DNA of 63,865 bases, filler included, from Sluysia triapertura (taxonomy: Eukaryota), in NCBI GenBank assembly GCA_046118255.1. It is 4 parts of 4 records of this genome, joined end to end, with 100 filler letters (N's around TTAATTAATTAA, not from the genome) between each part and the next. Parts side by side here need not be neighbours in the genome. Positions count along the whole stretch, not along the records: positions 21,354 to 37,231 come from JBJNIA010216141.1; 3 more parts are not named here. The stretch is one strand, 5' to 3'. Of this stretch, positions 1-63,865 are shown in pieces. A program made the translations under genes and the position numbers. Within the stretch, counting starts at the first letter, position 1, and each line of letters begins with the position of its first letter. The notes beneath the pieces are model-generated. The model searched no databases and had not been told where the DNA came from. It saw nothing but the letters and a program-made list of their open reading frames with translations.

Positions 1-944
1 TATATAGGTTACTAAATTATGTAGCAGCACCCTAAAAATTATTTCATTGCATACAAATTTTTACATTTAAGTCAAATTCCTTTATGTATATTGATATTAT
101 TTACAACAAATGATCAAAATCTCATTCACATATTTCGTCAATGTAAATAAATCTCGAACGTCAGCTTATTTTCATCCGCAAAATATTTATAAAACTAATT
201 GTCAAAAAAATTATTCATGCTTGTAAATGATATCTATTTAGAAAAATTGATCTATAAGTTCGCTAATAATTTTATCAATATTCGATCTTTCAGCCAATCT
301 TCTCAATTAAATCGGTTGTGGAATAAAATTGACTCGTATTATGCTACCAAAAGTTCCTATTCTGGCTTCAGTGCAACGGTGTGGTTGAATGTGAATTACA
401 ACATCTAACACTAATATTTAAATAATATACATTTAATTTCAAGATCAAGTTTTATAGATTTACACCTGAATATAATACCGATATTTCATTTATTTGACTA
501 CCATTTCCATATACTCTTAATTAATTATACTCTAAAGTTATACAGCTTAAATCTGACATGTATAAATCATAGTGTTATTTGAAATTCATATTATGCAAAA
601 AAAACATAAAAACTGGCTACATCAATTTAACTTGATTTGTAATCTAGTATGCTCTATTATTTTATTTCAATTTTTTCAAGACCTGCTCATTCAAAAGGTA
701 GTTCTATTTTATATTCAATTCAATCGACATCTTAGTATTTTCATTATACGTGTGAAATTCATCCTTTGTTATTTAAATTTATGGTGATTAAAAACTTTAT
801 ATTGCGATTTTACGTTTATTTGTATACAAGTCATTACTAATTACTAATTTATTATAAGTAGCCTTAAAATTTAATAAATGGAATCGTAAAACAATATTTT
901 GTATTTGTAACCTTTTGTTTGTCTCAAAATTTGTCATAAATAAT

Positions 945-1274
945 ACTAAAATCATAACCCCAAAGGTTAACACCGTACGTCCAAGCAAGACATATAGGAA
1001 TTTTACGCTCATTGAAAGATTTAATATTTTTGCTCATTAATGAATATACCAAAATGGCAATCTTTGGTTAGTCTTGGAATGAGATGAAGACTGAAACTTT
1101 ACAAAAATCAATAATATCATCTGGATTCGATTCAAACTGAAGATTGGCACATATGGTAGAAGATTCTGTGAGGCATGGTCTATGTCAAACCAAGAGGGAC
1201 AACTCAATGGCGAGCCTATTTTTGATGAAAATGAGTATAATCAGGACGTCGAATGTTTAGATGACGATGAATAA
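945..1274 (+). mobile_element. Degraded pogo/Tigger-like DDE_1 transposase remnant
   Basis: Manual translation gives ..LTPYVQARHIGILRSLKD.., resembling the DDE_1 motif P(G)xTxxxQxxDxxIxxxxKD, followed by SW-E and an acidic tail. Stops and frameshifts are present. Confidence 0.45.
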
Positions 1275-2740
1275 AATTTTATAAATAAAGTTTTTGTTTT
1301 TTATTTAAGATTTCGTGTTAAAAAAATGAAAACACTAAATAATATCACTACCCAAATAGTATCACCAAATGTCAAAAATCTTTGGCGATATCCGTTAGTT
1401 TAACTTCAAATATGGTTTTAATCCTTTTTATTATGAAATTATAAATCAAAATTTTTAAAATAAATATATTACAAAATATGAAAAAATATGAGATAAAACA
1501 AAACTGATACATATAAACGTAAATTTTTCATTCAAAAATTTAATTTTTTTATTCATATTGATGTGGTTTCTTATTTAAATCTTACAATCACAATTGTAAT
1601 AATAATTTAAGAGTTCACCTGTGATCCGAGTGTTACACAATTTAAGGCTCGTGCACAAGATTTTAAACGCAAAATAATCGAGTGAGATCAAATGCAACTA
1701 ACTTACAACAAGCTTTATAAATGTTACGTAAACAATTTGTGGATTTTATTAGATTTTTATCAATTATTTATTTTCTTTATTTTTATCTTTATTATTTATT
1801 TTCTAGCATCATAGTTTAATTTAAAAATATAAGGGTCTTTTTTAAACTGACGAAAACAAGATTTTATGAAAAATTACAACAACTGATTTTATGAGATTAA
1901 ATCCAATTAAATAGGATTTTCAATAAGAATACGCGTATTTTAAATCTTTTTTGAGGGTTTATACCACTTAAATAAAATGATTTATAAGATCATTGTATAT
2001 ATTTGGCAAATGTGTTGAAAAAAATTTATATCAGAAATATATGAAATGATATTGTAATTTAAAATAATCTTACTTTAAATTATATGAAATAAATTTACTG
2101 ACATTGACGGTCTTTCATAAGTTTATTAAAATGAATTTCATTAAGATTTTAAATTGTAATAAATATAGCAAAAACTTAAGAATATATAACTAACGCCTTA
2201 GGTATTATTATTAGGTTTTGTATCAACTACCACTGAATTAGTCTTGTAATAAATAATTGTGAATTAAAATTATAGAATGAAAATTTTAAATTAGGACAAT
2301 ATTTTCATTTTTTGTTAAGAAAAAATAAATGATTATTGAGAATTATTAATGTCGTTAAAAGTATTCAAATAATCTTCGATTTTTAGAAATTATCAAATAA
2401 TAATTGCTATTATAAAGCTTATCTATACAGAAATGAAAGTATTGAAATACTCTGTCTTTAGCTTAGTAATCTTTAATAACTGAGTACGTGTGTAAATTAT
2501 GTTAATATGCAGTATAAATGTACTCCTTGTTTTTGTTAAAAATTTTTTAGGCTACAAAGCCTAATTAAAATTGAAATTATTGTTATTATAGAAGAATATT
2601 ATTACATTTATTATCATTATCATCATTATTACATTATTTACAATGGTATTATCATTATTATTCTTACTATTCAAATTATTATTACTTTTGTTAGGATATT
2701 ATTTAGTCCTGACAATATTATTATAGATTTTATCATTTAG

Positions 2741-2918
2741 ATACCTCTTCCAGTGCCTATAGTGTTTTTGTTAGCAGACATTTTCATCGCAGGTCTGTCA
2801 GTATACCAAAATCCCTGGGATTCATTTTTAAGTATTATAATGATGATATCTAGCATCCCAGTTTATATTGTATTTATAGCATGGAAAAAGAAACCAAAGA
2901 GTTTTAAAAAATTGATAT
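2741..2918 (+). CDS. Internal exon of an SLC7/LAT-family amino acid transporter (last two TM helices)
   Basis: AG|exon|GT bounded and stop-free: IPLPVPIVFLLADIFIAGLSVYQNPWDSFLSIIMMISSIPVYIVFIAWKKKPKSFKKLI. Matches the LAT-type C-terminal pattern (P..F..., G/SIPVY...W..KPK). Other exons not located. Confidence 0.7.
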
Positions 2919-3864
2919 GTTAGTTTTAATCATAATTAAAATATAAAAATATCGAACTCTGAAATAAATTATAAACTTTTGATTGAATTTTGACTCTTCA
3001 TAATGTGTCGGCTGTCATTGGATTTTGTATTAAACTATAAAATTTATAGGTATAAACTAACGATATTGTCAAAATGATATTGTAAACGAATATAGTAAAG
3101 TTATAGTGCCAAAAATATTGATCGATGCTATTAATTTACCAAACAAATATTAAATTAGAATTTATTTATCTAAATATTGTAAATTTCGTTATACTAAAAT
3201 CTATATTATCTTGCAAAATTTATTTCTGACTTTTATTACATCAACAATTTTCTATATCCAAAATACAAAATGGAACTGGTATTTATACTCGCACTGTCTT
3301 TGGTTTCGGGTTGATCTTTTTTTATACATTGAAGTTCTTCAAAAGTTTGTTTATATTTGTAATTTTTATGATATTTTAATTATTAGAAAACGTTTACGAA
3401 CGTATTATGATTGCTACTGCCATCACTAAACTTTAGAAATAACATGAGGCATAATCTAGATATTTTAATTGAAGATAATCAATTAATTCGAGTTGATAAT
3501 ACATTAACAATAATTGATAAGTTTTTGTATAACAGTTAAGTTTAATTAAAATCCAAAAAATTAACTTGGAAAATTTTCTTAATATTTAATTATTTTACTA
3601 ACTTTACATTTTTTATTTTATTATTTGACTTATTTTAGTCACGGACTTTATATTAAATTACTGTTTAAATTTTACTATTTTCACTGTTACATTGTTACAT
3701 TTGATAAATAAAATTTTAGCCAGTTCAGTTTTGTTTAATTAAAAGGAGAAAACGCGAATTTTTAACATTAATCAAGTAAGATAGCACTTCAATCTCTTAC
3801 ACCAGAGATGAATGAACGATAATCTCCAGTCCATAAAGCTTTATTACGTGTCAGACAATAGGTT

Positions 3865-3918
3865 TTAAATCGATCATTATCGTTATTCTAAATGGCACTT
3901 TAGGCCTTTACCTCATCA
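3865..3918 (-). mobile_element. 5' fragment of the tRNA-bearing solo-LTR family
   Basis: The reverse complement TGATGAGGTAAAGGCCTAAAGTGCCATTTAGAATAACGATA matches the 5' ends of the copies at 11054, 17342 and 22044. Confidence 0.55.
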
Positions 3919-4105
3919 AATGAACAAAATCAATTCACCTTAATGACTTACAAACTTAATGGCTTTTTGATAAAAGAATCACGTTTAAAAAATTATGGAG
4001 GTTAAATTATGTACCTATGCAATTTGATTATATTCATTAAATTCATTGATAATATTATATTAATATTGTCAATAATTAGATTGGTAGTAGTTTGTTAATA
4101 ATAAT

Positions 4106-4220
4106 TGGAATCGAAAACGGATCAGGGAGATGAATAATAATTAAAATGATTAAAATAGATTAATTTAAATTAATTGCAATGCTTATTGTTTTTTATTATT
4201 ATTATTATTACTATTATTTA
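4106..4220 (+). repeat. Dispersed repeat ending in (TTA)n; probable non-LTR retroelement 3' end, copy 1
   Basis: 42-nt exact match TGGAATCGAAAACGGATCAGGGAGATGAATAATAATTAAAAT to 7461-7502, followed by similar sequence and a (TTA)n tail. Confidence 0.6.
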
Positions 4221-5379
4221 GCTAATTTTTATAATCCAACTTATTATGCCGTATTTATTATGATTATTATAGACTTATTATGGTGTTCTGACATAACTTT
4301 AGGAATTTATGATATGATACACTTTATTTAGGGGTTTAGTTATTGTTTTGAGGACATGCGTGTCGTTTATTAGAAATTTTATTAACGTTATGCAGAACTT
4401 CGAAATGAGACTTATTTATCACCTTTACCTTCATTATCGCAATCGATCTCGATTCTATGATTACATTTATTCTTCATATTTCGAAACTCATTTTTTACCT
4501 ATCTTACAACTATTTTTGATTTTATAAGTGCATTTAAATTTTTATTTAATGTTGCGAGTATTCTTATTTTTATTGTTACAACTGCATTCGATTTTATTGT
4601 TACATTTGTATCCAAAAAACCATCATATACAATAACAAAAAATAAAAAATAAAAATCATCATACAGATCAAATTTTCCGTCTTAAATAAGAATTCCTCAC
4701 CTTGCAACTGTCCATTTTCCAACCCATATCTGTCGGTACTTTCGCACTCATTGACTGTCTATCCGCGTACAGGCTTAACTCTCTGTTGCAAACTGAGCAA
4801 AGCACTGTATATTCAGTCGATTCATCGATATTGTAGACAGAAGGTAGCGAATTGCGTAACTTCTGTGTTGAGCATTTACTAAGAAAGTCTGGAACTTCCG
4901 GTTCACGTAATACGAAAAAGACGCAAACTGAACAGCAACACTAAGTGGCAGAGTGCGATCAATAAACTGAGCTCCATTAATAGACTGTTCTACTTTTTAT
5001 CCCAAGGAAGATGTATTCACAGGATCTCAAGAAATTCCTTCGTAAAGAGGCTTTAATCACTTATTGCACGTAACCTTTTAATCTTAATCTTCGATAATTT
5101 TTCAACTACAATTCAGGTTTTTAAATATTCGAGCAAAATTATTAGTTAATATTCTTACAATTAATTCACCTTTACAAATTTTATTATTCTTAAAAGAAAT
5201 TACGATACTTTATTATTGTTTAACTACAATTAATTTATCTTTGCCAAACTTTATTACGATGCTTTGCTATCTTTAATAAATGTAGAACTCACTAAGAAAC
5301 AACGTTATTTATTACAAAGTAATCAAATATAAAAAGGCTTTTAAACAATGATGTGTAATATAACAAATAATAAAAAAGA

Positions 5380-5760
5380 TGGAAGATCTCCGTGTATTTT
5401 AAAAATGATTTTAAAATAGATTTTAATCCAGGCGAATACTTGGATGGAATTTAAGGCATTTTAAGTGTATTATGAAACTGTCTTAATTGAAGCTAAATAC
5501 TTACAAATAACTAACTTATTCATTGACTATTAAAAAGAATTGTCCAAATAGCTGTACCCAGAATAAGATGAGTTAATAAAAACTTTTCTCAGATTCGATT
5601 TGATCAAAATTTCACCAAGTGAATTTAGCAATTGTTCCAGCAAATGAACACATAAGTTTAACGATTCTTCCATCAAAATGAACAAGTAAGTTTTAAGTTA
5701 AACCAAATAATATCCTTGTCGTAGACGAAAAATTGTCACTTCTCTAATTTTTTATTTGCA
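5380..5760 (-). mobile_element. Possible hATm-like transposase relic
   Basis: Minus-strand fragments VTIFRLRQ ... LVHFDGRIVK ... LEQLL resemble the (V)HWDGK..QLLG region. Heavily decayed. Confidence 0.25.
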
Positions 5761-7460
5761 AAGTGTTTAGCTTCATTTTTTAATTTAAATGCGCTTTTAC
5801 TCCTTTTAAGTTTACCGAAATAAAATTATTAGATAAGTAGAAATTATAAAATTATTTGATAAGAATAATCGACATTTTTCTTTAGATTACAAATGCTTTT
5901 TGCTGTAAATAACCGACATTCTTTTAAATTATTCTGTAATTTATCAATTTGTTTATGACTAATTTATTTATATTCTAAATTATTTACATTTGTTAAAAAA
6001 TTAAACTATCTAAATTAAATTATTTAATAATATTAAAAATTAATTTAATTTTATTAAAAAATTATTAAATTACTATTTAAATTATTTACATTCATGATTA
6101 TTTACAAATTTCATTTATTGAATTGATTGATTATTTACAAGACAAAGGTTTTGTAGCAAATGGATTCCAGAAGAATTTGAACAATCACGATTAAATATTG
6201 GTTTTAAGTCAATAACACGATTAAAAACTTTCAAAACTTCAACAATTCAATTTTATTAAGGCTTTAATTTGTGTGAGTAACTTCTGTTATTCCATGGATT
6301 TAAAAAAGTCGCTAATTCAAGATCATCTAAAGTACTAAAAAGATCAGTTTTTAACTAATAATCATTTTATAATTATCCATATTGAGGATTTCCAAGGAAT
6401 TTCAATTCTCTTAATTAATTAAATCTCATTAGATATCTAGTTTTATTTATTTCTACTCAAATTTATTATAAGAAAAGTGAAAAGCAAATATTTCTTGGCA
6501 CACAACAAAATAACATTATTTTTAAATATTGTAATAAAAATAACTCGTGAAGAGAAAAAAATTTAAACTTGTTTATTTATTTTAAATTCAGCTGAAATTT
6601 GTTATTTTACAAAATACATTAATAAAACTGCTAATTATAATTATATTCAAAGAAAACAAATATAATCAAATAAACAACATTTACTGTCATTTAAAAATAT
6701 AATTTTCATTTTTACGTTTATAAACTTGCAGTTAAAATATGTTTTATCATTTACTTATTAATCATACACTTACTGTTCATAAAATCAACGGTTTCTGAAA
6801 GTAACTGAATAAAAATTTGAAAGAAATTGGTATAAAACAATTATTCATTATACAGTATATTCCGTCTTATGTATCTATTCGATTAATGTTTCAAAAATGG
6901 CTTGGGATCTCTTGGATACAAAATCCTAAACATGCTAGAACATTTATTGCTTCTGGATTGTTAAAAATATCATCGAAATCAAATGAAATAAATTCATTAG
7001 AATAAGCATCACTTGAGACGTCGCAATAATAGTAATGACGATTGTCATGTTGATGGTAATAATGGCAATAATAATCTGTAATATGCTTCTATTTTGGCGA
7101 TTGTTAGAGGAACCTAAATGTATTAAATGTTTTGCAGATAAGTGAAAGGTTTAGGAAGTGGAATAGATATTATGTGATGATTAGAGTTGGAAATATCTTG
7201 ATACATGTTTTTTTCATTATAAAATCCCAGGTAATGGTTTTGGCCATCAAAGTAACAAATATATATTATAACATTTTTCTTACGCATAATTAAAATGTTT
7301 ATTTTATACATTTAGTGTATTCGACATTATATATGCAAAAATTGTTCCTCGTTGTTCCGCAAGATATAAATTATGAAGAAATTGATAAGATATTTAAAAA
7401 CGATAAAGGACTTGTGATAAATACTACGTATAAAAATGAACTCGAAATTGTACTAGAAAA

Positions 7461-7542
7461 TGGAATCGAAAACGGATCAGGGAGATGAATAATAATTAAA
7501 ATAAAAATATTTTTAGAATTAAATTAATTACAATGTTTATTG

Positions 7543-7597
<55 letters not shown>

Positions 7598-7600
7598 TAT
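7461..7600 (+). repeat. Dispersed repeat ending in (TTA)n, copy 2
   Basis: Same 42-nt block as 4106-4147, followed by about 18 TTA units. Confidence 0.6.
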
Positions 7601-7765
7601 TGAAATATTGGAGGTCATTTTGAATTTGCTATTCGTTTTCTTTCGTATTAACCTATTATATTTTAAAAATGACATTCTCGAAATTTCAGAAAATAATAAA
7701 AAAAGCATATTACTATATGAGAAATAAAGTATGTGAAGCAGATAGAATTAAAAACTTAGCTAAGG

Positions 7766-7814
7766 TGAGTTCACCAACGTACTGGACTTACCAGTTAGGG
7801 CCATCGTTGGATTT
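7766..7814. repeat. About 50-nt dispersed hairpin repeat, copy 1
   Basis: TGAGTTCACCAACGTACTGGACTTACCAGTTAGGGCCATCGTTGGATTT; near-copy at 51741-51790. Confidence 0.7.
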
Positions 7815-7925
7815 TTCTATGAAATTAATATTTGAAATAATTGGAGGTTAAATAACTTAGCTATATTTCTTTTGTAGACTCTTAACAATAAATTTATTAC
7901 TGGCACAAAAAATAATTAAATCAAT

Positions 7926-8100
7926 ATATTTTAATATGGTTCTTAAATCGAACGTGAAATACTAATATTTTAATAAGGCTCCTAAATTGAACCTTTAAAA
8001 AATAATGAGATGATTTTGATAAGGTTCTGAAATTGAACCTTTAAGAAATAATTAAAGATTTTATTGAATGATTTTAATGAGGTTCGAAGTAGAACCTATA
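7926..8100. repeat. Four degenerate tandem units with a palindromic AGGTTC-N6/7-GAACCT core
   Basis: Cores at about 7938, 7976, 8022 and 8080, each preceded by ATTTT(A/G)AT. Confidence 0.65.
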
Positions 8101-9701
8101 ATGTTAATTATGATAATAAAAAAGTAAAATTAGAATAACTTTATTACAAAAAACTTTATATACAATAGATAGTGTACAATTTAATAGTATAATAATAATA
8201 CCTTTTGAACAGGATTACAAAAATTAGTCCACTTATTGAAATTTTAAATAATGAAGTTTAATAAGCTACCCTGAAATAGTAGCGCAATAAGAACTTGATT
8301 TTAAGTAAAATATTAAGAACGCAATTTTAAATATTGCAGAAAGCTTAATCCAAAAAACTAACGATAATCCAATAATGAAAACTGTAGATGGATTCTTATT
8401 CCAAAAGACATACTATTCTACGAGAACGATTAGATATTTCGAATTAACCACAAAAATATGCGCTCACCAAGAATTGCAAAAAATTGTCAAATATTGTGAG
8501 ATTTCATAAATTTTTATTTTTATTTACAATTAAAATGTCATTTTTAAAACAATTATTAAAAATTTTAATAAAAATAGTAAATACAATTAAGAATAATAAA
8601 TATTATATAATTTTTCCTTATAAAAATTAATCTTGTTAAAAGATTTAAAAATATTCAAATTAAAAAGTCTTACTTTTCTAAAAATTAACCATAAATTATT
8701 CCAAATGAATTATCAATAAATTTTAAGAATCATTAAATAAATATATATTAACTTGAAATAAATTTTACGAATAAATATACATTAATTTGAACTTTATCCT
8801 TATGCATTAACTTGAACTTTATTATTTATTTATTAACACATTAACAACTATAACAAAACTATTTTGAATAGTTTTTGGTTTATTTGTCTTTATAATTTAT
8901 TAATACCTTTATTTAATTAAAGGTTTATAAAAATTCAAAATGTACTAAATCTAAAATGTATTTGACACAATCAAATAATGTACGTATAAATTGAACTTGT
9001 TCTTAAAGGATACTTTAATAATTCTAGAAAATAATCCAAAATAAAACATCTTGAAAATACTTCAAAAAATATCAATCAGCAAGCAAGAAATGCTTTGAAC
9101 AAATGAACCACGCATAAAAGAAGACAGGATGTAAAGACTGAATTGGAACTCGTCAGATTTAATTAATGAGCAAAAGCGATTACGGCTCATACGAAAACGT
9201 CGAAAGAATGAAAAAACGAATTAATATACAAGCTGGCCAATAAATGAACATAAATAAATTATTAATTGACCAAATTCTTATTTTATATTAAAGAATAAAA
9301 TAATAAATGTCATAAGAGAAATTGGTTGTACATGCAAGAATTCAGCAAAAGAAATGATATTTTACACAAAGCAATATAGGAAAATAATGAAGATGCGGTT
9401 AAAAGTCACATAGTAAGGAGCTTAAAATTGATATAAATGAAAAAAACGATGGTAGGTAATGAGTCAGTCATACATTTGATAATATTTAGTAATTCTAATT
9501 TAGAAATAATGCATATAATACTTAAATGACCTTACTTGAATTTAGATGCGGTCGGCGAAAACGCCATGGATTGCGTTAGAAGATCTAAACGACAAGATAG
9601 AGTACGGTTGTTAGAAAGTGTTAGAAATAATGTAAAACTGAATAAGCCAGTGAACGATGAAGTTTCACCTTCTTTTGTTACCCAGAACAATAATTTTAAT
9701 G

Positions 9702-9743
<42 letters not shown>

Positions 9744-10739
9744 GCGAGGTTGGCGTTTAATAAACTAATTGACTCACAATTGAAAAATATGTTACAGAGT
9801 AATTAAGTTTTGTTAAATTACGAAAAAGTGCATGATATATTTGAGTTAATAGATATGGTTCCATTGGAATTACTTATGAATAACGAAAAATTTGTTGACT
9901 TCTTAGTGGAACAAGTAAAATTTCCAAATCCATATTGTATGAAAGCTAAGATTATTTTGAAAACTATAGGACAAATGTGGCTGCAGAATGATAGTAATGA
10001 ATCTTTGCCAATTTTGTTAAATTATGAAGGTAACCTCCATGCGGTATAATTACCTAATTATACTACAGGACAATACGTTATGATGTTAGCGTGTTCAGTC
10101 TTTAATTTACTAAATGGTATCTGGTGATGGCTTTTTGTATTTTAAAGTTAACAAATTATTTTTGTTTATTTTTATATCAGTAAATATATCAATTAATATT
10201 CTCTTTAACAACAAATGATTAAAATTTAACATTAAATCAGTTAAGACAATAATAAAATTTTTAATTAGTAACCTAGGCTTAAGGCCTGTAACAAATAACA
10301 ATTTTAATGATACAACGAAGTTTAATAATTTATTTACTAAACAATAAAATGTTGGAATAAAACATAAATAAACTAACAATACAACAGTTAATTAGTATTA
10401 AATGTCTAAACTTTATTATTTCATTCTCTTTAGGATAAAAATGGGTATCGTTTAATAAATTAGCAATGTAAGAATTAGATCTTTTTATAGTCCAAATACA
10501 TACTACTTCGTTTCGGTAACAAGACTGCATCGGATCTTTACATGAATAAGTTTTTAGCATATTAACCCATTTAGGTAAGTTTAAATGTTAGTGGCTGCGA
10601 CGGTTCATAAGGCATGTAACAAAGTTGGATATCATAGTGATTATAAAACATAGTACAAATGGTGTGAATCTCGTCGTAGATTGTTAGACAATTTTTTATA
10701 GTTATCGTCTAATTTATAATGAAGTGCATATTTCACTTG

Positions 10740-10892
10740 AATAATTAAACAGTAATGTAAACTTGGCATATCACGAACTTTCATTATTGTACCTTTCAGA
10801 ATCATACTTTTCAGTGGATACCATTCGTGAGCTTCCACATCCATCTTCAAATATCGATAATGTGATCGGATTCATTAAACATTTTCAAAAGG
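10740..10892 (-). pseudogene. FkbM/METTL24-like methyltransferase fragment
   Basis: LKMFNESDHII/(frameshift)YLKMDVEAHEWYPLKSMILKGTIMKV matches the ID(Y/I)LK(M/I)D(I/V)E..EW motif. Confidence 0.55.
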
Positions 10893-10896
10893 GTAT

Positions 10897-11054
10897 TGTT
10901 AGACTTCGTAAAATAGACTGACCGGGGATCGAACCCGCGACCATCGTCTGCGCAGTCGATGCTATACCACTGAGCTATCAGCCCCGTCTAACAATTTCAT
11001 TTTTAATATATTCAATTATACTACTTGGCACGTTTTAGGCCTTTTACCCCAACA
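10897..11054 (-). mobile_element. Solo-LTR-like element carrying a tRNA-like gene (most complete copy)
   Basis: The minus strand begins TGTTGGGGTAAAAGGCCTAAA and ends AAGTCTAACA. Plus-strand flanks are GTAT/ATAT (3/4 TSD). Homologous copies at 17342, 22044 and 3865. Confidence 0.7.
10914..10984 (-). tRNA. tRNA-like sequence (possibly Ala-derived), probably not a functional tRNA
   Basis: GGGCTGATAGCTCAGTGGTATAGCATCGACTGCGCAGACGATGGTCGCGGGTTCGATCCCCGGTCAGTCTA. Good A-box (TAGCTCAGTGG), B-box (GGTTCGATCC) and 7-bp acceptor stem, but the anticodon arm has a mismatch and a 6-nt loop. Confidence 0.65.
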
Positions 11055-13399
11055 ATATTATCTTAGTATTATTATTTAAAATGAATCATTATAAAGTAAT
11101 TTGGTGAGTGAGCTAAAAATAGCTATAATTTGGTAAATAAGTTCATTGACCTGGTAGCATAAATTAATATATAAAGCAACAGGAATTACTACATACACTG
11201 ATTGGCTTGCAAGTTTAATAAAGTTATTTTATACAGTAATTTATTCAGCTGTTGGGATATTACTCTCATTAAGTTCAATAGATATAAAATAATTTTTATC
11301 ATAACATTTATCTAAAGTTATTCGATTTGAAATAAATTGAAGTTATACTTTGTTTCAAGCATATAATTGGGTTAGAAAATACACTTTCAAAATTCAGAAA
11401 AGTTATTAACAAAGAAAATCGTTAGTTTATAATTAATATAAGAATAATTGATTTTACTAATTTATTAAAATATACCTATTATAAATTTTGTGTAATTATT
11501 TGGGATTAGTGAAGGGTAAAGATCAAATAAGGTGTTGGAATTGCCCAACTGTAGATCAGAAGATGAGTGAGAAACATATAGAACTATAAAATCAAGGAAG
11601 AACTGAGACAAAGTGATGGATTGAACATTATAAACATTGTTGAAATAAGAATCATGAAAAAGAAAGCATTTGTAATGATGTTAGCAGCTAAAGAATACCT
11701 TGGAGTTCCAAAAACCTATATAAGAGTTTGGGACCCTATGGAAGTTTGAGATGGACTTGAAAAACCTTTAGAAGCATTAAGGTACCTTTGAACTTTAGAT
11801 CATTTAAGATCTTAGTAACCTTTAAATATCTTGGAACATCGATGAGCATTTGAGATCCTTTAGTAATCTTATAAAGTGTTTAAAATCTTTAAAATATTTG
11901 AGAAATAAAATCATTGCTATTGGTATTAAAGATAAAACTATTATGGTAATAATAAACATAAAGAAGTCGAAAAAGGAATCAGAGAGGTGAAGATTAAAGC
12001 CTCTAGAGCCTCCTGAATGCCTTATAAACTACAAAATAACTTTAGGACTTAATAAAACCTTTTAAGTCTAAAAACAGATTAATTAATTAAAATCTTAATT
12101 AAGAAAAAGTACGTATGTGTGAATAACTTTGAATGCGGAATGCTAAGTTAAAATTGAAAGAGTGTATGCATTTGTTGTGAAAATACCTTTCTATGAAGGT
12201 ATAATTTGACCGAATTCATGCAAGGAAAGCCTTAATATTGAGAAAAGTCAAATTTTAATTAATTCTTAATTATGCAATGTTGAATTTCTTATACTTAGAA
12301 TGATACAAATATAATTAAATGAATATGAGATGATTGCTGCGGAAGAGGATAATCTAGGAGTGGGTTTGTAGCATGGTTTGTTTGAGAATAAGAAGCTTAA
12401 AACACTTTTCATTAGAAATTTGTTGTGAAAAACCAAAAATCAATTAAATTCTGAAAACTAAAATTAAATTCATTATTTTTTTATGTATGCCAACAATAAT
12501 AATGGTTATTATATTAATGTGAGAATTAATTTAAGTAAAAGTAGATTGAGTAGAGTAAAGGAAAATAATTGATAATAGTAAATCAATTTTTTGTGTTTTG
12601 TATCTAATAAACTTTGACAATCTGTATCTTGTAACAGTCAAAGTTATTATGGTCGGATTAATTCTTAAAGAATGTTGCACTGATTTGTTTGAGAAAATGT
12701 TTAATCAAAAATTTGGGAATGATTGGAAGATGAGAAAATATAAAAAGGAATACCAAAAATTTTACCTGACAAAAACAACACAACATTAACAATGATTAAT
12801 AATGCAAATAAAAAGATCCATGCTTTAAGTAATTTTTGAATTTATTTTATAATTAAAAATAATATTATTTTTGAGTATTTTATTAAAATAGTTTTGTTTT
12901 TCTGTTAATTTTTGGAAATTTATATTGATTATTATTAAGAAATAATCGTGAATAATAATTAATATTTTTTACTGTAGATTGTTATTATTAATCTTATTGT
13001 TAATCTTATTATTTTAGTCACTTTTTATATTAATTAGTGGAGATAATAAGAATTTGTATTTGATTTTTATTTAACCAGTAAATTATTTTGTTTCTATTGA
13101 TTGGATTTTCAAAAGCTTAATTGTAGGGTGAATAATTATTATCAAAGTAAGAGAATTACTGAAAATTTATACTTGATATAGTGACTACTTAAATTATTGA
13201 GATTTTAATAAAGCTAATTAAATTGATATTGATTTATCCTAGCTAATAATTTCTAAAGACGCAACAAACTGAGTAATCCGTTTAATAATTTATTTATGTG
13301 TGAAGTGTTGATTTGTGATGAGAATATTTAGAGTTCACTAAAATAAATAAAGCCAAAATTAATAAAGTTTATTTTTGTTAATGAGTAATTAATTATCCG

Positions 13400-13620
13400 C
13401 ATAAATACACTTAGATTTGAATCTAAGAGGCCTATAAAACTTCTCATCGTGGCGGTGGCAAGTTTCTAATTTATTTTACGCGAATTTCAAAAGCTTTTAT
13501 GCCGCCGTCTGAAATAATGTGGCCAAAAAATGCGATTTTGGTTTTAATAAATGTGCATTTCTTTGGTTTTATTATGAGATAATTTTCTACAAGTCTTTGA
13601 AAAACTTGTTCTTGAGAAAA
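13400..13620 (-). mobile_element. Ty3/Gypsy reverse transcriptase remnant
   Basis: QVFQRLVENYLIIKPKKCTFIKTKIAFFGHIISDGGIK...IRNLPPP corresponds to the RT domain 6-7 pattern KPxKC.F....FLGH.IS..GI. Confidence 0.8.
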
Positions 13621-16600
13621 TATGTTTGATATAAATGAATAAAAAAATCTAAACATTAATTTTATAACAGAAAAGAAATCTAACAAAGAAATCTAATTGT
13701 TTACCCTTCGATATTGCTTATTAATTCGTTCAATGTATGATTTATGATACAACTGATTTATGTTTACATCATGTTGATTCTAATAGTATGAAAACATTAA
13801 TAAAATACTGAAACACTTCGCAAAATGTTTCATTTTTCCTATTAAAATATGTAGCTATTTTTACTATCATAATTCCTAACGGGATTATTCAAGAAATTCT
13901 TGATTTCAATCCGTAAAAAGCCATTTGTAATTTTGTTGAATACTTAGTCACTGAAACTACTTACTTATTCAAAACTAGTTACTAATTCATGGAGTAAAAA
14001 TCAGAGTATTTATTTTCATGTGAGAGCTCATACTCAGTTAATGACATAGAAAGTGGTGAAAAGATTAAAATAACAGATGTTGTTGATTCACAATCATAGT
14101 ATTTACTTTAATTTGACCAATGCCTTCATTATACGTTATTGAGATGTCAAAATAATTTGATGATATATTGTAATAAATTTCAGTATCCGTTGTTTCATTA
14201 TCAAAGTCATTATTAAGTTATATGTAGTCGTAACTTGGCCTGATGACAAAATCATCTTTATACGAAAATCATTGATGTGAATATTATCCACAGAATTAAA
14301 ATAACTACTTAAAAAGAATTTTATTAAGTATCGACTTTATTTGGCAACACTATTAATTATATTATAAGTTTAATCACTATAATAAACTGTAGCCCATTTT
14401 GCAATTGCCTCATCTTTTGTCCATGTTCTTTAGAATCGACTTTGTTGATTATCGCCATACTCTTACTAACAATACAAACAATTTAACTTTAACTTATTAA
14501 TCTTATATAATTTCAATATATTTAATTTTGCATTAAGTTTAAATTTATCACTTTCTTCATATTTAATTTCTAATAAATCTGCTTTGCTACAAAAGAATAT
14601 TTCATTTGTATCAAGATTAAAATTCTTCATTTTCATTCATTCGAATAACATCTCCGTCACATTTATTTGATTCAAATATATCATAATGTATTATTTTTAT
14701 TTTTTCATTTTCATTCGTTCTGTTTCGTTTGTAATTCTATGTTTGAAAAATCTTTTTTCGACACTGTAAATTCTCGTGTCCAATTTTTAGTCTTAATTTT
14801 ATTGACTATTGCTATATTTTTTACGTGTTTACCTTTATTAATAATACAAAGTTCATTTTCTTTCAATGTAAAACTGTTAATATTTTTAATATTTCTGATA
14901 TTGTAATTTATTCATGTTTTGTATTCAAGTTCTCGTAATTGTTTTGTATCACCACAGTTAAACATTACATGTTCATCGAAATTATAAAATTCTTCTTTCA
15001 CATTTATTCGAATTAAATTTCCACTATCTTTTTGTAGAAATACTTCCACAATGTCATCTGATCTAAATATTTTATTATTTCCTCGGTGTTCATTTTTAAG
15101 ACGTGAAATTATTCTGTTGAAATACGAATCAATTTATAGTTTCTGCTATAATCAAGCCATTTTCAATTATTAGAACGGAATAAACAACCGTTCTCATATT
15201 CTAAATAAAGTTTTCTTTTGTCAAATTTCGTTTTTCTTTTTGCTGATTCCATTTCATTTGTAAATTTTTTAAATGTTCCATTAAATACTGTGGTGAACTT
15301 ATAATCAATTATAAAAGCTAATACAAATGAATGCAAAAGAAATAATGAGAAATAACAATAAAAGGAGAAAAAAGGAGTAGGAGAATAGAATAGCAATAAT
15401 ATTATAACAATTTTCATATTATAATAATAAACAATAGTAATTTTTAGGTGGTAGTTGTATTTAAAGATTAACCTGAATATTTTCGTAATTATGATTGTAA
15501 AAATATGTCGAGTTTTTAATTGTCATGCTATTATTTGTATGATTTTTATTAGATGTGTTATGTTCGGCTGAACTTTGTTTGTGATAAATATGTTTTAGGG
15601 TTAAATATTGTTTTTGTGTTTGTTTATAAAGTGTGTGCTCGAGGGTTGTATCTGCTTTTCATAGTCTGTTTTGAGTTTCTCCTTTTTAAATTGAAACCTC
15701 AAGGATAGACTGTTGGATGATTGAAAACTATATACAATATACCAATTATTAGGAATTGTACGTTATCCTACGCCTGATAGGATACCACATTATGCTTTAA
15801 CAGATTGAGAAGCTTCTTTATCTATTTAGTCACCTAGTGGTATTCATTCTAAAGGACAACAAAACGGTAAGTTATAATAATAATGCAAGTATTTTACTGT
15901 TTCGTTACGTGCAAAATGTGTTTTAGCTGGGTTCACCTACAACTAACGGTTAATATACAATTAGCGATTTATAAGAATTTTTAAAATAAACGTATGTCTT
16001 GAACTACTTTTGTTTTTATTGACAATACTACCTATTCATTTTATTGTTCGATTGAGTAATTTATTTATTTATTTATTTCTTTTTTCGACTTACACTTTTA
16101 TGTTTATTTACGTTAAATCTAAACGAAGTTTATGACTAAAAACTTTATTCTAATGTATTTTCAAAACCAAACCACAAGTTTAACTGCACTTACTTTGTAA
16201 TTAAACAATTATTCCCACTCTAAATGCTGTGTTATTAGAGGAATTGACAATAATTACCGCGAATGTATTTGGAACCCAATAATATAATATACAGATAAAA
16301 CAATAAAACGATAAAAGAGTTATAATAAAATAAATACAATATTAAATATTGAGATTTCTCTTAATATGATAAAGTATATTTTAAAATTGATTTTAATACT
16401 AGATCTATTCTATTTGAAAGACATAAATGATTTTAATGGATTTTGATTATTATCTTATATAAGGAAAATTCATTATAAATATTTAACTTAAGTTTCTTTC
16501 ACAGCTGTTTAATCAATTTAAATAATTTAATTGTCTTGATCAATTTGACAATATCCTCCAAGTAATGAAGGATTTACAACAACTGCGAAGATACACCCCA

Positions 16601-17307
16601 CAAATTACCGAAATGTTAACCAAAACTTTGTAGTTACCAACTAATATAAATCGTATTAGTTTTATATTATTAGTTGTATTATCTTTTCGAATTAACATTT
16701 TTTGTATTATCTTATTAGTTTTTATAAGGCTATTATATATTGTTCATTTACATTTTTAAAAATAGGCATTATGCCTTAGAATAATAACAGTTTATATTTT
16801 CATTAGAAAGGTTTTTCGCTCCTTAATTTGTTCGTATTAATGGGTGATACGCCATTGTTTTTTAACNNNNNNNNNNNNNNNNNNNNNNNNNNNNNNNNNN
16901 NNNNNNNNNNNNNNNNNNNNNNNNNNNNNNNNNNNNNNNNNNNNNNNNNNNNNNNNNNNNNNNNNNNNNNNNNNNNNNNNNNNNNNNNNNNNNNNNNNNN
17001 NNTTGAAATTAATTTATAAACAAAGAAAATAAAACTCTTTCCTAAACCTAATTGTAATGTGATAAATAAAATTAATAAATTTAATTAGTTAATTAATGTA
17101 AATTAATTTATTTAAATAATTACTGCTAAATGTTTCTTTTGTATTATTTTAACATATTANNNNNNNNNNNNNNNNNNNNNNNNNNNNNNNNNNNNNNNNN
17201 NNNNNNNNNNNNNNNNNNNNNNNNNNNNNNNNNNNNNNNNNNNNNNNNNNNNNNNNNNNNNNNNNNNNNNNNNNNNNNNNNNNNNNNTGTTATAATTATT
17301 ATTATTA

Positions 17308-17341
<34 letters not shown>

Positions 17342-17345
<4 letters not shown>

Positions 17346-17425
17346 GGGAAACAGGCCTAAAGTGCTACAGAATAATGATAGTGCCGGGTTAGATTCCTGT
17401 TCAGTCAATTTTATGAATTCTAACA
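17342..17425 (+). mobile_element. Internally deleted copy of the tRNA-bearing solo-LTR
   Basis: TATTGGGAAACAGGCCTAAAGTGC...CGGGTTAGATTCCTGTTCAGTCAATTTTATGAATTCTAACA aligns with the 5' end and with the T-arm/3' end of the 10897-11054 copy. Confidence 0.65.
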
Positions 17426-17442
17426 TTTTTATTATTATAAAA

Positions 17443-17482
<40 letters not shown>

Positions 17483-17547
17483 CATTTATAATTAAAATTG
17501 ATCAATATATTATAAATATTATATGTATAGACTATTTATACATATAT

Positions 17548-17871
17548 CAGGGGTGGCGAAGCTCCTTGATAGTCCGGGCCATTTTTCAAAATTTGAAATT
17601 TTTCACGAGGCGCTATTAAATACGTATAAAAAAGTATGCAAAAAAGTTATTAAAAATTTTTTGTTGACTCATATCATTCTTTGAATGGAAATGTGTTACA
17701 ACGTTGCACTTAACCTTTCATATTTGTTAGTATAATTTAAAAGACATTTTGAAACACAATCGGAACGATAATAATTTTTTGAAATATAATAACACAATGA
17801 AAAGGAAACTAGGGTACATTTATCGAGAGCCACAAATAATCATTCAAAGAGCTGCAGTTTGTCCATCCCTG
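17548..17871. mobile_element. Non-autonomous hAT element (MITE)
   Basis: Imperfect TIRs CAGGGGTGGCGAAGC / (revcomp) CAGGGATGGACAAAC; 8-bp TSD ACATATAT / ACATATAC. Confidence 0.8.
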
Positions 17872-18439
17872 ACATATACTATTTATAGATGTACTATAGA
17901 TATACTAATCAAAATATTCAAACACAACAATAAGCACAAAATTTAATAAATAATATTACTGAAAACACAAAAATTAATGATTTTCATAAAGTTTTGGCAA
18001 ACAAATTTGAATTTAATTTCCAATTTTTTTGCATTTTAATGCTGAGAATTCTTCTTCACACGGAAACAATGCTTTTGTTGTTAGGATTTTCCATATTCTT
18101 AATAACATAAAATATTACTGGAAGAGCAATGACATTGACATTTTTAACATTAAGAATACCCTCGAGTTTTCAAAGACCTTTATAGAGTGGTGACAATGAA
18201 AACATTTAGAACTTTTTATTAATACGAATCGAGAAACTATTCGTTGAACAGAATTCAAACCTATATTCTTCGTTTAATAACTTTTCTCATTAAATTAATT
18301 AAACAAACAATTAATTTTATAATAATGATGAAGTAAAATTAAAGTAAAATAAAATAAAACTAATTTTAAAATAGCATCTTTGAATATCATTCAAATTTCT
18401 TTTTCAATGAATATCATGAGAAAAAATTTTATTCGTAAC

Positions 18440-18499
<60 letters not shown>

Positions 18500-19359
18500 T
18501 TGTGGTCTCAGTCATATGCTTTTATACCCAAGTACAGTCACATATTTATATAAAAGTCATTCGCTAATACTCTTGACATTGCACAACTTTAACTCATATC
18601 ACACAAATTACAAACCAAAAAAATAAATAAATAAATAAGAAAAAATATTCAACACAAATTATTATAATAAACTATTATTATAAATTATCAAGTTTAGCTC
18701 CTCTGATATCGCTTTTCTAATATGCCTCAACATCACCTCCGAAACATAATTACTTTCCATTTTCGTCCTCTTTCTATTAGTCTGTATGTTTTTCTACAAA
18801 TTCCCATTGTTTGTATTTTATCTCTGAAGATAAGGAATTCCGTGTTGAATAATCATCCTGATAAATCACGGAAGGTCAGTAATTAAATTGACAAGAATTA
18901 ATTGATATTGAAGAAATAAAACTCAGAGATTGTGGATCAGCCTCTATCGAAATTCAGATATCTCGTTCACGCGAATCAAATGAAAACTAGCAAGTATCGA
19001 CGATTTCTACTTTGTTAAAAATGAATATTTGTTAAAAATTATTGTTAAAATTACGAAAAATTATTTTCATTAGTTAGAATCTTAACATGACTTAACTTAT
19101 GTGTTAAAATATTTTTAAATATTAAAAACTGTCGTTTATCTTCAAATAAATTTAATTTAAAATAAAAATCACGAAAAGTATTAACACCAAAAACATAAAA
19201 TTTATTACCATTATTAAAAATTTGATGGTTCAACTTTACACTACGGGTTTGATTATTCCGAGCATATTTCGACAGAGTACTCTTGATACTACTAAAAGAT
19301 TTAAAAGAAGAATTATCAAATATGAAAAGGATAATCATAGAGAAATAATTAAGAAACAA

Positions 19360-21000
19360 AATCACCTGAAAGTCAACATCTTTGCTAATTTGAACAGGAA
19401 TGTTAAAAATGTCATAATCAATTATTCCATCTACAACATCTGCGTATTCTTTATCATCAGCTTCATCATCTGTTGCATTGGACTGTGCATCACATGATAA
19501 AATATTGTTAATGAGGATAAAAATGATTCCAACTGCATCTGAGTATTTCAATGGAACAATTAATTCCATAAGATAAGGCCATAAAACGGTCCTCATTGAA
19601 TTAACAGTACTACTGCATAACTGAAAAACTTTCATACAAAATAGACGTAATTGATCATTTGATACCTGGCCTTGAGATGATTTGATCGAAAGGCGAAACT
19701 TATTAGGTTCAGTTTTAGTACTAAGCACAATTTGTATAACAATAATTTCGGCTAAATATCAGCTAACTGTAATTTGACACTGTTTGACAAATTAGCTCCA
19801 TCATTGGAAGACTGTCCAGTCAATTGACGCAAACCAGTAATTAACTGTGCTCGTCTGGAAATCAGTTGGGCATCACAACTGCTAATTAAATGTCGCAATA
19901 CAATTAAAACTGCAGAGGCAACCTTTTCATTACTGGAACTAGTGGAACTTGATAAAAATCCAGACGAACTTTTACTACTTGAACCTGATGAGTTGCCTAG
20001 AATAACTGATACACCAAGTTTTTGAAGAAAATACATTATGATATTATCTGGATAAGCATTACAAAGTGAAGTAAATCCTCGTTTGATTTCATTTTGATTA
20101 CGAATCACATTCAATTGATTTTGATCGGATATGTCAGTTGGAAAGATAATTCTGCAATTGTTGAAACAAAGTGTTAACGATGACCTCAAAATGATTGGCT
20201 AGTATGGCAAATTCTATTACGAGTGGTCGTACAGAAGCTGAATCTGGTGTTTCTGCTTGACTGGTATTGAAATTGGTAATACCGCCTGAACCGGGAGCAG
20301 AATATTCATTTAAATTCTGACTTGTTAAATTCTGCTTGGATAATTTGTGAAAGTGTTTTAGTAACATGATATGACTCTGAATGTTTTTTATATTGGGCTA
20401 AAATAACCGGTCAAAGTTTATTTAAATGTGATTCAAAACTATTTCCTTCTAATATAAATACCATATTCTCGATTGCATCCATTACCGCTTTGCGAAGTTT
20501 GGCTTCTCTAGTATTAACCAATGATGTGATAAATATTTCAAACGCTGACAAAATATAACTAGAAAATGTGAATATATTAACATTAGAATCTGTAACTCGA
20601 TCTTTATTATCAATATATTCCAAAATCGATTCACAACACTGACTAAATGCATTAGCAATAACCATTTGCAATTGTCAGTTTTTGCTAATGAAAACAACGT
20701 TAACATTTGGATTATAACATCTGTCAAATAAGGAACCATTCCATAAGGATTTTTTGTGGGCATTGCACCATATGTTTGAATAACAAATATTTGTGGTAAA
20801 ACACTTGGTTGAATTTTTTCTGATAACGGATTCATTATTAATTGACAAAAATTTGTGCTTAAATGAACTAAAACGTCACTTGCCTCTGATTGCCATTCTG
20901 GTATAACATCTTTGCTATGCGTCATTTCTTCAATAACTTGATTTATTAAATTAGTTACAAAATCAGGTATATCATTCAATTCTTTTAATATTTCTTTCAT
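19360..21000 (-). pseudogene. MROH1: MROH1 (maestro HEAT-like repeat / HEATR7A) pseudogene
   Basis: Motifs EWQSEASDVLV, LAQYKKHSESYHVTKTLSQI, RNQNEIKRGFTSLCNAYPD and LWPYLMELIVP. Broken by a 1-nt frameshift (about 20662), an in-frame TGA (20411-20413), further frameshifts (about 20330 and 20150) and a deletion (about 19750). Confidence 0.8.
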
Positions 21001-21253
21001 TGAAGAAAGTTGTAGTGGCCAACTCCGTAAATTAAGACTTAAAACAATTTAATTAACATAAAATCTATCACAACCATACTCTACAACTACAATCATCACT
21101 CAATTCATTTCATAAAGCAACAATATACAACCTTAACATTTCACCAAACTACATCCAACAATAAATTAATCCATACCTTAACATTCCCAACTCAATAAAC
21201 TCTTACATTCATTTCAACAACTCAAAACACTCACTCATTAAATACCTTATCAA
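21001..21253 (+). mobile_element. G-poor retroelement leader fragment
   Basis: GAAAGT..GTGGCCAACTCCGTAA resembles 57726-57757 and is followed by an almost G-free C/A-rich tract. Confidence 0.35.
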
Positions 21254-21353
21254 NNNNNNNNNNNNNNNNNNNNNNNNNNNNNNNNNNNNNNNNNNNNTTA
21301 ATTAATTAANNNNNNNNNNNNNNNNNNNNNNNNNNNNNNNNNNNNNNNNNNNN
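21254..21353. other. Synthetic contig linker (N-TTAATTAATTAA-N)
   Basis: Identical 100-nt structure repeated at 37232-37331 and 52844-52943; it places stops in all six frames. Confidence 0.9.
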
Positions 21354-22043
21354 CACTGTTAAAAATATTTAACTCATTAAAACAAAACCAATGAGAAAAT
21401 GATCTATAATAGTTTGTTTTGTTCTTTAATAATTAAAAATTTTAAAATTATTGTACTTTTACCAATTTAACCAAAAATTTATTTAAGATTTTGAACGTAT
21501 TTTTTGCAATATTAAATGATTGCGATACAACATATGTAAATAAAACTAAGGAAAATATTAAATTGTTTCGTCTCCAAATTATATCCTCCACAAAAATTTA
21601 ACTGAAAAAATTTTAAAATTAAGAAATTGTGTTGAACGAATCTGAGTGTATTGGTTAAAAGTTTAGGCTTATGTATTAAAATGTTTTTAACTTTGACATA
21701 GTTTAAACATTATAAATTTAAACAACCATTATAATAAATTTTATTTAAACAAATATTATAATTTAATATTAAACTAATATTTTATTTGATATTTTATTCC
21801 AAATTTGTATACATATTCACATAACATCAATAAATATAAATTAGTCCTAGTATCACATCAATAAATATAAAATCCAAATGTAATATAAAGTTCCAAATAT
21901 AATATAAAGTCCAAAGTTGACAGACATAACATAGGTATCACGTTACAGAGTGCATAAATGGCGGTTTGGCAACAGTTATAAAACCATGCATTAATAATTA
22001 TATATTTGGTTTGTTTAATGTTTTGAGATATTTAATAATATAA

Positions 22044-22160
22044 TGTTGTGCCATAATCTTAAATGGCCATCTAGAATTATGATGGGCTGATAGCTTAGTG
22101 ATCAGATCATCGAACTGTACAACTGTGAAATGAGTCAGCCCATTTAATGGAAGTCTAACA
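22044..22160 (+). mobile_element. tRNA-bearing solo-LTR copy with a perfect 4-bp TSD
   Basis: ATAA|TGTTG...GGCCATCTAGAATTATGATGGGCTGATAGCTTAGTG...TCAGCCCATTTAATGGAAGTCTAACA|ATAA. Confidence 0.75.
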
Positions 22161-23057
22161 ATAATAGCAATTATTTTTTATTTTTATTTGTACTTCAAAA
22201 GATATTTTAATAATTAATATTGTTATATTAGATGCAACAATTATATTATCTGATATCAACAAATTTATTATAATGCAATAAAATTTTAGCAATATTCCAC
22301 ATTTAATTTTCACATCTAATAAAAATACAGAAAATCTCACACAATTCGACAAACTGAAATTCCGCCAAAATAATGGTATTTTAAAAGTACTTTTTATATC
22401 AAATAACAAGGTCGAATTGAACTGAAACTTATTCACAAAAGACAATATATACAAAACGTGTATTAATTTTGTTTTGTCTTTTTAAATATTTTAGTCAATG
22501 ATTATTAAAATAATGTTTATTGTATTTATTTGGTGGATGATTTTTGAAATAATATTTATTAAATTTATTTAGATTATAGTTATTACAATAAAAATTATTA
22601 AAATTGATTATTAAAATATGTTTATTAAAATTTCTTTTATAAATACTAAGACTAAAATTAAATTTATTCAAAACTAAGTAACAAAAATAATCTTAAGGGC
22701 ATTTATTCAAAATGTACGTTAATTGCATTATAATTAAACGATTAGACGATACTAGTTTATGAAACATAAAATGTTGGAACACCTCTGACCATTTTGTAGT
22801 CAGGGCTTTAAATAAACTAAGACCAGAATAGAAATCAACTAACAAGAAATAAGAATAAAAATTAAAATATCGTACTTGAAGTAGCAAACAAAATATTTAT
22901 TTGTCCATGGAGTTGAACCACGATTTACGTCATGTTGTTGTGGTAATTGTTGTATTGGATTGTGCCAAAATAATATTTAAATAGCCACTTGTATCGATTA
23001 TGTCATCTTTGTATCTGCAGGTTCCGTTTGTAAAGATCGTCAACACATTTTGGATAA

Positions 23058-23676
23058 CATTTATGTATTTTGTTAATGAATGCATTGTTACATCAGCACC
23101 ATGATTTAAAGGTTATTAAAAACTGGTGATAAAATTGCATTACAACAATAATATTCTTATTAAAACTTTTGATAATTTTAACAACTTCTTCAATATCAAC
23201 AATTTTCATCATTGGATTAGATAGAGTTTCAATCCATATCATTTTAGTAGACATTTCTTTAATAGTTCCAAATCTTGCAAATCAATAGCTTCACATTTTA
23301 CTCCAAATTTTATAGCTACGTTCATGAAATAATTTCCAGTTCCAGGATTAAAATAATTAATTATAGAATTTAATGCAGCTAATCCTGAAGCGAAAGTAGT
23401 ACAATATTGACTATTTTCTATTGCCTCTATGGTTGCTTCTAATATTTCTCTATTATAATTATCATCATGTGAATGATCGTATTTTATAGGTTTCTTTGGT
23501 GATTCTTATTTAAAAGCTGTAGATAATGAAATTGGTGGTTTTATTGGTCGTCCTCTACCGTCGTGATCATTAGAGTGATGACCATCGTATAAGGTATGTG
23601 TCGATATATTTGAATTATTTTTAAAGTCTTTAAGAATATTATAAGCCTTGTCATAATAAGGTTTGAGATTAAACAT
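23058..23676 (-). pseudogene. CTH: Cystathionine gamma-lyase pseudogene (N-terminal half)
   Basis: PPISLSTAFK*ESP...FASGLAA...TKMIWIETLSNPMMKIVDI...GADVTMHSLTKYIN (PLP-lysine motif). TAA at the conserved Gln, plus small deletions and a frameshift. Confidence 0.85.
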
Positions 23677-24075
23677 AATTTTAAAAATGTGATGCTAATG
23701 CTACTGAAATTGTGACTAACATTGTTGTATTGACAGTGCCAACATTTTATTTTATATGAATTTTAAATAGCCAATAATGTATTAATTGTTAAAAAATAAA
23801 TTGGTTAGTAACTAAAAATGGTATTGCTAATTAAAAATAAACCAATTAATCCTGTCAATAATCTAAAAATAATTTATTTGTGTGTTTTAATTAATCTAAA
23901 AATAATATCAATCTAAACATAATATTGATTTTAATGTTTGTGTGCTTTAGTAATATATATAATATATTTTAATGTTTATAATAATAATTGTGTGTTTTAA
24001 AATAATATAACTATATACTAAAAATAAATAATAGTTCTAAAAATAAATTAAAAGTTAAAGTTTTATTAGAATTTG

Positions 24076-24077
<2 letters not shown>

Positions 24078-24140
<63 letters not shown>
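24078..24140. repeat. (TTA)n microsatellite (similar tracts at about 7545, 9703, 17300, 17445, 18443 and 25910)
   Basis: Direct reading; these tracts generate the poly-L/N/I/Y pseudo-ORFs in the ORF track. Confidence 0.95.
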
Positions 24141-24142
<2 letters not shown>

Positions 24143-25923
24143 AAAGTTACAGTTTTATTAAAATTTGGTATTATTATTATACTTATTACCAAAATCATTT
24201 ATTGTTTAAATCAACTTTATTAAAAAGTAGGTTAAGGTATATAAACAAATGCATAAATGTTCAAAAACACACGATCGACTTAGTTAAAAATAAGTTTTTG
24301 CAAAAAAGCTCATTTTTGAAGTTTCATTTGCATCAAGAACATTAAAGATACATTACGAATAATTTCACGGACAAACAAATCTTTTCAAAGAAACTTTGTG
24401 GATAATTTTACGGAAAACTTTATATTATTTATTGAATACGTTAGTTTTTATTGTAGGTTGTTACGATTTTAATTTTTTGCAAAATTTATTATTTAATATA
24501 CTGTTTTTTGAAAACCCATTTTTTAAGAAGGAAACAATTAAAATATATATATGGATTATATCATAATCTGGTAAAATTTTATATTTATATCTTGTTACAT
24601 TGTGTATTTTCATTTGAATTGTAATTTTATTCAATAATTTTTAAGGTTCCCGATTTTATTCGGAAGTAACTTTTTACATTAAAATACCAAAAAGTCAGAT
24701 AAACTAAATTAAGTACGCCGTTTTTACACGGTCGAAAACTACAGGTAAAATCCTTTTGAAGTTTTTGTTAATTTTTAGATTTCAGATAATTAAATAACCG
24801 ACAAGAAAAAATTTATTAAGTTTTTAAGAAATTAACATAAACATAACAGACTTCTGCATTAAGCATCTCGTTTGAAAAATTCAATTAAGTTTTTCACATT
24901 AGCTTATCACTGAGGTTGTCAAGAAAAATCTGTTTGAGAACCTCCATAATTTCTTCTAAGATACTGCCTGCAACTTAGCCCTTAAGTGTGTAAGTTTAAG
25001 ATTGTAGGGAACTCACGTTAAGAATAAATAAAATTTTCTTTACCTCTTCACGTCTGCTTATTAACAATAACCAAGACTTAAAAAGCTTTTTTCATTTTAA
25101 AATCTTTTAAACACGTGTGTAAAATAAATGAAACTGATTTTATAAGTTTGAACTGTAAACAAGTCCAATTCAACAACATATTTTGAATGAAGGTTTTAAT
25201 AAAATACTTTTATATAAATTAACTCGCAAAAACTCTAAAATTATAAACTAAATTAGAACAAAGAGTGCATTAATAGCCAGTTTATTTATTCTATTATTGC
25301 TTACATTTCCATTACACAACTTTTGTATCTTAAGTAAGCTAATTTACTATTTAACGGTTAATATAACAATTTCGAATTCACAAGCATTACTTCATTTTCT
25401 TCATCTTAATATCCACTAAATTTAAAATGAATTAATTCCCAATTCAGTTGCATATCATTTATATGACACAGCTAACTATAATTTTAATCTATTTAAATAT
25501 GATGCTTTTAATTAATTTTTAATAATTTTGTTTTTATCGTTAAAATTTGAACAATGTTTCATATTTAAAATTTTAATATAGTTTTAGATATAGTTTCACT
25601 TTTTGAATATGTATTTTAGAAAAATGTATATAAATTGTCTACAAATATGCTTTATTTTTAATACAAATGAATAAAAATAATTTCAAGTATTGATATATAA
25701 ATTATGAAATAATACTTTTATTAATACTAATAATTTTGCGTGTACGAATTCTTTTGTTTTAATAAATTTTGACAGTATTAAGGCTAAAGTTATGTAATGT
25801 AAAAAATGTGAAATTATTTTTATTATTAGCATTGCTGTTATATTATAATTATTTTTAATACTATTATGTATCATTTTATATTATACATTGTTTCATATAT
25901 ATACTATATTATTATTATTATTA

Positions 25924-25970
<47 letters not shown>

Positions 25971-26028
25971 TATTATTATTATTATTATTTAAACCCGTTT
26001 TTCGAAAATTGTATTTATTTTATGAATA

Positions 26029-28010
26029 ATGAATTTTTTGACATTTTTGTCTAAGCATTATATTAGTGAAGATTTGAAATTATTATCATATGGAACAACA
26101 GGTTATCGGCTGAAGGCAGATAAACTCTTGGGAATTACTGTTCGCATTACTATTTTAGGAGTAATCAAATCGATATTTGAAGTAAGTAAATATAGCTGAC
26201 ATTAAATTTAAAAAGAAACGTGCCATTGGATTAATGATTACTGCTTCTCATAATCCTGAATGCGATAATGGTATTAAAGTTATTGAATATAATGGAGATA
26301 TGATACCAAAAAAATGGGAAACTTTAGCTGTTGAATTTGTGAACTTTCCAAATGAAAATGTAATCGATTGCATTACAAATAAATGCAAAGATTTAAATAT
26401 AAATTTCAGTGATACAAGTAATTTAAAATTTTTAATATGATAATATAATTCAGAAAATGCAGTTATTTTAATTGGACACGACACCCGTAAAAGTTCACCT
26501 TATTTGGTTGACTTAATTAAAAAAACATTAGATTATTTAGAATCTAAGTATTTAATATTTAAGAATGTAACTACACCGCAGTTGCATTATTTTGTGAAAC
26601 AATATGTACGTTTTAATTTTTTTAATATTAAATTTAGAATTTCAATAATGAAAGTGATACTAAATCTTTAATGGAAAATTATTTTAATCGAATCATTGAA
26701 GCTTTTAATCGTGATAAATTATCAAATAATAAAATACCTGTTATTAATGTAGACTGTGCGAATGGTGTTGGTAGTTTACATTTAAGGCAATTAAAAAATA
26801 ATATATCTAATAATTTAATCATTAACTTATTTAATACATCTACAGAAGAGAATCTCAATGATAAATGTGGTGCTGATTTCGTCAAGGTTAGATTTTTTAG
26901 TACAAATTTTGAATTGTAAACATATATTATAATTATATATACATTCATTAAATCGTGAATCTAACAGAAAATGAATAACGACCAAGACATATTTAACAAA
27001 ACATCAGGTTTAAATATGAAACCATTTTGTTCCACGTACTTTCACTATTATCTACGCTAAGTAAAACCCCAATATGAATGAGTACACCGAAATTCTTCCA
27101 TTTTTAAACTCGTTAACCCTAAATTTAATAATTGTATTCAATGAAAATTCATTTTTAATTCTTCTTGTACACAAAACTTTATAACTTTAATCATGTGTTT
27201 TGTTAACATATAAGTTTTAAATTTTCACAAAAGATGAACAATATCATAATTTTCTTTCATTAAGTAAAACTTATCACGCTCCTTAATCAAAATATTTTCA
27301 AAAAACACTAATTTTAAAAATAAAATTGAAGAAATGATGTATGATTTTTTATTTAGGAGTTTAGATTACATTTATTTTTAATCTTTTCAAACCTAAACCT
27401 AAATAAAAATATAAAATTACAATTTTTGTAGGAAGGGTAGAAATAATATTTTAATATTTAGTGTTTGTGCTACACACACTATTTGATGTTTAGACTAATT
27501 TTTACGTAAAAATTATTAAATAAAAAAAGTAGATTACGTTTCTCCCTAAAACCGATAAATATTTTATACCAAAAATTATAATATACAAAAACAATAAAAC
27601 AGATGTGAATTTTATTATTTAATATAATTTAGTTAAACCAAACTGTTCCTATGTTATACAACGGTGATTCTCACGGATGCGCATTGAATATTTTACCTCA
27701 CACCCGATGGTGTTCTATAGATGGTGATGCAGATCGCTTAATATATTATTATATGCACGATTCACATTTCTGTATGTTAGACGGTGACAAAATAGCTGTT
27801 TTAATTGCACAGTATTTGTCTGAACTAGTATTTAAACGTCTAAACTGGTCTGATCAAGTCAGTATGGCTGTAATTCAAACTGCTTACGCAAATTCTGCTA
27901 GTACTGAGTTTTTACAAAATCAGCTTAATATCCATACAATTTGTGTTCCAACTGGTGTAAAGCATTTACATGAAGCTGCAAAACAATACGATATTGGAAT
28001 TTATTTTGAG
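26029..28010 (+). CDS. PGM3: Phosphoacetylglucosamine mutase, 5' five exons (26029-26181, 26216-26417, 26454-26605, 26638-26886, 27633-28010)
   Basis: The spliced frame is open and contains YGTTGYR, MITASHNP (phosphoserine), GHDTR, TTPQLHY, DCANGVG, DGDADR, QTAYAN, TGVKHLH and GIYFE. GT-AG introns of 34, 36, 32 and 746 nt. 3' exons not found. Confidence 0.93.
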
Positions 28011-29369
28011 GTATAAATAAATTAAATTAAATTACATGCAAATATTAAATTAATATTTATAGTTGAAAATAATATTTAAATTGGTATTGATTTATTTTGC
28101 CTGCGTTTATATATAATTGTGTTGATAGGTTGTTTGACAATGTTTAAAATGTGTTACATGTTTAAGTATAACTGAAAGAGGTTTGATAAAGAATATACGT
28201 CTAGAAGTGTAAACAGTGTTGTTTTTGTAATAGTAGTTAAGATGGAACGTGTGGATCAGCGCGAATCTTTCGAAAGGAAGAGGTTTAAGGTAAATGCTGC
28301 TAATATTGCTCGTCTTTGCTTCTCCAAATGAAGTTTGAAGAGAGTTTAATGTAGTATAGCTTAGTATTTAAACAATAATACATCCATTATTGTAGCTTAA
28401 TATCTTAACTATTATGCATTTACTTTTAATTTTGTAGGGTGTTTGAATATTATTAGTAATTGTTTTTAGAAGATTTAGTGAGTCTATCTGATGCCAAATA
28501 CAAACGATAAATTTACATCATATCTGATGAGCTTATACAACAGAAACCATATTTCAATGTAGAAAAATGCAATTGCGAAATTTTTATTGATAAAGTTTTT
28601 AAAAAATTTTAAAATAAATCAAAATTTTAGGAAAACCAGTTGCAATTGTAAATTAAGTTTGAAAGAAATTCTTTACTGAAAAACATAAAAATACACGTAT
28701 TTATAAATCCCAAATATATTTTTTAAAGGTTGTAAATAATTATTTTTATTTGTGAATTGATATTTTTATTTAAAATATTTTATATTTTATGCATTTTTAT
28801 GTTAGTATTTATAAGACATTATAAATATTATAAATACTATAAAAAAATTATTAAAATTACTATTCTTTAAGAATTATAATTACAATTATTAAAATTAAAA
28901 TTAATAATTATTTTAAAATTAATTCAAAAATAAGTTTCTAGAAATGAATTGTTTTAATAAATCAAATTTATAAATATGATTATTTATAGTCATAAGACTA
29001 TAAAGATACACAAAGAACATCAAAGCGACCATTTTGATATAGTGATCATATTGAACTCAGTGATTTAGTGATTAAGTGATCAAACTCAAGTTTCAAGTAG
29101 TTCCATCAATCCAAATATTCGCAACAACATTTTGATCTCAAACCTGCGATTAGAGAGATCGCAATTTCTAATTATCTTCTATATTAAGTAGTAAGTTTAT
29201 TTTAAATAATTTGTAGACTCGCAAGAGTTAAAATATCAACTTAAACTACTTAATTTTCAGTTGGTCATTAAGTCCAATTATAAAATAATACCAAAATCTA
29301 AAATCATTTTTTCGTTGACCCTTAAGGTCAATTACAAAATAACATTAGATGGATTGAGTCTTCGGGCTA

Positions 29370-29585
29370 GGTCTTTTTTCTTAACTAATAATACAGGTGA
29401 TGCAAAAGGAGAAAAACTAGGTCTAATCACTCCAGCCTTTTTATAGTATCGATTTGTTCCTTCATTTCTTTTTGGTTACATATTGGAATTCTATATGGTT
29501 TCCATCGCATGACTTTATCTTCTACTAATGGTATTTCGTGCTTAATTATAACTGAGTTCCCAATATCGTATTTATTATAGTATGC
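29370..29585 (-). pseudogene. Gypsy RT N-terminus (truncated)
   Basis: DIGNSVIIKHEIPLVEDKVMRWKPYRIP...AGVIRPSFSPFASPVLLVKKKD. Confidence 0.9.
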
Positions 29586-29928
29586 CTTTTCGATTTATCT
29601 GTAATAATATTAACATGTGTTTCTACACTATAATTAACGATTCGGCCCAATTTCGTACCAGTGTATAACCATTTATCCTCATTTGTATAATTGATCAATC
29701 GTTTGTATAATTTTCCTTCGCATATATTACAGATTTAGTCCGCTATAACAATGTCAATTTTCTCTTGGTTAATTTCTGATGCGATGAACATTATTCTTCC
29801 AGGCATAATATATGTGCCTCTACTTAGCAACCATAATGGTTCTTATAGAAATACATCGTCTTCATCTATAGTCCTACGTGAATAACTGTCCATTAATTGT
29901 GCTTTATCAAAATCTAATGCAGCACTCT

Positions 29929-30215
29929 TTAGTTGTAACAATATGTCCATTCCATTATCATATCTTCAGGACAATTTTTCATCACTCTTAGTTTTGCGTC
30001 GAATTTGCTTTGTCCTAATTCACAGTGTGCTTTCATTATACCGACTATGTGGATTGCATCTCCAGTAACACCTGCTAGGTGTGATAAATGCTCAGAAAGT
30101 ACCTTTAGTTCTTTATCAGAGAGAAGATTTTCATTTATCAATGATGCCACTCACCGGTATCTATCAGTGCCGAAATTTTCCTTCCATTAATTCTTATATC
30201 GACCATGGGTCGTTT
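29929..30215 (-). pseudogene. Retroviral-type aspartic protease
   Basis: RPMVDIRINGRKISALIDTG/(frameshift)ASLINENLL...LAGVTGDAIHIVG. Confidence 0.9.
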
Positions 30216-30419
30216 TGCTCCATTATAATTATTATTTGCATATGTCATGTATACAACATGTGATGACGGTGGTACCTCAGCCGGATATAATCGTTCCTTT
30301 TGATTTTCTTTTATTTCATTTTCTTTACTCTCAATATCGTGTATTCTCTGTATCACGATGTTTTCTTTTTGTTTTCTTTCCTTTTTTAAGGCGTTTATCT
30401 GTGATTTTACATGATGATG

Positions 30420-32233
30420 TAATAAGTATTTTGCTAAAAAGGGGGAACAACCTATTATTAGTTTCCACGTAAGTCCAGAAATTTTGTAAATTCCTACTAC
30501 CGAAAATACTTGTGATACTATTAGTGCTATAACTTTTATTAGTATGTAAATACCTATTAATCCGAAAAATGCTTGACCTAATGTTAACAACTACCCCAAA
30601 TGTGTTTTAAAGTATTCTGAGCTGCCTTTTTAAAATGATCTGGGCCTAATAGTAGCTCGAAATTTATTTGTCCTCCATTTTCTATTGTGATTTTATATAC
30701 TATGTCTGTTAATATCTTAGCCGTTTTTTTATGGGGAACAGAATTTCTTGCCAAGCGGCTTGTATGCCTTCTTTAGTATATATACCTGAATTTGGAATAT
30801 TTTTTGATGCAAAAAATTTAAGTTTTCCTTTTCATTCGGTCAATCCTATTATTTCAGGTGATTTATGTAGGAGTTATATCCGGAAGTTGTAATCAATTCT
30901 ATATTCCGGTGTCAATTGAATCTTATCATTTGGTTTTATCTTATCATTTGTAAATAATATTCTAGTTACGGGTTCTAAGTATGTTTGTATCTCACCATTT
31001 AATACAGGTAGTTCATTATTACATTGTTTCAGATCTCAATTGTACTTCTGCATTCTTACATTTGTAAGCAAATATAACCTCTTCCATCAACCTACCAAAT
31101 ACTCCTAAAGGTAGTAAAGGTGCTACTAAGTCTGGGTTGTGATTGTTATTGCAAGCTTTGTTCTCAATATTTCTCTGTTTAATTGGCAATCTCTGGCTAT
31201 CATAATTTGGTATATCTTTTCAAAATATATTAGGCTTAAATGATAGTAAAGTCTATCTTATTATTAAAATTTGTATTCAATCTTACATCTTTTGGTTACA
31301 CTCCTTTTTTCGCTTATAATATTGTTTTTTCAGTTAGGTATATCTCTTGATAATTGGTTTCCATAATTTCTTTACCACAACGGATTACTGTTCCTTTCGA
31401 TATAAATATTAATCCGTCTACTTCTTTAGTTGCCATTAAAACTGTTGGTGCTTTTGTTTCACTTAATCTTTTTCTTTGTAAAAATTCTGCATGTACTTGT
31501 TTTTTGTGTAAATCTTCTACCGGTAATTCATCATCTTTTTGATATAAATATCCAGAAACTAAGTTAAATTTTATTTGCTTTAAGAATATCAGGGAGTATT
31601 GTAATTTATTTAATTCATAAATTAAAGTCGATTCCCCGGTATCGCATCGCAACTTGTTTGATGGATTCTACAATATAATCGGGACATCACTGTGCCATTC
31701 TCAATATCAAAACTCATTATGATTTTAAACTTATTGTGTAAGTTTCTTGTGCAACTACATTGTGGTAAATTTTATCTTTGTAATCTATAGATCCTCTTTC
31801 ACGTGTTTCATCGGAATGTACGTTACCTACATTCCTAATATTATAAATTATTTTTGATTCCTTATTCTTATTTTGTCACCCTTATTTAAATTTATATAAC
31901 CAGTTTCAAATGCGTCTCTGCAATTATTCGGTAATATTTTAAAAATTTTTAGCACGTTTGGTAATTCTATAATCGAAGTGTGACTGGTGTCCACAGTACC
32001 ATGTCGCTACTGACCTTTTGGCATGCATTCTCTTACTAGAGTTGACTAAATTTCCTTCTTGATATACATTGAAGACTTGTGTCTCTTATTTGAACTCTAT
32101 TCGGCCTGGATTCTGGGCACTCTGTATCTAATAACGAAAATTTTCTACCAATTTGTGGATTACTACAATTAAAGGCCTTTATCCCGCTAGTTTTATTTAT
32201 TCCAAACATAGCTAATAGTATTACGAAGAACAT
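30420..32233 (-). pseudogene. Chuvirus-like (class III, gB-related) envelope glycoprotein, frameshifted
   Basis: Signal peptide followed by AFNCS...FSLLDTECP; WYCGHQSH; DCQLNREILRTKLAI..NPD..EVIFAYKC..QCNNELPV...YLEPVTRIL; C-terminal LGQAFFGLIGIYILIKVI...YKISGLTWKLI. These are collinear with recalled chuvirus G motifs (YDC, SLLD..C, YCGxHSH, GEVI...C, C..LPV..L.P.T.IL). Confidence 0.8.
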
Positions 32234-32333
32234 GTTATTCGTTGAACTATTTAATCTAAGTATAATATTGTTTAACGCGTTATTAAATAAATTTGATAAA
32301 ATATCAGATGATTTATTTTGTTTATTCTTTTCC

Positions 32334-33600
32334 TTAATTATATTTCTCGAACTTCCAAAGCTTAAGTTTCTTATCGATAAGTTCTATAATCTTATCTATT
32401 TTGTCTATAATGAGTGACTTTGCTCGGTCACATTGGTATATTACATATGCTAAAATTATTTTAACTATTTTATTATTTATACCTGACTTAATCTGTTTAT
32501 CTATTATTAGTTTATACTGTCCAGTATCTATAAAATTACTAATGTCCTTATCCTTATATTTATTTTCTATTTGTTTCACTAATTCTATTAGGGATAATCT
32601 GTATCCTTTCATTTTTCGAAGTACTTTCTTATATTTAACAAAGTCTGCAAATTTATGCGACAATAATGCATAAACTATATTCTTAGCATCAAAAGTACTA
32701 ATATTACCTGTATCATAATTTATTTTAGTCAATTCAATATTATTCTTGTGCAGGGGATGCGACAATCGTCGTATTTCCATTATATTCATTTTTTCTTGGT
32801 CGACCAGGACTTCTTTTTATAGTATTCGTTTCCTTATCATTAGTTTCAATGTGAGGGTTACTGTTTAAATCAATTATGTATTCGGTTTTCTTCATTATAT
32901 TTTCATCATTAATTTCCGTATTATTTGTAAGTACATCTGTATTATTTTCCATTAACTGTTTCATGTAATGTGCGGAGTTCTATCTAAATTAACACCATCA
33001 TATATTTTTGTAATAGCACAGGTTTATTTTTACGGTAATCATTGAAGAACTCGTCTGGTTCTAGCTTTCTATCATGATAATACTAGATTACATCCATTAT
33101 AGAAATATAATTCAACTTAATTATATCAATAATTTCTTCTACTATTGTAGTCACGGGTAATTCTATAAAAACGTTAATTGACTCATTAATTAATACATTT
33201 ATTTTCATTAGTGCACTGGGCTCTTTGACCCTTTCCATTTGATCAATTTTCCTTAACAATGTCGTAGCTTTTGCTTTATAAGAACTATTTTCTTGACTTA
33301 AAATCACTAAATTCGATTTTATACTTTGTCCATCAATCCAAGATATATCTGAAGTGAGTAAATTTTCCATAGTTTTATCAATATCTTTCGCTTGCGTTTT
33401 CACTGTTTAGAGCCGATTCGGAGTTGTTTACTTCTTTTTCTTTGTTAACTGAAATTATAATTATTTCGTTTTCACTAAAATTATCTTTTTGCCTATTTAC
33501 CTTTATTTCCTCTTCAGGTATTTTTATTTTGTTTTTATCATTTTTATATTCTCCATTTATCGGTACTCGATGGATATTATTTGTACTTATATATTCATCA
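32334..33600 (-). pseudogene. Unassigned coding region of the element, including an AT-hook
   Basis: Consecutive minus-strand ORF pieces (33083-33403, 32740-32964, 32334-32789); KRSPGRPRK. Confidence 0.5.
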
Positions 33601-34926
33601 TCTATTATTACTTGATAGAGATATCATTTGTATTTTTATTCCAATCATCCAAAATTTTTTCCGCTTTCTTGTTTTCTTCTGTTTTGATCTTGCTATTCTT
33701 TCTTTTTTCTTTATAAATTGTTCATATAAATAGTTTACGAATGTTTCATCTTCATCTTGTTTTCTCGTTAATCTGTTTTGTTTTTCTTCATCATTGTCAT
33801 CCAATTTTAACCTGTGGTATTCATACAGTATTTTTGTTTCATCTTCTGTCAATCTACCCCAACTTCTTCCATATCCATTTCCTTCATATTCTTCACCAAG
33901 GCTGTCATAATCATATTCTTGTGTTTCATAGTTATAATTTACTTGTGTCCTTTTATTATTTTTCTCATTAAACCTTACCTTTCTTGATGGAGCTTGTCCC
34001 TTTATTGGTTGATAATTTTGCATCCTACTTAAGTCTTGGTTAAAAGTATCTGATTTTAATTTCTTACTATTTCGTGCGTAATGTCTTTTTCTATTACAAT
34101 TATGACATACTTTTATAATTATTATTTGTAAATTCCTCATTATTCGGCCACCTTGGCGAATGTCTGCTCAAATTCTCTTGTTTCATTATAACTTATTGCA
34201 AATCCTCTTGATCTTCCTCTTAGATTATAATCATTTTTTCGTGTGTTAAAATTATTTCTCCTATAATTACTGGTATTATTATCTGAAAAAGACGTATTTC
34301 TAAATGTATCGTCTCTTAAATTATATCCTGGGCTCTTTTCTCTCTTATCATCATCACATACAAAATTTACATTATTCTTTTCTTCAAATTTAGATCTCTC
34401 TATTCCTCTTAATTTTTTGACTATCTCCTTAAATGATTGATTGTCTATTAAATTAACGTAGATTCTTAACTCCGGACGAAGTCCGCTCTTAAAGAAGTTA
34501 TTTCCTTCTTATCTTCTGGAATCTTAGTTCGGGCCACTGGACACTTGAGTGCGCATGCATATTCGTATACAGTTTCGAGAGGTTTTGTTTTATATTTAAC
34601 ATTCGTGTGTAGTATTTGCATTTGTAATCCAAAGAGATTTCTTCCGTGAAAGCGTCAACAAAAGTGTTCCAGTTAATTTTCTTTGTGTTGTCTATTTCTT
34701 TGTATGTTTGAATGGCAATACCTGTAAGATAATTTTGGATTCTCTTAATTTTCTCTAATTCCGACCAGCCATTAGCCTCACACAAGTTCTCTTCGGCTCC
34801 GTTAAACTTACGCATTTCTGGTAATACTACTGCGGGTTTTATGTCCCGTGCAAACTGTAATTCTTTAAATTCATTAATTGGTACTGACTTTTTAATGTCT
34901 TCTAATACAACTTTTATATCCTGCAA
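33598..34926 (-). pseudogene. Gag (capsid-like region and degenerate CCHC knuckle)
   Basis: KFNG...CEANGWSELEKIKRIQNYLTGIA...WNTFVDAFTEE; FFKSGLRPE; CHNCNRKRHYARNS. Confidence 0.85.
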
Positions 34927-34961
34927 TGAAATGCCAATATTTTCAAAAATGTTTCACGTTG

Positions 34962-34979
34962 GTCCCAATTCGGGCGCCA
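34962..34979 (-). promoter_or_regulatory. Primer binding site (tRNA-Lys)
   Basis: TGGCGCCCGAATTGGGAC, 16/18 identical to the canonical Lys PBS TGGCGCCCGAACAGGGAC, just upstream of gag. Confidence 0.85.
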
Positions 34980-35419
34980 AATTTTGCTGAGTTTCTGTTT
35001 TCTTTTAACTCTAAAACTTATCTAACAGCAAAATAGATTAATATTCAGAGTCAGTATAATACTTAGTAATAGCGTATCTTTAAATAACGTGAAAATATGC
35101 GTTATTTTACTTCAATGTGCGTTACAAGTAATTCGTGGAAAAATACTGTGTGGAGGGCGAAAATTGTTTTATTTTATACAATTTATTATTATTTGTTTTT
35201 AAACTTTTATAAAAGATTGGAATTAGACAAACTATAATTAAACAAAAACGATTTAAAAATATTTTTATTATATTTAACAAAATAGGCGTAAGGCCTGTGA
35301 AAATTAGCAAATTCAACATTAAAACAAAATTTAACACGTTAACGAAATTTGTTGTTTTATTAATAAAATTTAAGCAATAAAAAAACAAGAAAAATGTTAA
35401 TAACAATAAATAAATTAGA

Positions 35420-35855
35420 TTACCATCATCAATATTAAAATTGTAGTTCGGGACGTGCACCTTCGTTGGAATAACCGATGTAAATATGTGACAACATTGA
35501 CTATGATATACTTTATTCAAAATGGTTATCATTCCTTTTAAATAGGAATATCCACAATTGGAATCATGTCGAGGATCATTATATACCGTAGTTTTGTCTA
35601 TGGGACATGTTGTTTTATCACGAAATACGCATGTAGAAATACATATTATTTTGGAAAGATTATATTTACAAAGTATAAAACATTGTCATTAATTTTTGTA
35701 TTATCTCTAGAAAGATCAAAATCATTCTTCATGTTATTGTACAGACCACCAACTTTAGCAGCTAGATGAATAGTTGGTTTATATTTCATAAATAACTCTT
35801 TGCGTTCTTGTATATTTTTTAATTCGGCATCTCTGGAACTACAAAACATGTATAG
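35420..35855 (-). pseudogene. GFUS: GDP-L-fucose synthase fragment (frameshifted)
   Basis: SSRDAEL...KPTIHLAAKVGGLYNNMK..INDNVL/(frameshift)CISTCVFRDKTTCPID..SNCGYSYLKGMI..FTSVIPT..NFNIDDG then a GT donor. The N-terminal GxxGxxG motif is absent. Confidence 0.88.
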
Positions 35856-37231
35856 ATCCAAATAACATACGTCGTTATCATGATAATCTCTTCTCGGTTT
35901 TGCATATAAATAATGATTATCCGTATTTAATATAATGTTCATTAGATTTACGCTAAGTAGGACATTTCTGTATAGAAAATTTGTTTCCTCCTTGTGATGT
36001 GATGAGAACATGTAAGCATAAACGAACAATAATAACTTTAGCATTTTTACAACTAATGAAAAATATTGATTTTATTTTTATAATGTAATTCCTATTGATA
36101 ATAATACTTTAATATAATAAATATATAAATTTTAACTGTTTCCTAAGTTACCATATTTCTCTTAGTGTCAGATTTTCTTAAAGTTTATAAAATATCGATT
36201 CTGATGAAATGTTTTCAATGTATTCAAGAATATTACATTCAAACAAGATCTTGTATCTTATAAATATTTATTTAAGTGTTAAACAAACAATTAAAGCGTT
36301 ATTTAAAATGTTGCTATATTTCCGTAGTGATTATTTCGGTATATATATTGAAACTTGATAATTATTTGGTTTATATCTTGAAAATAAAGAAGTAAATATC
36401 ATTTAGAAATGCTGTGCTTAATTTAATTATAAAGTACAACTGCACTAAAACGTATTTGTGCTTTACAATCTAAAAATTGTTAACGTAATAGTTCATTTGT
36501 CAAAATCGAAACCAAATACAACAATAAGTTCAGAATTTCAAACTTAATTTAAAATTTATGACATCCGAAATCTTTAGATACAAGCAAAAACACAATCTTG
36601 AATATAAGTTAAATTATTGGCTTGATAGTCACTTTAAAACTCCATTTACAATAGTCATTCGTTCAATTTTAACTTATCAATAATATCGCTAAAACTCAGT
36701 AAATGTTATGATTGTTGCGTTAAATCAATAACTAAAGGCAAATGTTAGAAGCTTGTTAAATAATCGGCCACGTTTTTCATACATTATAAATAATGTATCA
36801 GTAATACAATGTAAATATTAATTATAGAAGCAATTTTGTTGTCTATATTGAATATTACATTGCTGTTACGTAAGATGATTACTTTCAAGTCATTATTATT
36901 CATTTTTAAATACTATTGCCAGATATTTTGATGAAATTATGAACTATCTTATCTACTTTCAAAAATTTTGATTTTAATATAGTATTTAAAAATCTTGTTT
37001 CGTAATATTCAAAATTATACATAACAATAGTGTGATAATAATCACGATAAATACAAATGATGGTCATAATTAATTTTCTTTAAATTACAATAACTAGATT
37101 CATTTATTGCAGAAAGTTTCAATAAATATTTTTGATTGTCAGATATTAACGGTAATTTTTCAATATTTTGTATATAGAGTGCAACAATTAAACAAATTGC
37201 ACATAGTAATAATATAATTATTCCAATTAAT

Positions 37232-37331
37232 NNNNNNNNNNNNNNNNNNNNNNNNNNNNNNNNNNNNNNNNNNNNTTAATTAATTAANNNNNNNNNNNNN
37301 NNNNNNNNNNNNNNNNNNNNNNNNNNNNNNN
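37232..37331. other. Synthetic contig linker
   Basis: N-TTAATTAATTAA-N. Confidence 0.9.
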
Positions 37332-37640
37332 GCAGGGATTCTCTACTAAAAATATCTCTTAAATAGCTAAAAATCAAATGTTAATTTAATCAAAATTACG
37401 TAGAGATTTTTCACTAAAAATATCTTTCAAAATGTCTGAAAATCAAATATTGTTTTAACAAAAAATTGTGCAGGGATTCTCTACTAAAAATATCTCTTAA
37501 ATAGCTAAAAATCAAATGTTAATTTAATCAAAATTACGTAGAGATTTTTCACTAAAAATATCTTTCAAAATGTCTGAAAATCAAATATTGTTTTAACAAA
37601 AAATTGTGCAGGGATTCTCTACTAAAAATATCTCTTAAAT
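37332..37640. repeat. About 138-bp tandem repeat (2.2 copies) built from two related ~69-bp halves
   Basis: Units start at 37332, 37470 and 37608; both halves contain CTAAAAATATCT...AAAATCAAAT. Confidence 0.9.
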
Positions 37641-38320
37641 TATTTTATCATATTTGGTTCATTCCCACAACATTCTGAAACATAAAAATTCAATATTTCG
37701 GTTTTGAAAATTAATTAAAATATTAATTAAAAATATTAAGATCTTCCTTGAACGAACTTGATTTAATCATAACTCTATGGACAGCTATGATTTTATGATA
37801 TTCTGCATTCAAACATTCTTTTATAAAAATTTATTTTTCCTTTAGTTATGATTTTAATTAATTTTGTTAGAATTTATTTTATTTTATGTTTAAAAGATCT
37901 ATCAAAGTTTTAAAACTATTTAATGCTTAATAAGACATTCAAATGTTTTTTAATGTTAACATATAATTTTAATAGATAATAATTTATGTGCCACTTCCAT
38001 AGAAAACATTTATTTAATTAATAAAATATTACAAACAGCGCATTAATACACATAAAATTTATTTAACAAATCTGATTTTTTTTGTATTATTTGTTAATTA
38101 AAAACTATTTAAGCTTAATATTAAATATAATTCCACATGTACAATTATTCCTTTTATTTCATAGATTTAATATAGATTAATAAATAATTTTATTTATTTA
38201 TTTATTGTAATTATAATATTATGTTTTTTGATTAGATTTATTATTATTATAATTATTATTAATATTAAACGTTATATCATTTCTATTTTAAGTATCAATT
38301 AATATTCTTATTTCTGATTA

Positions 38321-38899
38321 ATGACGGATTTTAAAATTTGTGAGAATTGTTCTACAATGAAAAAGTATACTATTATGAACATTATATATTAAATTTAGAA
38401 TATTTGTAGCATTACCTTGTGGCAAACTTAAGAAATTGTCACTGAATTCTAATGAAACAAATTTATTATGCGAATGTCAGAAATTTATGAATGTGGATAG
38501 TAATTCGGATTTGTTATTTTTATATAACTCACAATCGATTTCAAATGTAGATGCATTCCACTTACCGAATAACGCTTTGATTTCAGCCATAACTGTGTTA
38601 AAGTTAGATCTACTTTGTGGATGTATTTTAATTATTTCTTACGTTTTAGTGGAGGTGGTCAAATTTTTATTCTACTAGTAGATGGACGTCGATTTACACT
38701 TGAAGTATTGACTTCTGAAACTATTCGTGCGTTAAAGTATAAGTTAGAAGAAAGGTGTGGAGAAAGTGTTGATACAATGAAAATGTTTTTTAAAGGTAAA
38801 ATGTTGCTCGATAATGCTAAACTCAGTGATTATGGAATTGATATTGGTGATGTGGTTAATGTCATCTTTGCGTTGAAGTTAGTCATTTATTTGCAATGA
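38321..38899 (+). CDS. Tandem di-ubiquitin-like protein (exons 38321-38364, 38399-38602, 38650-38877/38899)
   Basis: Spliced: MTDFKICENCSTMKKIFVALPCGK...AITVLNGG-GQIFILLVDGRRFTLEVLTSETIRALKYKLEERCGE..MFFKGKMLLDNAKLSDYGI. Introns of 34 and 47 nt. 3' end uncertain. Confidence 0.75.
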
Positions 38900-40088
38900 A
38901 TTTCGTTTTATAAAATTAAAGAAAAAATTATCCAGATTTTCAAAACAAAGAATTTCCTTAATCATTTTCAGGATTCGTGGAATGAGGAATTATGGTTTCA
39001 AAAATTGATTCAATCATTTATGATAATTGTAATTGTTTCTTTTGAAAAGTAATTGCTTTCGTTTCGTTGTACAATTTGCAAAGTTTACCTTTTTTAAACT
39101 GAAAAATTCACTTTGATTAAGTTTAAAATGATTATCTATTAGCGCAGAGAACTTGAATTATTTTTGAACTTCAGTCAAGAGTGCAGTAACAAGGACTACG
39201 TGTCTTTTTGGTAGTTATTTAATTTTATACGATGTGTAAAAAGTAGTTTAAAAAATAAGAATGTTAGGTATTACTACTACGACTATTACTGCTACAACTA
39301 CTATTACTACTTCTACTACTATTACTAGTACTACTATTAGTACTACTGTTATAAATATCTTTCTTAAATGTAATAAATTTTTTGTTTCTTTACTGCTTTT
39401 TAATTCGATTACTTTACACTTGACTTATCGTTTTTCTTAAGAATTTAGATTCTACTTATCGATTACTAAAATATTCAAATATTATTTTATATTATTAAAA
39501 TCCTCACTATATGTTATCAATTCAGATTACTTTATAAAGATTACACTCTCGATATTATCACTTAATATTGAACTTAATTGGAGTCGTGAGTTACAATACT
39601 CGTCCTAATTGTTTAGGATAAAAGTGCTTAATAGTTAATGTTTAATAGTTTTATTTCCCTATGTGGTATCACTCTTATAAATTTAATTTGTTACAAATTT
39701 CATAAATTCTCTGTTTTAAATTTATATAGATGTTTAATTTATGCAAAAGAGTTACAAATACAAAATAAAATCAAAGTTTATTTATTAATAATTAATTAAA
39801 TGTTTACTTTATGCAATAAAAAAAAACAAAATAAAATCAGAATTTATTTATTAATATTTAATTAAATGTTAATAAAATTCCGTAGCAATAGTAATAAAAA
39901 TAATAAAATTCACTCACAAATAATAGGATTGTTACACCGTTCTTGTTATCTGGTTGTCCAAAATTATTATGGCTTGTAAAGGATTTTTTTTTACTTGGTT
40001 AACAATTGTTTCTGAGATTTAGTATTGTCAGTATTCCTTTTATAATAATTTTTTATACAGAAAAGAATAATTTATAAATTGTAAATAA

Positions 40089-40275
40089 ATAAATTCCAAA
40101 TAATAAAGTAAAAATTATAATTTATATTATACAAATAATTTTATACATACAAATGATTTTAAATTTTTGTAATACACACGAATTCCAAATAATTTTATAC
40201 AGTAAAAATTATAATTTATATTATACAAATAATTTTATACATACAAATGATTTTAAATTTCTGTAATACACACGG
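40089..40275. repeat. Local direct duplication (about 70 nt, two copies)
   Basis: AAAATTATAATTTATATTATACAAATAATTTTATACATACAAATGATTTTAAATTT(T/C)TGTAATACACACG occurs twice. Confidence 0.85.
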
Positions 40276-40787
40276 GTTCTGTAAATAATTAATTTTATAT
40301 ACAAATTCTATCATTTCGTAAAGTAACATGTAATTTTATATGAATAAATTTTTAACTACTAATACATAATAATAATTAATTTTATATACAAATTCTAAAA
40401 GTACATTCTATCATTTCCATTCCCATTCTACGAAATTAGAATAAATTAAAGATTATGAAAAATTTATAACTATATTACTTATTATTAAATGAATTTTACA
40501 TTATAATATATTATTATTATTATTATGAATATTATTTTTATTATGATATTAAATGAATATTATTAAATGAATACTACATGACAGAACGATTTCATACACC
40601 TCAGTCTAAATAATACATCATGATTAGTAAAAGCAATAAAAAGGTCATATTATCAAGTTAAAATCATGTTTATTCTTTCAAATATAAATTAACAAAGCAA
40701 GATAAAAATATTCATGGCTTAATTATAACAGTTGATGTTCAAGTTATACAAATATCTATTAACGTATTCTTTACGGCTCACAAATTA

Positions 40788-41069
40788 ATGGATGTTGATT
40801 CATTTGTCATGACAAATAAACTAGCATCATTAAGTATAGGCGTGTCTAATGAAAGATCAAAAACTGGCCATCTTAATTTTTTCTATAATGATAAACATTA
40901 CAAGACGGGTCTCTCTTTATATGAAACAACCCAATCTGGCAAATGTTGCAGATATGGCAATAAGTGTAGATTTTACCACATATTTTACAAAGTCAAAGAC
41001 ATCCTTGGCTATCGAACAAGTTTTAACGACCACTACGATAGAATCAGTTCGCTTGGCTATCACATCTGA
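40788..41069 (+). pseudogene. Degenerate TIS11-type CCCH zinc-finger ORF
   Basis: HYKTGLSLYETTQSGKCCRYGNKCRFYH compared with YKTELC...GxCxYGxKCxFxH; the first Cys is lost. Confidence 0.45.
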
Positions 41070-42769
41070 CGTACAGAACTTATCCATTAGTACTGCTGAC
41101 GTTACTGGTAATACTTGTACTGGAGTCCTATCCGTTTCAGTGTTTCAAGATGAGATAGAGGTGATTTTACATTTAGTCTTAACTTATTTTGATTTAAATC
41201 AATTTTTTTATATTTTTTTAGAACATACAAAACTTGTCCTAGCATATCCAAAAAATATTTAAACTAGGTGTAAAAATGTTTTTTGTTCAAAGATAATCAA
41301 AATAGATGAATTTATTTATTTGAAGAAATTTGATTAAACGTAATAGTAACATTAAATTTCATTTTCCCATAACATTTTTTTATGAAAGTTCATTAATTTT
41401 ATCAGTATAAACTTTTAATATACAAATTATTACAAGTAGTAACATATTAAACTTTAAACAACCACAAATGCTAAATTCAGGCTAAAAATAACAGAGAATA
41501 ACAAAAACTTTACTGTCGCATTGTAATGAACGTACGACTTTTTGAAAAATTTCAGCTTTAAATTATCATTGTTAGGTTCTAAAATTTCATTAAAAACATT
41601 TTGGTACTAAAGTACGTAAAATGTGGATTCCTTTGCGTGCATATATAGCATTTAACATGATATCAAGTAATTATTCTTTGATTTACTCGTAACAAGTATT
41701 ATTTTACATATATTATTTATCATGTTCTAAATGTATATGTGTGCTCTAATGCGTTATTATTCTAGAAATAGTAATTTTTGCAAATGTGTTATGTATTTAT
41801 TATGTAAAAATATTTTGTTATAAAATTTGTTTTATCGTCACAATAATATAAAACATTTTGTTTTTTGAAGTAAAAATGGTTAATTAATTTAAAATGAGTC
41901 TGCGTACCTATAACCTTACTAGTATAGGTTCTGGAATATCATAATATGATATAGTGAATGAACAACTTTGGTGTAAAATAAATACAATTTTATTACAGAA
42001 AAACAATCAACGAATAATCAGAGAGTAATGTAACTCTTTAAAGCACACCTTTTTGAAAAAAACTGTCAAAAATCAACTTTTTTATTTAAAACACTTTAGA
42101 ACCTTGTTTTGACAAAAAATCCAAAAACAAACTTGAGTGTGCACGTTAAGGTATTAACTAATTATTTAAATATTCGATAAAAAGAGTTTATTTTAAGTGA
42201 AATTTTATGCTTGGCTAATTTGTAGTGAAATGAAACTAACGCAGCTACTAAGTAATTAATAATTAAAATAATAATCAAATTATTGTCATCGATTGTTGCA
42301 TATCTTTTGTTGCTCTATAAGTGATCAGTTTGATTTTAGTTAGCAGTATTCACATTATAAACTTTAGGCATATTCGTTGTATTATATTCTGCATTTTTTC
42401 ATTAAAAGTTGGTCTAAGTCGTCATTTCGTTATGATTAGCTTTTGAAACTTTTTTATTAAAATTTCTTGATATTGCCGATCCAATTCCTTTGTAATTTAT
42501 GGTAATAGCTAAGGTTATTAAGATATTGGAACTTAAAGTTAGAAATGGATATTAATGTTATAATTTAATAATTTAGAGTGTTGATTTAGCAATTTAGAAA
42601 GTGGATTATTAAACGAAATTTTGTAGATAAACTTAAGATTATCACTATTAGACTTAAAACTTAAGGAGGACTTAAGAACCAATTTTAGAAAAACAACAAA
42701 ATAGTAACAAATACGATTGTATATTGGACAGCTGCGGCTATATAAAAACAAAACAAAAATATCGTCCAC

Positions 42770-43760
42770 ACTTACACGTCCTGAGTCTACTTTTAAAATA
42801 CGAGCAATAAATAATCGTCGATGTGCGTTAGGATGGAAACATGTAACAAGAAACTGTGCTTTCGCTGACGATTATCATAACGTGTACGTTTAATTACGTT
42901 TCGTGGTAGCTTGAATCGGGTACTAAATTTATCAATATTAAGGACATTATTGTCTTTTTTAACTTTATTTTACCATGTCGTTTGACAATTAGCCATGCAA
43001 AACATAAAACAGAGCCTTTTTTGAATTCATACAAATAAATGTCCTTTTGCATAAAATTTTCAAATCGTTAATCGCCTCATTAGTAGGACTACGATATAAT
43101 TCATCTTTTCGTAGACTATCATTAGTAGGACTACGATATAATTCATCTTTTCGTAGACTATCCATGTTTTTGTTATGTCTTTCACAATAGCCGGAATTTG
43201 ATTTATAGTTACAGCACAATTCATTAAAAAGGGAAAATCTTTCTGAAACAATTTTACAATTTCTTGCCAATCCTAGTAACACTTCGCAGAATACTGACCA
43301 AAAATGCTTCGTGATAGTGGTTCTATTGTTTTTGATACCTTCAATATCTTTATACAAAGATAATAATTTATGTATTTGCGTTGGGTTAATTATTTCTAAT
43401 AGAGAATATTTAATATCTTGTTCCAATCTTTATATAAATTCAGTCGACTTACAACCCATCTAGTTTGTTTGCATGAATTCAGACCAATGAGGCTCACATA
43501 TAACAAGTTATTCTTAATCGTTAACTGTTCAATCCAAGTATTCTCAACCTCCACATTTTCCGCTGATAAATTTTGAGCTTGGGAAAATACTTACGCTCAA
43601 TAATAAAATAATAAGCACGTTGGGACGATCTCATCTTTTTCAAATTAGATATGTAATCTTCTTTATACCATATTAGGAAGTTATCTTTTAACATAGCAAA
43701 CTTAGTTTGCCATTTATCGCTTTGTTGGTTTCAGATTTTCAGCAATAAAATTTTGTGTGA
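42770..43760 (-). pseudogene. Decayed gene with a PH-domain-like N-terminus and an in-frame 42-bp tandem duplication
   Basis: DKWQTKFAMLKDNFLIWYKE...AENVEVENTWIEQL (PH pattern) with stops. ORF 42989-43426 contains DSLRKDELYRSPTN twice (43078-43161). Confidence 0.4.
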
Positions 43761-45078
43761 AGCCTTTATTAATTAAACGGTATATTCGTCTCTAGCACTT
43801 TAATTTTACTGAATTAATAAATTCGTCTATATCAATATATCTGCTGTCTTTTTGGTGCAGAATTCAAGATCATTGATGATAAAATTGATAATGTCAAATA
43901 ACAGTGAGTAGTCATAAAAGAAAGTTTATTATTAAATATATTTCCGCAGTCGATTTTAAGAATTTTTCAATAACAGTCGGTAAATAAATAATTAGTTACT
44001 GGTAATTCCAAGTGTCGAACGTAATTGTATTACTGATAAACAACAAAAACGTTCCTTAAGCGAAATAAAAGCAAGTTAAAATGAAATAGTACTTACTATT
44101 ATGGTATAATAATGATAAATAAAAAGGTTTTAATATCTTTGCTAGTTATGGTTCCTCTGATTCATTGTTATCAATCTTATTTCCTTTTTGGATAGATTTT
44201 TTAGATTTATCAATAAAAACTTTGTATGATTGTGAGGTTTAAGCTCATTGATAACTCTTGTTCATTGTGATGAAAAGTTCATATGGGCAGTCCATAAATA
44301 AATGCCTACATACAAAAATACATCTGCTTCTGATGTGTATTCGAAAAATATTATAAGAAGGTTTAGGTCATTTGATGGTGAAGAAGAAATATATATATGA
44401 CTTATTTCATTGTTTTATTTATTGTAATGATATTTGCAGTAAAATTTATAAAAAAAATTTTAAAAACGAAAAAATTAATTTACTATTAATTATTAATTTT
44501 GTTAAGTGATTTTGCAGATTCGAATAACTCAAAAATTGAATGTAGTTTTGTGAAAATGAATTTAACTTTTCAGTCCATAGTATTTAAACTTGTAAAACGT
44601 CGATCAGTTTGGTTAACTTTATAATGATTTTATTGTTAGTTTTTGGTATTCTAGATATTAACACATTAGACATAATGTATATATACATATACATATTGTT
44701 ATAGTCATGTTATATACATATTATTATTATGCTACATTTTTGTAATATTGTCATGAACACATTTATATTTTTATAACTTATAATTATATGGATATTTATG
44801 TTTTATAAATCAATAATTTATTTGGATCTATTATAATGTAAGTAATGTTATTTTTCTATTTTTAATATTTTTATTTTGTAAAATCAATTTTGTAAATTTT
44901 ACATAAAAAGTAGAATTGACTAACATTTTTAAAAAACTTTAATATATTTCAAACGTTTAAAATTAAATATCTAAGTTTTGTTTTAATGGTTACAGGTTAC
45001 AAAATAGATAATATAAATAGAGTAACAAAGGGCGCAGTTCACACTTTTATATATACTTTTAAATTTATTTATAATGAT

Positions 45079-45172
45079 TTTCTCTTGGATAAGTTCCCAG
45101 ATACATATTGCTATAATTCCATTTATTCTCTTGGATAAGTTTCCAGACCCAGATTTCTATAATTCCATTTAT
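45079..45172. repeat. About 47-bp tandem duplication
   Basis: TTCTCTTGGATAAGTT..CAGA...CTATAATTCCATTTA occurs twice. Confidence 0.85.
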
Positions 45173-48100
45173 ATTTAAAGTCACGTTAGTCAATTTTGTA
45201 TTGGGTTAACTAAGTTTATTAGTTCTAAACAACTTAAAATACATTTTAAATTATTACGTGCAGTATAATTTTTTGAAGTAGTATATTTTTATTATATCGT
45301 TAATTCTATATCTAAATTTCGTTAATTCCGTACTTAAAATTTTTGTTTTATTATAATATATTTTTCTTTAATTCGTAAAAATTATTCTTTACAATGTTCA
45401 CGTCAGTAAAAAAAACTTATGTAGTTGTAAAATATACTCAAAATCATTGACAATTAAGGATATTTTAATAATAAAATAAAAAATTTACAGATTACTCTTC
45501 AGAGATCTGATGCAAATTATATAATTATGCATAATATATAAATTGGACTTCACTTAAGCCAAAATTCAGCACTTTAATGTTTCAAGCTAATAATAAAATC
45601 CAAGAAAAGTAAAAGCTAGAACATTTAAACAATAAAAACAAGTAAATTTTCTGTAAAAATAGCAAATTCACCTTGATGGAATTGGTAAAACAGTCGACTT
45701 ACATCAAACAATTGACATTATAAAAGCAAAACGAGGAAATAAGCACAAACGGCATTAATCGACAAAAACAATGTGGCGTAAAGATATTATTTGATAAATA
45801 GAACTGAGTTTTGTTTATCACGTAAATAAATATATTATACTGTTTTTTTGCAAAAACTTATAAACAATTTTAAAATGTATCAACAATAAAACGACAAAAA
45901 CTAGTCGAAATTTAACATTATAATATTGTGACAAGAAATATCATTATATAATATGGAATTTTTGTAGATACTATGGAAAAAACTTGCAAAAAGTACTATT
46001 TTTACTTATAGAATAAAAAGTCAGTACAACACAAAAAGTCGGTACATTATTCATAGAATCATATTTTTATTATTATTACTATTACTTCTATTACATCTAT
46101 AACTTCTATTACTTCTTATTACATCAACTTACACTGACATATACTCATCGTTTTTCATTGTACATACGCAAACAAATTTTCTTACATAACACATCGTTTA
46201 ACACGAAATCTTACATATGATGTGTTGTAAAACAGCTAAGAATTATAAGGCAATGGCGGTCATATTATTTTGCGTTTTAGTCTTCGTGCACTGATATTTT
46301 ATTTTATTTTATATCCCTTTTTTCACCATTGTAAAAATCTGAACACAGCAATATCATAAACTGTTATTGCAATCTCAGATTTCATAACTTTTTGAATTTG
46401 ACTTAGCTCATTCTAAATTTGTATAATTATGAATCATATAGCAATAAATCAATCAATAATTGCATTTGAACTAAGATTGTTCAATAGAAGATCTTCTGAC
46501 TAATATGTAATAATTTTATTATATTAATCTTTTTTCATTTTCATAAATAATAACATTTACAAACTCAACTACATTTGACATCGACTATACACTTATCACA
46601 ATCTTGATATTGACTGATATTTTTATCTACTTTACTTTGTTTTATTGAGTTGAATCAATATAACATTCAGATTTTAAGCACTGACCACAACATTTTAATT
46701 TTATGTTTAAATCTCAAATGATTTGTAATCATTATCATCTGTCAATAAAATATGTCAAGCATTAAAATATTATTTTTAATATTTCACATTTCAACTGAAA
46801 AAAGTTTAGAATTATTTACTTAATATATTAATTTTCAGTGGACTTTATAGTATGTCTAAATTTAATTATAATTATTTACATAATTATTTACATAATCTAT
46901 ACTTAAAGTAGTTTGATGCTCTTTCGTACAATGTTTTGCATTAAAATTATTTAATTTAATTTTTTTCTTCGATTTTATTATTTGAATTATAATTATTTTC
47001 GTTTGAGCTCTAAATTATAGCTCTCATTTTGAAAAACAACAGCTGAATCGGATTTTGCAAATTAATATTGTGAATCTGTGTTGAATTTAAGATTAAAATA
47101 TTATCGCGTCTAATTTAGTAAAACACATGTATCATCATATTTTCTGATCTTCATTAAAAGTGTGTTTACTCCATTTTTAGAGAAAAACATTTAAATCTTC
47201 ATTTTGAAACTTGCTAAATAATTATTTAAACCGTTTTAAAACAATTGAATGAGATCCAATAAATTTATTTATTTAACAAAATCACAACTTTATATTGATT
47301 GTCATTTTTATACTAAATTGTTAGTGTGCATGACGAAAATTTATTGTTAGCATAACATGTAAAAATGTGTAAATTGCTTTGCTACATTCCAAGAAAATTG
47401 TCATTTTGTTAAATATAATGCTTGGAATTCAAGCATTTACAATATAATACATTAATATAAGGTGCTAAAATGAGAAAAGTTTTAAAATCTTTATATTAAC
47501 TCTTAAGATCAGTATGTAATATAATCATAAAAATTGAATATTATCAAAGAACTGTCATATTCTAACGATCAACAATGATGAAAATAAAATAAATAATAAA
47601 TAAAAATAAATAATTAATAAGAATGAAGCCTTTAGAAAATAATTTGATAAATTTAGGTGCAACATCCTTAAAAATAATTGAAAGTGGTTATGGTTGTAAA
47701 ACCTCATAAAAATAATTTAAATGGCACTTTAAAAAAGTTGAAAAACACGACAATGACGATTGAAAAACTAAAGTAAATCAAATCAAAAACAAGTCTAATT
47801 ATTCGGTTGTTATATGTTTAAATTTGGGCTAAATTCATAATTATACTTTGTCGCGGAATTTCCAGTAAATCGTAAGTTATTTGTATGAAGTTTTTCCATT
47901 GTATAAGATAAGAGACAAAATAAACTTAAAATCTAATTAGAATAATTCCAGCCTTAAAATCATTTCAAATTTATACGTTCAAATTAAGATTTAACCTTAA
48001 ATTTTAAAACATTTATACATATTGTAATTATTTATTTTGCATTGTTTTTGTATTTATTCATTCTTTACTAAGTACATTCAAAGAACTTATTTAAAGTTGG

Positions 48101-51100
48101 AAATTAATAATTAGTTATAATATAGAATAAATTAGGATAAGTTTTCATATTTTAATAAGAGTAAGAGAAGAGTTAGAGATCATGCAACTCACATTAAATA
48201 TTTAGAATCAATTAAAGATCCTCTGTATTATCTAGCTTGCATTATACAAATTCCTATATCTGTGTCTTCAAAATAGGATATAAAGTGTTGATGAACCCGA
48301 GTAGAAATATTATATTTGCTGATCCAGACGAAAATCACCAGCAATATATTTAGATAGAAATTTTTTTAAAATAAATTTTAGATTTTCCAAAAATAATAAA
48401 TTAACATAAAATTATTATTATTGGCTTTGTTTAAAGTCATTAATTAATCAAATTTTAAATGTATAATTTATCGACATATTTGAATGTTTATTTCACCATA
48501 TATATTATTTTATCATAATGCCACTCATTTTTATTCATCATTTAAATATTATGAAAAATAATATTAAAAAAGCTTAATAGAATATATTCCGGTTATAAAA
48601 ATAATGTTTTTTGTGTTTTTTCCTTTTCCGTGTTGTATAAACGTTCGTTATTACACTTTGAAAGTCACTCTATACCGATGAATCAATTTTATTAAGCTTA
48701 TTATAATTTTTTTGAATTCGTTTATTTTATTTTTATTGATTTTGAAATATGTATGTCCAATTATCTAAAATTTCCTCTTAATATCGCTTAATTTAATTTC
48801 ACAATTGTAATTTCTTCATACGTTTCAATTTTTCTATTCATATTTATTTCCACTATTTTTGCATTCGATTTAAATTTTCGCTGAACTGTAATAAATAGTC
48901 ATGACTTTATACTGTTTTACTCTACCATTAGAAAACGTTTTCCTGAAAATAATATTTTGCATGTATAATCAAAAACAATTTTGCGTATCAGATTCAAAAT
49001 TGGTCTACTATTCCCAAAATATATTTGCAACTGGCTTCTGTTACTAAAACCTCATACTCTATCTGTTACATTATCCTTGAGAGTGTAAAGTAGATCGTCT
49101 TTAATTCGAATATTATTCCAATAGTTCTTTTGAATATACTTTTCTAAAAGAATATACTTTCTTTTTCTAAAATATATTATTAAACTATATTTCTTTGTTT
49201 CAAATTTAAAATTGCTTTAGTTAGTATAAAAGATTATTGTTTTATATGAATTTCTTTATCTTTAAATACGTTTAATTATTTATACGTTTTTTGCACTGAG
49301 TTAATTTAAACCAATTATAACCGATATTTTATATATAATGGTTTATTAAAATGGTCAGTAAATGTAACACATTTTTAGCTTTATATTTTTATTCTCAATT
49401 GAATACCAAAAATTAGCTTATTCATATGTAGTACTGCTTATCTTCCATTGATACATCATTTTCTTTTATATTCTAGTTTGTATGGATTAACTGAATTTTC
49501 AAGTATGGTATGCACTTTAATTTTTCTGAAAAATTTATTACTTTCCCAAAAACTTATATTTTATATCTGCTTCATTACTCTTTTCCGTAATCGATAAATA
49601 TTTCTTAATGAAAAGATCCGGAAATAATAAGATTTTATTTCTGTATTAATAGCCATTTATTATTTGTAACTTTTGGTATGCGATCTTTTTTTTGATTTAA
49701 TTTTTCAAATCTAAAATTTGATAGATTCCATTTTACTACTATGTAATTTCATAGCGTTTTCTGTATCACCTGAATCGTCGTTTTCGTTTTAATAAAGTTC
49801 AGAGCGTTCACAAATTTCATCAAACGCTAGCTTCTCAAACCTACAAAAGCATTTGTTACGTATATGTCTTATTTTCTTATATATCTAAGGCTTATATCCT
49901 TTGTGGTAAGTTAAACCCCAAAACAACAATAAGAAACAGATATAATAAATACATATTTCTGTAATTACACAACAAAACAACTTATCTCACATGATTTTCA
50001 ATTCTTTCAACAAATCAACAATTATGCCGTTGTACCATTACATTTCATCATGGTTTATTCTATTGTTATAGTCTATTATAACCGTTATTATTATTAAATT
50101 CGTCAATGTTTATGATTACGGATTGTGCATACAAATTTTTATTAGCTGTACTTTTAACTTTCGTTTAAATTAATTCAATTTCTATAATGTTTAAATGTAG
50201 AATCACACACTGATGTTTCTAAAAATGAAGAAGGTGATATTTAAAAAGAAACAGTTGCAGAAATTTCAAACGACAAAAGAAGGATTTCCAACAAGTATCT
50301 GATACAAAATTGACAGAAATAGGAAAAGAAATGTTAAAGAAATGTAATTAACGATTTTTCGAATGAAAAAAAATAAAAAGAAATAAAAATTAAGTGAATT
50401 ATCCAAAATATGAAAAAAATAAAATATTTTAATATTGTTTAAAAAAGGTTTGCATTTAAAAATCAATAGAATCACTGATTAGCTGAATATAAATATAAAT
50501 ATAAATATGTACTAAGTTATGAATGCTGACTACAATATACATCCAATTTATGTTAATTATATATTTTAGCGAAATTATTTAAAGCATCATTTAGTGCATA
50601 ATAAACAAACATTCGATTTATTATTGAATTAATTTTTTGTACAGTTTCAGTTGGTTTAAAATTGATATTGATGCTTCATACATTTAGTAATTTAAGGCAA
50701 CTTAAGTTATACGTTCTTAATATTAAAAACAGAAGTAAACTGCAAAAACTTTAGTAAGTAATTGTCCTTTTTTATATTAAAATTTCAAAAAATTGTTTGT
50801 TTTTATTCGAGTTTATTTCTCAGCTTTTTGCAAATGTACGCTTTAAAAGACATCGTATTTCAAATAATAATTTTAAAAGACTATAATCAATAATTAATAT
50901 ATAATAAACTTCAAAATCCTTATTCGTTTCGAAAGTTTCTCTCATGTTTAACTCAGAAACTCTTGTTTATTTAATGGTGCTATTTCGGAATTTTTTCAAA
51001 ATTTTCACCAATTTTCTACTTTATAATCTTCCGGTAATATAATTTATAATATAAATTACAATATTCTATTAATTTCAGAACTTCATCAAATTCTTTAAAT

Positions 51101-51740
51101 ACTCCAATAAAACAATTTGCATTATCATCATTTTTCTGGCTGTCTATAAGTTCTGTTTCCAGTTATTAAATAAAAATTTCACCTATAACAATAATTCATA
51201 AAATTCGTTGGACAATAGTAATTTTAAATAATTTTTTGAATTAATGATAATGAATTAATGTTAAAAAATAATATTAATATAAAATATGTACAAACAAACA
51301 CATTGATTTGTGATTTTGTGATTATAAACATTTATAGTAATTAATTCGGATTTTTAATTTGGATTTAAATTAATCAAAATAAAACTAACGTAAGTAATTT
51401 TATTATATGTAAACTTTAATATTTTTAAATTATTAATCAAATTATTTTTGTTTTAACGATTAAAATAAATATTTTTGTTTAATCTGGCCAAGACCAGTTA
51501 AACTAGGTATATAAATATGCATCAAACTCAATTCTCACAAATTTTTACGACGTTAACCAGTTTTTATAAATAATTTTATTCAGAAGAATTACATACAAGA
51601 GTTTCATAACCTTTAGAGATTAAGAAGAGGTTACAAATTCATTGGAAAATTGAATATAAAGGACCTACCAGATTCTTTCTTTTACATAGAATACTACGTT
51701 AGTTTATGCTATGTGGGATTTTAAAAGTAAGATTTTCACA

Positions 51741-51790
51741 TGAGTCCACCAACGTACTAGGCTTGCCAGTTAGGGCTAGCCGTTGGATTT
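51741..51790. repeat. About 50-nt dispersed hairpin repeat, copy 2
   Basis: TGAGTCCACCAACGTACTAGGCTTGCCAGTTAGGGCTAGCCGTTGGATTT. Confidence 0.7.
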
Positions 51791-52513
51791 ATAGAAAAGA
51801 TTTTCTAAGTAAAGATGGGAATATCTTCCCGAAGTGTCTGCGAATTTATTAAGATACTCAGTGAGTCTTTCAAATATTTTAATTTCTATCAAATAACAAT
51901 TAAATACTTAAATGCTTATCAGTCAAATTTAGTTGAGTTCTGGTGGTATAGAATTTATAAACGAATGTGGAGTTAATGCAAATATTCTACTAACTAAAAA
52001 AATTAGTTAAATTTTTATATTATTAAAATAGTTTACATAAATCCTATGAAAAGAATTTGTAATGAATGATTTTAGGGTATCAGAATTAAATTCTGATAAG
52101 TGATTTGATTATTGTTTCCATTTAAATTAAATTTTTACTTATCGGTTTATTTATTATTCTTTACGTTAAATCAGCAATAAATTTAATGGTACTAGATTAT
52201 TATTATTATTATAAAAAAACATTGGTTTTAATTTTAAAGTAAATAAATTTTTATATTTTAAGTAAATTTTAGATAAATTTAAATAAATACTTATAGAAAT
52301 TCAAATAAACATTAAATATAAAAAATAATAATTAAGTGCAATTTAGTTTCCAAAATATCATTTCATTGAAATTTTCTTTTCTAATAAATAATAGTTATAT
52401 TTTGAAATCTTAAATGTTCCACAAAATATGACAAATATTTCTATTTCAGCCTCAAAAATGTTTCGAAAATATATGACATGTACTAATTATATTTTAATTT
52501 AATTTAATCGAAC

Positions 52514-52606
52514 CATTTTACGTCTTCTGTATGTAACCGAAATACCGTCTGCAGAAACACAGATAAAGACCCTTTGCTTTTTTCTTCTTTGAGATTTGAA
52601 ATCATA
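52514..52606 (-). CDS. PTB-domain exon of a NOS1AP/CAPON-like adaptor
   Basis: AG|YDFKSQRRKKQRVFICVSADGISVTYRRRKM|GT, 93 nt, compared with recalled CAPON [24 protein letters not shown]. Flanking exons not found. Confidence 0.6.
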
Positions 52607-52843
52607 CTAAATATAATTGTAAATTATAAATCATCTAAAATTGTATCTTTTATTTAAAAAATATAAATAAAATATAAAAATTAAAAAATATAACATTTTA
52701 AAATACTTAATTTTAATGCTATTTCGCGTATGATATTAACATGATGAAACATTAATTAATCTAAGTTAGTTTTGTAGTCGTAAATATACAAAACGAATGT
52801 AATTATAATAATAAAATATTTGTTTATAAAATGTCATAAAATG

Positions 52844-52943
52844 NNNNNNNNNNNNNNNNNNNNNNNNNNNNNNNNNNNNNNNNNNNNTTAATTAATTAAN
52901 NNNNNNNNNNNNNNNNNNNNNNNNNNNNNNNNNNNNNNNNNNN
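52844..52943. other. Synthetic contig linker
   Basis: N-TTAATTAATTAA-N. Confidence 0.9.
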
Positions 52944-55900
52944 TAAACAAATTAACTTGATAATTTCATAATTAAATCCCTGTATAGTTTTATTTTATTA
53001 ATCTTCAGTATTTAATATTCATGCTTTGTTAAAAATAAAATAAACAATTGATTTTATTTTGAAATTTGTTTATCAATAGAAATTAAATTTTACAACTTAA
53101 TTCTGTTATAAGGTTTGTTTGAAACTGTTTAACTAAGAATTTATTTACAATTTTTAACTAATAATAAATTATTAAATTGTGAAATATTCAAAATAATATT
53201 TAATAAAAGTTAAAATTATTTATTAATTAAATAAAGTAAATATAAATAGAATAAAACAAAATAAGATTAAATTTTATTTATTTATGAAATTTTTTTAGAA
53301 ATTTCTAAAATTATAAAAATTAAAATTATTAAAAAATTATTTTTATTATTATATTCCTTGATGTAGTAAAAATTTTTGTTTAATCTACAAAATTTATTAA
53401 TTATAATAATGTAAAAGTGCATCTTACTAAATCATAATAAATTCTACGTATTTTAACAGATGTCTTTCAACTTGCATTTGAAATTATCGTATTTATACAT
53501 CATTGTTACAGTATGTAATTGAAATCGTTTTATTTTACTTTCATTTTAAAAAATTTTTAAATTTTAAAATAGTACGAATAAATATTTTAACATTAAAGTT
53601 GCAGAAGTAAACTGAAAATATAATTGGTTTATTTAATTTTGTGAAAAATTTCACATTTCATTTTTGTTTATTTCTTATGTAAGAAGATAAATTATTTTTT
53701 ACAATTATTATTTAATAGTTTATATTAATTTATTGTTTTTGTTATATCTTATAATTACAGAATTGTATAATAAATATGTAATTATACTATAAATTAAAAT
53801 ATTGGAATTTATGAAAAGATGTAATTATATGAAAAAAATGAATTACTTTGTTTTATACTTAATTTCTCTAAGTGGTTTTGCTATAATTGTCATAATTGTT
53901 AACACACTGGATAATTCGTCTAAATGAAAACCTTAATTATATTGGGAAAGTTTAAATTTTATTTATTAAAATTTATTAAAATTTAATCTTTCCTAAGCAC
54001 AAAATTAATTTTACTTTTTCTAAATTGCACAAGTGGTATATCTTTAGAAATATGAAATAAAAAGTTTTCATATTTTGTTTTAATTTTAACTGCACGTCGA
54101 AACTAGTCTAAGACTAGGTCTTAAGTATTAGCGTTTAAATTGAAATATATGTAATAGAAATAAATGTGGCAATATAAGAAATACAGTTTATTTTTAAAAT
54201 GATTATTGTAATTCTTGAATTAAATTTACATTGTAAATGATACTTTAATAATTTTTAAATTCGAATATATAAACGAAAGTCAAATTAGAATTATTTAATT
54301 AATATATTTTCAAAAAATTGATATTAATAATAATAAATAAATGATTTTAGTGTAAAATTTCATGTTAGTTTTAATAGTTGAATTGTTTATTAATAAATAA
54401 ATAATTTAAATTCGATTTGAGTTTATTTTTTGAGTTAGGCTTTTAATTGTGAAAATTTTGTGTTTTCGCTGCATATAAATATGACCTGTAGAGGATTCAT
54501 TGGAAATAAAATAGGTTAATAGTTAAATTAATATTTGAAAATCGATGAAAAAAATTAGATTTCAAATTTTCAGTAATACAAACAGCTGTTATTCTAAATT
54601 AAATGAAACACGATTAATTGTCTATGGTAGATGTTAGGCGCGAAACTAAAACTAAAGAATATAAGATAAAATATGGATTCAAAAAATGAAGATGGAAGAA
54701 AATATTAACTGTATTGTCAAGTGAACATATTATTTTATTAGAAAATCAAATATTAGAAAATTGTTTAATAGAGATAAAAAAAACTAATTGTTCATACATT
54801 GGCAACTAATAACAATAATAATGGTATATTGTAATGATACATATGGAAATTGTTCATAGTGCTGAATCAATCAATTCCTGAATAATTTTCATGTAAAAAG
54901 AGGATCGCAAATAATATCTTATTTTAAAGAATTATACTGATTACCAAGAAGTTCTGAATATCTCTTGGAAATAATAAAAATGCAGAAACCAAAATGCATA
55001 TAAAACAATTTATAGAGATTACATATAAGTAATAATATAAGTGATAGGTTTCAAAAATGTAAGATCACCTAGCAAAGAATGTGATATCACTGGAAGATTA
55101 TGAAATATTTAAGAAATAGTACAATGAATGATTTACTCAATAAACTTTTGAATAAACTCTCGAAATAAGTGTCCATTTTCAATAATTTTTGAATGTTTTC
55201 AATAATCAAATGTATCGTTTCTGAGAAACTTAGGAGTCATTTTAGTTATTTAAATTAGATTTGTGACGTTAATAAAGCAAAAGTAAAAATGTATGGAAAT
55301 GCAAAGCTTACTAAATCTTTATAAATGGTCTTTTTTCATATGATGCACTTTCGTGGTTTTCACCACACAAAGCTGATGAGAAAGAAGAGATCGAATTTGT
55401 CTTTAGCTTTACACACCAATTGCTGTTGCAATGACTGGATTGTATTAAAAAATCTGAAATCTAAGACTTTTGAATCGAGACTATTATGTGATTGAGATTT
55501 ATTGGTTGTTACTGAAATTGCTTGCTCTGGTTTTGACAGTTTTTGTAAGATATTTTCCACATTTTCCATTAATTTCTTGTCCGAAGATTTGTGTAAGGTC
55601 GTTTTTATCAAAAGAATATGCTCTACGAAAAGCTACAAAACTTATAGTTTCTGTTAAAAGTTTCATCTTAACGTTTAAAAGTAAAACTACTTTTTACTTA
55701 ATCTCAAAATATTAAAATCTCAAAATATTATTAATTATTATTAATGAAAAATCAATACTAAAATTTTATTTTAAAATCACATAAATAATTAATGATTTTT
55801 GTTAAAAATAAATTTATAATCTTATTTTGAAAAATTGACTAGAAAAATTAAACTGATAAATATAAGAATTGAATTCAAAATAATATTTATAATTTATAAT

Positions 55901-57625
55901 ATTTATTATTTTAATATCTTATAACTGTAATACTGAAAATATAAAATTAAAATAATGATTTCAAAAAAAAATAAAATAAAATCGATATTGAAGTATTGAA
56001 GACAAAAACATGTTAATATATTATAAAAATAAATAAATATTATTCTAGTTAATAAAATTATTAATAATAAAAATATAATTTATGTAATTGCATAATTTTG
56101 ATTTTTGATTACAAAATTTCCTATATTATCATATTTCTATATCATATTTTTATATTTCGTATAATTATTTATAGGTAATATTGAATTAAAAAAATGTTTA
56201 TAATCTGTGTAGTAAATTTATTTTTACATTTGTATTGGCAAATTAATAAAGAATTTTAAAAGTACAAAATAAATATTTTTGGGATAGAAAATGTCGTCAA
56301 AAAATTTTCAATAATTTATATTTTAATTTAAATTATACATTTTAATTTACTTAACTTAATATATTTTAAAAATTATACACTCATTCAAAAGTAAATTATA
56401 AAAAATATTTTTAAGCACACTGCAAAGAAAATAATTAATTAAATAATGGTTTTCTCTAATTTAAACATATAATAAAAATAATTATTAATTTATATACCGC
56501 CAATATATTGAGAAAAATGAATCATTCATTACAATATTACTTAAATAGAAAGAACTTTATATTTTTCTTAAATATTTCGTAATTTTCCAGTAATGTGACA
56601 TTGTTTATTTTTACAACATAAATTGTATATAACCTATCATTTAAATTAATGAAAAACTATGATTGACTTTGGTTTTATATTAAATTTTCATTTTAATTTG
56701 TAAAATATCAGTAAAATAATTTTAATTGAAATATTTATGGTATAAAATAAATAATACCATTAATAACGATTGTTTTGATGTATCAACTATAAATTAAAGT
56801 AATAAATCAAAATAAGCAAAATAAATTTTAGCCAAAGTCCATGGCTTTTTATGAATTAATTGAAACGACCTGATTTAAAGATCTGGATAAATGAAACTGA
56901 CACAATTGTAAGATAATTGCAACTTTTTAAATACATTTTTGTATACTTTCGCATATATAAATTTTATAAATTATGTAATGAAAATTAAAATCAAATATAT
57001 TAGCATTAATTTTTCATTTAAAACATTAATGAATATGATTGGTTTAAATTCTTTTATTTTAATATGATATTTGAAATAGTGTTTGCGGCGTTGGAACCTC
57101 ATTTTTATAAAATTATATAAAATAATATAAAAATAATGCGATCATTTTACAACTTAAAAGATATCAGAAGCGATTAAAAGCTCAATAAACATTAACAAAG
57201 ATCTAAGAAACACTTTCAAGCACCAAAATGAAATTAGAAAATTATCATACACACACGAAAAGAGAAGTATTGTGTTTTTATCTTTTTAATATTCTTTAAA
57301 TTAACCACGATAATTATAAAATACAATTAAATGAGTCTAAATCTCAATATATTATAACGATATAACAATAAAAATAAAATAATAATTAAATCCATATGAC
57401 TCAATCTCTTAAGACAACTAATTATTCAGTAAAATAAACTTAATTATAATACCATGTATATATTGTATTTGAAAAGAATAGAACTAGCAACTAAGTTAAT
57501 AAATGTCGTAGATTCGCCAATTTCAACGAAAAGCAATTCTTCTGTTGAAGATAACTTATAGATTCTCCCTTTTAAAGAAATGAATTATATATTAACTTTC
57601 TATGTATATTATTCGTTTAACAATA

Positions 57626-58400
57626 TGTAGAATTATTTAGAAGTAAAGAGGAAACAGTGAAAATCAATGAATCTTGTTTGGGAGTACATGTATAATATGT
57701 TTAATTTATTTGACACGGTCGTTGAGAAAGTACATCTGTGGTGATCCAACTCGTAATTCATAATTTTGTTACCATGACTCCACTCAACTCTAAAAACTAC
57801 CATCCCTACACAAATACACAATCTTTAAATACATTTCATGGTACTATCAACAATAACACTAAACAATTTATAAAACCTATCATAGAATACAATATGCACT
57901 TAATATTTTCAGAAAATTCAGCTCCCCAATAATAACTTACTTGCATTACCTTCTATTGAACACTTCAATACGCCTTTCAATGAATTACAAATATTCAAAA
58001 ATTACAAACAATTTCAACCATTTAACTTTCAACATTGGCAGCAAATTAGCTTAATATTATATTTCACCCTTATAAACAAATCACAACATTATCAAACAAC
58101 AATCGCATTAAACCATTTTATTTATATAGATTCGAGTCAGAAACTTCCTAATCGTTCACTTACTCATAATTTTGACAATTCTAAATTGCATAATCATTCA
58201 ACGAGGCTATCAATTGTTAACACAACAAATTACCATATAAACTCACTATCTTGACTGTCCTACATACTTCACTATAACACTTCTATATTTTCAAATCAAT
58301 CATTCCACTATCTATTTACTCAAATACCTTTCGAACTTCTCAATTTTAATATTCTTTATTCACAAACCTATTTGAAATAACTCATTCATTTTTGATCCGC
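57626..58400 (+). mobile_element. LTR retrotransposon 5' relic (short LTR, PBS-like TGG, decayed gag)
   Basis: TGTAG...GTACA followed by TGGTGATCCAAC, then LNTFHGTINNNTKQFIK (gag-like L..F.G.....FI) in a C/A-rich, G-poor tract. Confidence 0.4.
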
Positions 58401-60411
58401 AATTTTTAAATTTCGATGTCAAAATTCCAAGAAAAAGAAGAAAAAAGAAATAAAAAATTATATTTTGATACTTTTGATAACAATAATGACTATCACAAAT
58501 ATTATATTAATGACAATAAAAATTAATTAAATGGCAATAATAAATTTGTTAATTAGTTTAATAATTAAATTAATGTTAATTAAAATTACATATAAAAATA
58601 ATAATGGTTGTTAAGCCAATTACTAGTTCACACTTTGTAACTTTGCAATTTGTGCAAGTAATAGACCAACATGATTAGACAAAAAGTTACGTAAAAATTA
58701 TGCCAATAAAAAGATTTTGAAATAAACATTTGATGAGTGTAACACAAAAAATGCAAGAAAAAATTACACATAAAAAGGAGTATAGATAATCCACATTACG
58801 ATATAGTTTATCACTACATCGTCATCATCTCGGAATAAAGATTATCATCAAATCACGATCAACACTGTCATCAAAAGGAGCAAAGTTTATATATATCGAT
58901 GTTAGAACGATTCGTAAGATGGAAGAATTCAAAAATGTTAATTCTAAGTTTCATTGACCTTAATGACCTTCAACGCGAACTAATCAAGTTGGAAATTAAC
59001 CGTTTGATCTATTTCATCTTCATTTAACATTAAGTTTTTCATCGTTCATCGTTTTTGTTCATTGTTTTTGCAACACAAGCCGCAATACGTGCTGCTGTTG
59101 AACTACTTTTCTTTAAATATTCGCGTGTACTTTCTTCTCTTTTTTCCGGAATTCGACACCCAATACCAAAGATGAAGATAAATTACTTTCCAGAAATCAA
59201 AGTAATGTTCAACCTCTTAGCTCTAATGCAGCATCAATAATTCCAATCTGTGTCTATCTTCGAAATGTTTTAGTTCATGTAAGTATAATTTTATTGCGAA
59301 TTTTCAAACTACCCATTCTCGTTGATATATATTTTCGTATTTATTCATTATCTTCGTTCTTGCTTTTATTTGTTTAGGTTTGTATGAAGCCCATATGAAA
59401 TATATGTTATTTTTAATGGAATTTGTATGAAATTTAACAATAGTATATACTCATCATTACGACTTTTACTAGATTAAATCATTTTATGTCAAAACCAAGT
59501 TCGTTAATAACAAAATCAAAGCATTCAAAAAATAGACATTTCTAAATTAGAACAAAACTTTATTGAGAAATCATAAAACAAAATCTGTGTCCTATAATAC
59601 CATCAATATGTTCTTAAGCAGTATTACTAGCTATATCAAATAGATGAGTTCGATCGAAAAGATATTTAAAGGAAATAAAGATATTTCATAAGAGAAAAAT
59701 TTAGTCGTTTGTGTATTGCATAGTTTATGAGTATATGTATTTTGATTCAAAGTAAAATCATTAGTTTCAACGTAACAGATCAATGCGGTATAAACATGAT
59801 GATAATACCTGTAATTAAGTAACCTTTCAATTTCCAAACAGTGCATTTGATTCGTAATCGATCTATCAAAGTAAGTAGGATGAATATTAATGAGATAGAA
59901 AGAGATTATAAGTGTTTCATTCGAGAATTTACATAAATAAGCCTTTTTAATTCCTCATCTTATCATTATAATTTTCGTCAGATTTCTAGGTAGTATGATT
60001 TCATTCTTATTATTTAGTCTACGAATTAACTTCACTTTTGATAATCTTTAAAAAAAGTAACGTAATACATTGCTGGTTACGAATAACGGCTCTACTAACT
60101 TTGGGGTTTGACATGTACTTGTACTTTCCACAAACCGTTACGATTTTCAAATTATTTAGATGTAGCAAAATAATTGAAGTGCCCCCATAAAAAAGTAAAC
60201 AAAGATTTGACATTATATATATAAACATATGTTCTATTATAACAATAAATAATTTTGAAGACATTAAAGTAACTACATACTTGACGTATACATGGAAGTT
60301 GAATATCCACTTGATAAATACCGAATCTCCGACTACAGCACTTAATTTGTCCTAATTGCATACAATCTTATGAGACACAGAACAGTAATTTACTTTTAAT
60401 TTACTATTAGC

Positions 60412-60820
60412 TTAATTTTTCATCTTTGATCTAAAGTTTAACTGATCGTATTTCAAATTTAGTTTATTATTTGACTTATAACAACTCGTATTCGATTTAG
60501 AATTAGATTCGTTACAGTTTATTTTTAGATTCACATCCGATTTATCACACTTTGTATTTAATTTGAAATTTAATTCAGTATACAGTGTATATTTTAGAAT
60601 CATATTGATTGAACTTTATATTCCTATTAACATCAGAATCATCATGCTTTATGTTTGAGTTGACATTCAATTGATCATACTTTAATTTTAATTTGCCGCT
60701 TAATTCATCACGCTCTAGGTTTAAATCATCATTCACTTCATCATTAATTGATTTGGGTTTGTTAGTTAACATATCACACTTAATGCTCAGATCATTATTA
60801 TTAAAAATTAAAATCTGCAT
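60412..60820 (-). repeat. Degenerate 33-nt / 11-aa coding repeat
   Basis: DLNLERDELSG KLKLKYDQLNV NSNIKHDDSDV NRNIKFNQYDS / KLNTKCDKSDV NLKINCNESNS KSNTSCYKSNN KLNLKYDQLNF. Confidence 0.65.
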
Positions 60821-63800
60821 AAATTACAGATACATAAATACTTTACATATTTAAACTTCTTAGTAGGTTCCTTAATAATGCTTTAAATTATCTATTGTTC
60901 TATTTCGTTTAATGTGTTGTTATAGATCGTGTTTTCTATTTAATAACCATAATTCGGGTTTTTTTACTTTGTTGTAAATCTTTTAGTTAGTTCTTTTGAA
61001 AATTCTATTTCATTGTCATTATCTTTAAATATGTGTTATATTTGCTTTATTCGATTCCAAACACTCCTTTTGCTAACTAAGATACTTCTGTTGCTATTCC
61101 TCAAGTTTGTTGTTGAGGGTTTAAATACATTGCGATCTTTCCTTTAGTATATTATTCAATTCAATGTTTTCAGCTTCCCATTTATAGACTGTTGATTGTT
61201 ATTCCATTGATGTTTCGTTAAGACTTAACTTCATGATTTTTGATTCAAAACGTTTGATGATTGCTTATGTGATCGAGCAAATAACAATTATTGTTTGTTT
61301 CATAAAGAATTCTTGTAATTCCAGTCGATATTCGTTGTAAGTTATAAAATGTATGATGACAATTATGATATCAATTGAGTTAGATTATTGCGTTTTTCAG
61401 AATAGTAAATATGTTGATGTAAGGTAAATAAGAATTCCAAAAAAATCATTAGAGTTACTGTTAGAGAACGGCATAGTTTAATTGATACAGTAAGAACATT
61501 TATTTAAGATACGATGAAATTTCACTGTCACGATTTAATATATGTTACTAGAAAGGAATTTTAAATTGTGATTTTATATTGTTAAATTTATTAATATGGA
61601 ATGCTATAATGTGAAAGTTTGTGATTTGTGTTTAAAGTTTGATTTGTTGTTGAGGCTCGGAATAAAACTGGGTAAAGGGTTGTACCACCACATTTTGTAA
61701 TTTCATAACAGCAAAATTATAGTTCCATAAACTTTTTGAAAGTTTTAAAGTATCAAATATTCTTAATAATAAATTCTTCAATTTCATTATATTAAAAATA
61801 TGGTTCCACAAGATTTTGAATGTTTTAGAACACTGAATATTGTTAACCATTTTGTACCATCTAAATGCGACTTCAGGATATAACTATAAACATATTGTGT
61901 TATTAAATATGCTTAATATATTAAAGTTCGTTATTGTTATTTAAAATTTCATAACAATAAAAATAAAATTGATAAAGCAGGCGACTAAAATTTACTAGAG
62001 TAAATGATGACAAATTTGATACTACTAATGATAATAAAAACATAACTACATGCACAATATTAAAAGCAAAATATTTAGGATCGACAGTGTCATGACTTCT
62101 AACAGATCAAAGTCCAACTTCTAGGACTAAAATGATTGATAAGTTGTTGATATTCTGAAGTTCTCTATAGATTACACATTTCGTCATCATCCTGCAAAGC
62201 TTCTTGGTATTTCGATATCGTTTTAGATGATTCATTAATAAAATGACTTTCTAATTACACTAATTTCATATACTAAATTCATCAGTTAGAAATAAGGCAC
62301 CAAGTCATATAATTTTCTCTAAAATTTCAGATAAATATAAGTCTTTATTCCAAGAACAAAACTTTAATCACTAGAAAAATCATTGGCTCACAACAGATTG
62401 TATTTCACATAATACAAGGCATGCATTTATTACCACCTTTAGGTGTCACTTTGTTTAAATCAGTTTGTTCGGTTGCGATTGTATATTAAATATATTTTAT
62501 AGATTCTTGTGCAACAAAATTAACGAAGGAATAAACTGCCACAACTTCCAGTAATTAAACTCTAATATCACCTAAAATGTGGCCTTTGTAATTAATATTT
62601 TCAAATATAATGCCAATCACTAAATGATTTCAATTCAGCTTTTTATGTCCATAAAATTATGTCTATCCATATACACTTAATAAATTATTTGTGTACAAAG
62701 GTATAAAATTAAATTAATAAATTATTAAATAAATTTAAAAATTTTAAATAAGGTTACTAATTTTAAAAAAAAATTAAAAATAAAAATTATATTGTACCTA
62801 CTCTAAGTTGTAAAAATTTACCAGAAAGTTGAAATAATGTTCAGAGAAAACGTTAAAGACTTCAAAAGCAAAATGCACTTATAAAAGTAAGTAAAAACAA
62901 AATAATAATAATAGAAATAAACAGAGAAAACAACATTTTCACACTAAACGTAAACACAAGAAAAATCCACTAAAAAGGAACGCCAACAATCACAAATAAA
63001 TACTAACTAAATAGCGGAAATAAATGCACATGGCTAGAACTATAATATAAATCATAATATAAATTATAATTAACTAATATATTAAGAAAATTGCTCTACA
63101 ATGATAGTATAAAACCAAATAAATGTAGATTATTATACAACTAAATTGGATAAATAATAGAATGATGAATTAAAGCTAAACTTGTTGGCTCTGTTTTGTT
63201 ATAATCAAAAGTGCTATATAAATAGCAGAAATTTATGATTAAAAATTATTATTTGAAACTTTTTATTTGATTAACCTTGATTAACTTGGAATTCGTCAAT
63301 GCAGAAAAATATTGTTAATTAGGAGAACAGATAACTCAATAATTTTAAAGTTAATTCTTTCTTTGAATATTTTTTAAAATTTATTTTTAATAAGACTAAC
63401 TCCTAAAATTATTAAGACAATCATTTTTAGTGTTTACTTAAAATATTTAATTTAATTAAATTTGCTAAACAGTTTTCTTTTTTCTCTCACTGCTTAACTT
63501 AGACAGAGAATAGTAAAATTTGACTCATTTATAAAATTTCACTTCAATCGTTTTTAAAAAGTACTCACAAAATTCAATATTACAAATTTCAATAATTTCA
63601 ATACCCTTCTAAATACTTTTCTAAGTTTAGATAGTTTTTAATATGTAAAAGAATATGATTCAACTAATACAGAATTTCAAACAATTGATTAAAAATTATT
63701 TACTTGCAATAATAAATTATTATAATTATTATTATCATTATAAAATTGGATAATTTCATTTTTATAATATTTTATTTTTACTTAACCTTTTGACTACCAA

Positions 63801-63865
63801 TGGAACGATGGGTCCCACAGAAACTATGTTCTACATCAGTGGGTTAAAAGTAGCTTTAAACAGCC

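What the first reader, a model, noticed from the sequence alone, without database searches (positions are those of the whole stretch)
29370..35126. Gypsy element with a chuvirus-like envelope gene placed between gag and pol (gag-X-env-PR-RT)
Seen: on the minus strand, a Lys PBS, gag with a CCHC knuckle, a glycoprotein of about 600 codons, then a LIDTG protease and a Gypsy-type RT start. The glycoprotein TM tail runs without a stop into the protease (ORF 30138-30590). Known: env in retroviruses and errantiviruses lies 3' of pol, and chuvirus-derived glycoproteins have been reported captured by BEL/Pao elements in insects. Inference: this is an independently evolved, potentially infectious Metaviridae lineage with a negative-strand RNA virus fusogen inserted upstream of pol.
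Basis: partly seen in the sequence, partly recalled or inferred. Interest (0 to 1): 0.92.

Follow-up and report, generated by a model that had tools for sequence, protein, structure and literature searches.

The report
Dead Burro-like enveloped gypsy copy
This is a broken, cut-off copy of an abundant retrovirus-like jumping gene whose chuvirus-like fusion-protein gene sits between its capsid and enzyme genes, a real but already published layout (planarian Burro and related elements), so it is likely one more family of a known kind.

Summary
On the minus strand lie a primer-binding site, gag, an accessory region, a full-length class III fusion glycoprotein (545 of 569 profile positions, in order), a transmembrane tail running into the protease, and the start of RT, where the copy breaks off. 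It is dead: 19 frame switches, 7 stops, an incomplete knuckle, no second LTR. Env is native to the element: 24 of 26 long relatives carry env and protease in one ORF (11 as gag-env-PR-RT-RH-IN), env and RT trees agree, and another copy in the same organism bridges env and protease. An intact relative folds like chuvirus G and herpes gB. The novelty claim fails: in-frame env between gag and pol was described for planarian Burro elements in 2019 (PMC6431247), and GAG-ENV-POL gypsy elements with gB-type env in flatworms, nematodes and bryozoans (PMC13524379). The accessory region matches the relatives' ubiquitin-like module and, weakly, their Bcl-2-like domain, as in Burro. This scan noted the same layout on other genomes (e1-8072000, e1-8074084). 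Likely mechanism: one polyprotein threaded through the ER membrane, Env's tail tethering Pol. Infectivity is untested.

The parts
34985..35126 (-). Putative 5' LTR (TG...CA, about 140 bp); inferred, no second copy to confirm it
   Evidence: Sequence; summed contig depth stays high up to the 35108-35424 bin and then falls; no partner in the window
34962..34979 (-). Primer-binding site (tRNA-Lys type from recall)
   Evidence: Only TGGCGCCC in 64 kb, just upstream of gag
34176..34953 (-). Gag capsid region, in two frames
   Evidence: Profile of 14 relatives' Gag, E 1.5e-11; tblastn with P0009, P0018, P0019
34066..34107 (-). Degenerate zinc knuckle CX2CX4HX4S
   Evidence: aligns to the knuckle of P0005
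33045..33406 (-). X2: helical plus ubiquitin-like module shared with relatives
   Evidence: Best of 438 window ORFs against a profile of 13 relative segments, E 1.2e-4; 0 of 500 shuffles reach its score; Pfam ubiquitin in relative P0007; no Pfam hit on the window piece itself
32791..32808 (-). AT-hook-like motif PGRPRK
   Evidence: similar motif before env in 7 of 26 relatives
32337..32789 (-). X3: all-helical domain just before the env signal, possibly Bcl-2-like
   Evidence: Top of 437 ORFs but E 0.15; 7 of 500 shuffles reach its score; AF2 pLDDT 50 and no Bcl-2 match. Relatives P0022, P0006, P0021 have a Bcl-2-like domain here
32183..32233 (-). Internal signal peptide of env with a small-residue (-3,-1) site
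   Evidence: window T-S-G before IKAFNC; rule met in 20 of 21 relatives against 11% background
30420..32182 (-). Class III (gB/chuvirus-like) fusion glycoprotein, ectodomain and TM; broken by 10 frame switches and 4 stops
   Evidence: fold of intact relative P0022
30138..30590 (-). Open frame joining the env TM segment, a linker and the protease motif LIDTG (30167-30153)
   Evidence: a contig of another copy spans env TM and protease (table 8, record 6)
29876..30221 (-). Aspartic protease, one copy, broken
29573..29875 (-). Spacer between protease and RT, homologous to that of relatives (dUTPase-like in Burro per PMC6431247)
   Evidence: the dUTPase label was not tested here
29371..29576 (-). 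Start of reverse transcriptase; the copy ends here
   Evidence: no RH or IN match in the window; 7 contigs of other copies run on past 29375 with letters unlike the window (table 7)

Best explanation
It is a decayed, 3'-truncated copy of a high-copy Ty3/gypsy family, likely a compact Burro-like (GAG-ENV-POL) element of a flatworm, whose intact relatives encode Gag, accessory domains, a gB/chuvirus-like fusion protein and Pol in one reading frame. Shown: the order of parts in the window, the env-protease frame, the single-ORF layout of relatives, the class III fold of a relative's env, and env/RT co-divergence. Inferred mechanism: the polyprotein is threaded like a flavivirus or alphavirus structural polyprotein. 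Gag and X stay in the cytosol; an internal signal peptide opens the ER lumen and signal peptidase cuts just before the conserved 'A(Y/F)(D/N)C' start; the env TM stops transfer, so PR-RT-RH-IN hangs on Env's cytosolic tail until the element's own protease frees it. Pol would thus reach the budding particle through Env rather than through a Gag-Pol frameshift, with Gag, Env and Pol made 1:1:1. The ubiquitin-like and Bcl-2-like domains would act on host ubiquitin and cell-death pathways (inferred from family names only). This copy makes none of this.
For: Env profile coverage 545/569 in order; 24 of 26 long relatives have protease or RT after env in the same ORF, 16 also have a CCHC knuckle before it, 11 run gag-env-PR-RT-RH-IN; Pol of P0003 best matches Ty3 Gag-Pol, E 2e-128; window env is 33-42% identical to these and sits inside their clade, SH-like 99; RT and env trees of 17 relatives share all starred groups, Mantel rho 0.82, 0 of 2000 permutations; P0022 model pLDDT 83, best viral match Tacheng tick virus 4 G E 2e-41, best PDB match VZV gB E 2e-13; signal site rule in 20 of 21; one strong hydrophobic segment at the env C-terminus in most relatives; 6686 contigs of run X1 lie on the element at summed depth 3,500-66,000 against 13-19 for single flank contigs, with no well-supported joint that skips env; Burro layout gag-Ubi-BCL2-env-PR-dUTPase-like; by eye the env domain I-II matches the six Schmidtea 'Platyhelminthes_C1a' rows.
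Against: Gag-to-env continuity cannot be read in this copy (broken). Host phylum was not fixed: the PGM3 search gave no close named relative and the relatives come from unnamed metagenome records; 'planarian' rests on AT content, the env likeness and unchecked scan notes. One search covered only proteins of 1651-5256 aa, which selects polyproteins (without a length limit, ranked the same proteins on top). X3 did not give a Bcl-2 fold. The element lacks Burro's size, MATH, BIR and ankyrin parts. The C-terminal hydrophobic stretch could hold a second membrane pass, which would put Pol on the wrong side; topology was judged by hydropathy only. The match to the Schmidtea rows was by eye, not computed.
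Confidence: 0.87

Rival explanations
1. An independent, undescribed capture of a chuvirus-like glycoprotein by a gypsy lineage unrelated to Burro.
For: Chary & Hayashi report that GAG-ENV-POL elements are not monophyletic; no Burro sequence was available to me for a direct tree; window env is only 33-42% identical to its nearest relatives.
Against: Shares the Ubi-like module, the pre-env helical domain, AT-hook and spacer with a clade whose members carry the Burro-type Bcl-2 and ankyrin domains; shared env motifs with Schmidtea C1a rows. Even if independent, the layout is in print.
Confidence: 0.08
2. A viral glycoprotein fragment (non-retroviral EVE) that landed inside one dead gypsy copy, the env-protease frame being chance.
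For: Chuvirus G EVEs often lie beside gypsy fragments (abstract of PMC10084718); the copy is heavily decayed.
Against: 24 of 26 relatives have the same fusion; env/RT trees agree; another copy bridges env and protease; env is as high-copy as gag and pol.
Confidence: 0.02
3. The breaks are assembly errors and the locus is intact.
For: Frame switches (19) outnumber stops (7); the assembly has gaps nearby.
Against: Contigs of run X1 agree letter for letter with the flanks and with 32856-33169 inside the element (table 8), though X1 may be the source of the assembly; 5207 of 6686 contigs differ by over 5%; the 3' half is absent.
Confidence: 0.03

Closest known systems
Burro / GYPSM1 giant gypsy elements of planarians (Jurka 2007 and Grohme 2018 as cited in Arkhipova & Yushenova 2019, PMC6431247, section 7 read)
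   Same: Env with mononegavirus-type hits in frame between gag and pol; ubiquitin-like module and possibly Bcl-2-like domain before env; spacer between PR and RT; thousands of related contigs; decayed fragments reported for Dugesia japonica.
   Different: Far smaller: gag start to RT start spans 5.4 kb; no MATH, BIR/RING, Smc or ankyrin hit; one degenerate knuckle; putative LTR about 140 bp; Lys-type PBS.
GAG-ENV-POL 'ancient errantiviruses' with HSV/gB-type ENV, Platyhelminthes_C1a (Chary & Hayashi, eLife, PMC13524379)
   Same: Same gene order, same env class, shared domain I-II motifs by eye with Smed_errantivirus_1-6, multi-copy.
   Different: A separate family (about 35-40% env identity to its nearest database relatives); that paper lists no PBS for the six Schmidtea elements and its main text has no 'polyprotein', 'in-frame' or 'Burro'.
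Nematode endogenous retroviruses (Sacco et al. 2022, J Gen Virol; not held; known through PMC13524379; the continuous gag-env-pro-pol ORF is recalled)
   Same: env before pol in a metavirus.
   Different: Nematode env rows in the eLife supplement (part 7 seen) look unlike this env by eye.
Anakin, mosquito BEL/Pao with chuvirus glycoprotein (Dezordi 2020, search listing only; passage in PMC12440569)
   Same: Chuvirus-like class III env on an LTR element.
   Different: Other superfamily; here Pol is Ty3-like and env precedes pol.

Membership tests
Metaviridae (Ty3/gypsy) | Pol order PR-RT-RH-IN with Ty3-type RT | tested here: met
   In relatives; the window holds PR and RT start only, collinear with them
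Metaviridae (Ty3/gypsy) | Two LTRs and target-site duplication | tested here: inconclusive
   Copy is truncated; no second LTR in the window; no genome held
Metaviridae (Ty3/gypsy) | tRNA primer-binding site after the 5' LTR | tested here: met
   tRNA identity recalled
Metaviridae (Ty3/gypsy) | Gag capsid domain | tested here: met
   knuckle degenerate
GAG-ENV-POL errantiviruses with gB-type env | env between gag and pol | tested here: met
GAG-ENV-POL errantiviruses with gB-type env | Class III gB-like ectodomain with signal and TM | tested here: met
   Pfam PF24664 on the window; fold on relative P0022; 10 of 14 conserved Cys kept in the window
GAG-ENV-POL errantiviruses with gB-type env | Sequence kinship with the Platyhelminthes_C1a group | tested here: inconclusive
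   By-eye motif match only; no tree with those sequences
Burro elements (strict sense) | env in frame with pol in one ORF | tested here: met
   ORF 30138-30590; 24 of 26 relatives
Burro elements (strict sense) | Ubi/SUMO-like domain between gag and env | tested here: met
   (through relatives' profile)
Burro elements (strict sense) | BCL2-like domain just before env | tested here: inconclusive
   present in relatives
Burro elements (strict sense) | Giant size (over 30 kb, ORF near 4,900 aa) with MATH, BIR/RING, ankyrin | tested here: not met
   Gag to RT start in 5.4 kb; no such Pfam hits; so filed as Burro-like, not as Burro
Burro elements (strict sense) | Planarian host | tested here: inconclusive
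   scan notes only
BEL/Pao Anakin | Pao-type Pol, env after pol | tested here: not met
Stand-alone chuvirus EVE | G with own boundaries or with viral L/N, absent from sister copies | tested here: not met
Infectious enveloped retrovirus-like virus | Particles that enter new cells | not testable with these tools
   No RNA or particle data

The most novel reading that the evidence does not exclude
The compact Burro-like clade is a family of true enveloped viruses that build the whole virion from one membrane-threaded polyprotein: Env's tail carries Pol into the particle in place of a Gag-Pol frameshift, extra protease copies (up to four, one after integrase in 8 of 15) process the chain on the cytosolic side, and a second, fast-evolving type I membrane protein after integrase (13 of 15 relatives, Ig-like in one) is the receptor-binding partner of the gB-like fusogen, as gH/gL or gD is in herpesviruses. 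The host of this window would still carry young copies of such a family.
Probability: 0.25. Interest if true: 0.65.

Novelty: new member of a known kind. Interest (0 to 1): 0.24.

Why it matters
As found, modestly: it adds a compact, very abundant family to a layout published in 2019-2026 and shows, on 26 database relatives, that env and pol form one ORF and have diverged together. The open question it sharpens is how a retroelement works when Gag, a class III fusogen and Pol are one chain; the compact relatives (2,600-4,000 aa) are easier subjects for that than 30-kb Burro. The second membrane protein after integrase and the repeated proteases in relatives were not in the passages I read nor surfaced by searches, but Grohme 2018, Sacco 2022 and the Burro1 function paper were not available to me and may cover them.

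Tried and rejected
No whole genome held, so no search for intact copies or LTR pairs. Three-frame Pfam scan of the whole element found only the protease. No second LTR or other copy by repeat and blastn searches. Host placement by PGM3 gave only 50-59% matches across fungi and animals; cluster look-ups gave no host names (P0017 sits in a bacterial MAG, surely misplaced). No RNA holder listed. ESM Atlas on X3: scores 0.90-0.91 to unnamed clusters, recognition below threshold; Atlas on the post-integrase protein did not complete. First Bcl-2 profile had one misaligned row and ranked X3 14th; rebuilt it ranked first at E 0.15. X3 single-sequence fold pLDDT 50; VIA best Z 7.0 to unrelated helical proteins, no Bcl-2 listed. 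P0029's Bcl-2-like stretch is by eye only (no hit). No furin-type site in 21 relatives' ectodomains. The RT piece at 13444-13650 was rejected as the element's continuation: 15.7 kb away, across host genes and gaps. In the env tree P0022, P0028 and P0029 were labelled 'upstream of pol' without a protease shown; five rows under 450 aa were dropped; one window piece was partly misaligned; FastTree only, midpoint root. Papers not held.

Full report
What is there. The minus strand from about 35126 to 29370 reads as one collinear retroelement in a 75% AT, intron-bearing eukaryote. A PBS-like word at 34979-34962 is unique in the window (its tRNA-Lys identity is recalled). Gag capsid pieces match a profile of relatives at E 1.5e-11; the knuckle has lost its last cysteine. 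Env is detected by Pfam PF24664 at E 5e-11, and 60-residue single-frame chunks cover 545 of 569 positions of a relatives' profile in order, against a best of 1.8 bits for 105 reversed chunks. ORF 30138-30590 joins the TM segment to LIDTG. Protease, spacer and RT start follow; RH and IN are absent from the window. Over 21 matched pieces there are 19 frame switches and 7 stops. No second LTR was found.

Is env part of the element? Yes. The TM-protease ORF found P0001, whose cluster holds a 3003-aa ORF with env, two proteases, RT, RH and IN. Two further searches gave 26 long relatives: 24 have protease or RT after env in the same ORF, 16 have a CCHC knuckle before it, 11 run gag-env-PR-RT-RH-IN. 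One search was limited to long proteins, but the unrestricted search ranked the same clade first and stand-alone glycoproteins of about 650 aa lower. The window env is 33-42% identical to the nearest 20 and falls inside their clade, apart from 84 other glycoproteins (FastTree, midpoint root, three rows labelled without a protease shown). For 17 relatives the RT-RH and env trees share all starred groups, Mantel rho 0.82. In run X1, 6686 contigs lie on the region, summed depth 3,500-66,000 across gag, X, env and pol against 13-19 for single flank contigs; the best-supported joints reach depth 113 and none removes env; one contig of another copy spans env TM and protease. Depth is no copy number, and X1 may be the window's own source.

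What env is. The intact relative P0022, folded on 94 rows, has pLDDT 83; best viral matches are chuvirus and chu-like glycoproteins (E 2e-41) and best solved matches herpesvirus gB (E 2e-13, TM about 0.3-0.4). The window's own env was not folded, as it is broken. Pol of P0003 is closest to Ty3.

What X is. Relatives share a helical plus ubiquitin-like module; window X2 matches it (E 1.2e-4; 0 of 500 shuffles). P0022, P0006 and P0021 carry a Bcl-2-like domain just before env; window X3 sits in that place and ranks first of 437 ORFs, but at E 0.15 with 7 of 500 shuffles as good, and its fold was uninformative.

How it likely works. A hydrophobic segment precedes env, with a signal-peptidase-type site in 20 of 21 relatives and in the window, and one strong hydrophobic segment ends it. 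The simplest reading is one chain: cytosolic Gag-X, luminal Env, cytosolic PR-RT-RH-IN tethered to Env's tail and released by the element's protease. The single ORF is shown for relatives; topology, cleavage, packaging and infectivity are inferred or untested.

What is known. Arkhipova & Yushenova 2019 (PMC6431247, section 7 read) describe Burro of planarians as Gag, Ubi2/SUMO-like, BCL2, env with hits to mononegavirus fusion glycoproteins, PR, dUTPase-like, RT in one ORF, calling it the first case of in-frame env between gag and pol. Chary & Hayashi (PMC13524379; abstract, first parts of sections 5 and 6, section 14, passages, supplement 1 rows and supplement 2 part 7 seen) list GAG-ENV-POL gypsy elements with gB-type env in Nematoda, Bryozoa and Platyhelminthes, six in Schmidtea mediterranea; their env rows share motifs with the window and its relatives by eye. 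Their figure supplements could not be read. Sacco 2022 and Grohme 2018 were not held. Also seen: PMC10084718 part 1 of 5, passages of PMC12440569, PMC13465017 and PMC11410931, Dezordi 2020 as a listing. Earlier scan notes reached the same verdict on other genomes and call this genome a planarian; I had the Burro reading before opening them and do not count them as support.

Verdict. The residual novelty lies in the relatives: a second membrane protein after integrase in 13 of 15 and repeated proteases. Interest 0.24.

Noticed in passing
relatives P0003, P0005, P0007, P0009-P0011, P0013-P0015, P0017-P0019, P0033 (after integrase): 13 of 15 relatives with sequence beyond integrase continue in frame into a signal-like segment, a divergent ectodomain and a TM segment: a second type I membrane protein; P0020 has an Ig-like domain there. 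Not in the window (3' half missing). Scan note e1-9082970 describes similar membrane units in this genome.
   Followed up: partly
relatives P0003-P0026: Protease domains are often repeated (up to four in P0008) and 8 of 15 carry one after integrase; the window has one.
   Followed up: partly
window 9735-10125 (+): Decayed piece homologous to the accessory region of P0017 (E 9e-13): a second, different family of the same clade.
   Followed up: partly
window 13444-13650 (-): Isolated gypsy-type RT fragment.
   Followed up: partly
window 35400-35850 (-): Broken, intronless epimerase-family piece (GDP-fucose synthase-like by recall; Pfam Epimerase E 0.02-0.05) just upstream of the element, at 10-25 times single-contig depth; may be cargo of the gene-carrying repeat of note e1-8589030.
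   Followed up: partly
window 29085-29370: A different high-depth repeat abuts the RT break and holds a short palindrome around TTAA; not the partner of the 5' end.
   Followed up: no
window 10914-10984 (-): tRNA-like unit with an odd anticodon loop; may be the tRNA-bearing repeat of note e1-9935073.
   Followed up: no
window 19051-21048 (-), 26186-28016 (+), 40662-41069 (+): Host genes: MROH-type HEAT repeats, phosphoacetylglucosamine mutase, a CCCH zinc-finger piece.
   Followed up: partly
P0017 (HBK71150.1): An intact element of this clade is filed as a hypothetical protein of a Flavobacteriaceae MAG: animal DNA in a bacterial bin.
   Followed up: no

Follow-up and report, generated by a model that had tools for sequence, protein, structure and literature searches.

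A retroelement copy in Sluysia triapertura (assembly GCA_046118255.1) carries its envelope gene (env) between gag and the protease gene, which raises the question of how Env would be produced from this position and on which side of a membrane the proteins encoded around it would come to lie. An initial annotation had proposed that Env is embedded in one polyprotein through an internal signal peptide, so that Gag is cytosolic, Env lumenal, and the enzymes cytosolic and tethered to the membrane. Based on the copy and its relatives, we consider it likely that this is a decayed, Burro-like GAG-ENV-POL element of the Ty3/gypsy type, with a polyprotein that would be threaded into the endoplasmic reticulum (ER) by an internal signal and a single Env anchor.

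The element copy in the window

The window, which is the whole stretch of 63,865 nucleotides that was analysed, has a G+C content of ~24%; it contains genes split by introns, besides (TAT)n runs and assembly gaps, and is therefore eukaryotic. The retroelement spans ~35126 to 29350 on the minus strand, and its parts follow one another 5' to 3' as an LTR-like start, a primer-binding-site (PBS)-like stretch, gag, a ubiquitin-like spacer, a signal-like segment, Env, a linker, the protease (PR), and the start of the reverse transcriptase (RT) (Table 1). The copy stops inside RT at ~29350, and no RT core, RNase H (RH), integrase (IN), or 3' LTR was found in it. The LTR candidate had no blastn partner in the window, and there was no second LTR in the window or in the related loci L001-L005, L040, and L059; summed contig depth in sequencing run X1 drops at this candidate. 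The adjoining PBS-like stretch we take to resemble a tRNA-Lys site.

The gag pieces match Gag from several relatives, among them P0013, P0008, L059, and L040 (best tblastn E 8e-9), and the zinc knuckle remnant at 34107 lacks its last Cys. The spacer domain was detected with a profile built from 12 relatives, with the window left out, and Pfam ubiquitin/UBX matches the same domain in L040 and L005 (E ~1e-3). The family profile matches along the entire Env span, the Env membrane region corresponds to PF24664 positions 545-648 (E 6.6e-8), and the protease matches both Pfam RVP (E 0.002) and, in two frames, the family profile. No support was found for a Bcl-2-like identity of the 160-aa open stretch, which matches no Bcl-2-like profile, Pfam family, or named Atlas cluster.

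Table 1. Features of the element copy, with positions along the window, and of the second membrane cassette in related proteins, with residue positions
Feature	Position	Strand	Evidence
Putative short 5' LTR, starts TGTAA	34980..35126	-	direct reading
Primer-binding-site-like stretch, TGGCGCCCG...	34962..34979	-	direct reading
gag, capsid-like, two frame pieces and zinc knuckle remnant	34060..34953	-	tblastn
Helical and ubiquitin-like spacer domain, common to relatives	33044..33412	-	profile E 3e-4
160-aa open stretch, placed where some relatives have a Bcl-2-like domain	32334..32816	-	ORF
Signal-peptide-like internal segment with hydrophobic core, polar end, and small -3/-1 residues	32183..32233	-	
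Class III (gB/chuvirus-like) Env ectodomain, with stops and frame changes	30591..32182	-	PF24664 pieces, family profile
Env membrane region: strong hydrophobic segment, then weaker amphipathic segment with conserved G-C-x-P	30420..30590	-	
Charged linker (glycoprotein tail), L-Y-P at 30290	30207..30419	-	
Aspartic protease, D-T-G at 30161, frame break just after the motif	29950..30206	-	
Reverse transcriptase start; element cut off	29356..29576	-	tblastn, profile
Second membrane cassette in relatives	P0002 3296-3616; P0005 3298-3726; P0013 2603-2756		

Env coding in the window is spread across all three frames, with stops, and the copy is a 3'-truncated pseudogene in which the 3' half is absent. 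Two stop-free frames on the minus strand bear on the proposal. The first (32383-32036) has 50 open codons ahead of a Met at 32233, and after this Met come an 11-residue hydrophobic core and an A-F-N-C motif at 32176. At least 45 stop-free codons had been claimed before the Met, and this count stands (46 from the first residue given in the annotation); however, this open run shares 50 nt with the 160-aa ORF ahead of it, which lies in a different frame, and some of the 45 codons therefore probably fall outside the coding frame. The second (30590-30138, 150 aa) leads from the Env anchor through a linker of 71 residues (13 K/R and 9 D/E) to the D-T-G of the protease, which bears out the statement that a charged linker connects the C-terminal hydrophobic segments directly to the protease.

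By chance, 50 open codons in a row are found at 0-1.3% of the off-frame positions of four AT-rich relatives and in 0.8% of shuffled element DNA, while chance runs of 33 codons reach 1-5% and runs of 140 codons occur at 0% in the same off-frame and shuffled test. The anchor-to-protease frame is far beyond chance, and the open run before the Met is modest (~1% for 50 codons). With its stops, its frame breaks, and its end in RT, the window copy is incapable of showing one ORF by itself; it is a poor test object, and intact natural relatives are better.

One reading frame from gag to integrase in relatives

Relatives were collected by searching with the 150-aa ORF of the window, which led to P0001 and from there to 12 longer proteins, in a search limited to long proteins. 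Five of the proteins found (P0002, P0005, P0007, P0008, and P0013; 2.9-3.9k aa) carry the CCHC knuckle, PF24664, PR, RT, RH, and IN in a single chain, and the Pol order PR-RT-RH-IN is thus seen in relatives, whereas the window copy has only PR and the RT start. At the DNA level, env is present in four of 78 metagenome loci (L001, L005, L040, and L059). The DNA is stop-free from knuckle to integrase in L005 (3184 codons) and L059 (2693 codons), and from the spacer to the integrase in L001 (3426 codons, 5' end open). In the single ORFs of these intact relatives, a gag-pol frameshift is unneeded. The Bcl-2-like domain was found in six of the 17 relatives scanned (PDB Bcl-2/Bcl-xL, E ~1e-3), and an ankyrin domain also occurs among relatives. 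A protease-like match on the Gag side of P0004 fell inside the ubiquitin-like domain and was dropped. Among viral contigs, 31 pattern matches yielded no confirmed case.

A profile search without length limit returned 523 proteins at E 1e-30 or better. Among the best 150 of these 523, long or fragmentary retroelement proteins come first, followed by ~100 free glycoproteins with lengths of 620-730 aa. In a tree made by a quick method from 57 of 134 full-length Env, the 24 embedded Env form one clade with support 99, and three further rows labelled as embedded group among the free proteins. Each of the 24 full-length Env in this retroelement clade is preceded by at least 124 in-frame residues, and 22 of them are followed by at least 182; 12 of the 24 came from the search limited to long proteins, and several relatives are near-duplicates, so these counts are not independent. 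Altogether, a single gag-env-pol polyprotein is supported for the intact relatives, in both protein and DNA, but not for the window organism's own family. The idea that env lies within one polyprotein therefore holds for the relatives, while stops and frame changes interrupt the continuity once assumed for the window copy.

The fourth env-bearing locus bears on how much of each product would be made. In L040, a single in-frame TGA (L040:3058-3060) separates a Bcl-2-like domain from the Env signal; no Met follows it, and it is either a lesion or a read-through site. Capsids require far more Gag than Pol, and one could suppose that the full-length polyprotein is one product of the same ORF, with splicing, read-through, or early termination giving excess Gag and/or an env-less Gag-Pol, Pol packaged in the usual way, and the Env tether incidental. 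The demand for Gag speaks for this arrangement, and the L040 stop between the Gag-side domains and the signal would fit read-through. However, the stop is found in one of the four env-bearing loci, the homologous position is open in P0006, and no conserved slippery heptamer was found upstream of the signal in L001, L005, L040, or L059. We regard this alternative, the main rival to the model proposed below, as unlikely.

An internal segment homologous to a signal peptide

In all 30 relatives compared, an 11-residue hydrophobic core stands shortly ahead of a conserved [AGV][FY]DC motif. At one fixed site, the residues at -3 and -1 are small in 28 of the 30, compared with 11% of background positions, and the signal segment in the window follows the same -3/-1 cleavage rule. 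A Met before the hydrophobic core is present in only nine of the 30. Among the free homologues in the best 150 of 523 matches, the motif lies at most 45 residues from the start in 86 of 101 (median 23.5), behind an ordinary N-terminal signal. Because the motif position is shared and an own Met is scarce, the internal segment is taken as the homologue of the free protein's signal peptide, mostly unreachable from a start of its own. Judged from the residues around the site, signal peptidase would cleave at this internal segment.

The Met at 32233 begins the hydrophobic core in the window, and this would also suit an env with its own reading frame in the window organism's family, in which case the open codons upstream would be leftover or due to chance. 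The 50-nt overlap with another frame and the 1-5% chance of 33 open codons agree with such a frame, and in the protein records P0054 and P0057 the annotated start is a Met at the signal. However, 21 of the 30 relatives lack a Met before the core, the frame from anchor to protease is open even in the decayed window copy, and the proteins that match the signal region most closely (P0045, P0046, and P0013) are single ORFs. An independent env frame is therefore very improbable, and an internal signal within the polyprotein is the reading that we follow.

Env fold, membrane anchor, and probable cytosolic tail

A structure model of the L005 region from Env to PR (116 sequences, pLDDT 79.5) matches herpesvirus gB (E 1.5e-13) and a chuvirus-like G (E 2.5e-44), which identifies the Env as class III. 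Fourteen Cys columns of Env are conserved in 12 or more of the 13 relatives compared, which fits a lumenal domain. N-glycosylation sequons give no such sign: in Env they are rarer than chance (22 compared with 42.6), and their positions are not fixed (best column five of 13).

At the C-terminal side of Env, the L005 model has a 56-residue helix, a turn, and a second helix. Insertion scores, calculated by a crude, home-made approximation, have medians of -1.0 (favourable) for segment 1 and +3.1 for segment 2, and segment 2 is favourable in none of 26 polyproteins. In the free homologues from the best 150 of 523 matches, the same hydrophobic pair is followed by a tail of ~60 residues, and segment 2 scored favourable in 24 of 100.

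These tails also indicate where the glycoprotein ends. A ΦYP motif, which we take to recall ALIX-type late domains, is present in the tails of 56 of 100 free homologues (4.1 in shuffled sequences; from the best 150 of 523) and in the linker of 18 of 26 polyproteins (2.1 in shuffled sequences; window included), mostly 30-60 residues before D-T-G. As the motif is common to free tails and polyprotein linkers, the protease is fused where the free glycoprotein ends. The related motif YPx(1-3)L was seen 29 times in the tails of the free PF24664-like glycoproteins (P0055-P0187; from the best 150 of 523), compared with 3.3 in shuffled sequences.

If both C-terminal hydrophobic segments spanned the membrane as a hairpin, or if the upstream segment were an uncleaved anchor, the topology would differ. 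Two conserved hydrophobic segments and the helix-turn-helix of the L005 model could be read in this way; the gB-type ectodomains of some elements are flanked by two transmembrane domains (PMC13524379), and the positive-inside count around segment 1 runs in the wrong direction for a single span (2.3 K/R before and 1.1 after). On the other side, a hairpin would make PR-RT-IN lumenal and so separate it from Gag and RNA; segment 2 contains K and P and scores unfavourably in 26 of 26 polyproteins; and the uncleaved anchor is opposed by the cleavage-site rule, which applies in 28 of 30 relatives. We regard these variants as very improbable. The predicted topology, with one span and a cytosolic tail, is well supported by comparison. 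The initial proposal of an internal signal peptide and a cytosolic protease is accordingly backed by the signal anatomy, the anchor, the tail, and the pairing of signals with anchors, while the positive-inside count and the sequons do not agree with it.

Additional membrane cassettes and proteases

Most complete relatives, including L005, L059, and L002-L004, have a second signal-ectodomain-anchor cassette after the integrase (Table 1), and L001 has a third signal and anchor cassette between two protease copies; the window copy breaks off ahead of this region. Because these extra membrane proteins come as pairs of signal and anchor, every enzyme would be kept on Gag's side. Aspartic protease copies after Env number one to four, each with D-T/S-G and some behind the integrase (P0002-P0015, L001, L005, and L059); no description of multiple protease copies was found in the sections covered of the Burro and errantivirus literature (PMC6431247, PMC13524379).

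Downstream of the polyprotein, the accessory ORFs L001:10617-12104 and L002:8592-9920 match a DEDDh exonuclease (RNase_T, E 1e-5 and 6e-9, respectively), and other accessory ORFs of 460-610 aa have no Pfam match.

Proposed processing of the polyprotein

We propose that Gag and the ubiquitin-like spacer, with a Bcl-2-like domain in some members, would be made in the cytosol, after which the internal signal would open translocation. Signal peptidase would cut a few residues ahead of [AG][FY]DC, and Gag would stay tethered through the signal stub. The Env ectodomain, with its 14 Cys, would fold in the lumen, and translocation would end at the one Env anchor. The tail and the enzymes behind it (protease, RT, RNase H, and integrase) would then be cytosolic, to be released by the protease that the element encodes. 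No frameshift would be required, and the ratio of Gag to Env to Pol would be 1:1:1 unless splicing, read-through, or turnover alters it, and Pol may enter particles through the Env tether. The comparative evidence makes exact predictions for this model, namely a signal peptidase site, one span, and a cytosolic tail with ΦYP.

Flavivirus and alphavirus polyproteins are processed in a similar way. Where core meets E1 in hepatitis C virus (HCV), the capsid protein ends in the envelope signal peptide, is cut by signal peptidase, and stays membrane-anchored (PMC5402940). The proteins and replication of HCV, flaviviruses, and alphaviruses are unrelated to those of the element, and the likeness is one of analogy, not membership. 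A fuller flavivirus-like scheme is more tentative, and on balance we find it somewhat doubtful: paired signal and anchor cassettes (two or three per chain) and up to four cytosolic proteases would act together with a membrane-bound Gag and with Pol carried on the Env tail, so that capsid, fusogen, second surface protein, and enzymes would co-assemble on one ER patch and Pol would be packaged via Env and not by way of a Gag-Pol frameshift. If the model is true, a reverse-transcribing element would settle both the Gag:Pol ratio and the packaging of Pol with neither frameshift nor read-through, using the logic by which RNA viruses thread their polyproteins through membranes.

Relationship to known elements

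The layout had been taken as new in the initial annotation; it has already been published for Burro. Burro/GYPSM1 (Arkhipova and Yushenova 2019, PMC6431247) are gypsy-like LTR retrotransposons found in planarians, giant in size (over 20 kb) and with long LTRs and MATH/BIR/RING cargo. One ORF encodes Gag with CCHC knuckles, a ubiquitin-like domain, an env that is related to the fusion proteins of mononegaviruses and sits in frame between gag and PR, and then RT-RH-IN; decaying copies with stops and frameshifts are also mentioned there. The window element shares the ubiquitin-like domain between Gag and Env, and its relatives share the Bcl-2-like and ankyrin domains. It differs in that its gag-to-env spacer has only ~620 codons, its LTR candidate is short, and its 3' half is absent; no Bcl-2, MATH, BIR, or RING domain was seen in the window. 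Neither signal peptide nor topology is dealt with in the Burro section of PMC6431247, nor are multiple protease copies or a second membrane protein. We refer to the window element as Burro-like, not Burro, with the understanding that it is likened by published description and not by direct sequence comparison.

Nematode endogenous retroviruses (NERV) reportedly have a continuous gag-env-pro-pol ORF. Their Env lies before pol (Sacco et al. 2022, doi 10.1099/jgv.0.001739, as cited in PMC13524379), and GAG-ENV-POL errantiviruses of the HSV/gB type are described from flatworms, nematodes, and bryozoans (Chary and Hayashi, eLife 2026, PMC13524379). The window copy resembles these errantiviruses in its order gag-env-PR-RT, its gB-type Env, and its Ty3/gypsy Pol. 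In supplement 2 of that paper, the Schmidtea Env rows share short motifs with the Env pieces of the window, and the nematode rows are less like the window Env than the Schmidtea rows, both as compared by eye and unaligned. In contrast to the polyprotein considered here, GAG, ENV, and POL are treated as ORFs in the sections covered of PMC13524379, and polyprotein processing is not spelled out there.

A literature search on the processing model found only PMC13524379 and PMC6431247 relevant, and neither describes signal peptidase processing in the text sections covered; their figures and Sacco et al. 2022 may do so. As gene order and single ORF are already published, these findings are ordinary for the group, and the processing model is the only fresh part.

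Copies in a sequencing run and surroundings of the element

One sequencing run, X1, was matched to the window (share 0.34), and no RNA run was among the matches listed. Across 28000-36500, 5,467 X1 contigs align, most of them 85-95% alike. Summed depth is 4,000-67,000 over the element compared with 21-1,300 outside, which points to many diverged copies, although depth does not give a copy number and X1 may come from the same sample as the window. High-depth length differences occur near some frame breaks inside env. For X1 contigs on the gag-env spacer, no length difference is listed at the frame break immediately before the signal, and this is uninformative either way.

Degenerate coding pieces at 35400-36071 (-), which by likeness we presume to derive from a GDP-L-fucose synthase (Pfam Epimerase, E 0.016), adjoin the 5' end of the element. 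Exons of phosphoacetylglucosamine mutase (PGM3/AGM1) lie at 26186-28016 (+), with matches scattered over fungi, nematode, and rotifer at 48-59%; a short-motif search in the window did not find the next PGM3 exon. A lone RT fragment of another gypsy-like element is present at 13447-13647 (-), and a tandem repeat of 69/138 nt lies at 37332-37640 beside an assembly gap. In one X1 contig (depth 17), 28034 is connected to 36060 through 40 other letters. The 8-kb block from 28034 to 36060, which includes the element and the GDP-fucose-synthase-like pieces and begins directly after a PGM3 exon, may be lacking in another allele or paralogue.
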